A stretch of 64,000 bases of DNA from Nitrospirota bacterium. GTDB taxonomy: Bacteria > Nitrospirota > 9FT-COMBO-42-15 > HDB-SIOI813. The stretch spans positions 128,046 to 192,045 of the forward strand of contig JADZCV010000045.1 in assembly GCA_020851375.1 (NCBI GenBank). Reading direction: 5' to 3'. Shown here piece by piece: positions 1-64,000 of this stretch. Every line of letters starts with the position of its first letter. The stretch's first letter is position 1. The position numbers and the translations under genes were made by a program. Below the pieces are notes generated by a model. That model ran no database searches and was not told the origin of the DNA. It saw only the letters and a program-made list of their open reading frames with translations.

Positions 1-16
1 ATACATCACCCCTTTA

Positions 17-907
17 TTAAATTTGGTCCCATCCAGACTGCCCCATGAGCCTGCGCCATAGAAACTGGATATTGCCCTTAATATCATTGTTAACAGGCCA
101 GCCGCAGACTGTCCTTGCCAGAGACGAATAGCATCTGCCGGCCTCTGAATCCGGGTACAATTCGACGACTGATCTTTGACTAAGTACGGACATACGTACA
201 GACTTGTCATTTATGATGTGACCTATATAGTCAATTGAGATGTTAAGATATTTGTCAGCAGCTGCGCTCAATTTCCTGTAGACCTCCCTGCCCTCTCCGC
301 TGTCTTTTACCATGTTCACCAGAAGCCGGAAACGGGTCTCTCCATATTTAGTATGCAAGATCTTCATAAGGGCATAGGCATCGGTTATTGAGGTAGGCTC
401 AGGCGAGGCAACAACAACAATGTCCTGTGCCGCTGTATTAAAATACATTACATTGCCGGTAATGCCGGCGGCTGTATCAATCAGAACAACGTCTATAGAG
501 CTGTCAATCCTGTCGAGTTCAGCCAGCAGATTTAATTTCTGATCTGTAGTCAGTTCAGACAACTCCTGTATGCCGGAACCGGCAGGCAGAATTTGCATCC
601 CTCCGGGACCTGTTGTTATAACCTCACCAAGCTTTTTTTCACCGCTTATTAAATGATACAGGTTATACTCAGGGGCAAGCCCAAGCATGACATCTATATT
701 GCCAAGCCCCATATCAGCGTCAAGAATTAATACCCTCTTGCCTGATTGAGTCAGAGCATACGCAAGATTTACCGCAACATTTGTCTTGCCGACACCACCC
801 TTTCCGCTTGTAACGGATATCACCCTTACCCCATTCCCGGCTTTAGAATTGCAAAGCCCCCGGGCCGGTTTATTCATCATCTCCCTAAGTGTCAACGCCT
901 GTTCCAT
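17..907 (-). CDS. flhG: Flagellar number regulator FlhG (MinD/ParA-like ATPase, YlxH/FleN family)
   Basis: Deviant Walker A GKGGVGKT near the N-terminus. It is the last gene after flhF in the flagellar cluster. Confidence 0.8.
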   Translation of the reverse strand: MEQALTLREMMNKPARGLCNSKAGNGVRVISVTSGKGGVGKTNVAVNLAYALTQSGKRVLILDADMGLGNIDVMLGLAPEYNLYHLISGEKKLGEVITTGPGGMQILPAGSGIQELSELTTDQKLNLLAELDRIDSSIDVVLIDTAAGITGNVMYFNTAAQDIVVVASPEPTSITDAYALMKILHTKYGETRFRLLVNMVKDSGEGREVYRKLSAAADKYLNISIDYIGHIINDKSVRMSVLSQRSVVELYPDSEAGRCYSSLARTVCGWPVNNDIKGNIQFLWRRLMGQSGWDQI

Positions 908-940
908 TTATGCCTCCCCCTGATTTGACTTATCACCTTT

Positions 941-2125
941 TTAGTTGCTGCTAACTGCATCCATCTTCAATATCAACCTGCTCAGCCGGCCTGCTGTGGC
1001 AAGTTCAATATCCTCCGGAACACGCTGGCCGGTGGTAAAGTATGACAATGGCTTCTGAGCATTAATCATTGAACTGAATATGGCACCGTAATTGTCAGCC
1101 TCATCAAGTTTTGTGAACAATAAACTGTTTATCCTGATTCCCTTAAACTTCCCGATTATATCGTTCAGGACAATGTTACTGCTTGTTGCTGAAAGGACGA
1201 GATGGCTGTCCATCTCTGTCCTCTGACTCATCAATTTGTCAAGCTCACTGATGTATGCCCTGTCCTTGTGGCTTCTGCCTGCTGTATCTATCAGGATCAG
1301 ATCAGAGTCCCTCTTTTTGTCTATTACCCCCCTGAGATCCGACGGAGACAGGACTACCTCAACAGGAAGCCCGATGATCCTGGCATATATCTTCAACTGC
1401 TCTACAGCACCAACCCTGTAAGTATCAAAAGTAATCAGGGAAACTTTCTTTTTGTCAATCAATGTATATTTCGCTGCTATTTTTGCAATGCTCGTAGTCT
1501 TGCCAACACCTGTTGGGCCAATAAATATGGCGATCTTTCTATCCCTGCTATCAGTGCAGATGGGCCCTGTCGCCTTTACCTGTTTCCGGATCAACTCATA
1601 TCCATAACTGTTTATGTCTTCAATATTGTCCTTCTGTTCATCAGATAACCTGTTATGCAGTATATGCACAAGCCTGTATGCTATGCCCCTGTCCATACCT
1701 TCAGATATCAGTCTTCTAAAAAAGATGACAAGATTATCATGAAGTATTTTCAACTGTTCCTGATCCCCGCCCCTGAGAAGCTCCTGAATATAACCCTTCA
1801 GCAGCCCGAGTTCTGACTTTACATCCCTCAGCTCGCCGGGGGTCCTGCTCATATCATCCCTGATGCTCCTCAGTTCCTTCTTCAGGAACTCATCCGTTTC
1901 AATTATTGCTGACTGCGGGTCTTCAGACGGTGCCTTGCCATTCTGAACTTCAGCATAATCCCTGGCAGCGACAACCTCTGTTACCTGGCGGCTGAATATG
2001 CCGAATACACCGTTGTCCTTTTTAAGCTGTTTGGCAGACAGTATGACCGCATCCGGACCAAGCTCGCCTTTTACCAGTTTCAAGGCCTCCTGCATGTCAA
2101 CAGCTTCATATTTCTTAATTTGCAT
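941..2125 (-). CDS. flhF: Flagellar biosynthesis GTPase FlhF (SRP-like)
   Basis: C-terminal SRP-type GTPase motifs GPTGVGKTT and DTAGR. It follows flhA. Confidence 0.85.
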   Translation of the reverse strand: MQIKKYEAVDMQEALKLVKGELGPDAVILSAKQLKKDNGVFGIFSRQVTEVVAARDYAEVQNGKAPSEDPQSAIIETDEFLKKELRSIRDDMSRTPGELRDVKSELGLLKGYIQELLRGGDQEQLKILHDNLVIFFRRLISEGMDRGIAYRLVHILHNRLSDEQKDNIEDINSYGYELIRKQVKATGPICTDSRDRKIAIFIGPTGVGKTTSIAKIAAKYTLIDKKKVSLITFDTYRVGAVEQLKIYARIIGLPVEVVLSPSDLRGVIDKKRDSDLILIDTAGRSHKDRAYISELDKLMSQRTEMDSHLVLSATSSNIVLNDIIGKFKGIRINSLLFTKLDEADNYGAIFSSMINAQKPLSYFTTGQRVPEDIELATAGRLSRLILKMDAVSSN

Positions 2126-4253
2126 CGCTATACCTCACTATGCTTATGGGTTGCAGGCTCACAGAGGATGACAGTTCATTGGATGATAAAATTGTTATGT
2201 TGGGAATGAATCTTTCCAATAGTTTCCTCAATGGCAGCCGTATGGATGGAGATGTAAGGATAACCGGATAAATCCCCTTTTGGGCTGATGACTCTATAAG
2301 CCCCTTTAACTGATTGATAAATACCTGGGCCACTCTCGGTTCAAGAGATACCTGCATGCCCTGTGTCGTTTGCCTGACAGCAGAGTTTATCTTTTCTTCG
2401 AGTACAGGCTCAATGGTTATAACCGGAAGACTGTTGCCATTCTGATACTGCCGGGTAATAGTCCTCGACAGATTTGCCCTGACATATTCAGTCAGGGCAT
2501 CTGTGTCTTTAGTCACAACAGCATAATCAGCCAGCGTTTCAAGGATCGTCAAAAGGTCCCTCACAGGCACTCTCTCCTTAAGCAGATTCTGCAATACCTT
2601 TACAACGCCGCCAAGCGGAAGAAGGTTCGGAATCAGTTCCTCGACGACCCTTGGATATTTGCGGGCAAATCCATCCAGCAGAGCCTGGACTTCCTGCCTG
2701 CCTGTGATCTCATGGGAATGCATCTTTATGACTTCAGTAAGATGTGTAATTATAACAGTTGTGGGCTCCACGACTGTAAATCCGGTCATTTCAGCCTTAT
2801 CCTTATCCTGAGACGATATCCATAGGGCCGGTAGTCCGAAGGACGGCTCCCTCGCAGGAAGACCCTGTATACCCTTGTTTAAACCATCCGGATTTAAAGC
2901 AAGGAATCTGTCTATCATCAGCTCTCCCTCAGCCACCTCTGTACCTTTGATAAGGATCACATATTTGTTTGCACCAATATGCATACTATCCCTGATATGG
3001 ATAGGTGGTACGATTATTCCCATGTCTGAGGCAAACTGATGCCTTATGGATTTAATGCGGTCAACCAGCTCACCCTTTTGATGAGGGTCTACAAGCGGAA
3101 TCAGACTGTACCCTATGTGCAGTTCCATGACATCGAGCGGCACTACTCCGTCATGACCCTCTGTCTTCGTATCACTCTTCCCCTCCGATGCTGTCCTGCC
3201 TTTGGATATAGATGTGTTTATTTCCGGTTTTACCAGACCTGTGGCCTCACCAGCCGATTGTTTGATATTATATGCAACCCATGCCACTGCCCCTGTTAGG
3301 ATGGAAAAAGTTATAAAGGCAAAATGAGGAAGTCCTGGTATTAAACCAAATATAAATATTACTGCAGCGCTTATTGCAATGGCTTTGTGATGCGACAGAA
3401 GCTGCTTCGATACCTCTTCTCCGAGGTTTGACTCTGAAGCCGCCCTTGTCACTATCAAACCAGCTGATGTGGATATAATCAAAGCAGGGATCTGTGCCAC
3501 AAGACCGTCTCCTACAGTAAGCAGCGTATAATTCTGCGCAGCTGAGCCTATTGCCATTCCGTGCTGCAGTACTCCAATGACAAGACCTCCGATTATATTG
3601 ATGACCGTAATAATGATGCCTGCAATAGCGTCTCCGCGGACAAATTTACTCGCACCATCCATTGCCCCGTAAAACTCTGCCTCATGCGCAACCTGACCGC
3701 GCCTTCTCCTTGCCTCGGCTTCATCTATTGTCCCTGAATTAAGATCCGCATCTATACTCATCTGTTTCCCTGGCATGGCATCCAATGTAAATCTCGCCGC
3801 CACCTCAGCTATACGGCCGGCGCCCTTTGTAATGACTACAAAATTGATTATAACGAGGATTACAAATACGATAATACCCACGGCATAATTGCCGCCTACG
3901 ACGAAGTTGCCGAATGCCTTAATAACCTTGCCTGCTGCATCTGGGCCCTCATGCCCCTTGAGTAATATAAGCCTCGTAGAGGCGACATTCATAGATAACC
4001 TTGCAAGTGTCGTGATAAGGAGGACTGAAGGAAATACGGAAAATTCAAGCGGCTTGAGTATATACATGGATACAAGCATTATTACTATGGAGAAGGTAAT
4101 GCTGAAAGAAAGCAGTACATCCATTATAATTGCAGGCACCGGCAGTATCATTACAACAATAACGCCTACTGCCATTACAGCAAGCAGTGCATCGCTGTTT
4201 TTCGTCATTGACAGGAGAATTCTCCTGTTTGATTCTGTCATTGCGTACGCCAT
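2115..4253 (-). CDS. flhA: Flagellar export apparatus protein FlhA
   Basis: 712 aa with an N-terminal multi-TM region and a large cytoplasmic domain. Typical FlhA length and position after flhB. Confidence 0.95.
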   Translation of the reverse strand: MAYAMTESNRRILLSMTKNSDALLAVMAVGVIVVMILPVPAIIMDVLLSFSITFSIVIMLVSMYILKPLEFSVFPSVLLITTLARLSMNVASTRLILLKGHEGPDAAGKVIKAFGNFVVGGNYAVGIIVFVILVIINFVVITKGAGRIAEVAARFTLDAMPGKQMSIDADLNSGTIDEAEARRRRGQVAHEAEFYGAMDGASKFVRGDAIAGIIITVINIIGGLVIGVLQHGMAIGSAAQNYTLLTVGDGLVAQIPALIISTSAGLIVTRAASESNLGEEVSKQLLSHHKAIAISAAVIFIFGLIPGLPHFAFITFSILTGAVAWVAYNIKQSAGEATGLVKPEINTSISKGRTASEGKSDTKTEGHDGVVPLDVMELHIGYSLIPLVDPHQKGELVDRIKSIRHQFASDMGIIVPPIHIRDSMHIGANKYVILIKGTEVAEGELMIDRFLALNPDGLNKGIQGLPAREPSFGLPALWISSQDKDKAEMTGFTVVEPTTVIITHLTEVIKMHSHEITGRQEVQALLDGFARKYPRVVEELIPNLLPLGGVVKVLQNLLKERVPVRDLLTILETLADYAVVTKDTDALTEYVRANLSRTITRQYQNGNSLPVITIEPVLEEKINSAVRQTTQGMQVSLEPRVAQVFINQLKGLIESSAQKGIYPVILTSPSIRLPLRKLLERFIPNITILSSNELSSSVSLQPISIVRYSDAN

Positions 4254-4276
4254 AGTCGTTTAAGCTTCCCCCTTTT

Positions 4277-5338
4277 CTATCCCTTCTTTTTCAACCTGTA
4301 GACATAAGCAAGGATCTCTGCAACCGCCTTGTAAAGATTCGCAGGTATCTCTTCACCTACTTTTACTATCTTGTATAATGTCCTCGCCAGCGGCTTATTC
4401 TCTATAACCGTTACACCGTTGCTTCGCGCGATCTCCCTGATCTTCTCAGCAATGAACCCTGCGCCTTTTGCGACAACTTTTGGTGCATTCATGCTGCCAT
4501 GTTTGTATGATAATGCAACTGCAAGATGCGTCGGGTTGGTTATGACCACATCAGCCTTTGGAACGTCTGCCATCATCCTTTTTCTCGCCGTTTCCCTCTG
4601 CATGCTCCTGATCCTTGACTTGACAAGCGGATCCCCTTCCTGCTGCTTATACTCTTCCTTGACCTCTTCACGCGTCATACGGAGATTTTTGGCATACTGC
4701 CACTTCTGAAACCCGAGATCAATCCCTGCGAGGATGCCTATAACTATACCAGTCCAGACAGCAAGTTTTAATGTCAGCTGCCCCATGTATGAGAATATGT
4801 AATGCACATCTCCGTCTATCAGCATCGGGAAATTGTGAAATTCACCTTTGATCAGAACATAGGACGTATATCCCACGATCGTTATCTTGATAATAGATTT
4901 AAACAGCTCCATTATTGAACGCAGGGACATGATCTTTTTAATCCCCTCGACAGGATTAATCCTGTCGAAGTTGACGTTGAGCGCCTTCGGACTGAAAACA
5001 AGACCAATCTGCAGCACATTTGAAATAACGCCCGCAATTGCCACCAGTGCAAGAAACGGGATCATTGTAATAAACACTTTTCTGAGCACCTCTGACCAGA
5101 ATGGATAAAAGTTGTCTGCAGAAAGCTCTATTGTGCCGCTCGCATTAAATATACCTGATGTCATGTCCATCAAATTGCTATATATTCCGGGGAGTAAATA
5201 ATACATTGCAATTGTCCCTGCCATTAATACTGCAAGAGAAGACACCTCCGGGCTTTTTGCAACCTGACCCTTTTCCCTCGTCTCCTGCAGGCGTTTGGGC
5301 GTAGCCTGTTCTGTCTTTTCCATATCATGATCAGCCAT
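4277..5338 (-). CDS. flhB: Flagellar export apparatus protein FlhB
   Basis: N-terminus EKTEQATPKRLQETREKGQV matches the FlhB start; 4 TM segments; the autocleavage-region sequence NPTHLAVAL is present. Confidence 0.9.
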   Translation of the reverse strand: MADHDMEKTEQATPKRLQETREKGQVAKSPEVSSLAVLMAGTIAMYYLLPGIYSNLMDMTSGIFNASGTIELSADNFYPFWSEVLRKVFITMIPFLALVAIAGVISNVLQIGLVFSPKALNVNFDRINPVEGIKKIMSLRSIMELFKSIIKITIVGYTSYVLIKGEFHNFPMLIDGDVHYIFSYMGQLTLKLAVWTGIVIGILAGIDLGFQKWQYAKNLRMTREEVKEEYKQQEGDPLVKSRIRSMQRETARKRMMADVPKADVVITNPTHLAVALSYKHGSMNAPKVVAKGAGFIAEKIREIARSNGVTVIENKPLARTLYKIVKVGEEIPANLYKAVAEILAYVYRLKKKG

Positions 5339-5339
5339 G

Positions 5340-6110
5340 TCACCTCACCATAACACTAAGAACATTAATGAAGTCATCCTTCATGCCTTCAAATGCCCGT
5401 TGAACCAGATTTGATAACAGGGGAATGGATAAAACCATGATCAGCAGCCCTCCGGCTATCGTAACAGGATAACCAACCATCATTACATTCATCTGAGGCA
5501 TCGTCTTTGAGATAATTGCCAGGGCTATGTTGGCAATAAACAGGGCAACTATAACAGGCGCACCTATCCGTACTGCAAGGACAAACATATCCCGCGACAG
5601 CGTTATAATACCGGACATCATCTGCTGTGATAAAGTAAATCGCATTGGTGATACTATCGCAAAACTCTCAGCCATCGCCGCTATAAAGAAATGATGTGCA
5701 TTAATAGATAGGAATATCAGGGTTACCAATATGGTCTGGAACTGACCGATTATCGGCACATGAGTACTCGTCTGGGGATCAATGACATTGACCATGGAAA
5801 ATCCTATCTGAAAACCTATAATCTCGCCGGCCATATCCACTGCACTGAATATCAGCCTTGCTATCAGGCCTATTGTAAAACCTATTATCACCTCAGCCCC
5901 CATTGCAGCAGCAAGTGTCAGAAGATCGGCAGAAAAAACCGAAGCGTCAATTTTTACAATGCTTATCAAAATAAGCGATGTAAACAGCGCAAGCCCTATT
6001 TTGAAACCCCTGGGGACATTGCGTGCACCCAGAATCGGTAGAAAATAGATCATTGACGCCGTCCGTACAAATATCAGGATAAAGGAATTTAGTTGTAATA
6101 AGACATCCAT
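5340..6110 (-). CDS. fliR: Flagellar export apparatus protein FliR
   Basis: 256-aa polytopic membrane protein between fliQ and flhB. Confidence 0.85.
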   Translation of the reverse strand: MDVLLQLNSFILIFVRTASMIYFLPILGARNVPRGFKIGLALFTSLILISIVKIDASVFSADLLTLAAAMGAEVIIGFTIGLIARLIFSAVDMAGEIIGFQIGFSMVNVIDPQTSTHVPIIGQFQTILVTLIFLSINAHHFFIAAMAESFAIVSPMRFTLSQQMMSGIITLSRDMFVLAVRIGAPVIVALFIANIALAIISKTMPQMNVMMVGYPVTIAGGLLIMVLSIPLLSNLVQRAFEGMKDDFINVLSVMVR

Positions 6111-6129
6111 AGAACATCCAGCCCTGTAT

Positions 6130-6399
6130 TTATTTTATGTATGCCGGTATATTGGTAAATAACGATGTTGTAAATCCCAGCATTACCCTCATCATCCACG
6201 GAAAAAATATCAGCAGCGCCAGGAATGTAACGATAATCTTGGGAACAAATGTCAGGGTTGCCTCGTTAATCTGCGTTACTGCCTGGAATATGCTTATAGC
6301 AAGTCCTGCCACCAGGCTCACGAGAAGCATGGGGGCGGCTATCATAAGTGTCGTCTCCAGGGCACTCTTGCCAATTGTCATTACAAGTTCAGGTGTCAT
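6130..6399 (-). CDS. fliQ: Flagellar export apparatus protein FliQ
   Basis: 89 aa with two TM segments, typical FliQ size and position. Confidence 0.9.
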   Translation of the reverse strand: MTPELVMTIGKSALETTLMIAAPMLLVSLVAGLAISIFQAVTQINEATLTFVPKIIVTFLALLIFFPWMMRVMLGFTTSLFTNIPAYIK

Positions 6400-6419
6400 T
6401 CTTCATCCTTGCCATGCAT

Positions 6420-7238
6420 TTAACCAAAGCTCCTTACTATCGAACCTATAATCAGGTACCATCCGTCAACAAGAACAAACAGCATCAGCTTAAACGGCAG
6501 TGATATCACTACAGGCGGAAGCATTAACATTCCCATTGACATTAAGACGCTTGCAACCACCATATCAAGCACAAGAAATGGTATATAGATCAGGAACCCT
6601 ATCTGGAATGCCGTCTTAAGTTCACTTATCATAAAGGCAGGTATGAGCACATGAGTCGGCACCTCTGCCACATTTTTAGGATCCGGTATCCTTGCCATCT
6701 CTATGAACAGCGAGAGGTCTTTCTCCCTTACCTGCCTGAGCATAAATTCCCGTACCGGCACTATTGCCCTGTCAAATGCAACCGCCTGAGTTATTTGATT
6801 CGTCATCAATGGCTGCAATGCCTCATTGTTAACCCTGGTCCATACAGGCGACATTATGAAGAAGGTCAGAAATAATGACAGGCTGATTAATATCTGATTT
6901 GGCGGAATCTGAGGCGTGCCGAGCGCCTGACGCAGAAGCGAAAGGACAACAGCAATCCTGGTAAAAGACGTGACCATGACGATAATAGCCGGAGCCAGTG
7001 ATAAAACTGTCAGAAGCATGAGGATCTGCACTGTAACTGCAGTCCCACCGGCCCCTTGTTGCCCTCCAATACTGAAATTGATATTGGGAAGGACGCCTGC
7101 ACCGGTTGATGTAACCGCACCCCAGGCTAAACAACCGCCATTAACAGGGGAAAGTAATGCTGCCGTTCCGGCAGCAATGATCTTTAATATAGCCTTATGC
7201 CTTTTCCCACAATTCATCTTGCAGCTCGACCTTTTCAT
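6420..7238 (-). CDS. fliP: Flagellar export apparatus protein FliP (with signal peptide)
   Basis: Signal peptide followed by a conserved FliP TM core (TSFTRIAVVLSLLRQALG, PFKLMLFVLVDGW). Confidence 0.9.
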   Translation of the reverse strand: MKRSSCKMNCGKRHKAILKIIAAGTAALLSPVNGGCLAWGAVTSTGAGVLPNINFSIGGQQGAGGTAVTVQILMLLTVLSLAPAIIVMVTSFTRIAVVLSLLRQALGTPQIPPNQILISLSLFLTFFIMSPVWTRVNNEALQPLMTNQITQAVAFDRAIVPVREFMLRQVREKDLSLFIEMARIPDPKNVAEVPTHVLIPAFMISELKTAFQIGFLIYIPFLVLDMVVASVLMSMGMLMLPPVVISLPFKLMLFVLVDGWYLIIGSIVRSFG

Positions 7239-8274
7239 TTGTTGATTCTGGTTTAATCTGCTGATCCAGTATATCGTTGAAATCTTCTTCTCTCCCCACC
7301 TTAGTAAGCATGGTAATATTTGCAGCTGTTACACCAACCACAATCTTCTCTCCGGCAACCTCCACCAATGCTATGGATTTTCTGGGTCCAAGGTAGGTGC
7401 TTGTCAGCACCTTGATCTTCTGATCCTGTCCGGTAAGCCCGATTTTTCTGCCGAGATATTTTTTTACGAGGAAGACTATGGCAAACATAACTGACAGTAC
7501 AATAGCGAGCGATGCCACCATCTTGATGACCGAACCTGTGAAACCAGGCTGTTCATTCACGACTAACGGTTTGCTTTCTACTGCATCATGCCTGACAGGA
7601 ATATCCTCTTCTTTTGTCATATCTGTGCCGCTTTCAGCCGGCGACTGACCTGTGCTGGCCACAGCATTTGCATCTTTGTTGCCAGCACCTCCATTCTTCT
7701 CAGCTACTGCAGCAATTGCAGATACTGCCGGCGAAACGGCTTCGTCAATCAGGGGCGACTCCCTGCCGGTTTCAGGCAAAACGATCTCAACCGGGATTGC
7801 TTTGGGCTTCTTTACCCCATTCTTAGCCACAGCCTTTGAAGCAGCTGCGGGCTTTCTGCCCGCCGCTTCAGGTCTCCTGCCATAACTGAGTATAAACCCG
7901 CTGTTCACCCTGCTCAGACTGATCCGGGCCCTCATATTGAGCGCCCTGTCATAAGTAAATAATCTTACCCTTACTGTTTCAGGATTTAATTGATATACAA
8001 ATATGTTCTTTACGATCTCATCTTCCACATTCAACCATTGTTTGGGAGGATCCGTATAGGTCTGAGGAAATTCAATCTGAACAAAGTCATCCTGATACTG
8101 TATTTTTTCCTGTCCTGGTTTACCGTCAAACTTAAGATCTATTTTTGTATTGTCAGGCGTAACTGCGATGCTTATATTACCGAGCAGTGCAAGCCCGGCT
8201 GGTTTGGCCAATGAATAGTTATACGATGTCAGCGACAATGACAATAGCATCATAACAAATATCATTCTTTTCAT
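7195..8274 (-). CDS. fliO: FliO/FliZ-like protein with a long N-terminal secreted extension
   Basis: The C-terminal about 100 aa (TM segment plus KVLTSTYLGPRKSIALVEVAGEKIVVGVTAANITML) is FliO-like. The N-terminal about 250 aa has a signal peptide, a beta-rich domain and an Ala/Pro-rich linker. It overlaps the fliP start by 44 nt. Confidence 0.6.
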   Translation of the reverse strand: MKRMIFVMMLLSLSLTSYNYSLAKPAGLALLGNISIAVTPDNTKIDLKFDGKPGQEKIQYQDDFVQIEFPQTYTDPPKQWLNVEDEIVKNIFVYQLNPETVRVRLFTYDRALNMRARISLSRVNSGFILSYGRRPEAAGRKPAAASKAVAKNGVKKPKAIPVEIVLPETGRESPLIDEAVSPAVSAIAAVAEKNGGAGNKDANAVASTGQSPAESGTDMTKEEDIPVRHDAVESKPLVVNEQPGFTGSVIKMVASLAIVLSVMFAIVFLVKKYLGRKIGLTGQDQKIKVLTSTYLGPRKSIALVEVAGEKIVVGVTAANITMLTKVGREEDFNDILDQQIKPESTNEKVELQDELWEKA

Positions 8275-8343
8275 ACGATACCCCCTTATCCGGCTGCATA
8301 TACGGCAATTTCGCAGTGTGGGCGTTAATCCCTCGGGCCGCAG

Positions 8344-8778
8344 CTACTTAAGTTGCTCAACCCTGTCAGTCAGGCTCATTACATCCGTCAGCCTGACCCC
8401 AAACTTATCATTTACCACGACTACCTCGCCCCTTGCTATCAATTTATCATTTATCAGTACATCCATTGGTTCGCCGGCCATCTTGTTCAATTCGATTATT
8501 GATCCCTGTCCCAGTTGAAGAAGATCCTTTATAAGCATCTTTGTTCCGCCCACATGGACTGACACCAGCAGGGATATGTCGAGGAGGAAATCGAGATTGC
8601 CTATTCCACTTACGGTATTGGCAGCCTTGAGCGGCGTAAAATTTGCAGGCTTTGCATCCACAGCCTTTTCCTGCGATACAACCTTTTCGCCGGATTCACC
8701 CTCTGCATTCTCCTGTGAAACTGTTGTCTCTTCCTGAATAGACTGCTCCCACTGGGCCGCCAGCTCATTATCATCCAT
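8344..8778 (-). CDS. fliN: Flagellar motor switch protein FliN
   Basis: C-terminal SpoA/FliN domain (LINDKLIARGEVVVVNDKFGVRLTDV) with an acidic N-terminus. Confidence 0.85.
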   Translation of the reverse strand: MDDNELAAQWEQSIQEETTVSQENAEGESGEKVVSQEKAVDAKPANFTPLKAANTVSGIGNLDFLLDISLLVSVHVGGTKMLIKDLLQLGQGSIIELNKMAGEPMDVLINDKLIARGEVVVVNDKFGVRLTDVMSLTDRVEQLK

Positions 8779-8805
8779 TTCTCCTACCCCCTTCTGTTAA
8801 TACAC

Positions 8806-9771
8806 TCAATAAGGTTTCATAATCTGGAATGCAAGGTTCCCCTTGTACACACCCGGCCTGCCTGAATACCTCGGCTTGCCTTCAATGCTGGCAGTTATAT
8901 TTTCATCAGCCGGTTTATCGAGAATAAGGATGTCTCCAACGCTCAGATTCAGTACATCTTTAATCTTAATCGTTGTCCCTCCCAGTTCAACGCTGATATT
9001 AAGGGAACAATCTGCCAGCTGCTGCTTAAACCTCTCCATCCACTTAGTGTCTACTTCATAATTGTCACTCTGATAACCGGCCTGCAACTTTTCTTTAATG
9101 GGTTCAATGCAGGGGTAAGGAATGCAGACCTGCAGCTTTCCTGGCACACCTTCCACCTCAATATTAAATGCAATGACTATGACTATTTCAGTAGGCGTAA
9201 CTATCGAAGCAAACTGCGGATTGATCTCAGTCCTCGAAAACTGAACTGATACCGGATGCACCGGTCTCCAGGCCTTTTCTATATCCTGCAGGCATAGAGT
9301 AACGATCTTTTTTATAAGCCTGTGCTCAATCTGTGTAAAGTCCCGGCCTTCTATCTTCACATGTGTCTGCGCCTTGCCGCCGAATAAATTATCAACCAGC
9401 AGATATATGACTCGCGGATCAACAACAAGCAGGCTGAATCCCTTCAACGGGTCCATCCGGAATACGTTGATGCATGCAGGCAAAGGTATATGCTTCATGA
9501 ATTCACCAAACTTCATCAACTCAACGGAAGCCATATTCACTTCCACCATCTTTTTAAGCGTCACAGACATGCTAACCTGAAATAGCCGTGAAAACCGTTC
9601 GCTGATTATCTCAAGGGTAGGCATCCTGCCCCTTACCACCCTTTCATGACTTGTAAGGTCATATGAGCGGCAACTGCTGTCATCTGTCGCAGACAGGTCT
9701 GTTGCCACGTCTCCGCTCTCAATCCCCTTCAGCAGGGCATTTACTTCTTCCTGTGATAGTATCTTTTCCAT
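8806..9771 (-). CDS. fliM: Flagellar motor switch protein FliM
   Basis: N-terminal LSQEEVNALL CheY-binding motif and a C-terminal FliN-like domain; 321 aa. Confidence 0.9.
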   Translation of the reverse strand: MEKILSQEEVNALLKGIESGDVATDLSATDDSSCRSYDLTSHERVVRGRMPTLEIISERFSRLFQVSMSVTLKKMVEVNMASVELMKFGEFMKHIPLPACINVFRMDPLKGFSLLVVDPRVIYLLVDNLFGGKAQTHVKIEGRDFTQIEHRLIKKIVTLCLQDIEKAWRPVHPVSVQFSRTEINPQFASIVTPTEIVIVIAFNIEVEGVPGKLQVCIPYPCIEPIKEKLQAGYQSDNYEVDTKWMERFKQQLADCSLNISVELGGTTIKIKDVLNLSVGDILILDKPADENITASIEGKPRYSGRPGVYKGNLAFQIMKPY

Positions 9772-9780
9772 ATCATCTCT

Positions 9781-10311
9781 CTATTGCATCACGAACTCAG
9801 TGAAATAAACCGCTTTGACTTTCCCTGTGCTGACAAAATGATTGATCCTTGCAACCATATCATCCTGCAATTTCAGTTTTCCTCCCGTATCCTTTACATC
9901 TTCAGCCGTCTTGCTGGTCAGCAGCATAAGAATGGCATCTCTAATCTGAGGCGTCTTTGCTTGAATCTCTGCAGCCATTCCCTCAGATTCAACTTCCAGA
10001 TTTATCGTAATCTTAAGATATGTAACGTCAGACGGCTCAGCCAGGTTTACAACAAAGGGATCGAGCGACATTATATGTCCTGCAGCCTTTTCCTCATCAC
10101 GTTGCGCTTTTGCAGCCGCATTACCCGCGTCATCGCCTTTCTGAAGGAATAACTTCCATCCAGCGAATGCGCCTGCCAGAATCACTACGAGACCCGCGCC
10201 TATTATTACAAGGAGCATGAATTTCTTTTTAGACGGCTTTGGAGAAGCTGACTCACCCTCCCTGCCTTCTTTATCTTTTTCTCCGCCATCTGCATTATCA
10301 TCCTTTGCCAT
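9781..10311 (-). CDS. fliL: Flagellar basal-body-associated protein FliL
   Basis: Single N-terminal TM segment plus a periplasmic domain of FliL size. It is the first gene after the internal promoter; an SD GGGGGG lies 4 nt upstream of the ATG. Confidence 0.75.
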   Translation of the reverse strand: MAKDDNADGGEKDKEGREGESASPKPSKKKFMLLVIIGAGLVVILAGAFAGWKLFLQKGDDAGNAAAKAQRDEEKAAGHIMSLDPFVVNLAEPSDVTYLKITINLEVESEGMAAEIQAKTPQIRDAILMLLTSKTAEDVKDTGGKLKLQDDMVARINHFVSTGKVKAVYFTEFVMQ

Positions 10312-10364
10312 TTTCCCCCCTGTGAAATATGTCAGGTTTAATCGTAAGACTGATATTCAACATT

Positions 10365-10382
10365 TTGCAATGTATATGCCAC
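10365..10382 (-). promoter_or_regulatory. Sigma-54 (-24/-12) promoter for the fliL-to-flhG operon
   Basis: The minus strand reads TGGCATATACATTGCA, giving GG-N10-GC spacing identical to the TGGCACG-N4-TTGCW consensus. It lies about 55 nt upstream of the fliL ATG. Confidence 0.5.
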
Positions 10383-10518
10383 AAAGCAGTGGATTTTATA
10401 ATTATTATATCCTCAATATTTCAAGTAGTTACAGATTAGAGCCGGAGCAGGTGCGGCAGATATGGCGTCAAACTCGCAATGACATGTCATGTAATTGACA
10501 TAACCTTATAAGACACAA

Positions 10519-10551
10519 ACAAAAAAGCCCCCTCAGATCATGAGGGGGCTT
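10519..10551 (-). terminator. Rho-independent terminator after flgE
   Basis: A 10-bp GC-rich stem (AGCCCCCTCA/TGAGGGGGCT) with a 5-nt loop, followed on the minus strand by a T-run. It sits 12 nt after the flgE stop. Confidence 0.7.
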
Positions 10552-10562
10552 AATGAGACTGA

Positions 10563-11894
10563 TTATCTCTTCAGGTTTACAAGTTCCTCGAGCATTGAAT
10601 CAGTAGTTGTAATAATCCTTGAGTTTGCCTGAAATGCCCTCTGGGTTGTTATAAGCTTTATAAACTCCTCAGCGAGGTCTACATTTGACAGTTCGAGTGT
10701 ATTGGCTAATATCCTTCCGCGTCCGCCGCTGTCCGGAGCTCCAAGGACAGGCTGACCTGATTCATACGATTCTGCATACAGGTTTTTCCCGATCTTGCTC
10801 ATGCCGTCAGGGTTGGTAAATAACCCGATCACGACCTGACCAATGGTGTTTGTCTGTCCATTGGAGAATGACCCGCTTATTATTCCAGCCTGATTTACGC
10901 TCAAAGACTTCAATGAACCGGCAGAATAGCCGTCCTGATTCAGAAATGAGGTGCTCGACACTGCGCCAAATTGTGTTGTACCGTCAAGCCCTGACCCGCC
11001 ATTGGCAGTGCCTGTTCCAAAGTCAAAACCTATCACCTGATTCTGTTGTCCCCCGCCTGTAAAGCTGAAATCAGACATCAGGCCTGCCAGACCAAGGTCT
11101 GTCACAGGATTAATATCCATATCTGCTATATTCTCTGCAACAAGCGCTCCGCTCGTATCAAATTGCAGATACCCCCTTCCCATGACTTCTGTTCCGGCTA
11201 TACCTTTGGCAACTGCATTCCACTGCCAGTAATTTCCTGAGGCACCGGCCGTGTCTTCATGCACCTTGGTAAAGTATGTCGTAACAAGGTGCTGATTGCC
11301 AAGTGAATCATAAACTGTCATTGAATTGGAAAAATGATATGAGTTGCTGATGTTATTAATATCAAAGCCTGCTGCAATGGGCACTTCGCTTGAATCAAGA
11401 TTGGCGGTCATCTGGACTGTTGACGTTATGTTGGGCGGTGTAGTGGCTGCTGACACATCAATATTGTCTATATTGTTTGTAATGTTTCCCGCGTTGTCAG
11501 CCTGATAACATTGAAGGAAATATCCTTCCGGGTTTATTATGTAACCATCACTGTTTATATTGAACTGACCGGCCCTTGAATAGAATGAAGTGCCTGCGGA
11601 ATCATTAACAAGGAAGAACCCGTCACCATCAATGCCAAAATCAAGTGCGCTGGATGTTGATTCCATTGACCCCTGTGAAAACAGCGTTGAAACATCGCTC
11701 AGATATACTCCACGGCCTATCTGATTACCTGATGAGCCTGTAAGGCTCTGACTAAGGACGTCTGCAAAAGAAGCCCGGCTGGCCTTAAAACCAACTGTAT
11801 TAACGTTTGCAATATTGTTTCCTATAACTGAAAGTGAAGTACCGTTTGCATTAAGACCGCTGATTCCTGTGAATAGTGATGTTAATATTGCCAT
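10563..11894 (-). CDS. flgE: Flagellar hook protein FlgE
   Basis: N-terminal GISGLNANGTSLSVIGNNIANVNTVGFK and a C-terminal rod/hook domain ending LVNLKR. Confidence 0.9.
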   Translation of the reverse strand: MAILTSLFTGISGLNANGTSLSVIGNNIANVNTVGFKASRASFADVLSQSLTGSSGNQIGRGVYLSDVSTLFSQGSMESTSSALDFGIDGDGFFLVNDSAGTSFYSRAGQFNINSDGYIINPEGYFLQCYQADNAGNITNNIDNIDVSAATTPPNITSTVQMTANLDSSEVPIAAGFDINNISNSYHFSNSMTVYDSLGNQHLVTTYFTKVHEDTAGASGNYWQWNAVAKGIAGTEVMGRGYLQFDTSGALVAENIADMDINPVTDLGLAGLMSDFSFTGGGQQNQVIGFDFGTGTANGGSGLDGTTQFGAVSSTSFLNQDGYSAGSLKSLSVNQAGIISGSFSNGQTNTIGQVVIGLFTNPDGMSKIGKNLYAESYESGQPVLGAPDSGGRGRILANTLELSNVDLAEEFIKLITTQRAFQANSRIITTTDSMLEELVNLKR

Positions 11895-11959
11895 CTGTTT
11901 TCCTCCTTTATTTATTCCTGCCGGTCACAAGGGCCGGCACTGCATGCAGCTCATGTCTG

Positions 11960-12631
11960 TTAAATTTTCACATCCCTCACCTCCTCAATGTCAGTCAATG
12001 GTATCCTCATGCCTTGTATCATAAGATACGGGACGTCATTCTCATATGACACGCCATCCACAGCCCCGGTAATATTCGGCCTTATGTCCATTTCCTTTCC
12101 GTTGAGATCCTTTGCACTCACCTCGAATGTATACCCGCCGGCAGGCATGATGTTGCCGGAGTTATCCCTGCCATCCCAGACTGCGGTATGAATTCCACCG
12201 TCCTGAGGACCGGCATTTATACTCCTCACCGTCTTGTTGTCTTCATTTATAATCCTGATGACCACTTCACTTGCATCATCATTTAACTGATACCCGATCC
12301 CGGTTGAACCTTTAATGCCATCCATCGAAAGCCTGTTGCCTGAAGCCATGATATTTTTCCCGATGAAATTGACAACCTGCCTGTTATTCATATCAGTCTG
12401 ACCGCCTGTCAGCGTCTTCAGCCCGCTGTTAATCCCGGCCAGGTGGTCAAGGCTTGAAAACTGTGAAAGCTGTGTCACGAATTCAGTATGCTCCATCGGC
12501 TTTAACGGGTCCTGATACTGTAATTGTGTGACAAGCAGCCTCATAAAGTCCTCCTGACCAAGCGTCTTCTTAACCTCCCTGTCAACCTTACTGGTGGAAG
12601 CGAGCTCATTTCCTGCGATTGAACTAATCAT
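11960..12631 (-). CDS. flgD: Flagellar hook capping/assembly protein FlgD
   Basis: N-terminal FlgD motif QEDFMRLLVTQLQYQDPLKPM. Confidence 0.85.
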   Translation of the reverse strand: MISSIAGNELASTSKVDREVKKTLGQEDFMRLLVTQLQYQDPLKPMEHTEFVTQLSQFSSLDHLAGINSGLKTLTGGQTDMNNRQVVNFIGKNIMASGNRLSMDGIKGSTGIGYQLNDDASEVVIRIINEDNKTVRSINAGPQDGGIHTAVWDGRDNSGNIMPAGGYTFEVSAKDLNGKEMDIRPNITGAVDGVSYENDVPYLMIQGMRIPLTDIEEVRDVKI

Positions 12632-12649
12632 AATACCTCCTTCTTATTG

Positions 12650-13699
12650 TCATACAAAAATGCTGATACTGTTTGCACCTGACCCGATAATTGCACCTCC
12701 CGTGTCACATGCTGCAGCATCGTCATAAGGCAGGTCAGTCAATGGCATATCGTCAGACAAATCCCTCCTGCCCCTGTCAGAAAACCATCCGGGCATACTG
12801 CCATCATAACCGGAATACGATACATTTACGGTAAACTGATCAATATTCAGGCCTGATTTTTTCAATTCGTCAACAAGCGTGTCCAGGTTAGACTCCAGCA
12901 TGTCTTTCACGAGCTTTTCCTCAACAGTAACAATGGCCTTTATGCCGTCATCAGCGACAGAAATATCTATATGCATATTGCCAAGTTCTTCAGGCTGAAG
13001 TCTTATCCTGGCCGAATGGCCGCCTATGAAATACATGTCAGCCAGCTTGTCTGCTAACTGCGTTAGAACCCCTGTTCGCAGATTGTGTGAAGAACTATGC
13101 GCGGCCGCCTTAACGTTCCCGCCGGGATTTTCCATGTGCATATTCGGGATAATCTCCGGCTTTACATCAGTAGACGTATCAGCAGCATTATCCGATTGTT
13201 TACCTGATGCCTCACGTAATAGCTTCATATAAGGAGCGTCCATGAATGATTCAGGTCCATCCATGGCAAACATGGGGATATCAGTAACGGGTGAATAGCC
13301 ATTCTCATCTTTCAAACCATTGTCAGTCCGGTCATCATCACTACGTTCATTATGTGTGCGCAGAAGATTGCCAGGGGACAGAGAATCAGATTGTAATAAA
13401 TGTGTCTTTTGTAACTTTGCATCCCGCAGTTGAGCTGTCAAAGGGGTCAATTCAGATTGCAGCACGTCTGCATCCTGCGACTCACTGTCATGATTCAGGC
13501 CTGCAGAGAGAGACCCGAGTCCTTCATCCTTTGGAATAACGTTGTTGTCACCCTGTGCTGATAACATCAGAAGCAATGCTGAAAACATTTCACTGTTATC
13601 AACACCTGATTTATTTCTCCTGACGGCATTTGTTCTGTCTGACGTGCGTCCTGTATCAGCAGGTTTCTCTGCTGCAGCCATTGGAAACTGCGTGGTCAT
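12650..13699 (-). CDS. fliK: Flagellar hook-length control protein FliK
   Basis: Low-complexity N-terminus and a C-terminal Flg_hook-like domain; lies between ylxF-like and flgD as in the Bacillus fla operon. Confidence 0.65.
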   Translation of the reverse strand: MTTQFPMAAAEKPADTGRTSDRTNAVRRNKSGVDNSEMFSALLLMLSAQGDNNVIPKDEGLGSLSAGLNHDSESQDADVLQSELTPLTAQLRDAKLQKTHLLQSDSLSPGNLLRTHNERSDDDRTDNGLKDENGYSPVTDIPMFAMDGPESFMDAPYMKLLREASGKQSDNAADTSTDVKPEIIPNMHMENPGGNVKAAAHSSSHNLRTGVLTQLADKLADMYFIGGHSARIRLQPEELGNMHIDISVADDGIKAIVTVEEKLVKDMLESNLDTLVDELKKSGLNIDQFTVNVSYSGYDGSMPGWFSDRGRRDLSDDMPLTDLPYDDAAACDTGGAIIGSGANSISIFV

Positions 13700-14278
13700 T
13701 TATCTGTCAACCTTTCCCGATGCCATCCTGGCACTTAGTGACGCGGCCTTGTCAGGAGAAATTGAACCAAGTATCTTTCCTGCCTGTTTCCCTTTTATCC
13801 TCATTAGCAGATTAACGGCAAGATCCGTTTCCATTTTCTCTATCCTCTGAGCAGCCTCTTCAACGGACATTGATTCATAAAGCCTGGCCATACGTGTAAG
13901 GCTGTCCTGAGGTTTATTGCCTGCCGGACTGCTTTGCATCCTGTCACGCATGGCGGTATATTGCTTTAGTGACAGTTCTACAGAAGACCTTAACATATTC
14001 AGCCGTTCTTCATCCTTCTTCAAGGCCTCTTCCCGCTTTGAAAGTTCCCTCTCCCTGTCTTCAAGGGCCTTCATTATTGACTGAATGTCTTTTTCACCGT
14101 CATCAGACACTTCTCCGCCTGTACCGCCATCCGCCGGCTGAGCCGGTGATTCACCGTGTCCGTTGTCCTGTTTCTGAACAGCCACTGCCGGTACAAATAA
14201 AAACATACCTATAAGAAACGTAAACAGGATGGTCAGGTATATTACAGGTTCTTTTCTTTTTAACAATGAATTACTCAA
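13700..14278 (-). CDS. YlxF-like flagellar operon protein (single TM, coiled coil, MgtE-N-like C-terminal domain)
   Basis: N-terminal TM segment, a Glu/Lys/Arg coiled coil, and a C-terminal LARLYESMSVEEAAQRIEKM motif. Same position as B. subtilis ylxF between fliJ and fliK. Confidence 0.5.
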   Translation of the reverse strand: MSNSLLKRKEPVIYLTILFTFLIGMFLFVPAVAVQKQDNGHGESPAQPADGGTGGEVSDDGEKDIQSIMKALEDRERELSKREEALKKDEERLNMLRSSVELSLKQYTAMRDRMQSSPAGNKPQDSLTRMARLYESMSVEEAAQRIEKMETDLAVNLLMRIKGKQAGKILGSISPDKAASLSARMASGKVDR

Positions 14279-14718
14279 TTATTCCTCAGGTATCTGTTAT
14301 TGCTTATCTCATTCATCACTTTCTTATCTTCCCTGCTGACACCTTCCTTCTTCACGTCAATCTCTTTTTCTTTGGCCCTCTCCACAACCTTTTTATCCTG
14401 TGATGCTACTGTCAATGCCGTCTTTCTTTCATTGTATGTCCTGGTTACCTCAGCTACCCTCCGGCGTTGAACTTCCATATCAAGCGTTATCTGCTGCAGG
14501 TAGGAATGATACATGAATATTTCGTGAGGAGGCACCGACCGCTCCTGTCTTTCCTTTAATTCTTCCGCAGCACGATTGCATATCTCCTCAAGAGCAAAGA
14601 GTTTTTTTTCTTCAAGATCAAGTATCTCCAGAACTTCAGCCAGTTCATACTTCATAGTCTCCTCAAGAAATTCCCTGTATTTGAGAAGGGGATCGAACCT
14701 TATGCTTTTATGTTTCAT
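14275..14718 (-). CDS. fliJ: Flagellar export chaperone FliJ
   Basis: 147-aa all-coiled-coil protein directly after fliI. Confidence 0.65.
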   Translation of the reverse strand: MKHKSIRFDPLLKYREFLEETMKYELAEVLEILDLEEKKLFALEEICNRAAEELKERQERSVPPHEIFMYHSYLQQITLDMEVQRRRVAEVTRTYNERKTALTVASQDKKVVERAKEKEIDVKKEGVSREDKKVMNEISNNRYLRNN

Positions 14719-16040
14719 GCAGCCGCCTTTACTTCAAACAGTCTGGATAGTCTTTTTATACTATCCTCAATGGTAACCTTATCCTCTATCCCCTGGCGCA
14801 GGTAATCATTGATACGCTCAATCATGCTTATGGCATAATCTATGTCAGCATTGCTGCCATTCTTGTAAGCCCCTATATTTATCAGGTCTTCAGCCTTCCT
14901 GTACCTTGAAACGACTTCCCGCAGCTTCCTCGCGTCTGCCATGTGTTCAGGGGAAACAATGTCTATCATAGTTCTGCTGATGCTGCGAAGTATGTCAATG
15001 GACGGATAATGGTTGTGTGTTGCAAGATCCCTTGAAAGGACTACATGACCATCCAATATTGACCTTACAGCATCAACGATAGGGTCATTCATGTCATCCT
15101 CTTCAACGAGAACCGTATAGAGCCCTGTTATATTACCCTTACCAGCGCAGGTGCCTGCCCTCTCCAGTAATTTTGGAAGGACTGAGAAAACTGAAGGCGT
15201 ATATCCCTTGGTAGTAGGCGGCTCGCCTATGGCAAGGCCCACCTCTCTCATGGCCGTTGCAAACCTCGTAACAGAATCCATCATCAGCAGGACCTTTTTA
15301 CCGCAATCTCTGAAGTACTCGGCAATGGCCGTGGCAATATATGCCCCGCGCATCCGTATAAGCGGCGGTTGATCCGACGTCGCCACGATAACGACTGATC
15401 GTGCAAGGCCGGCATTCTTGAGGTCCTTATCCAGAAACTCTTTGACCTCTCTTCCCCGTTCACCGATCAGCGCAATCACATTCACATCTGCAGACGTATT
15501 TCTCGCCATCATGCCAAGGAGTACGCTCTTGCCTACTCCGCTGCCGGCAAATATGCCAAGCCTCTGTCCCTGACCGCATGTAATCAATCCATTCATGGCC
15601 TTGATGCCCAGGTCAAGTGGTTTTTCAATCCTGCGCCTGTCCAGCGGATTAAGAGGGGAATTATATATTGGATATTCCATCTTGCCTGCTATATCCCCCC
15701 TGCCATCAATGGGATTTCCAAGCCCATCAATAACCCGTCCAAGAAGATTCTCACCAACACGGACGACTGCCCTGTGTCGCTTTGCCATGATCTTACTGCC
15801 CGGACTCAACCCCCTTGTGTCTCCGAGAGGCATAAGCTGAATCTTCTCACCCTTAAATCCGACGACCTCAGCCTCTACAACATGAGATGCCTCTTTCGGA
15901 AAAATCTCACAAAGCTCGCCGATTGAAGAACCTGGTCCGTGTCCTTCTATAATAAGGCCTGTAATCTGAGTAACCTTGCCGTAGACCCTGATAGGATCTG
16001 TCTCGTTAATTATTTTGTGGTGCCTGGTCAGATTTAGCAT
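14715..16040 (-). CDS. fliI: Flagellum-specific ATPase FliI
   Basis: Walker A GSGVGKS and an F1/T3SS ATPase core; 441 aa. Confidence 0.95.
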   Translation of the reverse strand: MLNLTRHHKIINETDPIRVYGKVTQITGLIIEGHGPGSSIGELCEIFPKEASHVVEAEVVGFKGEKIQLMPLGDTRGLSPGSKIMAKRHRAVVRVGENLLGRVIDGLGNPIDGRGDIAGKMEYPIYNSPLNPLDRRRIEKPLDLGIKAMNGLITCGQGQRLGIFAGSGVGKSVLLGMMARNTSADVNVIALIGERGREVKEFLDKDLKNAGLARSVVIVATSDQPPLIRMRGAYIATAIAEYFRDCGKKVLLMMDSVTRFATAMREVGLAIGEPPTTKGYTPSVFSVLPKLLERAGTCAGKGNITGLYTVLVEEDDMNDPIVDAVRSILDGHVVLSRDLATHNHYPSIDILRSISRTMIDIVSPEHMADARKLREVVSRYRKAEDLINIGAYKNGSNADIDYAISMIERINDYLRQGIEDKVTIEDSIKRLSRLFEVKAAA

Positions 16041-16041
16041 A

Positions 16042-16683
16042 TTATTTGGCCGCTGTCAGTGCCCCCTTGATTACCTTAATCTGAGAATCTATTCTTGCAT
16101 CAATATCACCCTGATTGGTCTCAATCAGGCAGCCACCAGGCTGTACAGATTCATCCGCTTCAAATATGAGGCTCTTTATACCGTCAATGCACTGCAGCAA
16201 CTCTGAGCGTTTTTTATTCAGCGTATCATAATCAACCGGGGCAACCCTGATCCTCAGAACCTCCCTGTCTGATGCCCTCTTAATAGCCTCTTTTGCAATA
16301 TTTACAACAAGCTCACGGTCTTGCTCCACTGCCGCCCCTATTATCTTTCTTGCAATCATAACTGATATATCTACCACATCATTTTCAATCTTCCTGTATA
16401 ATTCATCTTTGAGTTTCTCTGCACCTTCTATCAGCCCCTTCATGATCTTTAGTTCAGTACCTATCTCCTTTAAGATCATCATCCTGCCCTTGTTCAGGCC
16501 ATCCTCCAACCCACTGTTATATGCAGCATCCCTGACATCCTGCATGACGTCAGAGTTCGGTTCCTCCTGACCTGCAGATGCCTTTCTGGCGGTCCCATCA
16601 TCAACTTTATTCAATTGAAATGGTCTTATATTCGATCTATCCTTAACCTCTGTTTTCAGAACCTTACCCGACACTTTGCACAT
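16042..16683 (-). CDS. fliH: Flagellar assembly protein FliH
   Basis: 213 aa, charged coiled-coil protein between fliG and fliI. Confidence 0.7.
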   Translation of the reverse strand: MCKVSGKVLKTEVKDRSNIRPFQLNKVDDGTARKASAGQEEPNSDVMQDVRDAAYNSGLEDGLNKGRMMILKEIGTELKIMKGLIEGAEKLKDELYRKIENDVVDISVMIARKIIGAAVEQDRELVVNIAKEAIKRASDREVLRIRVAPVDYDTLNKKRSELLQCIDGIKSLIFEADESVQPGGCLIETNQGDIDARIDSQIKVIKGALTAAK

Positions 16684-16702
16684 ACCCCTTTCATGTTATA
16701 TT

Positions 16703-17710
16703 TCAGGAAAGCATGTCATCACTTCCCTTGCCGCCTATAACAATCTTTCCCTCTTCCTCCAATCTCTTGGCAATCTTTAATATTGCCTGCTGGGATTTTT
16801 CGATTTCACTGACCCTGACAGGCCCCTTGGCCTCCATGTCTTCCTTAACCCCCTGTGCAGCCCTTTCCGACATATTCTTAAAGAATTTGGCCTTCAAATC
16901 CTCACCCGCACCCTTAAGGGAAATCATAAGGTCTTCCTTGCTGATCTCTTTCATAATCTCCTGCATACCCCTGTCATCTATGTTCATGAGGTCTTCAAAG
17001 ACAAACATCATCTTTCGTATAGCTTCCGCCAGATCCGGGCTGGTCTGTTCAATGCTGCTCATGATCGCCGATTCATTGCTCCTGTCAAGGCTGTTCAGAA
17101 TTTGTGCAGCCACATCAGGTCCACCGATCTTTTTTTCCACTATAGAGCCGCCCATTTGCAGTTCCTTATTCAGGACCTCTTCTATCTCTTTTATGACGCC
17201 GGGTGAAACCCCCTCTATTGTCGCTATCCTGTGCATTACATCGCCCCGTATTGCAACAGGAAGCAAAGAAACCACCCGGCTTGCATGATCAGCATCCAGG
17301 TGTGCCAGGATAAGCGCAATAGTTTGCGGATGCTCGCCTTTTACAAGATTTGCAATGCCGCGCGGATCAATCCATTTTAATGCCTCAAGGCCCTTGTCTT
17401 CGGATACTATAGCGAGGTTTTCCATCACCTTGCCTGCCCTTTCAGCACCCATAGCCTTTGTAAGCACAGCACGCATGTAGTCTTCACCGCCAAAAACAAA
17501 ACTGTCCGGTGATGTGGCAATCTCATGAAATTCCCTTACGACGGTCTTTACCTTCTCAGGCGCTATCTTGCTCGCCTTCGAAAGGTAATTGCCTATTAAC
17601 TTTATCTCCCTGGCATCGAGGTTTTTCATAACCTCAGATGCAACATCCTCACCCAGTGTCACCAAAAGGATTGCAGCCTTTTCATATCCATTATTCTGAT
17701 TCTCCGTCAT
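16703..17710 (-). CDS. fliG: Flagellar motor switch protein FliG
   Basis: 335 aa with the C-terminal torque-helix region. Confidence 0.9.
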   Translation of the reverse strand: MTENQNNGYEKAAILLVTLGEDVASEVMKNLDAREIKLIGNYLSKASKIAPEKVKTVVREFHEIATSPDSFVFGGEDYMRAVLTKAMGAERAGKVMENLAIVSEDKGLEALKWIDPRGIANLVKGEHPQTIALILAHLDADHASRVVSLLPVAIRGDVMHRIATIEGVSPGVIKEIEEVLNKELQMGGSIVEKKIGGPDVAAQILNSLDRSNESAIMSSIEQTSPDLAEAIRKMMFVFEDLMNIDDRGMQEIMKEISKEDLMISLKGAGEDLKAKFFKNMSERAAQGVKEDMEAKGPVRVSEIEKSQQAILKIAKRLEEEGKIVIGGKGSDDMLS

Positions 17711-17739
17711 ACCGTTATCCTCTCCCCATGATGAATGCC

Positions 17740-19353
17740 CTATTTTTCACTGATCCATGATTTAATTAATTTTGCCGTTTGCTGCGGATTCTCCCGGGCA
17801 ATTTTCAGCACCTCATTTCTTGCCATGACCTCTGAGTCCATCTTAAGAGGAGGATGTATGCCACCCTCAACCTCACCCGATGACTGGAAAACTCCGCTCA
17901 TTCCGCCTGGATAAGATGCAATCTGGGGTCTCGTTGCAAGAGCTGTCTTCATAAGCGGCTTTACAACAAACAGGAATACAAGCCCTGCTACAACCAGGGC
18001 AACGGCATACTTGATGAAGGGCAGCATGGCGGTCAGCTGAAACCTGGTCTCAGGCTCTGCTTCGGAGTCTGCGGATATTAATGATGACTCGAACGGTATA
18101 CTCAGCACCTCGACCTGATCTCCCCTTTCCTCGTTATATCCTATTGCTTTTTTTACAATTTCAGTATATTTGCCGAGCTCTTCAACTGTTCTCGGAATAT
18201 ATTTCCTCGTATCCTTGCCATCACTACCCTTGACAATCTCATAATTTCCATCTATCAGTATAGCTGCTGACAATCTCCTGATTGTCCCGGCAGCCTCTAC
18301 AATATGATTGACCGTCTTGTTTATTTCATAGTTTATTGTTTCCTGTGCCTTCCTGGATTGCGATGAAGTGCCCTTTGTATCGCCTGCGGCCTGAGGGTTT
18401 TCATTCCTGGCGGATGGAAGGTTTGAGACCACGCCCGGGATCCCTGACACCCCTCCTGAAGAGCCCGAAGCATTCTCCTGAACCCTTTGCTCGCTCCTGA
18501 CAGCAACAGTGTCAGGATCATACTTCTCTTCAGTCGTCTCTACCTGTTTGAAATCAAGAGTGCCCGATATACGAACAGAGACCTTGCCGGGCCCGACTGC
18601 CCTCTCGATCATGCTCTGCACCCTTTCTTCCAGTGACTTCTCAAGATTCCGCTGATACTCAATCTGATAAGTGGACATGTTTGCAGCATATCCGTCATCA
18701 GAAGGTTTTGATAATATATTCCCATGAGTATCAACAACCGATATATTCTGTGCGCTCAAACCCTCCACACTGCTTGCGACAAGGTGAACGATCCCATAGA
18801 TCTGGTTCTGGGACAACGTCCCCCCCCCTTTTATCTTCAACACCACAGATGCCCGGGCTGACTCTTTTTTCTCAGAGAACAGTGTCTTTTCAGGTACGAC
18901 CAAATGAACCCTGGCCTGCTCAACTTCACTAATCTGGCTGATGGTTCGGGCCAGTTCTCCCTGAAGCGCCCTCCTGTAATTTAATTTCTGGACAAAGTCA
19001 GTCATGCCGATGCTTGTCCTGTCAAAAATCTCAAATCCCACGCCGCCGCCTGAAGGTATCCCCTCACCTGCCAGCAGCAATCTCAGTTCATGAACTTTTT
19101 CATGAGGAACCAATACCGCATTTCCGTTCTGCAATTCATATGGCACCTTCAACTCCTTCAATTTCGCAGTAATTGTCCCTGCATCTTCAGTAGACAGGTT
19201 CGCATAAAGAAGCTGATATACCGGTTGATTAGCCCAAAGCACAACAGCTATCACCACGGCTATCATAGCGGCAACCCCAGCCACAGCCATTACCTTCTGG
19301 CCAATAGGTATCGCCGCAAATCTGCTTTGCAATTCGGAAGGATTAATCGCCAT
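17740..19353 (-). CDS. fliF: Flagellar MS-ring protein FliF
   Basis: 537 aa with an N-terminal TM segment, a large periplasmic domain and a C-terminal TM segment. Confidence 0.9.
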   Translation of the reverse strand: MAINPSELQSRFAAIPIGQKVMAVAGVAAMIAVVIAVVLWANQPVYQLLYANLSTEDAGTITAKLKELKVPYELQNGNAVLVPHEKVHELRLLLAGEGIPSGGGVGFEIFDRTSIGMTDFVQKLNYRRALQGELARTISQISEVEQARVHLVVPEKTLFSEKKESARASVVLKIKGGGTLSQNQIYGIVHLVASSVEGLSAQNISVVDTHGNILSKPSDDGYAANMSTYQIEYQRNLEKSLEERVQSMIERAVGPGKVSVRISGTLDFKQVETTEEKYDPDTVAVRSEQRVQENASGSSGGVSGIPGVVSNLPSARNENPQAAGDTKGTSSQSRKAQETINYEINKTVNHIVEAAGTIRRLSAAILIDGNYEIVKGSDGKDTRKYIPRTVEELGKYTEIVKKAIGYNEERGDQVEVLSIPFESSLISADSEAEPETRFQLTAMLPFIKYAVALVVAGLVFLFVVKPLMKTALATRPQIASYPGGMSGVFQSSGEVEGGIHPPLKMDSEVMARNEVLKIARENPQQTAKLIKSWISEK

Positions 19354-19402
19354 AACTATATGTTCCCTTTCTTGTCTTATCTCTCATAACCAGTCAACGA
19401 AA

Positions 19403-19457
19403 GTTGACGCTCAAAATCGTCCGGTTGCAATGTGTACCCCCGTTTTTCAGCGTCAAC
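19403..19457. repeat. Core-less mini copy of repeat family 1 (GTTGACGCTCAAAA ... TTTTCAGCGTCAAC) at the fliE/fliF junction
   Basis: Its terminal inverted repeats match those of the 120-bp elements at 27367, 54354 and 54678. An adjacent GTCAAC-gaaa-GTTGAC palindrome lies at 19393-19408. Confidence 0.4.
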
Positions 19458-19762
19458 TATACCTGGGTGCGCATTATTTCTTCATACGCACTTATTAACT
19501 TGTTCCTAACCTGCATCATCATCTGCAAAGACAGGTTCGCCTTTTCCACGGCAATCATCACCTGATGAATGTTCTGGTCTTTACCTGACAATAAATCCTG
19601 CACTGCCTGATCAGCCCCATTCTGCACTGTATTGACCTTTTCGACTGACCCCCTGAGCATCTCCGCAAATGAATTTACGGAGTCATCAATTTTTGCTGCG
19701 GACTTGTTGTCAGCTACGGGAAATACATTGGCCCCAATGCCGTTTATCTCCATTTTATTCAT
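19457..19762 (-). CDS. fliE: Flagellar hook-basal body protein FliE
   Basis: 101 aa in the conserved position after flgC. Confidence 0.8.
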   Translation of the reverse strand: MNKMEINGIGANVFPVADNKSAAKIDDSVNSFAEMLRGSVEKVNTVQNGADQAVQDLLSGKDQNIHQVMIAVEKANLSLQMMMQVRNKLISAYEEIMRTQV

Positions 19763-19783
19763 GACTCACCATCCCCTTCTTTC

Positions 19784-20194
19784 TTACCTGCCGATCTCCA
19801 GCGCCTTTTGAGCCATAGCCTTTGCAGAGTTTACTGCAGTAACATTGGCCTCATAGGACCTCGACGCCGACATCATATTAACCATCTCTTCAAGAAGGTT
19901 TACATTAGGAAGCTGCACATATCCTTCTTCATTGGCATCCGGATGCTGAGGATCAAATACAACCTGGAAAGGCCTTTTGTCTTCCACTATCTCTTTAACT
20001 TCCACTGCACCGGCACTGTTATCAAGGGCATTGTCAAGCACCTCTGAAAAGACAACATCCTTCCTCCTGTACGGACCGCCTTCCTGAGTATGCGTGGATT
20101 GAGCGTTGGCAAGATTGCCTGCAATTATATTCATCCGGATCCTCTGAGCCTCAAGACCTGATGCACTGATTGAAAAGATTTTTCCGATATCCAT
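19784..20194 (-). CDS. flgC: Flagellar basal-body rod protein FlgC
   Basis: N-terminal SASGLEAQRIRMNIIAGNLANAQST and a C-terminal rod domain. Confidence 0.9.
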   Translation of the reverse strand: MDIGKIFSISASGLEAQRIRMNIIAGNLANAQSTHTQEGGPYRRKDVVFSEVLDNALDNSAGAVEVKEIVEDKRPFQVVFDPQHPDANEEGYVQLPNVNLLEEMVNMMSASRSYEANVTAVNSAKAMAQKALEIGR

Positions 20195-20196
20195 AT

Positions 20197-20607
20197 TTAT
20201 CTCCCTTCTCTGATTGCGTTTGCAATCATTCTGAATTTTGTTGAAATAACCTGCGCTGAGGCATTATACAGAATAGAATTCTGTGCCATATTCGCCATTT
20301 CAAGCTCAACGTTAACACTGTTGTCATCATAGCCGGCATTGCTCTCAGGCCTGTTAATTACTGCTGCACCGCTGCTGTTCAAGCCGGTATCAGCGTTAAG
20401 ATGCATGGGATTTGTCCTTGATATCTGCTGCACCCCTCCGGAATTCTGCGCAGCCCTGAGTTCATCAGTAAAATTAATATCCTTGGCCTTATAGTGCGGT
20501 GTATCCTGATTGGCTACGTTGGCAGACAGCAGCTTATGCCTGTCACTCATCATATCAAGCGCCTTGGACAGGAATGAAATTGTATTATCGAATAGTGTCA
20601 TAGTCAT
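20197..20607 (-). CDS. flgB: Flagellar basal-body rod protein FlgB
   Basis: N-terminal rod motif SANVANQDTPHYKAKD; first gene of the operon. Confidence 0.85.
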   Translation of the reverse strand: MTMTLFDNTISFLSKALDMMSDRHKLLSANVANQDTPHYKAKDINFTDELRAAQNSGGVQQISRTNPMHLNADTGLNSSGAAVINRPESNAGYDDNSVNVELEMANMAQNSILYNASAQVISTKFRMIANAIREGR

Positions 20608-20622
20608 TGCAATGAAACATAG

Positions 20623-20640
20623 TTTGCAAACGATATACCA
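20623..20640 (-). promoter_or_regulatory. Sigma-54 promoter for the flgB operon
   Basis: The minus strand reads TGGTATATCGTTTGCA with exact GG-N10-GC spacing. The -12 element is only about 18 nt from the flgB ATG, giving a near-leaderless transcript. Confidence 0.45.
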
Positions 20641-20759
20641 TAGCCAGAATCATTTTATTTATTTTGTTTATCAATATGTTACAACTCACTTCATTCCACC
20701 TGCCCTGATTAATTCATTTCAGAGGGCACTTTGTTTCCACCTGAGCAGGCAATTTCTGC

Positions 20760-22115
20760 CTACACAATAATTCCTTCCTCCCTGTATTCGCTCAATTTAT
20801 TTCTAAGGGTGCGAATCCCTATGTTCAAAAGCTTTGCTGCTTTTGTCCTGTTCCAGTTGACATCCTCAAGGGTCTTAAGTATAAGGGCTGTTTCCATTTC
20901 CCGGACAGACATCCCTGCAGAAATGGAAGATGGCGTATTCCGGCTGTCTCTCTTACCCTCAATCATAAGGTGACCCGGAAGCAGAGTGTCGCCGTCGGCA
21001 ATCAGGATCGCCCTCTCTACAACATTCTCAAGCTCCCTGATATTCCCCTTCCAGTCATGGCTGATTAAGACATCCACGGCCTCATCTGATATTTTTGTAA
21101 CCGGGGCCCTGTTCCCGCGTGATCTATTGTCCTTAAGTTTCTTCATAAAGTGCCTTGCAAGTTCAGGGATGTCTCCCTTTCTGTCCTTCAGCGGAGGGAG
21201 TACCATCGGGAAGACGTTCAGCCTGTAGTAGAGATCCTCCCTGAATCTTCCCTCTTCCACCTCTCTTTTCAGCGTCCTGTTGGTTGTGGCAATAACACGG
21301 ATGTCAATATGAACAGGCTCTTTCCCGCCTATGGTGTCTACCTGCCTCTCCTGCAGCACCCTCAATAGCTTGGCCTGAAGCGGAAGACTCATCTCTCCCA
21401 CTTCATCAAGGAGCAATGTACCCGTATTTGCCTGTATAAACTTTCCGTTTCTCTTGCTGATGGCCCCGGTAAACGCCCCCTTTTCATGACCGAATAATTC
21501 ACTCTCAAGGAGTCCGTCAGGTATAGCCGCACAGTTTATGGCGACAAACGGATTTCCGGCCCTGTAACTTCTGTTATGAATAAACCTGGCAAGCATTTCC
21601 TTCCCGGTACCGCTCTCACCCTCTACCAGCACTGTAACATCACTAAATGCAATTTCCTGCGCAGTCTTTAATAATCTGAGCATACCAGGGTCTTTTGATA
21701 TAATAGCTGCTGCTTCTTTATCATCCGATGACGGTTTATTTGCATCCTGAACAGACTCAATACCACGTTTTACAAGGTCCTCAAGGGCATCCGCGGAAAA
21801 TGGCTTCATTATGTAGTCAAAAGCGCCCAGTTTCATCGCCTCAACTGCATTATCAATGGTGCCGTAAGCAGTAACAAGGATTACCGGGACATCAGGGGAG
21901 CGCCTTTTTACCTCCTTTAGCACATGAACTCCGTCGCCATTTGCCATCCTGACATCCGTTATCACCATGTCAAACTGTTTTGATGAAAACTTTCGTATAG
22001 CCTCATCTCCGCCGGATGCAATATCAACTGAATATCCACACCTCCTTAGTGTTTCACTCATGGCAAAACGCATTTCGCAGTCATCATCTGACAGAAGTAT
22101 TGTCCGCCCCATCAA
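20760..22115 (-). CDS. Sigma-54-dependent response regulator (NtrC family; FleR/FlrC/FlgR-like)
   Basis: Receiver domain with phospho-acceptor region (DMVITDVRM), AAA+ Walker A GESGTGKE, the GAFTGA sigma-54 contact motif, and a C-terminal Fis-type HTH. Confidence 0.85.
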   Translation of the reverse strand: MMGRTILLSDDDCEMRFAMSETLRRCGYSVDIASGGDEAIRKFSSKQFDMVITDVRMANGDGVHVLKEVKRRSPDVPVILVTAYGTIDNAVEAMKLGAFDYIMKPFSADALEDLVKRGIESVQDANKPSSDDKEAAAIISKDPGMLRLLKTAQEIAFSDVTVLVEGESGTGKEMLARFIHNRSYRAGNPFVAINCAAIPDGLLESELFGHEKGAFTGAISKRNGKFIQANTGTLLLDEVGEMSLPLQAKLLRVLQERQVDTIGGKEPVHIDIRVIATTNRTLKREVEEGRFREDLYYRLNVFPMVLPPLKDRKGDIPELARHFMKKLKDNRSRGNRAPVTKISDEAVDVLISHDWKGNIRELENVVERAILIADGDTLLPGHLMIEGKRDSRNTPSSISAGMSVREMETALILKTLEDVNWNRTKAAKLLNIGIRTLRNKLSEYREEGIIV

Positions 22116-22882
22116 GCTCCCCCCCCCTTTAAAGGCAAATGCATAACAAAAAGACTGCCGGCCCCTGGCTTGCTGTAGACATTAATGCTCCCTCTGTGGG
22201 CGCTTATAATATTGTGCACGATGGTAAGGCCGAGGCCTGTGCCATTTTCCCTGGTCGTGAAAAATGGGTCGAATATCCTGTTCATGTCTGCAGAGGCAAT
22301 CCCGGCACCTGTATCCTGAACTGATATATCAACTGTATCGTTGGCAGTATCCTCGACTGCCTCAATAGTGAGGCTGCCTGAATCCTCCATGAACTGAAGG
22401 GAATTCAGAAACAGATTAAGAAAAACCTGCCGCAGTAATGTCTTATCGCAAAACAACCTGAGACGGTCAGGACATCTTTTTACCACACTGATATTCTTTT
22501 TATTTATCAGATACGACACGCCTTCGAGACTGTTATCAATTATTGTCCCAATCCCTGCCTTTTCATAAGCAGGTTTGGGAAGCCTGGTAAAGTGCAGCAG
22601 GTTTGATAAAACCGCATCAATATTTTTGACTCCATAAATTATATGCCCCAATAAAACCTGTTTATCAGGGTCTGCTGCCAGCTCTTTCCGTAATAAGGAT
22701 GTAATCAGTTCAATGCTCCCCAGGGGATTTCTGATGTCATGGACTATCTTTGTCACCATCCCCCCCATAGACTGCAGGCGCACTTCCCTTTCATGGCCGT
22801 CTCTGTAATTTAAATCAGGATATGGTTCTGTTCCCCCGTATTCAGGCACTTCACATCTGTGTGATATATTTTTATCGTTCAT
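22112..22882 (-). CDS. Cytoplasmic sensor histidine kinase (FleS/FlrB/FlgS-like)
   Basis: H-box HDIRNPLGSI, HATPase G-boxes (DTGAGI, GTGLGL) and no TM segments. Start and stop codons overlap with the flanking operon genes. Confidence 0.8.
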   Translation of the reverse strand: MNDKNISHRCEVPEYGGTEPYPDLNYRDGHEREVRLQSMGGMVTKIVHDIRNPLGSIELITSLLRKELAADPDKQVLLGHIIYGVKNIDAVLSNLLHFTRLPKPAYEKAGIGTIIDNSLEGVSYLINKKNISVVKRCPDRLRLFCDKTLLRQVFLNLFLNSLQFMEDSGSLTIEAVEDTANDTVDISVQDTGAGIASADMNRIFDPFFTTRENGTGLGLTIVHNIISAHRGSINVYSKPGAGSLFVMHLPLKGGGA

Positions 22883-22887
22883 GGCAA

Positions 22888-24963
22888 TTAATTCAGTTGT
22901 CCTGAAGCATAGGCAATGTCTTTTATGCGCTCCTCAGAAATCTGTTTGACAAGATTATTATTGCCCCCGGATAACTTTGAGAACACCTTTTTGGCATCCT
23001 CCGCCCTTCCCAGCCTTAAAAGGCAGTCCCCTATCATAAACTCCACTGTATCAGAGCCTTCCTTAAGCCATCCCCCTTTTAATCCTGCATTGTATGCATC
23101 CATTGCCTCCTGGTACTTCTGCAATCCATAATAAGCATTGCCAAGCATGACATAACCATTTGACGCAAACCCGGCGTTTGGCTGTTTCCTGACACCTGTA
23201 AGCATATCCCTGAGGACAGCAATGCTGTCTTCATACTGAGTCCTGTTCTGCAACATGGTCGCAAGTTTTATATAGGCATCAGGATAGCGGTACGGTGCAT
23301 CTCTTATTACTGCATATAAATTATTGCTCGCCTTTTCATACTCTTTGAGGTTATAGAAACTGTTGCCGGCAAGAGCCCTTGCTTCATTTGTCATACTGCC
23401 GTCCGGGAATTCTGATAAAAGTCGTCCAAGCAGCCCGACCGCCTTTCTGTCATCACCGGACAAGGCATACAACTTTCCTGCGTTAAACAACGCCTGCTCT
23501 CTTCTGCTTCCATTTCTCTCAATAATGGCTTCATAGATCACATGTGCGTCATTGTAAAAGTGAAGCCCCTCATGCATGGCAGCTATACCCATGAGAAGTC
23601 CTTCGTTCTTCACATACCTGAGGTTATCCCTGTAAAAGGCATGGTATAGTTTAAGAACACCGGCCTTGTCACCCCGGTCAAGCCTGTCCCTTATCTTTAT
23701 CCCTATTCTGTCAATAGCATCGCTGAGCGCTTCTGAGACCTCACTTCTTAAATTACTGTCTGGATTATTGATAAGTTCGAGATAGACGTTAAATGACTGC
23801 TGGAGCCTGCCCTGTTCCTCCATTACTTTAGCTGTCTTAAACCTTGCTGTGGCAACAAGGACATTATTTTCTGAAGCTGTTTCAACATCCTTATAGTATT
23901 TCAACGTATCCTGATTGAACTTATCAGCCGGAATCGCCGGACGTCCGCGAGATGATCTGGCCTCCCTGTTGGATTGAAGCTTCATGTCCCCCAGTGCAAG
24001 CATACTCGAAAAGGAATCATCGCTGTCAGGGAAGTACATGATTACATCACGAAATATCTTCTCAGCAACAGGATAGTTTCGCGAAATGGCAAATGTCTCT
24101 GCCGCCCTTTTAAGGGCTAAACCGGCCTGACCGTCTTTTGGGTACAGATTATAAAAAGTCAGAAAGCCTTCCCTTGCCTTTATAATTTCTCCATTCTGAA
24201 ACTGACACTCACTATATTCATGCAGGATTTCAGGATTGCCTTTCATGTAGGCCGGCCATCTTCTTAGTCCCTCTTCAAAGTACTTTCTTGCATCACCAAA
24301 CTCATTGAGTAAAAAAAGTAACTCAGCAGCAAGGAATACCCTTTCCTTCTCCATCTTGCCATTGTATCTTAACATCAGCACATCAAGGTCTGACAATGCA
24401 TCTTTGAAATTACCCAACTTAAGATTGATAACTGCCAGCATATATTGTGCCCTTGCAGCAAACAGGGTTGACGGATAATCCTCGATCACCCTCCTGAAAT
24501 TTCCCTTAGCCTCAGCAATCAGGTTTAGATCAAGGTATATGTTGCCTGTCTCAAGAAGTATTTCCGGAATCTTTCCCTTTTCCCGTGCCGGACATAACCT
24601 CAGACCAAACTGAAATGACCGGAGCGCGTTCATCATAACCTTTTCATTTTTCCTGCCATCTCTTAATGCAAGCCAGCGGTATATGCTGCCTGCGTAGAGT
24701 GATGAGACAGCGGAGACTTCACTGTTCCTGCCGTCCATCGTAAACTGCACAAACTGATCAAGGGCCAGTTCGTAATTACCCCCCTTAAAAGCAACCAATG
24801 CCTCCTGGAATTCCTTCGCTCCGTCACCGTTCACCCTGTCTGTCCATGAAACGATAATCGTTTCAGGAGATGGAGGAAACAGGGCAGGCGTCTTGTATAA
24901 TACAGATGCGCTGGAGTCGCTTATGCTGAGAACGACAAATAGTAAGATAATAATTATCTGCAT
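22888..24963 (-). CDS. Periplasmic TPR-repeat protein (691 aa, signal peptide); first gene of the kinase/regulator operon
   Basis: N-terminal signal peptide and many 34-aa TPR-like repeats along the protein. Its stop lies 6 nt from the kinase start. Confidence 0.7.
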   Translation of the reverse strand: MQIIIILLFVVLSISDSSASVLYKTPALFPPSPETIIVSWTDRVNGDGAKEFQEALVAFKGGNYELALDQFVQFTMDGRNSEVSAVSSLYAGSIYRWLALRDGRKNEKVMMNALRSFQFGLRLCPAREKGKIPEILLETGNIYLDLNLIAEAKGNFRRVIEDYPSTLFAARAQYMLAVINLKLGNFKDALSDLDVLMLRYNGKMEKERVFLAAELLFLLNEFGDARKYFEEGLRRWPAYMKGNPEILHEYSECQFQNGEIIKAREGFLTFYNLYPKDGQAGLALKRAAETFAISRNYPVAEKIFRDVIMYFPDSDDSFSSMLALGDMKLQSNREARSSRGRPAIPADKFNQDTLKYYKDVETASENNVLVATARFKTAKVMEEQGRLQQSFNVYLELINNPDSNLRSEVSEALSDAIDRIGIKIRDRLDRGDKAGVLKLYHAFYRDNLRYVKNEGLLMGIAAMHEGLHFYNDAHVIYEAIIERNGSRREQALFNAGKLYALSGDDRKAVGLLGRLLSEFPDGSMTNEARALAGNSFYNLKEYEKASNNLYAVIRDAPYRYPDAYIKLATMLQNRTQYEDSIAVLRDMLTGVRKQPNAGFASNGYVMLGNAYYGLQKYQEAMDAYNAGLKGGWLKEGSDTVEFMIGDCLLRLGRAEDAKKVFSKLSGGNNNLVKQISEERIKDIAYASGQLN

Positions 24964-24975
24964 CGAAGATGCTTA

Positions 24976-24993
24976 GAAGCAATAGACGTGCCA
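24976..24993 (-). promoter_or_regulatory. Sigma-54 promoter for the TPR-kinase-regulator operon
   Basis: The minus strand reads TGGCACGTCTATTGCT, a perfect TGGCACG-N4-TTGC consensus, ending 15 nt before the ATG. Confidence 0.55.
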
Positions 24994-25121
24994 GTAAATA
25001 TCACGGGACACTCGTTTTATAACTAATTGATATTGTGGATGAATTACATATTGAAAAGGATGGCGTGGTTTTATCTTGTCAATAACTTGACAAGATGGCA
25101 GTCAAAATATTTATTGCAGGA

Positions 25122-26519
25122 TCAGGCATTAATATGAAAGTCTAACTTCTTCTTCTTGAGTTTTTCCACAAGAGTAGTGCGATTTAAGGAGAGTAGCTGT
25201 GCTGCCTTATTCTTTACGCCCTGTGCCTTTTGCATGGCCTGAAGGATCAGGTTATTCTCAAACTCCTCTACGACATCCTTCAGATTGACACCGGTTTCAG
25301 GAAGGGTTACGTGCAGTGCGCGGGCGCCGTCTTTGCTTAACTTATGTGAAATGAATTTATCAGGCAGGTCTTCAGGACAAATAGTTCCATCGCCTTTGAG
25401 TATTACAAGTCTTTCAACAAGGTTCTCAAGCTCCCGTATATTCCCGGGCCAGGGATATGTCACAAGTATTTCCATTGCTGCAGGTGAAAATCCCTTTATC
25501 TCTCTCTTCTTTGACTTGTTGAAATAACTGAGGAAGTGATCCATCAACAAAGGTATATCATCTGTACGGTCTCTCAATGGGGGAATTACTACTGGTATTA
25601 CATTAAGACGATAATAGAGGTCTTCCCTGAACTTTCCTTCATGGACGGCTGTTTCAAGATCAATATTTGTAGCAGCAATAATCCTGACATCCACCTTAAT
25701 AGTCTTAACACCACCTACACGCTCGAACTCGCGCTGCTGCAGTACCCGGAGGAGTTTGACCTGAAGCGTCGGACTCATGTCGCCTATTTCATCAAGAAAT
25801 ATTGTCCCTCCGTCTGCAAGTTCAAATCTTCCAATACGAGTGCTGCTTGCACCGGTGAATGCGCCCTTTTCATGCCCAAACAATTCACTCTCCAGCAGTG
25901 TTTCCGGGATGGCGCCGCAATTTATCGGAATAAGAGGCTTATTCTTTCTTGGACTATTGTAATGTATGGTCCTTGCAACCATCTCTTTTCCAGTACCGCT
26001 CTCCCCAAGTATGAGGATAGTGCTGTCAGTCTCTGCAACCTTCTCTATGAGTGAACAGACTTTTTGAATACCTTCACTGCACCCTATGAGATTCTCAAAA
26101 CCATACCTCTGATGAAGACTCTTTTTAAGCTGACTATTCTCTGTCTGCAGGTCCTGTAATTCAATCACACGTTTCAGAAGTATTAAGACTTCCGTACCGT
26201 TAAATGGCTTCATCAGGTAATCATATGCGCCTGCCTTCATTGCATCTATTGCGTTAGATACAGTGGCATAGCCTGTAATGACTATGCAAGGCAAATCAGC
26301 ATCTATGGCCCTGATATTTTTAATGACATCAATACCGCTCATCCCAGACAGCATAAGGTCTGTAATTAATACATTAAACTTATCCCTGCCTGCTGCTTCC
26401 ATGGCTGACTGTCCATCTGCTGCAGCAGTTACCTCGTAGCCATTCATCGAGAGGAGAGTAATCATCGTCTCCCTGATGTCAGCATCATCATCTACAAGGA
26501 GAATGCGGGGGGATTTCAT
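25122..26519 (-). CDS. Sigma-54-dependent response regulator (NtrC family), second copy
   Basis: Receiver domain ([11 protein letters not shown]), AAA+ [14 protein letters not shown], and a C-terminal HTH. Confidence 0.85.
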
Positions 26520-26525
26520 GACATA

Positions 26526-26566
26526 ATCTTACAAATTCTTGACGCCAATGTCAACATTTATATAAT
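26526..26566. promoter_or_regulatory. Divergent sigma-70-like promoters sharing the palindrome TTGACgccaatGTCAA
   Basis: Plus strand: TTGACG-16 nt-TATAAT ahead of the fis-like gene. Minus strand: TTGACA-17 nt-TAAGAT ending 6 nt before the second regulator's ATG, so that transcript would be leaderless. Confidence 0.35.
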
Positions 26567-26604
26567 TGACTTAATTTAATCTTTTATGATACAAGAATAC
26601 GGTC

Positions 26605-27048
26605 ATGGAAAACGATAGTATTGTCATTATTGGAAAGAATAACGGGTTGTCTGAACTAAGAAAGACATGGGGAGAGAAGGGCATAGAAGTAACACTTATC
26701 AAAGATGCACATGAGGCAAAAAAGAGAATAGGAAAAACCCCGTGCAGTCTTGTTGGACTTGATCCTGATACATTCAATTCAATCGTTTCACAGAATAGCC
26801 AGCCAACAGTGTCACTTAAAGATTATATAGAAAAAAGAATCCACGACTTTATCAGGAGATTTAAGTCATCAGAAGGATCCAACCTTTACTATACCCTTTT
26901 GCGTGAAATTGAAAAACCTCTCATAACCATGACACTTAAAGAGACTAAGGGGAATCAACTGGAAGCAGCCCACATCCTCGGATTAAACAGAAATACCCTC
27001 AGGAAAAAAATCAAAGAGTTAAATATATCGCTTGACAAGATGAAATAA
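26605..27048 (+). CDS. Fis-family DNA-binding protein with a degenerate receiver-like N-terminal domain
   Basis: C-terminal Fis-type HTH (QLEAAHILGLNRNTLRKKIKEL). Confidence 0.6.
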   Translation: MENDSIVIIGKNNGLSELRKTWGEKGIEVTLIKDAHEAKKRIGKTPCSLVGLDPDTFNSIVSQNSQPTVSLKDYIEKRIHDFIRRFKSSEGSNLYYTLLREIEKPLITMTLKETKGNQLEAAHILGLNRNTLRKKIKELNISLDKMK

Positions 27049-27090
27049 TGTCTGTTAATCTGTCTCCTGTTTTTCCACCGGAGGCCTTCA

Positions 27091-27363
27091 ATGACAAAAG
27101 CAGAACTGACAGACAAGATAGCAATTTCAGCAGGTATCAGCAGGACAGCAGCATCAAACGCGCTGAACTCCATGCTTGAAAATATAACCAGGGCATTGCA
27201 GAAGGGACAAAAGGTAACTCTGCTCGGGTTCGGAACATTCTCAGTACAGCACAGGAAGGCCCGCTCCGGCAGGAATCCAAAGACTGGTGAAGAGATAAAG
27301 ATACCGGCAGGTAAATTGCCTAAGTTTACAGCCGGGACAGCCCTCAAGAATTCCCTCAAATAG
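27091..27363 (+). CDS. hup: Nucleoid protein HU/IHF family
   Basis: 90 aa with the classic HU signature GFGTF...RNPKTGEEIKIPA. Confidence 0.9.
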   Translation: MTKAELTDKIAISAGISRTAASNALNSMLENITRALQKGQKVTLLGFGTFSVQHRKARSGRNPKTGEEIKIPAGKLPKFTAGTALKNSLK

Positions 27364-27366
27364 AGA

Positions 27367-27525
27367 ACGCTGAAAAGCACCCCACTGCGGCGTCAGGAAA
27401 AAAGATTTGAACTTCAACGTACAACACAGTACGCCTCAGCTCAAATCTTATTTCCTTCCTTGCATTTGAGTACTTTTGAGCGTTCTCCCGTTGTGACGCT
27501 GAAAAGCACCCAACTGCGGCGCCGG
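27367..27525. repeat. Repeat family 1, full copy (27367-27483) plus a partial copy (27495-27525)
   Basis: ACGCTGAAAAG...CTTTTGAGCGT terminal inverted repeat, the invariant core CTTCAACGTACAACACAGTACGCCTCAG, and a copy-specific complementary inner stem. Confidence 0.6.
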
Positions 27526-27526
27526 T

Positions 27527-27715
27527 TCATGGTTCCAGGTCTAAGACAGTGTTGCAATTCATGCAGAGATATCCCTCTCCTTCAACCATACGGCATGTCT
27601 CTGAGATATACCTGATCTCATATACCATCCCGCATTTACCGCAGGTAATCTGATGCTTTAAATTAGAACCAGGGTTTCCTGTTTCCGTACCCCCTGTTTT
27701 ATCATTATCTGACAC
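27527..27715 (-). CDS. Small zinc-ribbon protein (CxxC...CxxC), GTG start
   Basis: SD GGAGG lies 5 nt before the GTG; two Cys pairs (CGKCG...CMNCN). Uncertain, because it sits between two repeat blocks. Confidence 0.4.
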   Translation of the reverse strand: MSDNDKTGGTETGNPGSNLKHQITCGKCGMVYEIRYISETCRMVEGEGYLCMNCNTVLDLEP

Positions 27716-27740
27716 GTCAACCTCCGTTTCATCTGAAATT

Positions 27741-27965
27741 CCCCGTTATTTACCACAAAGACACAAAGGACACAAAGAATTATATTTCAGATACATCATC
27801 CCAAAATGCTCCTATGTACCTGTCATTCCCACGGAACCTGTCCCCGCATGATTTAAGCGGGGAGTGGGAATCCAGAATCAAGCACTAGTTCTGGATTCCC
27901 GCTTGCGCGGGAATGACATTTTCATCGACCCTTGTGAGCCCAGGCTCATGACGGTTCACTCGATA
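27741..27965. repeat. Repeat family 2, composite hairpin array (modules D-A-B-C)
   Basis: Module D is the CACAAAG-rich segment. Module A is ATTCCCAC...GTGGGAAT with a nested TCCCCGC/GCGGGGA stem. Module B is ATTCCCGCTTGCGCGGGAAT. Module C is TGAGCCC...GGGCTCA. The array recurs at 32837-33297 and 43305-43503. Confidence 0.6.
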
Positions 27966-27986
27966 ACTCACCAGCATCCGGGCTTG

Positions 27987-29651
27987 CTACACGAGCACAG
28001 CCCCCTTGCTGCCGGACGTAACCATCCGTGCATATCTTCCAAGCCAGCCCTTCTCGATCTTTGGAGGCGGCTGTTTCCATTCAGCCCTGCGTCTCGCAAG
28101 CTCATCTTCACTTAACTCAACATCAAGGGTCCTCTTGTTAATATCAATGCTGATAATGTCACCGTCTTTGATCAGTGCTATCGTTCCACCCTCTGCTGCC
28201 TCAGGTGACACATGACCGATACAGGCACCGCGGGTACCGCCTGAAAACCTTCCGTCCGTAATCAGCGCCACCTTATCCCCAAGACCCATGCCCATTATAT
28301 TTGCCGTTGGAGAAAGCATCTCCTGCATACCCGGACCTCCCTTAGGCCCCTCATAGCGAATAACGACAACATGTCCTTCCTTAACCTTTCCTCCAAGGAT
28401 CCCGGCACATGCCTCTTCCTGTGACTCAAATACTATTGCAGGTCCTTCATGCCTTAACATTACAGGCGACACCCCTGCAGTCTTCACAACCGCACCTTCA
28501 GGTGCAAGATTGCCAAACAGTATGGCCAGCCCGCCATCTTTGCTGTAGGCATTTTCTACCGGCCTTATGACCTCTTTGTCCTTCAAAACTACATCCCTGA
28601 TGTTATCGCCGATGCTCTTTAGTGTCACGCTTTTCTGCCTCAGGTCTATTACCCCTTCCACCCTGCTCAACTCTTTCAGGATAGCGCTCACCCCCCCGGC
28701 ATTGTGAACATCCTCTATATGCCATTGTGAGGACGGACTTACCCTGCAGATATTTGGTACGCGAGCCGAGAGGTCATTTATCCTGCCAAGGTCATAATTA
28801 ATCCCGGCCTCCCAGGCTATTGCAAGGGTATGAAGAATCGTATTGGTGGAGCCTCCCATAGCTATATCCAATGCAAAGGCATTATCAATGGCCTCTTTCG
28901 TTACAATATCACGCGGTTTGAGGTCCGCCTTAACAAGACCTAATATCTGTCTTGCTGCCCCTCGAATGAGATCGTCTCTTTCTTTTGACACAGCAAGCGC
29001 CGTACCATTGCCTGGCAGGGCAAGTCCAAGCGCCTCCATCAGGCAATTCATTGAATTTGCTGTAAACAGGCCTGAACATGAACCGCATGTCGGGCAGCCA
29101 TGGTCTTCAATGTCCTTTAACTGTGACTCAGATATCCTGCCTGCCCTGAACTCACCTACTCCTTCAAAGACAGATATGAGGTCAACCACCTTCCCGCTCG
29201 TAGTCCGTCCTGCGGCCATTGGTCCGCCGCTTACAAATATAGTCGGGATATTCACACGCATGGCCCCCATGATCATCCCCGGTACGATCTTGTCACAGTT
29301 TGGTATGCAGACAAGACCGTCAAGCATGTGCGCCTGGGCCATCGTCTCTACTGAGTCAGCTATAAGCTCCCTGCTTGGCAGTGAATAGAGCATCCCCTTA
29401 TGACCCATGGCAATCCCGTCATCCACCCCTATGGTGTTAAATTCAAACGGGACGCCGCCTGCCTTCCGTATCTCTTCCTTTACGATCCGGCCAAACTCCT
29501 GCAGGTGAACATGGCCCGGGATAATATCAATGTATGAATTCACTACGCCTATAAACGGCTTGTCAAAATCACCATCCTTAAGACCGCAGGCCTTCAGCAG
29601 GCTCCTGTGCGGCGCCCTTTCAAACCCCTTTTTTATCGTATCACTGCGCAT
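27987..29651 (-). CDS. ilvD: Dihydroxy-acid dehydratase IlvD
   Basis: 554 aa with N-terminal [23 protein letters not shown]; the conserved Cys ligands CPGMIMGA and CGSC are present. Confidence 0.95.
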
Positions 29652-29831
29652 AATCCCTCTCTCCTTACTTTAGCAAGGTATCACCTTTGATAATGAGTTC
29701 GTATTACGATTTTGTATTATAACACTCCACCAGTCATCCGGTAAAGACCCAATTCCGGCACAAAGTTGACATACAGGAATGGAGGGGATTAAGATAAATT
29801 CATACAGACCCATTATCATTCAGGTAAAACC

Positions 29832-30698
29832 ATGAAAGAAATCATAGAGTGGCTGGTACATGCTGAAGGCAGGACATGCTCTATATATAATAAGGCGGCA
29901 GATTATTTTCATGCTGATGAGGAATTCAGCGGATTCGTCAGACGGCTTGCTTATGATGAAAAGGTGCACCATGCCATAATAACTCAGGTCTATGACCTGG
30001 TGAAGGGAAGGAATAACCTGCCGTCATTGATTGCTGTAATGAGTGACACAACAAGGAACGAATTTGATGCGTGCCTGTCCGGGATTGAAAAAGGCATAGA
30101 AGCCGGAACACTGACGAGAAGTGCCCTTGCTGATCACATAATTTCCATCGAATTCTGTGAATTGAACGATGCATTTGCCTACATGTTAACAACAATGAAG
30201 GATCATGATTCACAATTCAGGACTGCAGCCATCAATATTCACAAACACAAGATGACCATTAAACAGTTTCTCAACTCTTGTAATGAATTTAAGGAACATC
30301 TTGACCGCATAACACATTTCCCTGATATATGGGAAGAAAAGATCCTGATTGTTGATGATGAACACGTTATTATTGATGTCATGCAGGCGATATTGTCAAA
30401 GGAAGGCATGATAGATACAGCTTCAAACGGCAGAAAAGCCCTGGAAAAGGTTCAGGATAAATATTATGCCGCAATTATAAGTGACATTAGTATGCCTGTT
30501 ATGGACGGTATGGATTTCTATAAGAGGGCTGTGGAGCTTTATCCATCAATAAGCAAGCGGTTCCTGTTCTTTACTGGGAGGGTGGACGAAAAGACAGAGG
30601 ATTTTTTCAGGGAGTATAATCTGTCATACCTGGAAAAGCCATCACGCCTCAAAGACATCAGGAAAAAGGTCATAGACATATTGACTGCTATACCTTGA
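29832..30698 (+). CDS. Response regulator with an N-terminal all-alpha His/Glu-rich (possibly di-iron) domain and a C-terminal receiver
   Basis: C-terminal CheY-like receiver (LIVDDEHVI...ISDISMPVMDG...EKP). The N-terminal 170 aa has no DNA-binding motif and carries His/Glu motifs (EKVHH, HDSQ, HKHK). Confidence 0.7.
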   Translation: MKEIIEWLVHAEGRTCSIYNKAADYFHADEEFSGFVRRLAYDEKVHHAIITQVYDLVKGRNNLPSLIAVMSDTTRNEFDACLSGIEKGIEAGTLTRSALADHIISIEFCELNDAFAYMLTTMKDHDSQFRTAAINIHKHKMTIKQFLNSCNEFKEHLDRITHFPDIWEEKILIVDDEHVIIDVMQAILSKEGMIDTASNGRKALEKVQDKYYAAIISDISMPVMDGMDFYKRAVELYPSISKRFLFFTGRVDEKTEDFFREYNLSYLEKPSRLKDIRKKVIDILTAIP

Positions 30699-31998
30699 CA
30701 TTCAACAGAGGTACCCCTATCTTTTGCCTCTTGTTTTCCCCTTTAAACAATTCCCCCTTTCTTGCAGGCACGTCCCCACGCTCCCCCTCATGTTGTGCAT
30801 GAATCTTTACCGGCAGGCTTGAGGCATGCTGAACCGTATGCTTGCCAAACCGTTGTGAGAGCTCATCAACAGCGCTGTATATCCTGCCCATCTTCTCTAT
30901 TCCAGGCACATCATCAAACAGGGAGTACTGGACACTGCTGACAGGGACAAGACCGGCCAGGATAACGCCTGTTGACCTGTACTGGGTACCGCTCCTGTAT
31001 ATCTCCCTGAAGCCATTCCTGAGTATGCCTGTAAGCTCTGCCGGGAATGAAGTAGGGCGGCTTAGTTTCAGATCAACCCCATTGTCCCTGAAGTCCTGCA
31101 TCCTCAGAAACAGGATTAACCCCGAAGCTGCAAGTTTATGGCGCCTTGCCTTGATGCAGGCATTCTCAAGGTTTTTAGACAACTGGGCAAATATAAAGGT
31201 CTCATCCATTGACGAAGGGGTAAAGGTCTTTGTCTTGCTGATTGATTTATAACTGCTCTTTGACTCCCGTACTACAGGATAAACGCTCCTGCCATTTAAC
31301 TCATGCCATATCTCCTGATAGGGTTTGGAGAGGTATGCCTTTATAAACTCCTCTTTGCTGCGTGCAAATTCAAGGGCCGTTACTATATTAAACTTTCCAA
31401 GAAATGCAGAGGTGTTCGGACCTATGCCCCACAGCTTTCCAACAGGCAGATCTGAAAGGTATCTGTGTATGTCACCCCCGGGAATTATTGTGATCCCGCA
31501 TGGTTTTTTATACTTTGAGGCGACCTTGGCAAGCACCTTGGTAAGGCTTACACCGATAGAGACACTTATCCCCAGCTCCTTTGCTATCGCCTCCTGCACC
31601 CGCCCTGCAATATCTGAATATGGACCGTGAAAAGTCCTCCTGAGGCCGGTAAGATCCACAAATGCCTCATCAATCGAATACTCCTCCACATCAGGTGAGA
31701 AACGCCTGAGTATCTCAAACATCCTTATGGAAAAGAGGCTGTAGGTCTCATAATCAGATGGAAGGAGTACAACATCAGGGCAGGCCTTCTTAGCCTCAAA
31801 CAGCCTCATCCCGCGTTCTATACCCCTTGCCTTTGCCTCATAGCTTGCCGCAGCAACTATACCCCGCTCCTTTCCTGTTATGACAGGCCTCCCCTGAAGC
31901 TCGGGATGTATCGCCTGCTCGCATGATGCAAAAAACGCATCCGCATCCATGTGCATTATGGCCCTCGGCCATGAGTGGATTGTAATAGGCTTATCCAT
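30688..31998 (-). CDS. dinB: Y-family DNA polymerase (DinB/Pol IV-like)
   Basis: MHMDADAFFASCE catalytic N-terminus and a little-finger domain. It is the gene after lexA. The true start may be the internal M14-M17. Confidence 0.85.
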   Translation of the reverse strand: MDKPITIHSWPRAIMHMDADAFFASCEQAIHPELQGRPVITGKERGIVAAASYEAKARGIERGMRLFEAKKACPDVVLLPSDYETYSLFSIRMFEILRRFSPDVEEYSIDEAFVDLTGLRRTFHGPYSDIAGRVQEAIAKELGISVSIGVSLTKVLAKVASKYKKPCGITIIPGGDIHRYLSDLPVGKLWGIGPNTSAFLGKFNIVTALEFARSKEEFIKAYLSKPYQEIWHELNGRSVYPVVRESKSSYKSISKTKTFTPSSMDETFIFAQLSKNLENACIKARRHKLAASGLILFLRMQDFRDNGVDLKLSRPTSFPAELTGILRNGFREIYRSGTQYRSTGVILAGLVPVSSVQYSLFDDVPGIEKMGRIYSAVDELSQRFGKHTVQHASSLPVKIHAQHEGERGDVPARKGELFKGENKRQKIGVPLLNVKV

Positions 31999-32215
31999 GC
32001 TTTGTCATTCCTGCGAAAGCAGGAATCCAGATATTGTTACTCACAAATACTTTTATACAAGTCATTCCATTGTGGGCTCTCTTTTTCAATTAATTTTAGT
32101 TTCCATATTCTTTTCCATTTCTTTATTTGTTTGCTACAAAGAATATAAACATAATAATTCTTCATTCCTTACCTCTGGATTCCCGCTTACGCGGGAATGA
32201 CAAATAATAATTCCA
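31995..32215. repeat. Two family-2 type-B hairpins in the lexA-dinB spacer (ATTCCTGCGAAAGCAGGAAT at 32010-32029; ATTCCCGCTTACGCGGGAAT at 32178-32197) flanking AT-rich DNA
   Basis: ATTCCC-N8-GGGAAT architecture. The first copy carries a compensatory C-to-T / G-to-A pair that preserves the stem. Confidence 0.5.
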
Positions 32216-32236
32216 TACAACTACACATATTATCAA

Positions 32237-32836
32237 TTATATATACTTCCTCACGACTGCCGTTACCACACCGGCAATCTTCAACTCACTCTTGGGTCTT
32301 ATAGCTTTATACTTCGGATTTGCAGGCAACAGAGAAACCGCATCCCCGCGCTTTCTCAGATACTTCATGGTCCACTCCCCGTCTACCTCAGCAATCACAA
32401 TATCACCGCTCTTTGGGGTCTGAGACCTGTCTACTATAACCATGTCACCAGGGAGTATGCCGGCCTCAACCATGGAATCACCGGACACCTTTAGCAAAAA
32501 TGTAGCCTCCCTGTTCTCTACAAGCAGGTCATCAAAAGAGAGCGTATCCGCCAGCTCTTCCTCGGCAGCGCTCGGAAAGCCGGCCTCTACAGTGCCAAGG
32601 ACCCTCGTGCCTGATACCAATGACCTCGGTATAAGCCTCCCTGTATGGTCCCTCTCTACCACCCCCATCTCTTCAAGCCTGTTTACAAACTTGAACACGG
32701 CATTCTTCGACCTCATACCGAGCATTTTCCCTATCTCAGAAAAACTCGGCATACGCCCCCGCTGCTTATAAAACCGGGCTATGGCATGAAACCGCGATTT
32801 TAATTTAGCCTCTCTGCTATGTTCCAGCTTCTTCAC
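32237..32836 (-). CDS. lexA: SOS repressor LexA (GTG start)
   Basis: N-terminal winged HTH; C-terminal S24 peptidase with the catalytic Ser (GDSM) and Lys (KYL). SD AGGAG 9 nt before the GTG. Confidence 0.85.
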   Translation of the reverse strand: MKKLEHSREAKLKSRFHAIARFYKQRGRMPSFSEIGKMLGMRSKNAVFKFVNRLEEMGVVERDHTGRLIPRSLVSGTRVLGTVEAGFPSAAEEELADTLSFDDLLVENREATFLLKVSGDSMVEAGILPGDMVIVDRSQTPKSGDIVIAEVDGEWTMKYLRKRGDAVSLLPANPKYKAIRPKSELKIAGVVTAVVRKYI

Positions 32837-33297
32837 TCGAAAATACTCCTAAGTACCCGTCATTCCCACGTAACCTGTCCCCGCAGGATTTAAGCACCCG
32901 TCATTCCCACGGAAGTGGGAATCCAGAATCAGGCCCACGGTCTGGATTCCCGCTTACGCGGGAATGACGTTTTCATGAACCCTGGTGAGCCCTGAGCTGT
33001 GAGCTTGTCGAACAGTCGAAGGGCTCATGACAGTTCACCTTAAAATCCCAGTTATTTACCACAAAGACACAAAGGACACAAAGAATTATATTCCAGATAC
33101 ATCATCCAAAAATGCTCCTATTCACCCGTCATTCCCACGTAACCTGTCCCCGCAGGATTTAAGCGGGGAGTGGGAATCCAGTATCAGGCCCACGGTCTGG
33201 ATTCCCGCTTACGCGGGAATGACGTTTTCATGAACCCTGGTGAGCCCTGAGCTGTGAGCTTGTCGAACAGTCGAAGGGCTCATGACGGTTCACCTAA
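32837..33297. repeat. Repeat family 2, tandem composite array (A-A-B-C-D-A-B-C)
   Basis: About 460 bp of nested hairpins. The sequence is near-identical to the copies at 27741-27965 and 43305-43503, including the CACAAAGACACAAAGGACACAAAGAA module. Confidence 0.65.
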
Positions 33298-33418
33298 AAA
33301 TACCACCCTCACCCGTACCCTCTCCCTGCCATCTTTATAATAGGTGAACATTCGTTTACTGTCAAGGAGAAAACTTCATTTATTGCAATAACCCGCTTTA
33401 TTAAAGTAATATGTCATC

Positions 33419-34561
33419 ATGCAAAACAACCATCGCCTGCGTGAGGTGGCATTGCTCTTTCTCAAGCTTGGCGTCACGGCGTTCGGCGGCCCGGCGGCTC
33501 ACATAGCCATGATGCGGGATGAGGTCGTAAAGCGCCGGAAATGGGTGGATGATCATCACTTTCTTGACCTGCTCGGTGCAACAAATCTTATACCGGGTCC
33601 TAATTCAACTGAGATGACAATCCACCTAGGCCTTCTCCGGGCAGGATGGAAAGGCCTTATCACAGCCGGCACATGTTTCATCCTTCCTGCCATGCTGATG
33701 GTCATGGCAATAGCATGGGCGTATGTCCGTTTTGGCGCAATGCCTGAGGTCTCCTGGCTCCTCTACGGCGTTAAACCGGTTGTCATAGCAATAATTGTAC
33801 AGGCGTTATGGGGATTGGGGCGCCGGGCCGTCAAAGGATTATTAACGGCAATTATTGGACTGACCGTTCTCATACTCTATTTCTTTGGAGTTAACGAGAT
33901 ACTCCTGCTTTTTGCCGGCGGGTTTGTTGCAATAATTGCAAATAATCTGACATGGTCACGGAAAGACAACCTCCCTGGGTTAATTGCACCTGTTGCCGGG
34001 CTCTCATTACCGGCAGCAGCATCATCTGTTGTCCCTTTCAAACTTTCACACCTCTTCCTCATATTCCTCAAGATCGGCTCAGTCTTATACGGGAGCGGCT
34101 ATGTACTGCTCGCATTTCTTCATAATGACTTTGTTTCGCGCCTCGGCTGGCTCACAGACCAGCAGTTGATTGATGCCATTGCAATCGGACAGGTAACTCC
34201 GGGACCTGTATTCACTACCGCAACATTCATAGGATATATACTTGGAGGCATCCCCGGGGCAATACTTGCCACCATCGGCATATTTCTCCCGTCATTTATC
34301 CTGGTGGCTGTTACTAACCCGCTAATCCCGCGTCTCAGACACTCTCCCCGTATAAGTGCGTTCCTGGACGGCGTAAACATCTCATCCCTTGGACTGATGG
34401 CCGCAGTAACGGTTCAGCTTAGCCAGACATCCCTCATAGACCCTCTTACAATTATAATGGCCGTCACAGCCGCCATCCTGTTGGTTTACTTTAAAGTCAA
34501 TTCAACATGGCTCATTGCCGGCGGGGCCGCGACTGGTCTTATCAAAAGTTTCCTTCTGTAA
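33419..34561 (+). CDS. chrA: Chromate transporter ChrA (CHR family, duplicated domains)
   Basis: GVTAFGGPAAHIAMMRDEVV motif and a 10-12 TM architecture. Confidence 0.9.
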   Translation: MQNNHRLREVALLFLKLGVTAFGGPAAHIAMMRDEVVKRRKWVDDHHFLDLLGATNLIPGPNSTEMTIHLGLLRAGWKGLITAGTCFILPAMLMVMAIAWAYVRFGAMPEVSWLLYGVKPVVIAIIVQALWGLGRRAVKGLLTAIIGLTVLILYFFGVNEILLLFAGGFVAIIANNLTWSRKDNLPGLIAPVAGLSLPAAASSVVPFKLSHLFLIFLKIGSVLYGSGYVLLAFLHNDFVSRLGWLTDQQLIDAIAIGQVTPGPVFTTATFIGYILGGIPGAILATIGIFLPSFILVAVTNPLIPRLRHSPRISAFLDGVNISSLGLMAAVTVQLSQTSLIDPLTIIMAVTAAILLVYFKVNSTWLIAGGAATGLIKSFLL

Positions 34562-34662
34562 TCTTAATCATTCGGTTCATTGACAGCAATATGGCTAACT
34601 GATATTATGTCAATATACTTTCATTATTTCTAAACTAAATAAAGACTTTAGAGGCTGAATTC

Positions 34663-34980
34663 ATGGAAAAAGAGATATACGAGATACATGCAAGCATATG
34701 TCAGATTATGGCAAATGCCAAGAGGCTTGAGATCATCAGCATCCTTGGAAACAGGGAATTGACAGTCGGTGAGCTTGCTGAAAAGATGGATATCAGGATG
34801 GCCAATCTATCCCAGCACCTGTCTATAATGAAGGCAAAGGGGATACTCAAATCCCGTCGGGAAGGTGTCAGCATCTATTACCGTATTGCAAACCCTAAGG
34901 TAGTTCAGGCCTGCAAATTGATGCGTGAGGTTATGATGGAGCAGATCAGGGAAAAGGGACGCCTTTCGATGTCAGGGTAA
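34663..34980 (+). CDS. ArsR/SmtB-family metalloregulator
   Basis: ArsR-type HTH ([30 protein letters not shown]). Confidence 0.8.
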
Positions 34981-34982
34981 TT

Positions 34983-35441
34983 ATGAAAATATGGATTGAC
35001 GCAGACGCGTGCCCCCGGGCCATCAGGGAGATTGTGTTCCGGGCCTCGCTGCGCCTTGATGTCCCGGTCTGCCTCGTGGCAAATCAGGATCTGTCGGGAG
35101 CCCATTCTATTCTGGTAACGTCTGTGCGGGTTGCCCCTGGTTTTGACAACGCGGACGAGCATATCATCCGGCATGTCACATCAGGGGACCTGGTGATTAC
35201 TGCCGACATTCCGCTGGCCGCCCGGATCGTTGACAAGGGAGGGGTTGCCCTCGACCCTCGGGGGGATCTCTACACGGAAGAAAATGTAGGGGAGCGGCTC
35301 TCCATGCGCAACCTGATGCAGGAACTCCGGATGGAGGGGATAGTCAGGGGTGGGCCTGCCCAGTTGGGCCTACCGGACCGGCAGCGCTTTGCCTCTGCCC
35401 TGGACCGCCTGCTGACCCGCATGCTAAAGAGCGGTCGCTGA
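34983..35441 (+). CDS. YaiI/DUF188 (UPF0178) family protein
   Basis: N-terminal [11 protein letters not shown] signature. Its start codon lies 3 nt after the arsR stop. Confidence 0.7.
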
Positions 35442-35520
35442 CAGCAGACTCGTTAAGAAGTCTTGTTGCGACCTTATCATGTCAGGGTAATCAATGTCAG
35501 GATAATCTATTGACACAGAC

Positions 35521-36024
35521 ATGGCGTATTGCTATTTTATATCTGTGCTGTTTACCCTCATACATATAATCCATCTCCTGACCGTCATAATCTGGATCGG
35601 CGGTCTAAGCTTCATAACAATAATTGTCATCCCAATGCTTATAAAGTGGGACGCCCCCCTTCAGAAGGCCCTCACCTTTCAGAGTATTGAACACAAGTTC
35701 GCCCCTATAGCAAGGGTTTATAATCTTATAACCGGGGCAACGGGTTTCATAATGGTCTACCTCACCGGCTGGCACAAACTTTACTTTACGGCAAAAGGGC
35801 TGCCACTGCTTATTATGACTGTCATCTGGCTGATCTGGTTTGTAATGCTCTTCGGACTCGAACCGCTAATTGTAAAAAAGATGCTCGACAACATGGCAAA
35901 GAACGGTGTAAAGATGGAGATAGAGGCTGTCTTTGCAAGAATGAACCTGATGCACTGGGTCCTGCTGACTGCCTCGCTCGTGGCATCAATTGCCGGAATA
36001 GTCTTTGCCCATAGCTACTTCTAA
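35521..36024 (+). CDS. Hypothetical integral membrane protein (4-5 TM segments)
   Basis: Hydrophobic segments only; no recognisable motif. Confidence 0.4.
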   Translation: MAYCYFISVLFTLIHIIHLLTVIIWIGGLSFITIIVIPMLIKWDAPLQKALTFQSIEHKFAPIARVYNLITGATGFIMVYLTGWHKLYFTAKGLPLLIMTVIWLIWFVMLFGLEPLIVKKMLDNMAKNGVKMEIEAVFARMNLMHWVLLTASLVASIAGIVFAHSYF

Positions 36025-36232
36025 GGCAGGCCGGTACTGTCAATGCTCAGGGCTGGGATAATCTTCTATATCCCTGGCTTTATCATAATATTGACAGGAC
36101 GGCGCATCCTGTGCCCTTTGCTCGGATTTGTTTAACCTCTGTCCCACCAAATATGATTCACATCATAGGATATTTCCTGAATCGTTGTAATATTATTTAC
36201 AAGCATAATTTATAAGGAAGGATGTACGGCCA

Positions 36233-36784
36233 ATGGTTGCAACAGATGCCTTAAAAAAAGATCACAGGGTAATTGAAGAGATGCTCAGGCTGCTGGAATT
36301 GACATCTAAAAAGCTGAATAATGGTGTAGACGTATCAGCAGACATCCTCCAAAAGTCATTGGATTTTATACTAAATTTCGCTGACAAATATCATCACGCC
36401 AAAGAAGAGGACATCCTGTTTAAAAAGATGGGAGAGAAGGGCTTCGGCATAGAAGGCGGCCCTGTTGCCGTAATGCTTGATGAACATAATACCGGACGAG
36501 GTTATACGCAGGCATTGTCAGCGGAAATAGAAAAGTACGCGGCAGGCGATGGTGACGCACGCAAGGCTGTCGCTGAAAATTCAAGAAATTATGTACGCCT
36601 TATGACTACTCACATCATGAAAGAAGATAACATCCTCTACCCATTGGCGGATAAGATAATTTCTCAGGATGAACAGAAAGAACTCCTTAATGAGTTTAAC
36701 CTCATAGAAAACCTTCGGTTTGGAAATGGGCGGCTCTTCTTCTATCTGAGTATGCCGGATGATCTGATCAGGGCGATGCACTGA
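36233..36784 (+). CDS. Hemerythrin-like (HHE cation-binding) domain protein
   Basis: His/Glu ligand spacing of the hemerythrin-like fold: HxxxE...HHxxEE...H...HxxxE (KKDHRVIEEM, KYHHAKEED, MLDEHN, HIMKED). Confidence 0.7.
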   Translation: MVATDALKKDHRVIEEMLRLLELTSKKLNNGVDVSADILQKSLDFILNFADKYHHAKEEDILFKKMGEKGFGIEGGPVAVMLDEHNTGRGYTQALSAEIEKYAAGDGDARKAVAENSRNYVRLMTTHIMKEDNILYPLADKIISQDEQKELLNEFNLIENLRFGNGRLFFYLSMPDDLIRAMH

Positions 36785-36864
36785 CAATGGCCTTGACATA
36801 CCTGCGATGCTGGATGTATTATGATTTTTCAAATTTTAATGGGTCCGGGAGGAACAAATAATCT

Positions 36865-37431
36865 ATGGAAAATCAAGATAAATTCACCGCACTGCACAGG
36901 ATACTGCACTGGATAATAGCCCTGACAATGCCCATCCAATTCATAACCGGTTTTTTACGCATGTACTGGATGAACAAAAACCATATTGTCAGCATCATTG
37001 AGAATGAAACTATAAATTCACCACTATCAAAAGAGCAAATGGTGAATATTGCAATATCAATCCGTGAACCAATGTGGGAATGGCATGAACTATTTGCCGA
37101 CATAGTTATTATTGCCTTTATTGCAAGAATTATTTATATGCTGGTAAAGAAGTCCCGTTTTTCTAATCCATTTACAGGGACTCTCACTTTGAAAGAGCGA
37201 TTAAAAGGCCTGACGTATGTCTATTTTTATCTGTTTGTCTTCATTTCTGCAGTTACTGGAATTTTCATTGAATGGGAGCTTCTTCCTCAATGGAAAGAAG
37301 GTATTGAAACAATTCACAAGTGGGGCCTTTATTGGTTTCCTATCTTCATTCTGCTTCATTTTGGAGGAATTTTCCTTGCCGAATTATCCAATGAGAAGGG
37401 TCTCACTTCTAAAATGATTGGGGGAGATTAA
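36865..37431 (+). CDS. Cytochrome b561/b-type cytochrome-like membrane protein
   Basis: N-terminal FTALHRILHW is typical of prokaryotic cytochrome b561; 4 TM segments with conserved His residues. Confidence 0.5.
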   Translation: MENQDKFTALHRILHWIIALTMPIQFITGFLRMYWMNKNHIVSIIENETINSPLSKEQMVNIAISIREPMWEWHELFADIVIIAFIARIIYMLVKKSRFSNPFTGTLTLKERLKGLTYVYFYLFVFISAVTGIFIEWELLPQWKEGIETIHKWGLYWFPIFILLHFGGIFLAELSNEKGLTSKMIGGD

Positions 37432-37742
37432 GTATCTCTAAATCGGTATTTCATCCCGAATCTTCGCGTACGGCCCGCCATGCCGGCGGGCGTGCAGGTA
37501 TGGCGCAGTCTCTTTGCTATCACATCTTTTGAATGCGGGAAATTGCTCTGAAAAACATATTTTTCTTATGGTACATCACGCCCGTGGATAGCATTACAAT
37601 AGTTCCAATACATTCTCTTTCGCCCCTGCATTGACGTTCTTCATCAAGGCAAGATGTAAAAAGCAGACACCAGTGTTATATTTATTAATGGAAAGCCACG
37701 CAAACCGGCTATAGTCAAAATATATGAACCTTACCGCCTGGG

Positions 37743-38837
37743 ATGGAGGATCAAATGACGGAAATGACCGGCAACAGCAATAGAAAGATCATAGCCTTCG
37801 TCACACTGGGGCTGCTCGCAGCCGTATGCGCGGCCGCGCTCATTGTCTATCTCAATTACAGGCAAAAGCACATAAGCACTGACGATGCCTTCATAGACGG
37901 CAACATTCACACAATTGCATCAAGGATACCAGGCACTGTAAAACAGATACTGGTCAGGGACAATCAGCCAATTAAGGCAGGAGACCTGCTCATCCTGATA
38001 AGTCCTGAAGACTATCAGGTCCAGGAGCAGGAGGCTTTCGCAGCATACATGGCAGGTGAGGCAAGGCAGGCAGCGGCATCCGCTTCGCTTGAGTCAGCGA
38101 GAAAGAAGCTGGATGAAGTCACGCTATCAGCAGCATCAGCAAAGGCTGACTTGCAGCTCAATGAAGCTGACATGAGACAGGCTGAACTTGATATGAAGCG
38201 CGCTGACGACCTCTACAAAAAGGAGGCCATATCCAAAGAGGCGTACGAGCAGGCACTGACCAATTACGAAACTGCTGCTGCCCGTGCAGCCTCTGCAAAC
38301 GCAAATCTCACCAGGGCCATCTCATCAATCGGGACCCAGAAGGCTATAATTGAAGAGGCATCTGCAGCAGTTAAGGTGCAGGCATCTGAGGTGGGCAAAG
38401 AGCAGGCTGCACTTTCTTATGCAAGGCTTAATGTGGGATACACAAAAATATTTGCGCCGGTTGACGGCGTGGTTACAAAACGTACAGTACAGAAAGGCAA
38501 CCAGATACAGCCAGGACAGGCGTTGATGGCTGTTGTGCCGCTGGACGATATCTGGGTTACAGCCAACTACAAGGAGACCCAGCTCAAAAATGTCAGACCA
38601 GGACAGAAGGTACAGATAAGGGTGGATATGTATCCGGACAAAAAGTTTCAGGGCAGGATTGACAGCATAATGGCCGGAACCGGTGCCGCATTTTCCCTCT
38701 TTCCGCCCGAAAATGCCACTGGCAATTATGTGAAGATAGTGCAGAGGATACCAGTGAAAATTGTATTTGAAAAACCTGATTCAGAACACATCCTGCGTGT
38801 CGGCATGTCAGTGGAACCCACTATCCTTGTTGAGTGA
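37743..38837 (+). CDS. emrA: HlyD/EmrA-family membrane fusion protein
   Basis: N-terminal TM segment, a long coiled-coil hairpin, and a C-terminal beta domain; lies upstream of an MFS DHA2 pump. Confidence 0.85.
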   Translation: MEDQMTEMTGNSNRKIIAFVTLGLLAAVCAAALIVYLNYRQKHISTDDAFIDGNIHTIASRIPGTVKQILVRDNQPIKAGDLLILISPEDYQVQEQEAFAAYMAGEARQAAASASLESARKKLDEVTLSAASAKADLQLNEADMRQAELDMKRADDLYKKEAISKEAYEQALTNYETAAARAASANANLTRAISSIGTQKAIIEEASAAVKVQASEVGKEQAALSYARLNVGYTKIFAPVDGVVTKRTVQKGNQIQPGQALMAVVPLDDIWVTANYKETQLKNVRPGQKVQIRVDMYPDKKFQGRIDSIMAGTGAAFSLFPPENATGNYVKIVQRIPVKIVFEKPDSEHILRVGMSVEPTILVE

Positions 38838-38910
38838 TGTAACGATTTGACACTGCTAAAACAGGAATTTATCGTTTCCTGACTTTGCCAGAATCTGCGG
38901 GGATATACAT

Positions 38911-40440
38911 TTGAATAAGTGGCTTATAGCATTGACAGTCATGCTTCCCACACTGATCGAGATAATAGATACCTCGGTCGTGAATGTATCGCTCGAACAC
39001 ATACGCGGCAGTCTTTCAGCCGGCGTTGATGAATCCACCTGGACAATAACCTCATACCTCGTTTCTAACGCAATCATAATACCACTTACAGGGTGGCTCA
39101 GCAGGAGATTCGGCAGAAAGAGATATCTGCTCTTTTCAATAGGGCTCTTCACTGCCAGCTCATTCATGTGCGGGGCAGCGTGGAACCTCCAGAGCCTGGT
39201 ATTCTTCAGGATACTCCAGGGTATCGGCGGCGGGGCAATGCAGCCAATCTCACAATCAATCCTGCTCGAGTCGTTTCCGCCCCGTCAGCACGGCATCGCG
39301 ATGGCCGTATTCGGTGTGGGTATCATGTTCGGACCGATTGTAGGACCGCTTATGGGCGGCTGGCTCACTGACAACTGGTCATGGCACTGGATATTCTTCA
39401 TCAATGTGCCGATCGGCATAATTTCAATGTTCATGGTCCTGTTCTTTATCTCTGATCCTCCATATCTAAAGGGGAAGGGGCTAAAGGTTGATTACGCTGG
39501 CCTTGGCCTGCTCGCCATCTCGCTTGGCTGCCTTCAGGTGGTGCTTGACAAAGGACAGCAGGAAGACTGGTTTGCTTCACAGTTCATAGTAGCACTAACA
39601 TTCATCTCTGTTGTTTCTCTGATTTCCTTCATAATTAATGAGCTCCGCGTTGAAAATCCAATTGTTAACCTCAGACTATTCAGACAGGCAACATTCAGCG
39701 CAGGCAATATTGTGATGTTCTGCGCATTTTTCAATCTTTTTGGCAGCATAGTGCTTCTGCCGATATACCTTCAAACTCTTATGGGATATACTTCAACCCT
39801 GTCAGGTCTTGTGCTCGGCCCCGGAGGCATTGCCACGCTCATAGTCATGCCAATAGCAGGGCTGCTTGTAACCAGGGTGAATCCAAAAACACTGCTCGCT
39901 TTTGGTATCATCGTATGTTCGTATTCAACATATGTGATGTCCCAGTTCAACCTGTATGCAGACTTTACAACTATACTCTGGCCCAGGATTCTCCTTGGAA
40001 TTGGGATGGGGTCTCTCTTCATACCGCTCACAACCATGACAATGTCCGGTATAAGAAAAGAAGATATGGGAGATGCCACATCATTCTATAATCTGCTGCG
40101 GAATCTTGGAGGCAGCTTTGGGGTGGCATTTGTTGCCACGACACTTGCAAGGAGGTCCCAGTTTCACCAGGGCAGGCTGTCAGAGGGGTTTACTCAGTTT
40201 GACCCGGCGTTTCAGCAGGCAGTTTCAACAATTGAAAGTACCCTGCGAGGGGCAGGGGCTGATCCGGCAACCTCGTCATACGGCAGTCTCGATATTCTAT
40301 ACAAAGAACTTATACGTCAGGCAGCAATGCTCTCCTTTAACGATGCCTTTTACATTGTGAGCATATTGATGCTGCTTACACTTCCGCTGATTTTTCTGAT
40401 GCGCAGGACAAAGTCGGCCGAATTACCGCCGATGCATTAA
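38911..40440 (+). CDS. emrB: MFS DHA2-family efflux pump (EmrB/QacA-like, 14 TM), TTG start
   Basis: 509 aa with 14 predicted TM segments and the conserved motif GRKRYLLFSIGLF. GGGGA lies 8 nt before the TTG. Confidence 0.9.
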   Translation: MNKWLIALTVMLPTLIEIIDTSVVNVSLEHIRGSLSAGVDESTWTITSYLVSNAIIIPLTGWLSRRFGRKRYLLFSIGLFTASSFMCGAAWNLQSLVFFRILQGIGGGAMQPISQSILLESFPPRQHGIAMAVFGVGIMFGPIVGPLMGGWLTDNWSWHWIFFINVPIGIISMFMVLFFISDPPYLKGKGLKVDYAGLGLLAISLGCLQVVLDKGQQEDWFASQFIVALTFISVVSLISFIINELRVENPIVNLRLFRQATFSAGNIVMFCAFFNLFGSIVLLPIYLQTLMGYTSTLSGLVLGPGGIATLIVMPIAGLLVTRVNPKTLLAFGIIVCSYSTYVMSQFNLYADFTTILWPRILLGIGMGSLFIPLTTMTMSGIRKEDMGDATSFYNLLRNLGGSFGVAFVATTLARRSQFHQGRLSEGFTQFDPAFQQAVSTIESTLRGAGADPATSSYGSLDILYKELIRQAAMLSFNDAFYIVSILMLLTLPLIFLMRRTKSAELPPMH

Positions 40441-40516
40441 ATGATACCCAAAGAGATCAGACAAACGAACTTCGGGTGCTCCCGAAAGAGTAAACCAGGA
40501 CGCTGCTGCACACCTG

Positions 40517-41158
40517 TTGGAACATCCCGGAACACCAAAGGATGCACCAAAGGCTTTTCTCGAGCAAATAGAACAGGTGATCCGGCTTATCCGCTCGAAG
40601 GGAATCGGCGTCTTCTTCTGCACGCAGTCACCAACGGATATTCCACAGACTGTGCTGGCACAGTTAGGCAACCGTGTGCAGCACGCGCTGCGGGCATTCA
40701 CGCCAAACGATGCGGAGAACCTGCGCAAGACCGTAAAGACCTATCCACGCTCCGATTTTTATGAGATTGACAGGGCGCTCACGTCAATGGGGATCGGGCA
40801 GGCGCTGATTACGGTGTTGAATGAGAAGGGAATTCCCACGGAGGTTGCCGTTACGCATCTGGTTCCGCCCCGCTCCGTGATGGGTCCGCTGCCGGAGAAT
40901 GAATATCGTAATCTGTTTCTCTCTTCAGAATTCTATCGTAAATACGAAAAGACGATTGACCCCGTGAGCGCTCAGGATATCCTTTCAAGCCGGATGGCGC
41001 AGCAGCAGACACCGGCCGGAGCTCCAGTTTACAAATCCTCTCAAAGGAAAGCAGAAAAAGGAATGGTGGAGCAGGTGCTCTCCAGTTCTGTCGGGCGGCA
41101 GATTGGAAGAGAGCTTGTGCGCGGTGTGTTCGGGATGTTGTTTGGCAAAAGACGATAA
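40517..41158 (+). pseudogene. C-terminal fragment of a YjgR/DUF853 (HerA-like) ATPase, high GC
   Basis: Matches only the C-terminal half of the about 500-aa family (GIGVFFCTQSPTDIP). It has no N-terminal Walker A and starts right after the emrB stop, in DNA of visibly higher GC. Confidence 0.4.
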
Positions 41159-41192
41159 TGAGAGAGCACTAATACCAGTGGCTTGAATCCCG

Positions 41193-42023
41193 CTACGGCT
41201 CCGGTTTTTGGTATAAACGGTTCGGCCGCAGCATTCGCCACTTCTCCGCAGTGAGATACTGGCGCAACTGAGCGAGATCAGGTGAGATATGCAGAAATTC
41301 CTCGTTATGGTCGGTGTGGTCTGCCAGATTCGTCAGCAGAAATCCGCCGGGCTTTACGGCTTCTGCCAACGCCAGCAAATAATTCATGGGGTCTGGTACA
41401 TGTTCGAATATTTCCGTAGCCACGCAGAGATCACATGCCGGTAAATCAGGAATCGGACAGCTCGGTGTGCAAGCAGCGATTGAGGCAGGCAATTCCCACC
41501 GCTGGCAGAGCCAACGCAGGAAGTCCATATGCAGCAGTGGCAGGTCGGCCAGAAACAACTGCAACGGCTTGCCTTGATTCCGCAACCGGCACGCCCACGC
41601 AATCGAAAACTGCGCCAGACCACAGCCAAAATCCACGATAAGTGGATCGGCCCGCTCTTCCAGGATGCCCAATTCGGGCCACGATGTGAGCAACGGTTCA
41701 TCGTAGCTGAGCAGGCGCATAAACTGCAAGGGCTCATGTGCTGCGTAAGCCTGCTGAAGTTCCATCGGCGTGTTTCCCCAGAACGGCTGGCACAATTCCA
41801 TCTGTACCAGCACGTGAGCCTTGAATGACCGCCCCCGATGCCCCTTAGGCAGCGCGGCCCAGGAGCGATAGAACCGGTCGCGGCTCTCCTGGAGGCTGAT
41901 TCTCAACCGCTCCGCGTTCCATTCACAAAACGCCTCCTGCCACCGGTTCAGGCGGGGAGTCGTGAAACCGAGCACCGTGCACCGCTTCGACTTATTTCGC
42001 CACATTTGGGACAGCCAGCTCAT
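41193..42023 (-). CDS. Class I SAM-dependent methyltransferase (high GC, island-borne)
   Basis: Motif I VDFGCGLAQFS and post-I/II motifs; GC content is far above the window average. Confidence 0.6.
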   Translation of the reverse strand: MSWLSQMWRNKSKRCTVLGFTTPRLNRWQEAFCEWNAERLRISLQESRDRFYRSWAALPKGHRGRSFKAHVLVQMELCQPFWGNTPMELQQAYAAHEPLQFMRLLSYDEPLLTSWPELGILEERADPLIVDFGCGLAQFSIAWACRLRNQGKPLQLFLADLPLLHMDFLRWLCQRWELPASIAACTPSCPIPDLPACDLCVATEIFEHVPDPMNYLLALAEAVKPGGFLLTNLADHTDHNEEFLHISPDLAQLRQYLTAEKWRMLRPNRLYQKPEP

Positions 42024-42371
42024 GACAGTCCTTCCTTATGCACTCTTCTATCCACGTCCTCCTCCTACGCTCTCTTCAGAAATTAACAATTGCTCTTTGA
42101 CAACTTAAGACCTTCTGATGGCAAACGAGAAGTGTCTTGTCCGTTAATGCATGTTTCAACTGGCTGATCTCGCTGTGGAGCCTGGACTCAGCGAGTTCAG
42201 GGCGGAGGTGTCCTGCTCGAGATATTCGGAACAACTATTTCGGGCTTAAAGTTAATCCTGCCATTGCTGCAGGCGTTATTAAAACAGCGCTTGCAGGGTT
42301 AACTGATCCTTCACATCCGCAGAGCTGACAGGACTCTGACCCAATCATACGCAACGCCTTGATTTACCTGA

Positions 42372-42443
42372 AGCCGGGGAAGGGAATTGAACCCTCAACC
42401 TACGCATTACGAATGCGTTGCTCTGCCATTGAGCTACCCCGGC
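42372..42443 (-). tRNA. tRNA-Thr (anticodon CGT)
   Basis: Hand-folded cloverleaf: acceptor GCCGGGG/CCCCGGC, D stem GCTC/GAGC, anticodon stem ACGCA/TGCGT with loop TTCGTAA, T arm GAGGG-TTCAATT-CCCTT. No CCA is encoded. Confidence 0.8.
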
Positions 42444-43297
42444 AAATTGTCAATTACTGCGGAGAGCAGTCTTGATGCATCTTTACTGCGCATCACTGCC
42501 ATATTAACTACATCTTCATGCCTCAGGGGAGATGCACTGATGCCGGCAGCATTATTGGCTATCATTGATATGACAAGGACCTTAATGCCAAGATACCGGG
42601 ACATTATAACCTCAGGCACTGTAGACATGCAAACTGCATCTGCACCGAGTGTGCGGAGCATCCTGATCTCTGCCGGCGTCTCGTAGGAGGGCCCTGTGAC
42701 CGCGGCAAGGGTGCCGGTGTGCAGGGTTATCCCAATATTTCCGGCAGCGGATAAGACCAACTCTGCCAGCTGCCGGTCGTAAGCCTCTGTCATATCTGTG
42801 AAACGTGTCCTGTCAGCGGCATGAGGGTTCGTCTGCAGCATTATGCTGCCCGCTGTCCTTTCTTCAAAGGGCGAAGGGGCTCTGAGTGGATTTGATCCCA
42901 TCATGTTAATATGATCTGTAACGAGCATAAAATCGCCTGGATTGAAACCGGGTCTTATGCCTCCTGCAGAATTTGTCATGATAACCTGCCTGACACCCAG
43001 CGATGAGAGCACTCTGACAGGGAAGGTGACCTCATCCATGCTGTATCCCTCATAATTGTGCACCCTTCCCTGAAGAAGTATGATCTCTTTCCCATTTTTA
43101 GAGCCATGCAGAAGGCTTCCTTTGTGACCGCTGACTGTTGATATTGGAAAATCAGGGATGTCCTGATACTTGATTTCTGACACACCGTCCAGCAGAGCGC
43201 ATGTATCCCAGCCTGAACCTGTTATAATTGCGGTTGAGGCTGAGATATTCAGTAACGCCGACTTAATGTATTTTACAGCATCATCAACTGGTCTCAT
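42434..43297 (-). CDS. Purine nucleoside phosphorylase (PNP/MTAP family, trimeric type)
   Basis: Family motifs: the GSGWD phosphate loop, SGHKGSLLHG, MTNSAGG and a VCMSTVPE-like region. The start was trimmed to MRPVDD because the upstream 33 codons are repeat-derived. Confidence 0.8.
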   Translation of the reverse strand: MRPVDDAVKYIKSALLNISASTAIITGSGWDTCALLDGVSEIKYQDIPDFPISTVSGHKGSLLHGSKNGKEIILLQGRVHNYEGYSMDEVTFPVRVLSSLGVRQVIMTNSAGGIRPGFNPGDFMLVTDHINMMGSNPLRAPSPFEERTAGSIMLQTNPHAADRTRFTDMTEAYDRQLAELVLSAAGNIGITLHTGTLAAVTGPSYETPAEIRMLRTLGADAVCMSTVPEVIMSRYLGIKVLVISMIANNAAGISASPLRHEDVVNMAVMRSKDASRLLSAVIDNLPG

Positions 43298-43304
43298 TCT
43301 TGAA

Positions 43305-43503
43305 ACCTGTTCACTCGAAAATACTCCTGAGTACCCGTCATTCCCACGGAACCTGTCCCCGCAGGATTTAAGCGGGGAGTGGGAATCCAGAACCAAGCTA
43401 CTGGTCTGGCTTCCGGCTTACGCGGGAATGACATTTTTCATGCCCCTGTGAGCCCCGAACTTTCAGCGTGCCGGACACCCGAAGGACTCATGACGGTTCA
43501 TCC
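43305..43503. repeat. Repeat family 2 copy (modules A-B-C)
   Basis: It begins with the same TTCACTCGAAAATACTCCTGAGTACCCGTCATTCCCACGG sequence that forms the lexA translation-initiation region. Confidence 0.6.
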
Positions 43504-43613
43504 GACAATGTCTGTTAATTATGCTGCCAGGATCATCTGCAAACAGCCCCTTTGTTCTGTCTGTCACAGCTCAGGGAGTATTTAGCGAATCAAGCCGGCT
43601 GCACAGGCCGTCG

Positions 43614-44354
43614 CTACATGCTGATGCCAGCGCTTGTGATAACTACGTTCCTTACCACAGCCCCCCGCTTGCCAAGGGGTTCAACGGATTTATCATTGAC
43701 CTCAAGGTCTATCCCGCCGGCATTGCCGGCAGTAATGACAATTCTGCTTTCGCCGTTCCACTTTACACCTTCGCCAGGTTTCAGGATCACATCCTTTGTC
43801 TCTTTATCATCAATCGTTGCATTGATCCACGTCAACTCTCTCGCCTGTATGACAAGCACAAAAGGTTCAGCCTTTTTTTGCGCTACCGGCTGCCGGGGGC
43901 TTATGTCCTCGGCAGGAATGTCTGCCGGGGCTTCCCTGACATCCTTTGAATTCCGTATTGTCTCGCTATCCCTGCCTCCGGAGAACAGTATTATCAAAAA
44001 AATCACTACAATTATGCCGGCAGTGACCGGCAGAATTATCCTTGCCTTTCCTGGTTTCGATACCTTATCCTGTTTTGAATAATTTTCCGGAGTTTTTTCA
44101 TTTGGAACATCTGGTTCGGTCTCAGCAGCAGTCTCCCTGATCCTCCTGCTGATTTCCTCTTCGCTGATGCCAAGACATTTCGCAAATGAGCGCACAAACC
44201 CATAATAGAATATATCTCCCGGGGTTTTGGAAAAATCATCATGCTCTATCGCCTCGAGATAGCGGAGATTTATCTTTGTAACCTCTGCCACATACTCAAG
44301 ACTATATCCGCATGTCTCTCTTACACGTTTAAGATGTTCGCCTAATGTCTCCAT
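43614..44354 (-). CDS. rodZ: Cytoskeleton protein RodZ-like (HTH, TM, C-terminal DUF4115)
   Basis: XRE-type HTH, a single TM segment, and a C-terminal beta domain. Start trimmed to METLGEHL. Confidence 0.7.
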   Translation of the reverse strand: METLGEHLKRVRETCGYSLEYVAEVTKINLRYLEAIEHDDFSKTPGDIFYYGFVRSFAKCLGISEEEISRRIRETAAETEPDVPNEKTPENYSKQDKVSKPGKARIILPVTAGIIVVIFLIILFSGGRDSETIRNSKDVREAPADIPAEDISPRQPVAQKKAEPFVLVIQARELTWINATIDDKETKDVILKPGEGVKWNGESRIVITAGNAGGIDLEVNDKSVEPLGKRGAVVRNVVITSAGISM

Positions 44355-44355
44355 G

Positions 44356-45123
44356 TCACCGTTTATTGAACATTTCAATATACTTCATGGCCTCAGCCGC
44401 TGCTTCGCTGTCAGGCGCCAGCGCTACCACTTTCTTAAACGCTGTAAGCGCCTCCTCTTTATTCCCCTCCCTGGAATATGCCAGGCCAATATTGAGCCAC
44501 GCATCCACACTGGCCTGGTCCTTTTTCCGGGCCTCATCATATGCAGATATGGCTTCCCTTATCATATCAATCTTCATGTATGTGTGGCCAAGCCACAGAT
44601 AAAACACAGAACTGTCCGGTTGTATCTTTACTGCCTCTTTAAACTCCGTAAGAGCTGACTTGAAATCACCTTTTTTAAAGTACGCAATGCCAAGGTTGTA
44701 TCTCGCCCCCTGCGGCGTACTGTATTGCGGATTGCTCAGGGCCTTATCATACTCGCCCACGGCATCATCCCATAGTTCCATCTTCCCATACGCAGCTCCA
44801 AGGGCATTATGCGCATCACTATACATAGGGTCTATCTCCAGCGCCTTGCTGTATTCCCTGACAGCATCATTGAACTTCTCCATCCTGAAATAGACATGTC
44901 CAAGTGCATAATGATACGTCTTCTCATCAGGATCAAATTCCACTGCCTGGCTGAATTCAATAAAGGCCATCTGCAGATTGTTTTCATTCAGATAGGCAAT
45001 ACCAAGCTTGTGATGGGCATCAGCCTCCCTTTCGCTCTTTATCCTGCTCTTTGTAAGTCCGCAACCGGATAACAGCAATAGGACAACTGCCGCGAAGGCA
45101 AATATAGTCTTGTAATGCTTCAT
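44356..45123 (-). CDS. TPR-repeat lipoprotein (PilF/PilW-like)
   Basis: Lipoprotein signal with an LSGC lipobox, followed by 6 TPR repeats. Confidence 0.7.
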   Translation of the reverse strand: MKHYKTIFAFAAVVLLLLSGCGLTKSRIKSEREADAHHKLGIAYLNENNLQMAFIEFSQAVEFDPDEKTYHYALGHVYFRMEKFNDAVREYSKALEIDPMYSDAHNALGAAYGKMELWDDAVGEYDKALSNPQYSTPQGARYNLGIAYFKKGDFKSALTEFKEAVKIQPDSSVFYLWLGHTYMKIDMIREAISAYDEARKKDQASVDAWLNIGLAYSREGNKEEALTAFKKVVALAPDSEAAAEAMKYIEMFNKR

Positions 45124-46046
45124 CTGTTAAATATCTCCCCGGCATCCTCAAAATGAGTAAGCCGTTTAAACTCCCTGTATCGGTTCAGTATCTCCTGATA
45201 GTCAAGAGAGCGGATCCTGTTGAGGCTGAAATCCTCAACGACAAAAGATGCCATTACGCTCCCGAATATGACAGCCTGCCGCATGTTTGCTTCGTTGAAA
45301 TTGCGCGTGTTCGCAAGATAGCCAAGAAAACCGCCTGCAAAACTGTCGCCTGCGCCTGTAGGATCAAAAACGCTTTCTAACGGATAGGCGGGTGCAGCGA
45401 AAACATTCTTCGAGTTGAACATCAGCGCCCCATACTCACCCCTCTTAACGATAACGTGTTTCGGGCCATATGACATTATGGCACCGGCAGCCTTGACAAG
45501 ATTGGCCTCCATGGCAAGCTGCCTTGCCTCTCCGTCATTAATAATCAGGACATCCACGCTCTTCAGCGTGTTTAACAAAGCCTCTCTTTTGCCTGAGATC
45601 CAGAAATTCATGGTATCACAGGCAATTATTCCTGGAGCAGCTACCTGCCTCAGTACATCGCTCTGCAATTCAGGATCAATGTTAGCGAGAAAAACCACTT
45701 CGGAATCACGATATGACTGAGGTATCGCCGGTCTGAATGTTTCAAATACATTCAGATGAGTCTCAAGCGTGCTGGCCTCATTAAGCTGGTAACCATACTC
45801 ACCCTTCCACCTGAAGGTCTTCCCTGACCGCCTCTCGAGCCCTTCAGTATTTACACCCCGGCTTTTTAGAAACGTGATGTGCTGATCCGGGAAATCATCT
45901 CCCACCACTGCAACAAGATTGACTGAAGTAAAATAGCTTGCAGCCGTGGAGAAATAGGTTGCAGACCCGCCCAGGATCTCATTCCTCTCACCAAACGGCG
46001 TCTTGACACTGTCAAATGCTACTGAACCAACTACAAGTAGACTCAT
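45120..46046 (-). CDS. PfkB-family carbohydrate/nucleoside kinase
   Basis: N-terminal GG motif and C-terminal DPTGAGDSFAGGF. Confidence 0.8.
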   Translation of the reverse strand: MSLLVVGSVAFDSVKTPFGERNEILGGSATYFSTAASYFTSVNLVAVVGDDFPDQHITFLKSRGVNTEGLERRSGKTFRWKGEYGYQLNEASTLETHLNVFETFRPAIPQSYRDSEVVFLANIDPELQSDVLRQVAAPGIIACDTMNFWISGKREALLNTLKSVDVLIINDGEARQLAMEANLVKAAGAIMSYGPKHVIVKRGEYGALMFNSKNVFAAPAYPLESVFDPTGAGDSFAGGFLGYLANTRNFNEANMRQAVIFGSVMASFVVEDFSLNRIRSLDYQEILNRYREFKRLTHFEDAGEIFNR

Positions 46047-46063
46047 ACTTCCCCCCTTACTGC

Positions 46064-46927
46064 CTATTTAATATATTTGCTGATAATTAATCCCAGTTTC
46101 TCTTTTGCTTCTGATGGAATGCCGTTGCGGGATGTTATTATTGCGTCCCTGAGCGCATTACGACACCCGCAATCTGATTTATCGGAAATCATCCCGAGCG
46201 CCTCCCTGATAATCTTCTTTGAAGTATCCACGTTCTTGTTCAGTATTGCTATTATTGCATCTGTTGTAACTGCCTCTTCCTCCTTATGCCAGCAGTCATA
46301 GTCTGTAACAAGGGCGATGGTGGAATAGCAAATCTCTGCCTCCCTTGCCAGCTTGGCTTCTGTTACATTGGTCATCCCTATAATATCAACTCCCCAGCTC
46401 TTGTAAATGTGCGACTCTCCCCGTGTAGAAAACTGCGGGCCTTCTATACATATGTATACCCCACCTCTGTGAACCTTAGCGCCGACATTTACCGCCGACT
46501 GATACAACGTCCCTGCGAGATTGCTGCAGACAGGGTCCGCAAGAGAGACATGTGCCACAATCCCCTCGCCGAAGAAGGTGCTGATACGGCGCCTTGTATT
46601 GTCATAGAACTGATCAGGGATGACTATCTCCTCGGGGTGTATATCCTCCTTCATACTGCCAACGGCGCTGACGGAGATAATCCTGCTTACGCCAATTTTC
46701 TTCATCCCATAAATATTGGCCCTGAAGTTTATGTCAGACGGCTGTATAACATGCCCCCTTCTGTGTCTCGACAGGAACGCCACCCGCCTCCCCATAAGTT
46801 TACCTATAATAAAACTGTCTGAAGGCGCGCCAAAAGGCGTATCCACCTTAACCTCTTCAATTCCTTCAAGCCCTTCCATCTGATAAAGCCCGCTTCCGCC
46901 TATAACACCGATATCAGCTCCCTGCAT
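46064..46927 (-). CDS. mtnP: S-methyl-5'-thioadenosine phosphorylase (MtnP/MTAP)
   Basis: IGVIGGSGL N-terminus and the TNVTEAKLAREAEICY motif typical of MTAP. Confidence 0.8.
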   Translation of the reverse strand: MQGADIGVIGGSGLYQMEGLEGIEEVKVDTPFGAPSDSFIIGKLMGRRVAFLSRHRRGHVIQPSDINFRANIYGMKKIGVSRIISVSAVGSMKEDIHPEEIVIPDQFYDNTRRRISTFFGEGIVAHVSLADPVCSNLAGTLYQSAVNVGAKVHRGGVYICIEGPQFSTRGESHIYKSWGVDIIGMTNVTEAKLAREAEICYSTIALVTDYDCWHKEEEAVTTDAIIAILNKNVDTSKKIIREALGMISDKSDCGCRNALRDAIITSRNGIPSEAKEKLGLIISKYIK

Positions 46928-47186
46928 TTACTGCCTCCTCTGCCTTCTTTTCCTCACCCTCCCGCACGTCAAAGTCACGTATTGCCTTTTTGGGGACGAT
47001 AACAGCAACGGAATGTTTATATATAAGGTTCTGGCTCTCACCCTTGACCAGTATACTGAAATTATCAAATGCCCTGATAGTACCCGATATTTTAGAACCA
47101 TTCAGTAAATGTACTGTTACAGTCGTCTTTTCCTTTCTGAGGTGATTCAAAAACTGATCCTGCAGGTTGATGAATAATTTACTCAT
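46914..47186 (-). CDS. hfq: RNA chaperone Hfq
   Basis: Sm1/Sm2 motifs (QDQFLNHLRKEK, IYKHSVAVIVP). Confidence 0.95.
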   Translation of the reverse strand: MSKLFINLQDQFLNHLRKEKTTVTVHLLNGSKISGTIRAFDNFSILVKGESQNLIYKHSVAVIVPKKAIRDFDVREGEEKKAEEAVNAGS

Positions 47187-47201
47187 TGTTTCTCTCCTTT
47201 T

Positions 47202-48146
47202 TCAATTTAACCCCATCGCACATCTTATATCCCGCTCAATATCCTGGTAGTGGGAGCAGTCATCCTTCACATCATGCCATCTTATCCTTCTATCCCTGCG
47301 GAACCAGGTAATCTGTCTCTTTGCGTATCTCCTCGTGTCCCTTTTCAAAAGCCTGATTGACTCATCCAGACTATACCAGCCTTTGATATATCCTGCAATC
47401 TGTTTGTATCCAAGGCCGTTTGTCAAAATAAAGGCCTCATAGCCATTATCTATAAGCCCTCTTACCTCTGCCTCAAGCCCGTTTTCCATCATACGGTCTA
47501 TACGTCTTTCAATTCTCTTATACAGCTCTTTCCGGTCCATGGCGAGGCCGATCATAACAGTGTCATATGGTCTTTCACCAAAACCGTGAGTATCCTGAAT
47601 GTCTGATATGGGCACGCCGGTTATTTCATAAACCTCCAATGCACGGATTATTCTTACAGTGTCATTGGGCTTTATCCTTGCTGAAGACACAGGGTCAACA
47701 TCCTGCAGCCGCTTATAGAGATAACCACTTCCGCGTTCTTCTTCCTCCTTAAGCAGTCTCCGGCGCAGTTCCTTATCTGCCTGAGGCGCCTCGCAAATCC
47801 CGTCAACAACAGCCCTTATATAGAGGCCTGTACCACCTGTAAGTATCGGCATTTTCCCATCTCTGTGAAGCCTCTCTATAACAGGCCTGACGAACCGTAC
47901 ATATTCACCGGCGCTAAATCGCTTGCCTGGACTGACAATACCAAGCATGTGATGGCGGACCCTGGCCAAATCCTCCTTTGCGGGCTTTGCAGTTCCGATA
48001 TCCATCCCTTCATACACCTGCATTGAGTCAGCACTTATAACCTCCCCGTTAAGGACACCGGCAAGATGTATCGCCAGGTCACTTTTGCCTGAGGCAGTAG
48101 GGCCTGCAATAACAAGGAGCGGCCTTCTTTTTGCAAAATCTTCCAT
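47202..48146 (-). CDS. miaA: tRNA dimethylallyltransferase MiaA
   Basis: P-loop GPTASGKS; part of the mutL-miaA-hfq synteny. Confidence 0.9.
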   Translation of the reverse strand: MEDFAKRRPLLVIAGPTASGKSDLAIHLAGVLNGEVISADSMQVYEGMDIGTAKPAKEDLARVRHHMLGIVSPGKRFSAGEYVRFVRPVIERLHRDGKMPILTGGTGLYIRAVVDGICEAPQADKELRRRLLKEEEERGSGYLYKRLQDVDPVSSARIKPNDTVRIIRALEVYEITGVPISDIQDTHGFGERPYDTVMIGLAMDRKELYKRIERRIDRMMENGLEAEVRGLIDNGYEAFILTNGLGYKQIAGYIKGWYSLDESIRLLKRDTRRYAKRQITWFRRDRRIRWHDVKDDCSHYQDIERDIRCAMGLN

Positions 48147-48175
48147 GTCAACCAGCCTGCTGATAATTTAAACTG

Positions 48176-49969
48176 TCACTTCCTGCCGAACATCCCAGCA
48201 AGCTCGTCATATGTAAATCTCCGTATTACAGGCCTTCCGTGCGGACAGGTATACGGCATATCAGTATGGAGCAAATCCTTCACCAGAGCCATCATCTCTC
48301 CTGTGGTCAGCAGCCCCTTAGCCCTTACTGCCGCATGACAGGCCTTTCTGCTCAACAGAGACCTTACAACCTTGTCCATTGCATCAATCTTCATGCCCTC
48401 TGACGCAGGGAAGTCCTTCTCTATGATCTCATCAGTCATATCAATAAGGAGGGATTTGAAGTCATCTCCAGTAAAGACATCAGGAACAGCCCGGACAATA
48501 AAGGACCTGTCCCCTATCTCACCGATGTCAAAACCAAGCTTATTTAAAAACTCCATATATTCACACAACGTGTGAGCTTTATCAAGACTTAATTCAATGG
48601 TTTCAGGAAGCAGCAGCGGCTGCGAGGCAAGGCCGCCTTCGTCGTATCCACGCATTAATCTGTCATAGACTATCCGTTCATGCGCTGCATGCTGGTCTAT
48701 GATGCTGAACTGACCATTGATCTCAGCCACGATAAAGAGCGCTGCTGTCTGTCCAAATACCCTGACAATGGGCTCCGCATACATTTCCTGAGGCTTATAT
48801 TCTGCATTTTCCAGAAACGGATTGAATCCTTCTGAGACTGTCAGACTTTCATTTGAAAATTGTCCCCTGTCCAGCCACCCGGCAGAACGGAGATTAATCC
48901 CCTGTTTGAAGGAGGCTTCTTTAAAACCGGTCATAAAGGCCGGCGTCAGGCCTGCATTCTCATTCCTTCCCCCGGCATGCAGCGCACCCCGTATGGCCTC
49001 AACAACCATGTCATGGACATACCTGCTGTCCCTGAATCTGACCTCCCTCTTCGTTGGATGCACATTTACATCCACTGACTCAGGCGAAATGTCAATGAAA
49101 AGGACTGCGATGGGAAAGCTGTCTCCGGGGATTAAGTCACGATATGCCTGCTGAACAGCATGGGACAAAGATGGATTCTTTACAGCCCTCTTGTTGACAA
49201 AAAACAACTGGTTCTCCCTGGTCCTGAAAGTCATGGCCGGGCTTGAAACAAGACCATCTATATTTCCGCTGTTGATTTTAAATGAAACAGGTATCAGCCC
49301 TTCTGAAATGTCGCTTCCATAAATCTGCAGGATCCGTTCGGCAATGTCTGTAACAGGGGGAAGGTCATAAATGACCCGAGGCCTGTCCCCATCCCCGGTC
49401 AGAATAAAATGTATATTTGTGTTAGACAGGGCCTGATGTGTTACAGTAGATAATATGTGACCGTGTTCAGTTGAGACTGCCTTAAGAAAACTTTTCCTCG
49501 CAGGCACATTATAGAAAATATCCCGCACCTCTATCTCTGTACCCTGGGGACAACCACACTCTGTATTCTTAAGAATGCTCCCCCCGGTGATTTCGATAAA
49601 TGTCCCTGTCAGCGCCGCCCTCTCCCTCGTCTTAAGGCTGACCCTCGACACTGCCGCAATGCTCGCAAGGGCCTCACCCCTGAAGCCAAGGGTGCGGATA
49701 TTGAAGAGATCATCTGATGATACAAGTTTGCTTGTGGCATGTCTTTCAAAGGCGCTGCATGCATCCCTTCGGCTCATCCCAGTCCCGTTATCCGCAACTG
49801 AAATGAATTTTGATCCGCCTTTATCAACTTTAATGGTGATCTGCGTGCTCTCTGCATCTATGGAATTTTCTATGAGTTCTTTTAACACAGAGGCAGGTCT
49901 TTCAACCACCTCTCCGGCAGCTATCTGATTGATTAAATCCTGTGGAAGGTGTCGTATTATATCAGACAT
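48176..49969 (-). CDS. mutL: DNA mismatch repair protein MutL
   Basis: GHKL ATPase N-terminus (NSIDAEST, DNGTGM) and a C-terminal dimerisation domain. Confidence 0.9.
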   Translation of the reverse strand: MSDIIRHLPQDLINQIAAGEVVERPASVLKELIENSIDAESTQITIKVDKGGSKFISVADNGTGMSRRDACSAFERHATSKLVSSDDLFNIRTLGFRGEALASIAAVSRVSLKTRERAALTGTFIEITGGSILKNTECGCPQGTEIEVRDIFYNVPARKSFLKAVSTEHGHILSTVTHQALSNTNIHFILTGDGDRPRVIYDLPPVTDIAERILQIYGSDISEGLIPVSFKINSGNIDGLVSSPAMTFRTRENQLFFVNKRAVKNPSLSHAVQQAYRDLIPGDSFPIAVLFIDISPESVDVNVHPTKREVRFRDSRYVHDMVVEAIRGALHAGGRNENAGLTPAFMTGFKEASFKQGINLRSAGWLDRGQFSNESLTVSEGFNPFLENAEYKPQEMYAEPIVRVFGQTAALFIVAEINGQFSIIDQHAAHERIVYDRLMRGYDEGGLASQPLLLPETIELSLDKAHTLCEYMEFLNKLGFDIGEIGDRSFIVRAVPDVFTGDDFKSLLIDMTDEIIEKDFPASEGMKIDAMDKVVRSLLSRKACHAAVRAKGLLTTGEMMALVKDLLHTDMPYTCPHGRPVIRRFTYDELAGMFGRK

Positions 49970-49989
49970 AAATACAAATTCAGCTATAA

Positions 49990-50889
49990 CTACTTAAGGT
50001 CCGCTAATCTTATCCTGGCGAGTGAAGCCTCCGGAGAATAGGGCAATTGCTCTACAACCTTCTTAAAATACAGCTTTGCCATGTCCTTATTTCCCAGCTT
50101 TTCATATCCGTAGCCCATCTTAAGCAGTGCGCCTGCCACCTTGTCACTTTTCGGATAATCAATCGTTACACTCTCAAAGACAGTTACAGACTTTGTATAG
50201 TCACCCTTGCTGTAAAAACACTCCCCTATCCAATACAGGGCATTTGGCGCTAAATTCCCTGTTGGAGACTGACGCAGGTAATTGTAGAAACCCTCTATGG
50301 CAGGATCAAAATGACCTGACATGTAATCCTTATATGCCTGATTGTAAAGTTCGGAGGGTGCTGATGCAGAAGCGCTCTCTGATGGTTTTGCGGCAGTTGA
50401 CTGAGCAGGCGGTTGTCCGGACTGCGTCACAGGCGGTGCAGGGGCAAGAATTGTATCCTGCTGTCTGTTCCTCTCCCCTTTCGCTGATTCCAGGTTATCA
50501 AGCCTTCTTGACATCTCCTGAATAGCAGCGTCATGATCATCAACACTCTCTGTCAACTCAGTCACCTTGTGAGTATTTTCCTCTACTCCGCCCTGAATAA
50601 TCTGGACATCGGTCGCAAGCTGCGTCAACCTCCCCTCAAAATCAGCCTGGTTCTTCTGCAGCATATCAATGGATCCGGAATTTTGAGATTCCAGCCTCGA
50701 CATCAGCTCTTTAATAGACTGTTTCTCATCGGGCTGGGACTGCTGGAGATTTGAAAAATCCCTCTGTGTCTGAAGTAAAATGACCTTCATGCGGTTGACC
50801 TCATTTTCCAGATCAACGAATTCAGACTGCATGGCACAACCGGAAACAGAAATAACCAGTGCAACAAAAGTCAACAATATCTTTTTCAC
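49990..50889 (-). CDS. cpoB: Tol-Pal-associated CpoB/YbgF-like protein (lipoprotein signal, coiled coil, C-terminal TPR), GTG start
   Basis: SD GAGGAGG 9 nt before the GTG; lipobox VSGC; a coiled coil; and a C-terminal TPR region YWIGECFYSKGDY. The longest ORF would overlap tolB. Confidence 0.7.
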   Translation of the reverse strand: MKKILLTFVALVISVSGCAMQSEFVDLENEVNRMKVILLQTQRDFSNLQQSQPDEKQSIKELMSRLESQNSGSIDMLQKNQADFEGRLTQLATDVQIIQGGVEENTHKVTELTESVDDHDAAIQEMSRRLDNLESAKGERNRQQDTILAPAPPVTQSGQPPAQSTAAKPSESASASAPSELYNQAYKDYMSGHFDPAIEGFYNYLRQSPTGNLAPNALYWIGECFYSKGDYTKSVTVFESVTIDYPKSDKVAGALLKMGYGYEKLGNKDMAKLYFKKVVEQLPYSPEASLARIRLADLK

Positions 50890-50947
50890 CTGAAAACCCC
50901 TCCTCGTCCTGCCAGTCCACAGCCGGCCATTAAGGCCTGCGCCGCAT

Positions 50948-52237
50948 TTAATTAGGGGACCAGTCCGGCCCCGTGTTATTCCCGCCATTATTTGTCAATC
51001 TGAGCGCCTCACCGCCCTCAGCGCTTATAACATATATGTCAGACTTTCTGCCCCTTGATGATGCATATGTGACCCACTTGCCGTCAGGAGACCATGATGG
51101 GGACTCATCACTTCCGGGACCTTTTGATATCTCCCTTAGATCACTGCCGTCCGGGTTGACAAGACAAATACGAAAGCTCCCCCCCCGCCTGCATGAAAAC
51201 GCTATCCTGTCACCTCTGGGCGACCATGCAGGTTCGCTGTTATAGTCTCCCTTAAAGGTCAATCTGCGTACATTGGTGCCATCTGCCTTCATCACATATA
51301 TCTGCGGACTTCGTCCCCTGTCTGATGTAAAGGCAATCTCCTCACCGGCAGGAGACCAGGTTGGTGACACATCTTCTCCGTTGGCATATGTAATCCTCCT
51401 TAATCCCTTTCCATCCCTGTTCATTGTATATATCTCGGCATTCCCATCCCTGCTTGTTGAAAATGCTATTGTATTGCCATCAGGAGACCAGGATGGCGAA
51501 ATATCCAGTCCTGAATAATCAGTCAGCCTCAACCGTTTGCTCGTGTTCAAATCTACCATATATATATCAGGATTGCCATCCCTGTATGACGTGTAGGCTA
51601 TTTGAGTTCCGCCGGGTGACCAGTCAGGCGACATGTTGATTGACCTGTTTCCTGTAATCATCTTTGATGAAAAACCGTCATAGTCCATAATGTAGAGCTC
51701 CTTGCTCCCGGTGTGATCAGACACGTAAGAAATGCGTGTCTGTGCAATCCCCTTTTCTCCTGTCATCCTGAATACTATCTCGTCTGAATACCTGTGGACT
51801 ATCCTTCGAAGGATATTATTGTTTCCTATATATTTCCTGGCATAGATCAGCTCTCCGCTCCCTGTCTCATACAATTTGCCATCCAGCCTTATCGTCTTTC
51901 CGTCCCTGAATACCTGCGCAACAACCAATGCCTCAGCGCCGGATGAAGTCAATTGTCCGCGAATGGCCTCGCCAAGCCTGTCTGGAACCCCTTTTAATTG
52001 AGGTCCCTGGATTGTAATCAGCTTAAAATATAAGGAGCGCTCAAGGTCATTTAAGAGTATCTTTCCTACTGCAGTTTTCAACTCCTGGTCATCGCCTGTA
52101 ATCACTACTGATACAGGGATCTTCTCAATCTCTCCCTTCTTCGTCTCAATATATACCTCTTCAGATAGCGCTGCCTTAAATGAGAGGGCAGACAGCAATA
52201 CAAAAAAAGTAAACAGATGTAATATTTTCTTCTTCAA
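50948..52237 (-). CDS. tolB: Tol-Pal system beta-propeller protein TolB
   Basis: Signal peptide and repeated PDWSPDG propeller blades. Confidence 0.9.
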   Translation of the reverse strand: MKKKILHLFTFFVLLSALSFKAALSEEVYIETKKGEIEKIPVSVVITGDDQELKTAVGKILLNDLERSLYFKLITIQGPQLKGVPDRLGEAIRGQLTSSGAEALVVAQVFRDGKTIRLDGKLYETGSGELIYARKYIGNNNILRRIVHRYSDEIVFRMTGEKGIAQTRISYVSDHTGSKELYIMDYDGFSSKMITGNRSINMSPDWSPGGTQIAYTSYRDGNPDIYMVDLNTSKRLRLTDYSGLDISPSWSPDGNTIAFSTSRDGNAEIYTMNRDGKGLRRITYANGEDVSPTWSPAGEEIAFTSDRGRSPQIYVMKADGTNVRRLTFKGDYNSEPAWSPRGDRIAFSCRRGGSFRICLVNPDGSDLREISKGPGSDESPSWSPDGKWVTYASSRGRKSDIYVISAEGGEALRLTNNGGNNTGPDWSPN

Positions 52238-53019
52238 CCCTTCTCCCCGAATATAAACCTGTAATGCACTTTCAGGGAATCCCCTTTATAACCACGGGGT
52301 AACGGAGGAAAAGGGGTCGAAAGGGTCACAGCCCTCAGGGCAGTTTGATCAAAATATCTGTCTCCTGACGAATCCGCAACCTTCACGTTACTGACATCCC
52401 CTTTTCTGTTAATGGTAAATTCAATAAGTGCTTTTCTCATGTTACTGTGAGTTACAGGCTGACTCCACCTGTTATCAACCTTATTTTTTATGAGCCCGAG
52501 ATAATAGTCATATTTAAATGAAGGCAGGTCTACTACTGGTCCGCTTACCATCTGACCGCTTCCGCCAAGTTTTGAATCTCTCTGAGATTGAACTTCGCCC
52601 GGCCCCCCAACCCTCTCTTCTGCACTGTCTCCTGCAGGCTTCACCGGTGTTGCAATTACCTCCTTCTGCTTTTTTATGCCACTCTCGATTACCTCTCTTA
52701 ATTTCTCGATCCTTTTCGATGGACTTATGTCCTCTTTCTTTTCGATGACTGCACTTTTCTTTTTTTCTGTCTTTTTTACAGTTGCAGTGCTTTTCACGAC
52801 CCTTGAGATTTCCGGTTCAGGGGCTGTCATGCGGCCCGGATTTTCTTTAGGAAGGTTTACAATGCTAACCTGTATCGAAGATAACGGAGAATATTTTGCT
52901 GTAAAGAGGTCCTTCCATCTTAAGAAACCGGAGGAAAATATCATTGACAGGATTGATATATGAAAAAGGAGGGATATTGTCAGCATCCACTTCAAGTTTG
53001 TCTCTGCTTGCCTGAACAT
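52234..53019 (-). CDS. tolA: TolA/TonB-family energy-transducer (N-terminal TM, Lys/Pro linker, TonB-C-like domain)
   Basis: Domain organisation as stated; lies between tolR and tolB. Confidence 0.6.
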   Translation of the reverse strand: MFRQAETNLKWMLTISLLFHISILSMIFSSGFLRWKDLFTAKYSPLSSIQVSIVNLPKENPGRMTAPEPEISRVVKSTATVKKTEKKKSAVIEKKEDISPSKRIEKLREVIESGIKKQKEVIATPVKPAGDSAEERVGGPGEVQSQRDSKLGGSGQMVSGPVVDLPSFKYDYYLGLIKNKVDNRWSQPVTHSNMRKALIEFTINRKGDVSNVKVADSSGDRYFDQTALRAVTLSTPFPPLPRGYKGDSLKVHYRFIFGEKG

Positions 53020-53037
53020 AAGTAAACTCTAATTGTT

Positions 53038-53442
53038 CTACTCCACCTCCTTAAGAGATTCTGTAACCATACCAAGCTTGTCTATGCCCATCCCTTTAAC
53101 TGTATCCATCACACTTACGATAGTCCCGTATGGTACAGACCTGTCTGCCTTCAAATAGACTGTCACATCAGCATCTTCAGCGCTCTTTTGCCTGATGGCA
53201 GATTCGATCCCCGCCATAGGGACCTTTCTGTCATCAATATAGACATTGCTGAACCTGTCAACAATAAGCATTATTCGCTGTTCCTGCTTTATCGTATTTA
53301 CGGACGACTTCGGAAGGTCAACATCAATGCCACGGTACATAAGTGGGGCTGATATCATGAAAATAATCAGCAGCACAAGGACTATATCAACAAACGGCAC
53401 CATGTTAATTTCAGACATCAGCCTGTATTTTTTATCAGTCAA
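53038..53442 (-). CDS. tolR: TolR/ExbD
   Basis: 134 aa with a single TM segment and the biopolymer-transport ExbD fold. Confidence 0.85.
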   Translation of the reverse strand: MTDKKYRLMSEINMVPFVDIVLVLLIIFMISAPLMYRGIDVDLPKSSVNTIKQEQRIMLIVDRFSNVYIDDRKVPMAGIESAIRQKSAEDADVTVYLKADRSVPYGTIVSVMDTVKGMGIDKLGMVTESLKEVE

Positions 53443-54177
53443 TCATGACCCCTTTTGAATCCTGGCTAAAGATGGTTCATCCGCTTCCTCGGCCTGACCG
53501 CTTCCTGCCCAGACATCGGCTTCAGCGTATGCTATGATCTCTCCTGAAAACACATCCATCTGCGATGCCATCTTTCTAACCCTGTTCAACAGATAATTAT
53601 AACCTATGACAGCAGGGATTGCGGTAGCAAGACCTGCGCCTGTAGCGATGAGCGCCTCAGCTATACCAGGCGCCACTGCCGCAATATTTGCCGAACCCTG
53701 CAGCCCTATCTGCTGAAATGCATGTATAATACCCCACACAGTACCAAACAATCCGATAAAGGGTGTAACATTCCCGGTAGTAGCAAGAAATGAGAGATAC
53801 TCCTCATAATATGATATTTCATCCTCGCTGGTGCTCTTTAATCTCCTGTCAATGGCATTCAGAAAGGCAGGCCGGTCGGTCAGCAGGCCCCCCTGTCCCT
53901 TCTTAATCTCATAGAACCTCGCATACCCCTCCTTAACCAGTGAAGCAAGCGGATTGTCCTTATTCTTTGACAAGGTATAGAGCTGGTGGATATTTTCAAT
54001 CTTTGAAAAGGTACCCATAAATTCTCTGGAATCCTTTTCTATCCTGCGGAACTGGAAAAACTTAAAGAACATGACAGCCCAGGATACAATGGAGAATATG
54101 AACAGGATTAACAGGACTACCTTGGCTACTATTCCGGCTGAGAAAATGAGTTTTAGGATTTCTGATTCTATATGCAT
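53443..54177 (-). CDS. tolQ: TolQ/ExbB (MotA family)
   Basis: 3 TM segments with the conserved C-terminal TM core. Confidence 0.85.
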   Translation of the reverse strand: MHIESEILKLIFSAGIVAKVVLLILFIFSIVSWAVMFFKFFQFRRIEKDSREFMGTFSKIENIHQLYTLSKNKDNPLASLVKEGYARFYEIKKGQGGLLTDRPAFLNAIDRRLKSTSEDEISYYEEYLSFLATTGNVTPFIGLFGTVWGIIHAFQQIGLQGSANIAAVAPGIAEALIATGAGLATAIPAVIGYNYLLNRVRKMASQMDVFSGEIIAYAEADVWAGSGQAEEADEPSLARIQKGS

Positions 54178-54270
54178 GCGGAACTTGTTTACGCTGAAAA
54201 ACGCCGCAGACGGGCATTTTTGTGTGTAGCTGTTGCAACTTCTGCTGAGCTACAGATGCTCACCTTATTA

Positions 54271-54348
54271 TGGCGGGGCCGACGAGACTTGAACTCGCGA
54301 CCTCCTGCGTGACAGGCAGGCGTTCTAACCGAACTGAACTACGACCCC
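54271..54348 (-). tRNA. tRNA-Asp (anticodon GTC)
   Basis: Cloverleaf with anticodon loop CTGTCAC; CCA encoded. Confidence 0.85.
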
Positions 54349-54353
54349 GCGGG

Positions 54354-54478
54354 TTGACGCTGAAAAGTGCCCATCTGCGGCGTCAGGGCATGGGAATTGA
54401 GCTTCAACGTACAACACAGTACGCCTCAGCTCAATTCCCATGCCCTTCCTTGCACCTGGACACTTTTGAGCGTCAACC
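54354..54478. repeat. Repeat family 1, full copy, ending 5 nt before the tRNA-Asp 5' end
   Basis: GTTGACGCTGAAAAG...CTTTTGAGCGTCAAC ends, the invariant core, and inner stem GGGCATGGGAATTGAG/CTCAATTCCCATGCCC. Confidence 0.6.
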
Positions 54479-54597
54479 TTGTTGTTTATGCTGAATTCTG
54501 CAAAATTACTTTATACGGCGTTGGACTCCTCAGGAAATCCTCAACGTACTATTTAGTACGCCTCCGGTTTCCTTGTCATCCACTCCTCTATAAGCAA

Positions 54598-54673
54598 TGG
54601 TAGGCGGAACAGGTATCGAACCTGTGACCTCGGCCTTGTAAGGGCCGCGCTCTACCAATTGAGCTATCCGCCC
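54598..54673 (-). tRNA. tRNA-Val (anticodon TAC)
   Basis: Cloverleaf with anticodon loop CTTACAA; CCA encoded. Confidence 0.85.
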
Positions 54674-54677
54674 ACAG

Positions 54678-54797
54678 TTTACGCTGAAAAATGTCCATTT
54701 GTGGCGTCAGGAAGTATCAATTGAGCTTCAACGTACAACACAGTACGCCTCAGCTCAATTGATACTTCCTTCCTTGCAACTGGACATTTTTGAGCGT
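54678..54797. repeat. Repeat family 1, full copy, starting 4 nt before the tRNA-Val 5' end
   Basis: Same ends and core as the other copies; inner stem GGAAGTATCAATTGAG/CTCAATTGATACTTCC. Confidence 0.6.
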
Positions 54798-54887
54798 AGA
54801 CTGAGTTACTTTTGCTACATTGGGTTACATCCTAACAACTTTAAAAAATATTGTCAATACGGAGTGTTCGGCTTATAATATTCCAAT

Positions 54888-55439
54888 ATGAACAGGGTTA
54901 TAATCATTTTGACTTTCTCTGTTATGCTCCTGTCATTTGGCCGGGTAATGGCACAAAAAGGGGGTGAAACTATGAATTTTACTCTAAGCACCTCTGCCTT
55001 CATTGAAGGTGAAACTATTCCGGTTAAATATACATGTGATGGCGCTGATCTGTCCCCTCTCATGAAATGGGAAGGGATACCGGCAGGCACAAAGGGATTT
55101 GCCATTATTATGGATGATCCTGATGCACCTGTAGGGACTTTTACACACTGGGTTATCTATGACATTCCTGCGGATACCCATACGCTGCCGGAAGGCCTCG
55201 CAAAAGACCCCGAACTTTCAAAGGGTATCAAGCAGGGAACAACCAGTTTCAGGCGTACAGGCTATGGAGGTCCGTGTCCTCCGCCAGGCCGCCCGCACAG
55301 ATACTTCTTCACAATCTATGCCCTTGATACCGGGACAACAGGATTAGCGTCCAAAGCATCAAGACAGGATGTTGAAAGCAGGATTAAAGGACACATCACC
55401 GGCAAAGCCACAGTGATGGGTCAATATGGGCGAAAATAG
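54888..55439 (+). CDS. YbhB/YbcL-family PEBP (Raf-kinase-inhibitor-like) periplasmic protein
   Basis: Signal peptide and PEBP motifs (DPDAPVGTFTHWVIYDIP, GYGGPCPP...HRY). Confidence 0.8.
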   Translation: MNRVIIILTFSVMLLSFGRVMAQKGGETMNFTLSTSAFIEGETIPVKYTCDGADLSPLMKWEGIPAGTKGFAIIMDDPDAPVGTFTHWVIYDIPADTHTLPEGLAKDPELSKGIKQGTTSFRRTGYGGPCPPPGRPHRYFFTIYALDTGTTGLASKASRQDVESRIKGHITGKATVMGQYGRK

Positions 55440-55466
55440 GGACAGCGACTATTTAACATCTGCAAC

Positions 55467-56429
55467 ATGAGCAAGCATTATTTTTCATACAGGGATTATC
55501 TTAAACAGGTCTTTCCATTCAGGGTTTATAAAATAGGGCTTGATGCAGGATTTACCTGTCCAAACAGGGATGGCTCTGTAGCATACGGCGGATGCGTCTA
55601 TTGTGAAAACCGGAGTTTCAGCCCGAATTCCAAGGGATCAAAGCGGTCTGTCAGCGAACAGATCATAAACGGCATGGAGTTTTACAGAAAGAACTTCAGG
55701 GCAGAAAAATTCATAGCCTATTTTCAGGCATATACCAACACGTATGGCCCGGTAAATCTGTTAAATGACCTGTACAGAGAGGCGCTGTCATTTGATGATG
55801 TCGTCGGTTTGTCAATAGGCACCAGACCTGACTGTCTTCCTGATGAAGTGGTTGACCTCCTCGCATCTTACTCGAAAAAGACCCATCTCTGGGTAGAGAT
55901 CGGCCTTCAGAGCATGTATGATGATACACTGACATGGATGAACAGGGGACACAACTTCGAACAGTTTGTTGATGCCATAACGAGGGTAAAGCTCAAAGGT
56001 CTCAGGGTATGCGTCCATGTCATATTAGGGCTGCCCGGTGAGACGCATGACATGATGATGCAGACGGCCGATATGCTTGCCAGCCTTGATATAGACGGAC
56101 TTAAGATACATCACCTCTACGTTGCGGAAAATACACTGCTCGAAAAGATGTATGCTAAGGGGGGGATTAATCTTATCTCTCCTGATGAATACATACAGCT
56201 TGTCTGTGATTTCCTTGAACGAATACCGGCTGGTGTTGCAATACAGCGTCTCACAGGAGAACTGACAGGTGATTATCTCATAGCACCAAAATGGGGAGTA
56301 TCAAAAAAGGTCATCCTGACACGTATAGAAAATGAGTTTGAACGCAGAGGTTCGTATCAGGGTAAAGAATGTAAATCAGAAAAGGATATAGCATCGCTGA
56401 CAATATCTGCAAGGGAAGGGACATTATGA
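55467..56429 (+). CDS. Radical SAM protein, TIGR01212/YhcC-like family
   Basis: N-terminal cysteine cluster CPNRDGSVAYGGCVYC and a TIM-barrel body. Confidence 0.8.
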   Translation: MSKHYFSYRDYLKQVFPFRVYKIGLDAGFTCPNRDGSVAYGGCVYCENRSFSPNSKGSKRSVSEQIINGMEFYRKNFRAEKFIAYFQAYTNTYGPVNLLNDLYREALSFDDVVGLSIGTRPDCLPDEVVDLLASYSKKTHLWVEIGLQSMYDDTLTWMNRGHNFEQFVDAITRVKLKGLRVCVHVILGLPGETHDMMMQTADMLASLDIDGLKIHHLYVAENTLLEKMYAKGGINLISPDEYIQLVCDFLERIPAGVAIQRLTGELTGDYLIAPKWGVSKKVILTRIENEFERRGSYQGKECKSEKDIASLTISAREGTL

Positions 56430-57148
56430 GCATCGCAGCAACAGACACAGGCTATTTCTCACAGGTATGTATAGAAAAATGCGGGGGAAAGTGCTGCGAC
56501 CCATGGTGGGGCATAATCACCTACTCTATAAAAAAAGAAGGCGGCCTGTTCCGTCCCCGGGAGCTTAAGACAGAAATAGTCAGCAGCATCAATGAAAGGG
56601 CTCAGAGAATATCGGGAAAGTATGTAACGAAAGAGGAGACTCCCCGTCCCCTCTTTACCACACCGGAGAGATACAACCTTGCGGTTCAGGATATCAAGGT
56701 AGCAAACAAGACGATTTTAATAAATCTGAGGGCAATGTTTGCATTCAGATGTCTCTTCTTATCTGAAGACAAAAAATGCAGGATACATCCTGCGGCAACA
56801 GGCGGAACTGAAATAAGACCAGAACACTGCGGCTACATGGGATCTCCTGAAGCTAAACCAAATGAAAAGGGATTCTGCCGGATAATACACGCCGCAGCAA
56901 CATCGTCCGACGATCCTCCTGCAGTAGATAAGGCCATTGAGACAGAATTAATGGCAAGTGAAAAACACTATAAAGATAGCTTTGACAAACCGGAAGATGC
57001 AGCAGAAGGCGTCGTAGAGCTTGTCAGGTTATACTGCCGTAATTACGCACCTCACATGTTACCTCCGGCAGCGGCCAGGACACCGGGACGAAATGATTCA
57101 TGTTATTGCGGAAGCGGGAAGAAGTACAAGAAATGCCACGGGATGTAA
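56426..57148 (+). CDS. YkgJ-type cysteine-cluster protein with a C-terminal SEC-C metal-binding motif
   Basis: CIEKCGGKCC at the N-terminus and CYCGSGKKYKKCHG at the C-terminus. Its ATG overlaps the stop of the upstream radical SAM gene (ATGA). Confidence 0.6.
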   Translation: MSIAATDTGYFSQVCIEKCGGKCCDPWWGIITYSIKKEGGLFRPRELKTEIVSSINERAQRISGKYVTKEETPRPLFTTPERYNLAVQDIKVANKTILINLRAMFAFRCLFLSEDKKCRIHPAATGGTEIRPEHCGYMGSPEAKPNEKGFCRIIHAAATSSDDPPAVDKAIETELMASEKHYKDSFDKPEDAAEGVVELVRLYCRNYAPHMLPPAAARTPGRNDSCYCGSGKKYKKCHGM

Positions 57149-57164
57149 AGCTGCTGAATAATAA

Positions 57165-57437
57165 TTACTTGTTCGACCTCTTTGGTCTTGGAGCAGGTGT
57201 TCCGTACAACATTCCCTCTGCACTAATATCTTCATCAACATCGGGCCAATGTATTCCTTGACCATCTCCAATAATTTCATACTTTGCCCGCTCCTCAGCT
57301 GTAGCCTCTGATAATCTCCATGACCATGCAAGAGGAACGCTAATTGTCCGCCCGTCAACAAGATATGCAGTTATAGTGTCCTCAGTAATACTCACATCTT
57401 TAATCTTTATTTCCTGGAGTTTAACCGCAATGCTCAT
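57165..57437 (-). CDS. DUF2442 family protein
   Basis: YEIIGDGQGIHWPDVDEDIS signature. It overlaps the DUF4160 gene by 17 nt. Confidence 0.7.
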   Translation of the reverse strand: MSIAVKLQEIKIKDVSITEDTITAYLVDGRTISVPLAWSWRLSEATAEERAKYEIIGDGQGIHWPDVDEDISAEGMLYGTPAPRPKRSNK

Positions 57438-57657
57438 ACCATGCCTCCTTTATCTTATCTATATTTTTATTAATAATCTCTCGAATAGTAGTTAGTTCTC
57501 TTGGTGAAAAGCCACTATTCTTGCACAAAGCAATTGGTTCCAACCAAAACTTACAGGTCATTCTCTCTCTTTGAACATGTACGTGCTTTGGTTCGTTGCA
57601 ATCAAAACTATAAAAGTAAAATCTATACGGACCCTCAATTTTTTTTATTGTCGGCAT
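57421..57657 (-). CDS. DUF4160 family protein
   Basis: MPTIKKIEGPYRFYFYSFDCNEPKHVHV signature. Confidence 0.7.
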   Translation of the reverse strand: MPTIKKIEGPYRFYFYSFDCNEPKHVHVQRERMTCKFWLEPIALCKNSGFSPRELTTIREIINKNIDKIKEAWYEHCG

Positions 57658-57688
57658 ATAGAAATGTTACTGAATATGGGGCATAGTG

Positions 57689-57889
57689 TCAAGAATACCA
57701 GAGGATATTCTTCACCCGTCCAACAATGCCGCTTTCAAGGCGCACCTTGATCCCGTGTGGATGCGTGGGTGACTTTGTCAGGATATCCTTAACTATACCT
57801 TCCGTCAGCCTTCCTGTACGCTGGTCATCCTTCGTTACCACCCGCACAAGCAGACCCTGTTTTATATCCGCTTTCTTTACCTCCTGCAT
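57689..57889 (-). CDS. YwbE-family small protein (DUF2196)
   Basis: 66 aa with TGRLTEGIVKDILTKSPTHPHGIKVRLESG, closely similar to B. subtilis YwbE. Confidence 0.65.
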   Translation of the reverse strand: MQEVKKADIKQGLLVRVVTKDDQRTGRLTEGIVKDILTKSPTHPHGIKVRLESGIVGRVKNILWYS

Positions 57890-59361
57890 GACGACAATAT
57901 CTCCTTGAAGTTTTCAAGTCCAGCCTCGATATTCTCGATGATTTCAGCTGCCAGTGTGTCGGGATCAGGCAAATTGTCCAGATCTGCAAGGGACTTGTCC
58001 TTCAACCATATGATATCAAGACTTGTCTTATCGCGGTTGATGATTTCGTCATAGGTGAATCGCCTCCACCTTCCTTCTGGATTGGTCTTAATATCCCAGG
58101 TCTCTTTCCTCCTATGCCTGTTCTCAGGTTTGTAGCATTCAATGAATTCTTTAAGGTCGTCAGGTTTCAACGGGTTCTTCTTGAGGGTATGATGGACATT
58201 GGTGCGGTAATCATAGACCCAGACCTCTTTCGTCCATGGGGCTTTACTCGCTGGCCTCGCGTCAAAGAAAAGGACATTCGCCTTCACCCCCTGGGCGTAA
58301 AATATCCCTGTCGGGAGGCGCAGGATGGTATGCAGTTCCGTTGTCTCCAGCAGTTTCTTTCTTACGGTTTCACCTGCGCCGCCTTCAAATAGGACATTGT
58401 CCGGCAGTACGACTGCCGCCTTCCCGTCTGTCTTCAGCATGGTCCGTATGTGCTGGACAAAGTTGAGTTGTTTATTGCTCGTGGTTGCCCAGAAGTCCTG
58501 ACGGTTGTAGGTCAGACCTTCTCTCTCCTGCTCCCCTTCTTCATTGGTAAAGGTCATACTGCTCTTTTTGCCGAAAGGCGGATTGGTAAGGACATAGTCT
58601 GCCCGCAAACCTGTATCTGCCACCAATGCATCCGTTGATGAAATTACGTTTTCACTGTCAATATCCCCGATGTTATGCAGGAACATGTTCATCAGCGCCA
58701 GTCTGCGGGTGTTGGCCACAATCTCGTTCCCGAAAAATGTCTTGTATTTCAAAGATTGTCTCTGGTCTTTGTCCAGATCATAGTTTTCCACGATAAAATC
58801 ATACGCAGCCAGAAAAAATCCGCCTGTTCCACAGGCTGGGTCAGCTATGATCTTCATGGGTTCCGGCCGCAGGCATGTGACCATTACCTTTATAAGCGCC
58901 CTGGGTGTGAAATACTGCCCTGCCCCGCTCTTCGTATCCTCTGCATTTTTCTCCAGCAGCCCCTCGTATATCGCGCCTTTTACATCAGCTCCCATCAGGC
59001 TCCATTGCTCCCTGTCAATCATATCAATGAGCTTATAGAGTTTTGCCGGATCCTGAATCTTGTTCTGGCTCTTGATGAAGATCTGCCCCAGTATCCCTTT
59101 CTGTTTCCCCAGCTCACGCAACAGCGTGGTGTAGTGTCCCTCCAGCTCTGCGCCCCGTTTGGCAGTCAGGCTTTCCCAATTGTATTCTACAGGAATCGGA
59201 AGCGACCGGCTGTAGGGCGGCTTGCTGTATTCATCAGCCAGCTTCAGAAAGAGGAGGTATGTAAGCTGCTCCAGGTAATCACCGTATCCCACTCCATCAT
59301 CACGGAGGGTGTTGCAGAAGGACCAGACCTTGCTTATGATGCCGGATGTATTGCTGCTCAT
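57877..59361 (-). CDS. hsdM: Type I restriction-modification N6-adenine methyltransferase subunit HsdM (apparently orphan)
   Basis: HsdM N-terminal domain; motif I DPACGTGGF; motif IV NPPFG. Confidence 0.9.
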   Translation of the reverse strand: MSSNTSGIISKVWSFCNTLRDDGVGYGDYLEQLTYLLFLKLADEYSKPPYSRSLPIPVEYNWESLTAKRGAELEGHYTTLLRELGKQKGILGQIFIKSQNKIQDPAKLYKLIDMIDREQWSLMGADVKGAIYEGLLEKNAEDTKSGAGQYFTPRALIKVMVTCLRPEPMKIIADPACGTGGFFLAAYDFIVENYDLDKDQRQSLKYKTFFGNEIVANTRRLALMNMFLHNIGDIDSENVISSTDALVADTGLRADYVLTNPPFGKKSSMTFTNEEGEQEREGLTYNRQDFWATTSNKQLNFVQHIRTMLKTDGKAAVVLPDNVLFEGGAGETVRKKLLETTELHTILRLPTGIFYAQGVKANVLFFDARPASKAPWTKEVWVYDYRTNVHHTLKKNPLKPDDLKEFIECYKPENRHRRKETWDIKTNPEGRWRRFTYDEIINRDKTSLDIIWLKDKSLADLDNLPDPDTLAAEIIENIEAGLENFKEILSSCRR

Positions 59362-59363
59362 AA

Positions 59364-60087
59364 CTATGTTTTCTCCTTGCCATATTCTGCAAGTTTTGTA
59401 CTTGTTGTATCACTCAAATAATACCCGCCTGTCTTTGGACTCCCTTTAAAAATAACAAGACCGGCTGATTGCATCTTTTGCATATCCCGTCTTATTGTTA
59501 CAGGAGTAACTCCGGTTCTTTCACTTAATTTTTTTGAACGGATTCCCGGATTCTGCTCAAGAATAATTATAATCTTCGACATTCTTTCCTTTACTGTATC
59601 ATTTACTGTATCACCTACTGTATCATTTACTATGTCACTTGCTGTGCCGGCTGATACAATAAGCTTTGCAAACATACTTTCATCCAATGGAATTATTATT
59701 TTGAAATAATTGCCTTCAATAAACTGGGGCTTTTTGCCAAGGGTATAAACAGGCAGGTACTTGTTAACGTTCAACACACCTGACCCAAGCTCATCCACCC
59801 GCCCAAGCTGGGTAAAGAATTTGCAAATCAATGGGTTTTTAGAAAAAGGAGTGAAGTTGTCCAGACGAATCGGACCTTCACCATTTTGAAATATTCACCA
59901 GATTGGCTTTCAATATTTCCACCTTTGAAGCATCCACACCTTTAACAGCGCCGGTATCAGCAACACCCAATAATATATCGCCCCCATCCCTGTTCAGCAT
60001 GGCACAGATGGTTTCAAAAAGGCTCTCAGGCAGTTCCGCCCTGGCCTCTTTGACCTCCAGACGGATGTTTTCACGCTGCTTGAGCAA
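59364..60087 (-). pseudogene. Disrupted AlbA_2/HATPase_c_4/HTH-type regulator (two ORF fragments of 69 and 155 aa)
   Basis: An N-terminal AlbA_2-like fragment (ELPESLFETICAMLNRDGGDILLGV) and a C-terminal fragment with a winged HTH, separated by 46 bp. The middle of the protein is missing. An internal 12-bp tandem repeat lies at 59590-59645. Confidence 0.45.
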
Positions 60088-60272
60088 TCTTTTTTACCAG
60101 CTCTATGCTCATACCTTAACCTTCCTTTTCCTGCCTGACTCCTTTGGTTGCTGTCCGGCCCTCTCCGCCATTACCCTATCCAACAATTTCTCCGCAGCTT
60201 CCCAGGCGGGATTGGCCACATTTATCTATAAATTTACGGAAAGCATCAGATAATCACACTTCGCCAATAGTT

Positions 60273-63059
60273 TCAGTGCACATTAATAATCCCAACACAT
60301 TTAGCCCGGACATTAATCACGCCCTCATTTTCAGACCTCAAATAGGCCTCATAATTCCTGACAAGCATCTCACAGTGCTCTGTTATAGGATACTTCCGGT
60401 GGTTATCTTCTGTATCTTCCCATCTTTGTTCTTGCAGAAATGCAATGTCATCACTTATCTCTGCGCCAAAGAGAGGAAATCCCTTATAAATCTCCCTGTA
60501 CGTATTGTCACTGAACTCTACCCTGAATATATATCTTGCACACAGATTACCTGAAAGTCCTTTATATCCTGCGCTCAGGATTTCTCCTGAGACATTGTCA
60601 CTCTTGTAAAATTCAATTAATGCATTAATCAAAGGATGACCTATGCCCAATAGTTCAACCCCTTTTTTACGCGTTGCTGTCTTCCTTGTGAATGTCATAT
60701 TCTCATATCGGGCTGATACATTATTATAATTCAGCAAGACATGAGGGGTTACAATAGTCACAATATCGCCGGACGGAATAAAACTGCCGCCGAGCCGAAT
60801 GGTGGCCTTTTCACAAAAGACCCTCAAATCATCAAGAGTATATTTTCCCCTCAATTCCACATAGCTTGCAAGGTTAAATGTTGACAGGTCCTGCGTCAGC
60901 ATCCTCAATGCATCACTTGCCTCGTCCGCCTGCCTTAGTGCATCATAAATCTCCATCTCAGTCCTGTTATAATCGCTGTTTACCAGGGCCTCTTTGTAGA
61001 TATCATTGTAGTTTAACGCTGTCCCCATGAATCCGAGGACTTCTGACCTGAAATCCTCAGTAACCTCTCCTGTAACCCTGTCCACTTTCCCTATAGTTGC
61101 GGCTATTTCAAGAAGCTTTTGTTCAAGAATGGAATAAACCTTTTCTTCAATCGTCCCCTCTGCAACAAGATTATAGACCTGTGCCGTCTCCTGTTGTCCG
61201 TACCTGTGAATCCTGCCGATCCTCTGTTCAACCGCCATGGGATTCCATGGGAGATCATAATTAAACAACACCCTGCACACCTGCAGGTTTATCCCCTCGC
61301 CGCCGGCAGATGTGCTTATCAGGAATTGCGCCCCATCCTCATCCCAGAACGACTCACAGGCAGCTATCTTATCCTCCAATGCTCCGCCTTTAATCGCTGC
61401 TATCTTCCCTGCGCCATAATACTTTTCAAGTTCATCTTTCAGAAAATATAAGGTCTCAAGATATTGCGTGAATATAATCATCTTCTCATTCGTATTTTCC
61501 CGGCGTATCTGCTCTACTGCCCTGATGAGGGTATCAAACTTCCTGTCAGGCCCGTCATCAATCATTTCAATCAATTCCTTTATCTTCTGGTCCTCATTGG
61601 GGATATTTGCCTCTGCAATGATTGCATCCTCGTCCGTCTCAAGGGCATCCAGCGCCCAGTTGGTAATCTCCTCCTCAAACTGGGGACGCCTTTTAATGCG
61701 TTGCTTTAACTGAGCAATGTATGTATCCGCCTCCGTATAATCCATCTTCCCGTAACCGGCGGAAAGCAGGTCACTGACGACCTCTCTCATCAACTCCTGA
61801 TACCTCATGATCTGCATAGAGATGTCGGCCCTTGTTATCGCCCCCCTCATTCCGCTCTCAAGCGCCATCTGTTTCCTTGCATAGATGGCAATAAGCCTCC
61901 TCCTTAATGCCTGCCGGATCGCCCTTGGGCTTGAAGACATGATCTTCTGAAATGTCGCCATGACAAAACCGACAGCCCTTTCCTGTTTGGTTGTCTTCTC
62001 CTTTCCAGCTCCGGCTGCAGTATACCCCTCTCTCAGATACTCTGTCAGGTTTTCGTAAAACCTCTGTTCTTTTAAAGACAGGCTGAACTTCTGGGAATGG
62101 ACCTTCCTCTTCATAAAGATGGGATTTCCCGACGCATCAGTAACCTCCCTTTTGGTGCGCCTGAACATCACCCTGTTAAGGAGGCCCCTGTGGTCAAGCA
62201 TTGCCTCAGGATTTTCAAAGAGCTGGTCATCCAATAGCTGTACCAAAGACCAGAACTGGTATCCATCCCCCTGATGTGGTGTCGCCGACAGAAATAATAT
62301 ATCCCGTGTAATCCCCTTTATCTTCTCTGCGAGTCTGTAGTTCTGCGTGGCAGTGATCTTATTCCCATATCTCTTGCGGCTGAGGTGATGCGCCTCATCA
62401 AACACGACAGTATCCCATTTAGGGCCTTTTACGAGCCTCTCAAGGCGGGATGTTTTTTTAATCGTGTCTATAGAAACAATGACATGGTTATGCCTCTCCC
62501 ATGCGTAAGGATTGGCATCAGTGAAGTCCGACCCAAATATATCGAAGTGCATCCTGAAACAGTCCCTTAATTCGTTCTGCCAGTTCCGGGTAAGTCCCGC
62601 CGGACAGATAATGAGTATCCTCTCAGCCTCTTTTCTTGCGCTGAGCTCTCTCATAATCATCCCTGTCTCAATGGTCTTGCCAAGCCCCACCTCATCGGCA
62701 ATCAGGAATCTCCTCCTCCTTGCCTCAACTATCTTGTGGGTCAGAAGGATCTGATGCGGCAGAAGGTCTGTCTTGCTGTTTGACAGCTCCCCGCCTGAGT
62801 TTTCGAGCGGAAATTGATATGCAAGCTGTTTAAGGAAGAACTCCAGGGGATTATCAGAGATCCCCTTTTCATATCTCTGAAAGATATCGTCTACCGGTTC
62901 AAGGAAGTCCTCTGGAAATGTCTCAAGGATCCTTTTCCCGTCTTTCTCAAATACTACATCAACCTTATAGGTTCCATCCCCTTCTGAAACCCTGAACACC
63001 TCACCTGAACCAAGTTCAGGACGGTATTTGTTTCTTACCTTTGTCTTTTTGTTTAGCAT
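60273..63059 (-). CDS. rapA: SNF2-family ATPase, RapA/HepA-like (RNA polymerase-associated)
   Basis: LLPHQI...FLIADEVGLGKTIETGMI...ILIICPAGL is near-identical in pattern to E. coli RapA motif I. DEAH box VVFDEAHHL and helicase-C GRIHRYGQ are present. Length and N-terminal small beta domains are comparable to RapA. Confidence 0.6.
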   Translation of the reverse strand: MLNKKTKVRNKYRPELGSGEVFRVSEGDGTYKVDVVFEKDGKRILETFPEDFLEPVDDIFQRYEKGISDNPLEFFLKQLAYQFPLENSGGELSNSKTDLLPHQILLTHKIVEARRRRFLIADEVGLGKTIETGMIMRELSARKEAERILIICPAGLTRNWQNELRDCFRMHFDIFGSDFTDANPYAWERHNHVIVSIDTIKKTSRLERLVKGPKWDTVVFDEAHHLSRKRYGNKITATQNYRLAEKIKGITRDILFLSATPHQGDGYQFWSLVQLLDDQLFENPEAMLDHRGLLNRVMFRRTKREVTDASGNPIFMKRKVHSQKFSLSLKEQRFYENLTEYLREGYTAAGAGKEKTTKQERAVGFVMATFQKIMSSSPRAIRQALRRRLIAIYARKQMALESGMRGAITRADISMQIMRYQELMREVVSDLLSAGYGKMDYTEADTYIAQLKQRIKRRPQFEEEITNWALDALETDEDAIIAEANIPNEDQKIKELIEMIDDGPDRKFDTLIRAVEQIRRENTNEKMIIFTQYLETLYFLKDELEKYYGAGKIAAIKGGALEDKIAACESFWDEDGAQFLISTSAGGEGINLQVCRVLFNYDLPWNPMAVEQRIGRIHRYGQQETAQVYNLVAEGTIEEKVYSILEQKLLEIAATIGKVDRVTGEVTEDFRSEVLGFMGTALNYNDIYKEALVNSDYNRTEMEIYDALRQADEASDALRMLTQDLSTFNLASYVELRGKYTLDDLRVFCEKATIRLGGSFIPSGDIVTIVTPHVLLNYNNVSARYENMTFTRKTATRKKGVELLGIGHPLINALIEFYKSDNVSGEILSAGYKGLSGNLCARYIFRVEFSDNTYREIYKGFPLFGAEISDDIAFLQEQRWEDTEDNHRKYPITEHCEMLVRNYEAYLRSENEGVINVRAKCVGIINVH

Positions 63060-63089
63060 CAGCTTGCCACTGAAATCGGCCGTGTGATT

Positions 63090-63518
63090 TCAGCTTGATA
63101 GATTGTAACCTGTAAAATACCAGTCTGTCCCATTTGTGGTCTGTTTAGTGGTGTATCCGAAAATCAACTCAATATCAAGCCTTTCCCCCCGGTACTCTAT
63201 CCAAAGGGTATCACCTTTAACAAGCCTGCCATTACAAATGATCTGCACCTGAATATGTTTTCTCTGAAGCGCGGAGGCGCCTGATTGCAGGACATTATGG
63301 ATCTTCCTTGCCATTGAATGACGGTCTCCCGGGCTTGTAAGATAGAGGACGTCCTCTATGCCTGATACAATATATGAAGAAGAAGCCGGGATGTCATTCG
63401 CCTCGTTTCTTATCTCCCTGAGAAAGTCAATAAAACCTATCCTGTTTTCGTAAGGCGTTATACCTTCCGGATTGTATGGTCTGACTGAAGAACGTTCTAT
63501 AATCTCATATCCAGGCAT
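63090..63518 (-). CDS. Hypothetical protein (142 aa), upstream of the rapA-like gene
   Basis: ORF only; 30-bp spacing to the downstream gene. Confidence 0.3.
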   Translation of the reverse strand: MPGYEIIERSSVRPYNPEGITPYENRIGFIDFLREIRNEANDIPASSSYIVSGIEDVLYLTSPGDRHSMARKIHNVLQSGASALQRKHIQVQIICNGRLVKGDTLWIEYRGERLDIELIFGYTTKQTTNGTDWYFTGYNLSS

Positions 63519-63524
63519 ATGACT

Positions 63525-63830
63525 TCATTCACCTTTTTTCCCTAATCTCTTCCTTATCCATGCAGGGTTTCTGCGGCAGTCAAGAACAGCATATACAAGC
63601 GCGGTTTGATCCTCAACACGGTAATACACTGCAAATGGAAATCGCTTTGACAGCAAACGATGGTACTTCTCAAAATGCACAGAATGAATACCTGCATTTA
63701 CAACCAGCGAATCAATATCTGAAAAGAGTGTGTCTAAGAAATAAGCGCCTACTCCCTCTGACTGTTTTTCATAGAAGCGGTATCCGTCAATCAAATCCTG
63801 GATCGCTGAGGATAATATTTTGATTTTCAT
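63525..63830 (-). CDS. ParE/RelE-family type II toxin
   Basis: YRFYEKQSEGVGAYFL...FPFAVYYRVEDQTALVYAVLDCRRNP fits ParE-like toxins. Start trimmed to MKIKILSS. Confidence 0.7.
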   Translation of the reverse strand: MKIKILSSAIQDLIDGYRFYEKQSEGVGAYFLDTLFSDIDSLVVNAGIHSVHFEKYHRLLSKRFPFAVYYRVEDQTALVYAVLDCRRNPAWIRKRLGKKGE

Positions 63831-64000
63831 GAAACTTCTTTTCTTATTATCTTCTTGGCTGAATCCCATTCTGAAAAGTTTTCACTTCCATGCACAATCC
63901 CTTTTTCTCTATCCTCCAATACTTCTTTATGCCACGAGGGAGATACAATGCCTTCAGCCTTATTACATAAATCATCCCAAATTGATTCCATCACCCTGAT
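63827..64000 (-). CDS. Putative antitoxin (TIGR02574-like addiction-module component), 5'-partial at the window edge
   Basis: ESIWDDL...SPSWHKEVLEDRE pattern. Its TGA stop overlaps the toxin ATG (ATGA). Confidence 0.5.
   Translation of the reverse strand: MRVMESIWDDLCNKAEGIVSPSWHKEVLEDREKGIVHGSENFSEWDSAKKIIRKEVS

Follow-up and report, generated by a model that had tools for sequence, protein, structure and literature searches.

The window, by which we mean the whole 64-kb stretch of DNA that was analyzed, contains three full copies of a palindromic element of ~120 bp. One of these directly follows the gene for HU, and the other two are located in a tRNA-Val/tRNA-Asp operon. Together with a decayed full copy, a mini copy that lacks the core, and three fragments, they make a total of eight (Table 1). 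An earlier note on this DNA had described the three full copies as a hairpin-forming repeat, and searches with the core and the arms, combined with folding, showed this description to be accurate. Specifically, the 28-nt core CTTCAACGTACAACACAGTACGCCTCAG is invariant and has exactly three matches (27412, 54402 and 54726), all on the plus strand, where the chance expectation for the window is 0. The outer arms ACGCTGAAAA(G/A) and CTTTTGAGCGT are found at 27367/27473, 54357/54463 and 54681/54787. The copy positions given in the earlier note hold as well, except that its starts at 54354 and 54678 are 3 nt off for the conserved arm. The hairpin itself reaches out to both of these points.

With respect to their immediate surroundings, the HU copy begins at the final base of the HU stop codon (TAG at 27361–27363), and one end of the mini copy overlaps the TAG stop of fliE (CTA at 19457–19459 on the plus strand). 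In both tRNA-linked copies the base of the hairpin is 1–3 nt, and the conserved arms are 7–8 nt, from the mature tRNA 5′ end. The stem of the tRNA-Asp copy is further prolonged by GGTTG/CAACC.

The minor items proposed previously, namely the decayed copy, the solo arm, the rearranged fragment and the core-less mini copy, are likewise real, and the neighboring genes place the mini copy between fliE and fliF as claimed. The decayed copy consists of an inner module (54517–54587) and a 3′-arm remnant (54484–54506), and its ortholog is the decayed copy in a related genome (L126). A short segment absent from the earlier note (54801–54816) is, judging from its resemblance to an arm of the HU copy, probably a further arm remnant. 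Nearby, a PEBP-family protein is encoded at 54888–55439, and a look-up with this protein yielded only short contigs, which end at the repeat.

Table 1. Element copies, tRNA genes and promoter in the 64-kb window
Feature	Position	Strand	Details
Core-less mini copy, outer arms only	19403–19457	+	Covariance-model match 19394–19465, 21.4 bits
Full HU copy	27363–27487	−	Arms 27367–27483; core 27412–27439
Solo arm ACGCTGAAAAGCACCCAACTGCGGCGCCGG	27496–27525	+	Ortholog is the solo arm right after the HU stop in L130
Fragment 3′ of tRNA-Asp	54187–54222	−	Inverted arm piece joined to terminal sequence TTTTTCAGCGTAAAC
tRNA-Asp (gtc)	54271–54348	−	
Full copy directly 5′ of tRNA-Asp	54352–54478	−	Arms 54357–54473; apical core 54402–54429
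Decayed full copy between tRNA-Val and young copy	54484–54597	−	Covariance model and comparison with L126
tRNA-Val (tac)	54598–54673	−	
Full copy in tRNA-Val 5′ leader, 3′ of promoter	54675–54803	−	Arms 54681–54797; core 54726–54753
Putative short 5′-arm remnant AGCAAAAGTAACTCAG, just upstream of tRNA-Val copy	54801–54816	−	Likeness to HU-copy arm ACGCTCAAAAGTACTCA
Sigma-70-type promoter of tRNA-Val/Asp operon, TTGACA-17-TAGGAT	54829–54857	−	Outside element

A strand-specific hairpin maintained by compensatory change

Each full copy in the window folds into one long hairpin, with z scores of −8 to −14 relative to dinucleotide shuffles. The two strands of the element are not equivalent in this respect. 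We call F the strand that reads GAGGCGTAC-N6-GTACGTTGA, and P its complement, which reads TCAACGTAC-N6-GTACGCCTC; in the window these are the minus and the plus strand, respectively. The F strand folds better in two of the three full copies, and the third is a tie. At its apex, GA|GGCGUAC-N6-GUACGUU|GA, the F strand forms a tandem G·A, two G·U pairs and five Watson–Crick pairs, whereas the same positions read on P are mismatches. The variable stems had been reported as perfectly complementary within each copy; this is correct for the two tRNA-linked copies, but the HU copy has a single U·U and a single G·U. With a covariance model derived from F, the full window copies reach 103–115 bits on the minus strand (tRNA-Asp copy, 115.5; HU copy, 107.5; tRNA-Val copy, 103) and 24–32 bits on the plus strand, the upper value being that of the tRNA-Asp copy. 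The model also recovers the inner module of the decayed copy (40.5 bits) as well as the mini copy, and it gives fragment 54179–54240 alone a score of 12 bits, which is not significant.

The family is not confined to the window genome and spans many phyla. An exact-pattern scan using one genome per species returned at least 120 loci, with the apical motif present in more than 120 species genomes from at least 10 phyla. Nitrospira predominates among the matches listed, which further include Syntrophales, Geobacter, Acidobacteriota, Rokubacteria/Methylomirabilota, Planctomycetota, Binatia and Myxococcota, along with alpha- and gammaproteobacterial metagenome-assembled genomes (MAGs), two candidate-phyla-radiation (CPR) lineages and others. 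Desulfobacterota are among the carrier phyla. The element is 120–140 bp in length. Its outer arms and its apical module are conserved, and two or three short segments of the stem are variable. Read along the F strand, the architecture common to these lineages begins with an outer stem and a conserved C·C mismatch beside an A5/U5 box, followed by another stem, the internal loop (CAAGG opposite AACGNNG), a variable stem and finally the apical module. The feet of the element differ between the window's lineage, where they read (T)AG|TTGACGC, and Nitrospira, where they read (C)TA|GCAGG.

As the exact core is imposed by the search pattern, copies lacking it were sought separately with the covariance model, which identified ~25 more in the same loci. 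The apical stems of these copies show compensatory changes (CGTAG/CTACG, CGTAT/ATACG and TGTAT/ATACA), and the flanking GA-GG...UU-GA is kept. The family also has a modular character, in that some copies combine the family arms with a different centre, others, as in Rokubacteria, combine the family centre with other arms, and small palindromes are nested inside some copies. A large insertion sequence was considered as the cause of the interruptions in some Nitrospira copies and was rejected, the interrupting segment being a nested palindromic module of ~60 nt. In terms of sequence assembly and annotation, contigs break at element copies, and at one locus (L052) a long spurious ORF reads through a copy.

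Known families gave no counterpart. A search of Rfam 15 with the window and ten loci from different lineages returned nothing at or above the gathering threshold other than tRNAs, and at E-value thresholds the same sequences gave only tRNAs and meaningless miRNA-like hairpin matches. There was no match among 2.9 million viral contigs or in a plasmid collection. In the open-access literature, we found no description of the family or of its core sequence and nothing specific in work on Nitrospira MITEs or REPs, and the motif is absent from the supplements on Geobacter 'multicopy nucleotide sequences'.

Evidence that the hairpin is maintained by compensatory change comes from two sets of copies. 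In a MAFFT alignment of 30 diverse copies, 20 of the 31 pairs have changes on both sides. Paired cells make up 90.7% of the total compared with 73.7% in shuffles, with 0 of 500 shuffles reaching the observed value, and sliding the partner column lowers the proportion to 33–40%. The second set derives from a metagenome scan with an arm typical of the window's lineage, which produced 73 loci; together with the earlier loci of the same lineage, these supplied 48 distinct copies with 15+15-nt variable arms, including the three from the window. Here the 15-bp variable stem is 95.7% Watson–Crick paired, versus 70.4% (maximum 74%) when arms are exchanged between copies, and it is perfectly paired in 22 of the 48. 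The first 10 variable nucleotides are only 64% identical between copies, as compared to 93% for the adjoining conserved arm. The earlier note had interpreted the covariation as a hairpin under selection, a reading that it would have given up had compensatory changes been no more frequent than expected by chance. The observed changes lie far above the shuffle, slid-column and arm-swap controls, with 152 cells of the 30-copy alignment changed on both sides versus 58.6 in shuffles.

The same data sets reveal that the constraint acts on one strand. The mean folding energy is −66.9 kcal/mol for F versus −56.5 kcal/mol for P, and F is the more stable of the two in 111 of 115 copies. Outside the fixed core, the 30-copy alignment contains 61 G·U pairs on F versus 21 A·C cells, which correspond to G·U on P, and the variable stem of the 48 copies from the window's lineage has 22 G·U pairs on F versus 2 on P. 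With regard to replication, the F strand shows no bias, GC skew being positive at 48 loci and negative at 52. In the window itself most copies lie on the G-rich strand, a pattern that fails to generalize. Orientation relative to flanking genes is mixed, with no convincing bias. Taken together, these observations identify F as the better-folding strand regardless of the local direction of transcription, and establish a structural constraint on one strand that is independent of both local transcription and replication direction.

Placement at gene boundaries and occupancy of orthologous sites

One end of the element is positioned with considerable precision relative to gene boundaries. In 58 of 114 copies of the cross-phylum set, an ORF of at least 100 codons on the P strand ends with its stop codon at the element edge. 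Relative to the first core base, the upstream distance of the stop is 52 nt in 24 copies and 53 nt in another 9, and all three stop codons are represented. The C-termini at the edge belong to different genes and are native-looking, as seen for GroES (twice), PurH (in two phyla), GreA, YbaB, MurA and HU. A native stop codon likewise marks the start of the element at 32 of the 61 sites in the window's lineage; at 26 of these 61, a T precedes the inverted repeat's terminal AG, resulting in TAG.

Sites in the window's lineage also include those at six tRNA genes, tRNA-Asp, Val, Met, Phe, Gln and Gly(tcc). In each case the same physical end comes within 0–5 nt of the mature tRNA 5′ end, with F as the tRNA strand. 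The other end of the element is flush with nothing at the sites of this lineage. In the window, the one-end rule is obeyed by all four informative copies, which can be written as HU-TAG|, fliE-TAG|, |tRNA-Val and |tRNA-Asp. By a rough estimate, 6 tRNA sites among ~45 distinct sites represent ~8 times the share of tRNA genes. Outside the window's lineage the enrichment is not clear; in the cross-phylum set, tRNA adjacency is seen at only ~5 of 120 loci among the matches listed. In three Nitrospira species and one gammaproteobacterial MAG, an element is located at the 5′ side of tRNA-Leu(gag) and follows the same rule of end and strand. The association with tRNA 5′ ends suggested by the earlier note is genuine in that copies lie directly 5′ of six different tRNA genes in one orientation in the window's lineage, but it is not the main context of the family: about half of the copies directly follow a protein gene, right at its stop codon. 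A comparable preference has been described for E. coli REPs, 260 of 496 of which lie within 15 nt of a stop codon according to the figures that PMC12306157 quotes from Liang et al. 2015. The one-ended precision and the tRNA rule were not found described in the open-access literature.

Orthologous sites in close relatives are occupied in some genomes and empty in others. Both the window and L125 carry an element at the tRNA-Val site, which is empty in L126/L127, whose TolQ is 87% identical to that of the window. At the empty site, 16 nt separate the promoter TTGACA-17-TAGGAT from tRNA-Val. The window has this promoter too, and between it and tRNA-Val come 12 similar nt and then ~143 nt of element. 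The presence of the same promoter at the empty L126 site indicates that the window element is an insertion in the transcribed pre-tRNA leader, 3′ of the promoter. Between tRNA-Val and tRNA-Asp, a full and then a decayed copy are found in L126, a decayed and then a full copy in the window, and a full copy only in L125. In L165, the two tRNA genes are 93 nt apart with no element.

The HU site displays a similar range of states. It is empty in L128/L129 and L132/L133, where the sequence reads AAATAG|TTATTTTATTG, and it is filled in the window, L134 and L136 by a full copy directly after the same native TAG. In L130 only a solo arm is present, which is the ortholog of the window's partial copy, and in L187 the element is reversed and exactly fills the gap between two convergent stop codons. 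As these comparisons illustrate, copies stack beside one another and decay in place.

No target-site duplication is visible at the tRNA-Val or HU site in these two empty/filled comparisons. Instead of forming direct repeats, the flanking bases on either side of the element complement each other. Insertion into a pre-existing palindrome was considered and rejected, since the empty tRNA-Val and HU sites lack such a palindrome, and IS630/Tc1-like insertion with TA duplication was rejected as TA or TAG is found at one end only. The presence and absence of the element at orthologous sites place the MITE alternative of the earlier note close to the truth.

Origin of the element and its relation to known repeats

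The element carries no gene, and ORFs across it are not conserved because the stems vary. With respect to a partner gene or vehicle, a Pfam scan of the neighbors at two multi-copy loci (L017 and L117) revealed ordinary genes and no RAYT or integrase, and a tblastn search with an approximate IS200 TnpA query against L001–L134 and the window in 8-kb pieces, a weak test, gave no match. Between them, the two Pfam-scanned loci and the IS200 TnpA search disclosed no transposase, RAYT, integrase or reverse transcriptase near the copies. No related autonomous insertion sequence with the same terminal repeats was seen in ~1.4 Mb of loci.

Our observations are most consistent with a non-autonomous, REP/MITE-like mobile hairpin whose structure is probably selected in a single-stranded intermediate. 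The family as a whole would then be a large set of non-coding palindromic repeats of 120–140 bp, REP/BIME- and MITE-like in character, which we consider reasonably likely to be mobile or recently mobile. In such a model, new copies would arise only from copies whose F-strand hairpin is intact in a single-stranded intermediate (DNA or RNA), and selection of this type would keep young copies perfectly paired while sub-lineages diverge in the variable segments. A similar process, in which copies are purified through hairpin-dependent spread, has been proposed for REPINs. The two tRNA-linked copies of the window would have landed inside the tRNA-Val/Asp transcription unit in the sense (F) orientation, and they would be transcribed from the tRNA promoter as a ~55-bp rod in the pre-tRNA leader and spacer. 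By analogy with Correia/NEMIS elements, whose hairpins are cleaved by RNase III in transcripts (PMC10969869), RNase III would cut the rod and RNase P would finish the tRNA 5′ end. The HU and fliE copies would reside in 3′ UTRs with P as the sense strand and could act like REPs.

Several features fit a mobile hairpin less comfortably. Neither of the empty/filled comparisons reveals a target-site duplication, and the searches described above found no transposition or integration gene near the copies. The absence of a replication-strand bias for F differs from IS200/IS605-type single-strand transposition and argues against a lagging-strand mechanism of that type. Conservation of an 18-nt apical motif across at least 10 phyla is also unusual for selfish repeats, which are normally species-specific (PMC6006769). 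Moreover, three Nitrospira species have retained the copy 5′ of tRNA-Leu(gag), which could mean a host function, and stop codons and mature tRNA 5′ ends are RNA-level landmarks, for which insertion at the DNA level only offers no obvious explanation.

The serious alternative is a structured RNA module that benefits the host, a form of 'RNA punctuation' that would govern processing or stability by being cut by RNase III, blocking exonucleases or binding a protein; we regard this as possible but unlikely. The apical G·A/G·U motif and the internal loop would be read by a conserved factor, the module would have spread through its usefulness, and it would mark the 3′ ends of cistrons and the 5′ sides of tRNAs. 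Consistent with such a role are a strand asymmetry in which G·U and tandem G·A pairs characterize one strand, the retention of GA-GG...UU-GA even where the apical stem changes compensatorily, the conserved internal loop, the recurrence of a copy at tRNA-Leu(gag) in the gammaproteobacterial MAG as well as in Nitrospira, and the invariable use of F as the tRNA strand in the window's lineage. Copies flush with stop codons also recall the translation-regulating REPs of E. coli (PMC12306157). Nonetheless, the strand transcribed after protein genes is P and not the better-folding F, orientation relative to genes is mixed, and the HU site is used in both orientations (L187 versus the window). A host module is further at odds with sites that are empty in close relatives and have no visible replacement, with copies that decay in place, and with the lack of a matching Rfam family.

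A related reading, which we hold to be distinctly improbable, is that the element is an ancient cross-phylum hairpin rather than an ordinary selfish repeat, with its apical motif read by a conserved cellular or element-encoded factor and its placement governed by RNA-level landmarks (the stop codon and the RNase P site). If this were true, the element might insert through an RNA or transcription-coupled route, making it a bacterial SINE-like repeat with master copies on strong tRNA promoters, or it might be a domesticated 'punctuation' signal for cutting polycistronic transcripts.

It is very unlikely that the element is an intrinsic, possibly bidirectional, transcription terminator copied around the genome. 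The very stable hairpin right after genes is what one would expect of a terminator, and some copies lie exactly between convergent genes (in L187, and between HU and a 62-aa ORF in the window), but no U-tract or T-run follows the hairpin on either strand, and other copies lie between a promoter and its tRNA or between co-transcribed tRNAs, where a terminator would be harmful. A terminator scan found none formed by the full element hairpin and one minimal match inside the solo-arm fragment 27496–27525.

The proposal of the earlier note that the element serves tRNA genes as a promoter or as a native leader module is scarcely tenable: two copies do abut tRNA 5′ ends and one contains a weak sigma-70-like match, read by eye, on the plus strand (TTGCAA-17-TAGACT), but the actual promoter is upstream of the element and stands intact 16 nt from tRNA-Val at the empty L126 site, most copies are not near tRNAs, and a promoter scan finds none inside the copies. 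We likewise give almost no credence to an integron attC-like recombination site marking gene cassettes, the R″ box of which has the consensus RYYYAAC; the element is found after stop codons of unrelated small genes, conserves structure while its sequence varies, folds in a strand-specific manner and in some Nitrospira copies begins with GTCTAAC, which fits this consensus, but its orientation relative to genes is inconsistent, its copies are single and scattered among housekeeping genes (groES, purH, HU, ybaB/recR and tRNAs), no integrase was encountered at the two loci scanned, and the window copies either lack these boxes or show them in reversed order, as GTT...AAC.

Small palindromic repeats are usually regarded as species-specific genomic litter. 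By contrast, the family described here keeps an 18-nt apical motif, an internal loop and a strand-specific fold across phyla, and sets one specific end within 0–5 nt of stop codons and tRNA 5′ ends. Should this placement stem from a transposition mechanism, it would represent targeting of a hitherto unknown kind; should it stem from selection, the element would be a signal for RNA processing or stability in wide use among uncultivated environmental bacteria. In practical terms, the family is ready for use as a covariance model in genome annotation, where it would be of value because contigs break at copies and a spurious ORF runs through the copy in L052. It also offers a natural test case for compensatory evolution in mobile hairpins, and it ties the spread of repeats to tRNA leaders in a concrete and testable way.

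Among known systems, the element shares with REPs, BIMEs and REPINs its nature as a high-copy extragenic palindrome that clusters and forms mosaics, its hairpin kept by compensatory change, and a strand-specific single-stranded form that is thought to be the active one. The proportion of copies flush with stop codons (58 of 114) also resembles that of the E. coli REPs near stop codons (260 of 496, as cited in PMC12306157). REPs are, however, 20–40 nt in length, carry a GT[AG]G foot, and are species-specific, with each family tied to its own RAYT gene (PMC6006769). The element is instead a single hairpin of 120–140 bp and not a doublet of two REPs, its arms are not themselves palindromic, it lacks GT[AG]G at the 5′ foot, and its apical motif is common to many phyla; furthermore, no RAYT was found near it (L017 and L117 by Pfam; L001–L134 and the window with the approximate IS200 TnpA query).

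MITEs such as Correia/NEMIS, ERIC and Chunjie are similar in size and in their lack of coding capacity. They also have terminal inverted repeats, represented here by the arms ACGCTGAAAAG and CTTTTGAGCGT, form a long hairpin when transcribed, insert into operons without breaking them and nest in one another, and in the Correia/NEMIS case such hairpins are cut by RNase III (PMC10969869). The element departs from them in having no visible target-site duplication, where Correia duplicates TA, and no parent insertion sequence that we could find, in conserving its centre as well as its ends, and in having only one end set precisely against a gene boundary. The IS200/IS605-derived palindrome-associated elements (PATEs) are comparable in their strand-specific DNA hairpins, absence of target duplication and polar ends. 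PATEs, though, have a separate hairpin at each end, where here the whole element is one hairpin; they use a fixed tetranucleotide target, where T precedes the element at only 26 of 61 sites; and they favor the lagging-strand template, where the element shows no replication-strand bias. Integron attC sites also conserve structure over sequence, fold in a strand-specific manner and lie just after the preceding stop codon, but the element does not have R″ (RYYYAAC) 5′ and R′ (GTTRRRY) 3′ boxes in the right order, forms no arrays, has no integrase (L017 and L117) and occurs in both orientations. The element therefore fails the defining features of REPs (size and GTAG foot), MITEs (target duplication) and attC sites, and, relative to the open-access literature with which it was compared, what is new is the combination of conservation across phyla with one-ended, landmark-precise placement.

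Placement of the element beside genes

The hairpin element, a repeat of some 120-140 bp that is probably mobile or was so recently, directly follows the stop codon of the same gene in more than one MAG. It stands behind purH in a Nitrospiraceae MAG (L013) and a Methylomirabilota MAG (L115), and behind groES in two Desulfobacterota MAGs (L089 and L105). Insertion may have recurred behind these genes, or the copies may have been retained there for a very long time.

With respect to tRNA genes, the orientation rule of the window's lineage, by which the better-folding (F) strand lies on the tRNA strand where an element end adjoins a tRNA 5' end, is broken by a single tRNA-linked copy. This copy, in a Candidatus Uhrbacteria MAG (L066, 7136-7272), takes up exactly the spacer that separates tRNA-Ile from tRNA-Phe, and its F strand is antisense to both.

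Possible extra modules in Nitrospira

Several Nitrospira copies carry, in place of part of one element arm, a module of ~60 nt with the hairpin GGCGCGCC-GAAA-CGCGCC (table). This module looks like a further small palindromic element, nesting at a fixed point of the hairpin element. The copy at L034 carries a different palindrome, of 32 nt, nested in the other arm.

At L052 (1753-4020), element copies lie between small unrelated genes (nitroreductase-like, SDR and RidA-like) and are accompanied by an additional conserved flank of ~30 nt, ATGGCGCTGA...CACAATAAC. The same flank was found again beside element copies at other Nitrospira loci, and may be an extra module of the Nitrospira subfamily.

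Neighbouring features and metagenome assembly

Beside the full copy that follows the HU stop codon in the window lies a 62-aa ORF. It is called as a gene at the locus of a relative (L130), visible conservation of its coding sequence extends to the HU loci of the other relatives, and it had no match in Pfam. The window also holds 3-5 copies of a second repeat family, unrelated to the hairpin element, with palindromic units that include TCTGGATTCCCGCTTGCGCGGGAATGACA and GTCATTCCCACGGAAGTGGGAATCCAGA; no match to this family was obtained in Rfam at the gathering threshold.

Features in the window and nested modules at other loci
Feature	Location	Strand	Remarks
62-aa ORF	window 27527-27715	-	two CxxC pairs; convergent with HU
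Second repeat family	window 27728-27941, 32818-33305, 43243-43509		repeats of ~80-210 nt
Second repeat family, sub-repeats	window 32001-32031, 32174-32204
Sigma-70-like promoter TTGTCA-17-TATAAT	within window 54829-54879	+	towards PEBP-family gene
Sigma-70-like promoter TTGACA-17-TAGGAT	within window 54829-54879	-	towards tRNA-Val
12-nt tandem repeat TACTGTATCATT/ACC	window 59592-59639		family D13; three to four copies
~60-nt nested module, one arm	L107 2680-2740; also L025, L067, L088, L117
~60-nt nested module, other arm	L026, L118, L035

Upstream of tRNA-Val, a single AT-rich stretch is common to two overlapping, divergent sigma-70-like promoters. In public short-read assemblies of the window's organism (L121-L123), contigs end just upstream of the PEBP-family gene, which is the position of the repeat cluster; the elements fragment metagenome assemblies.
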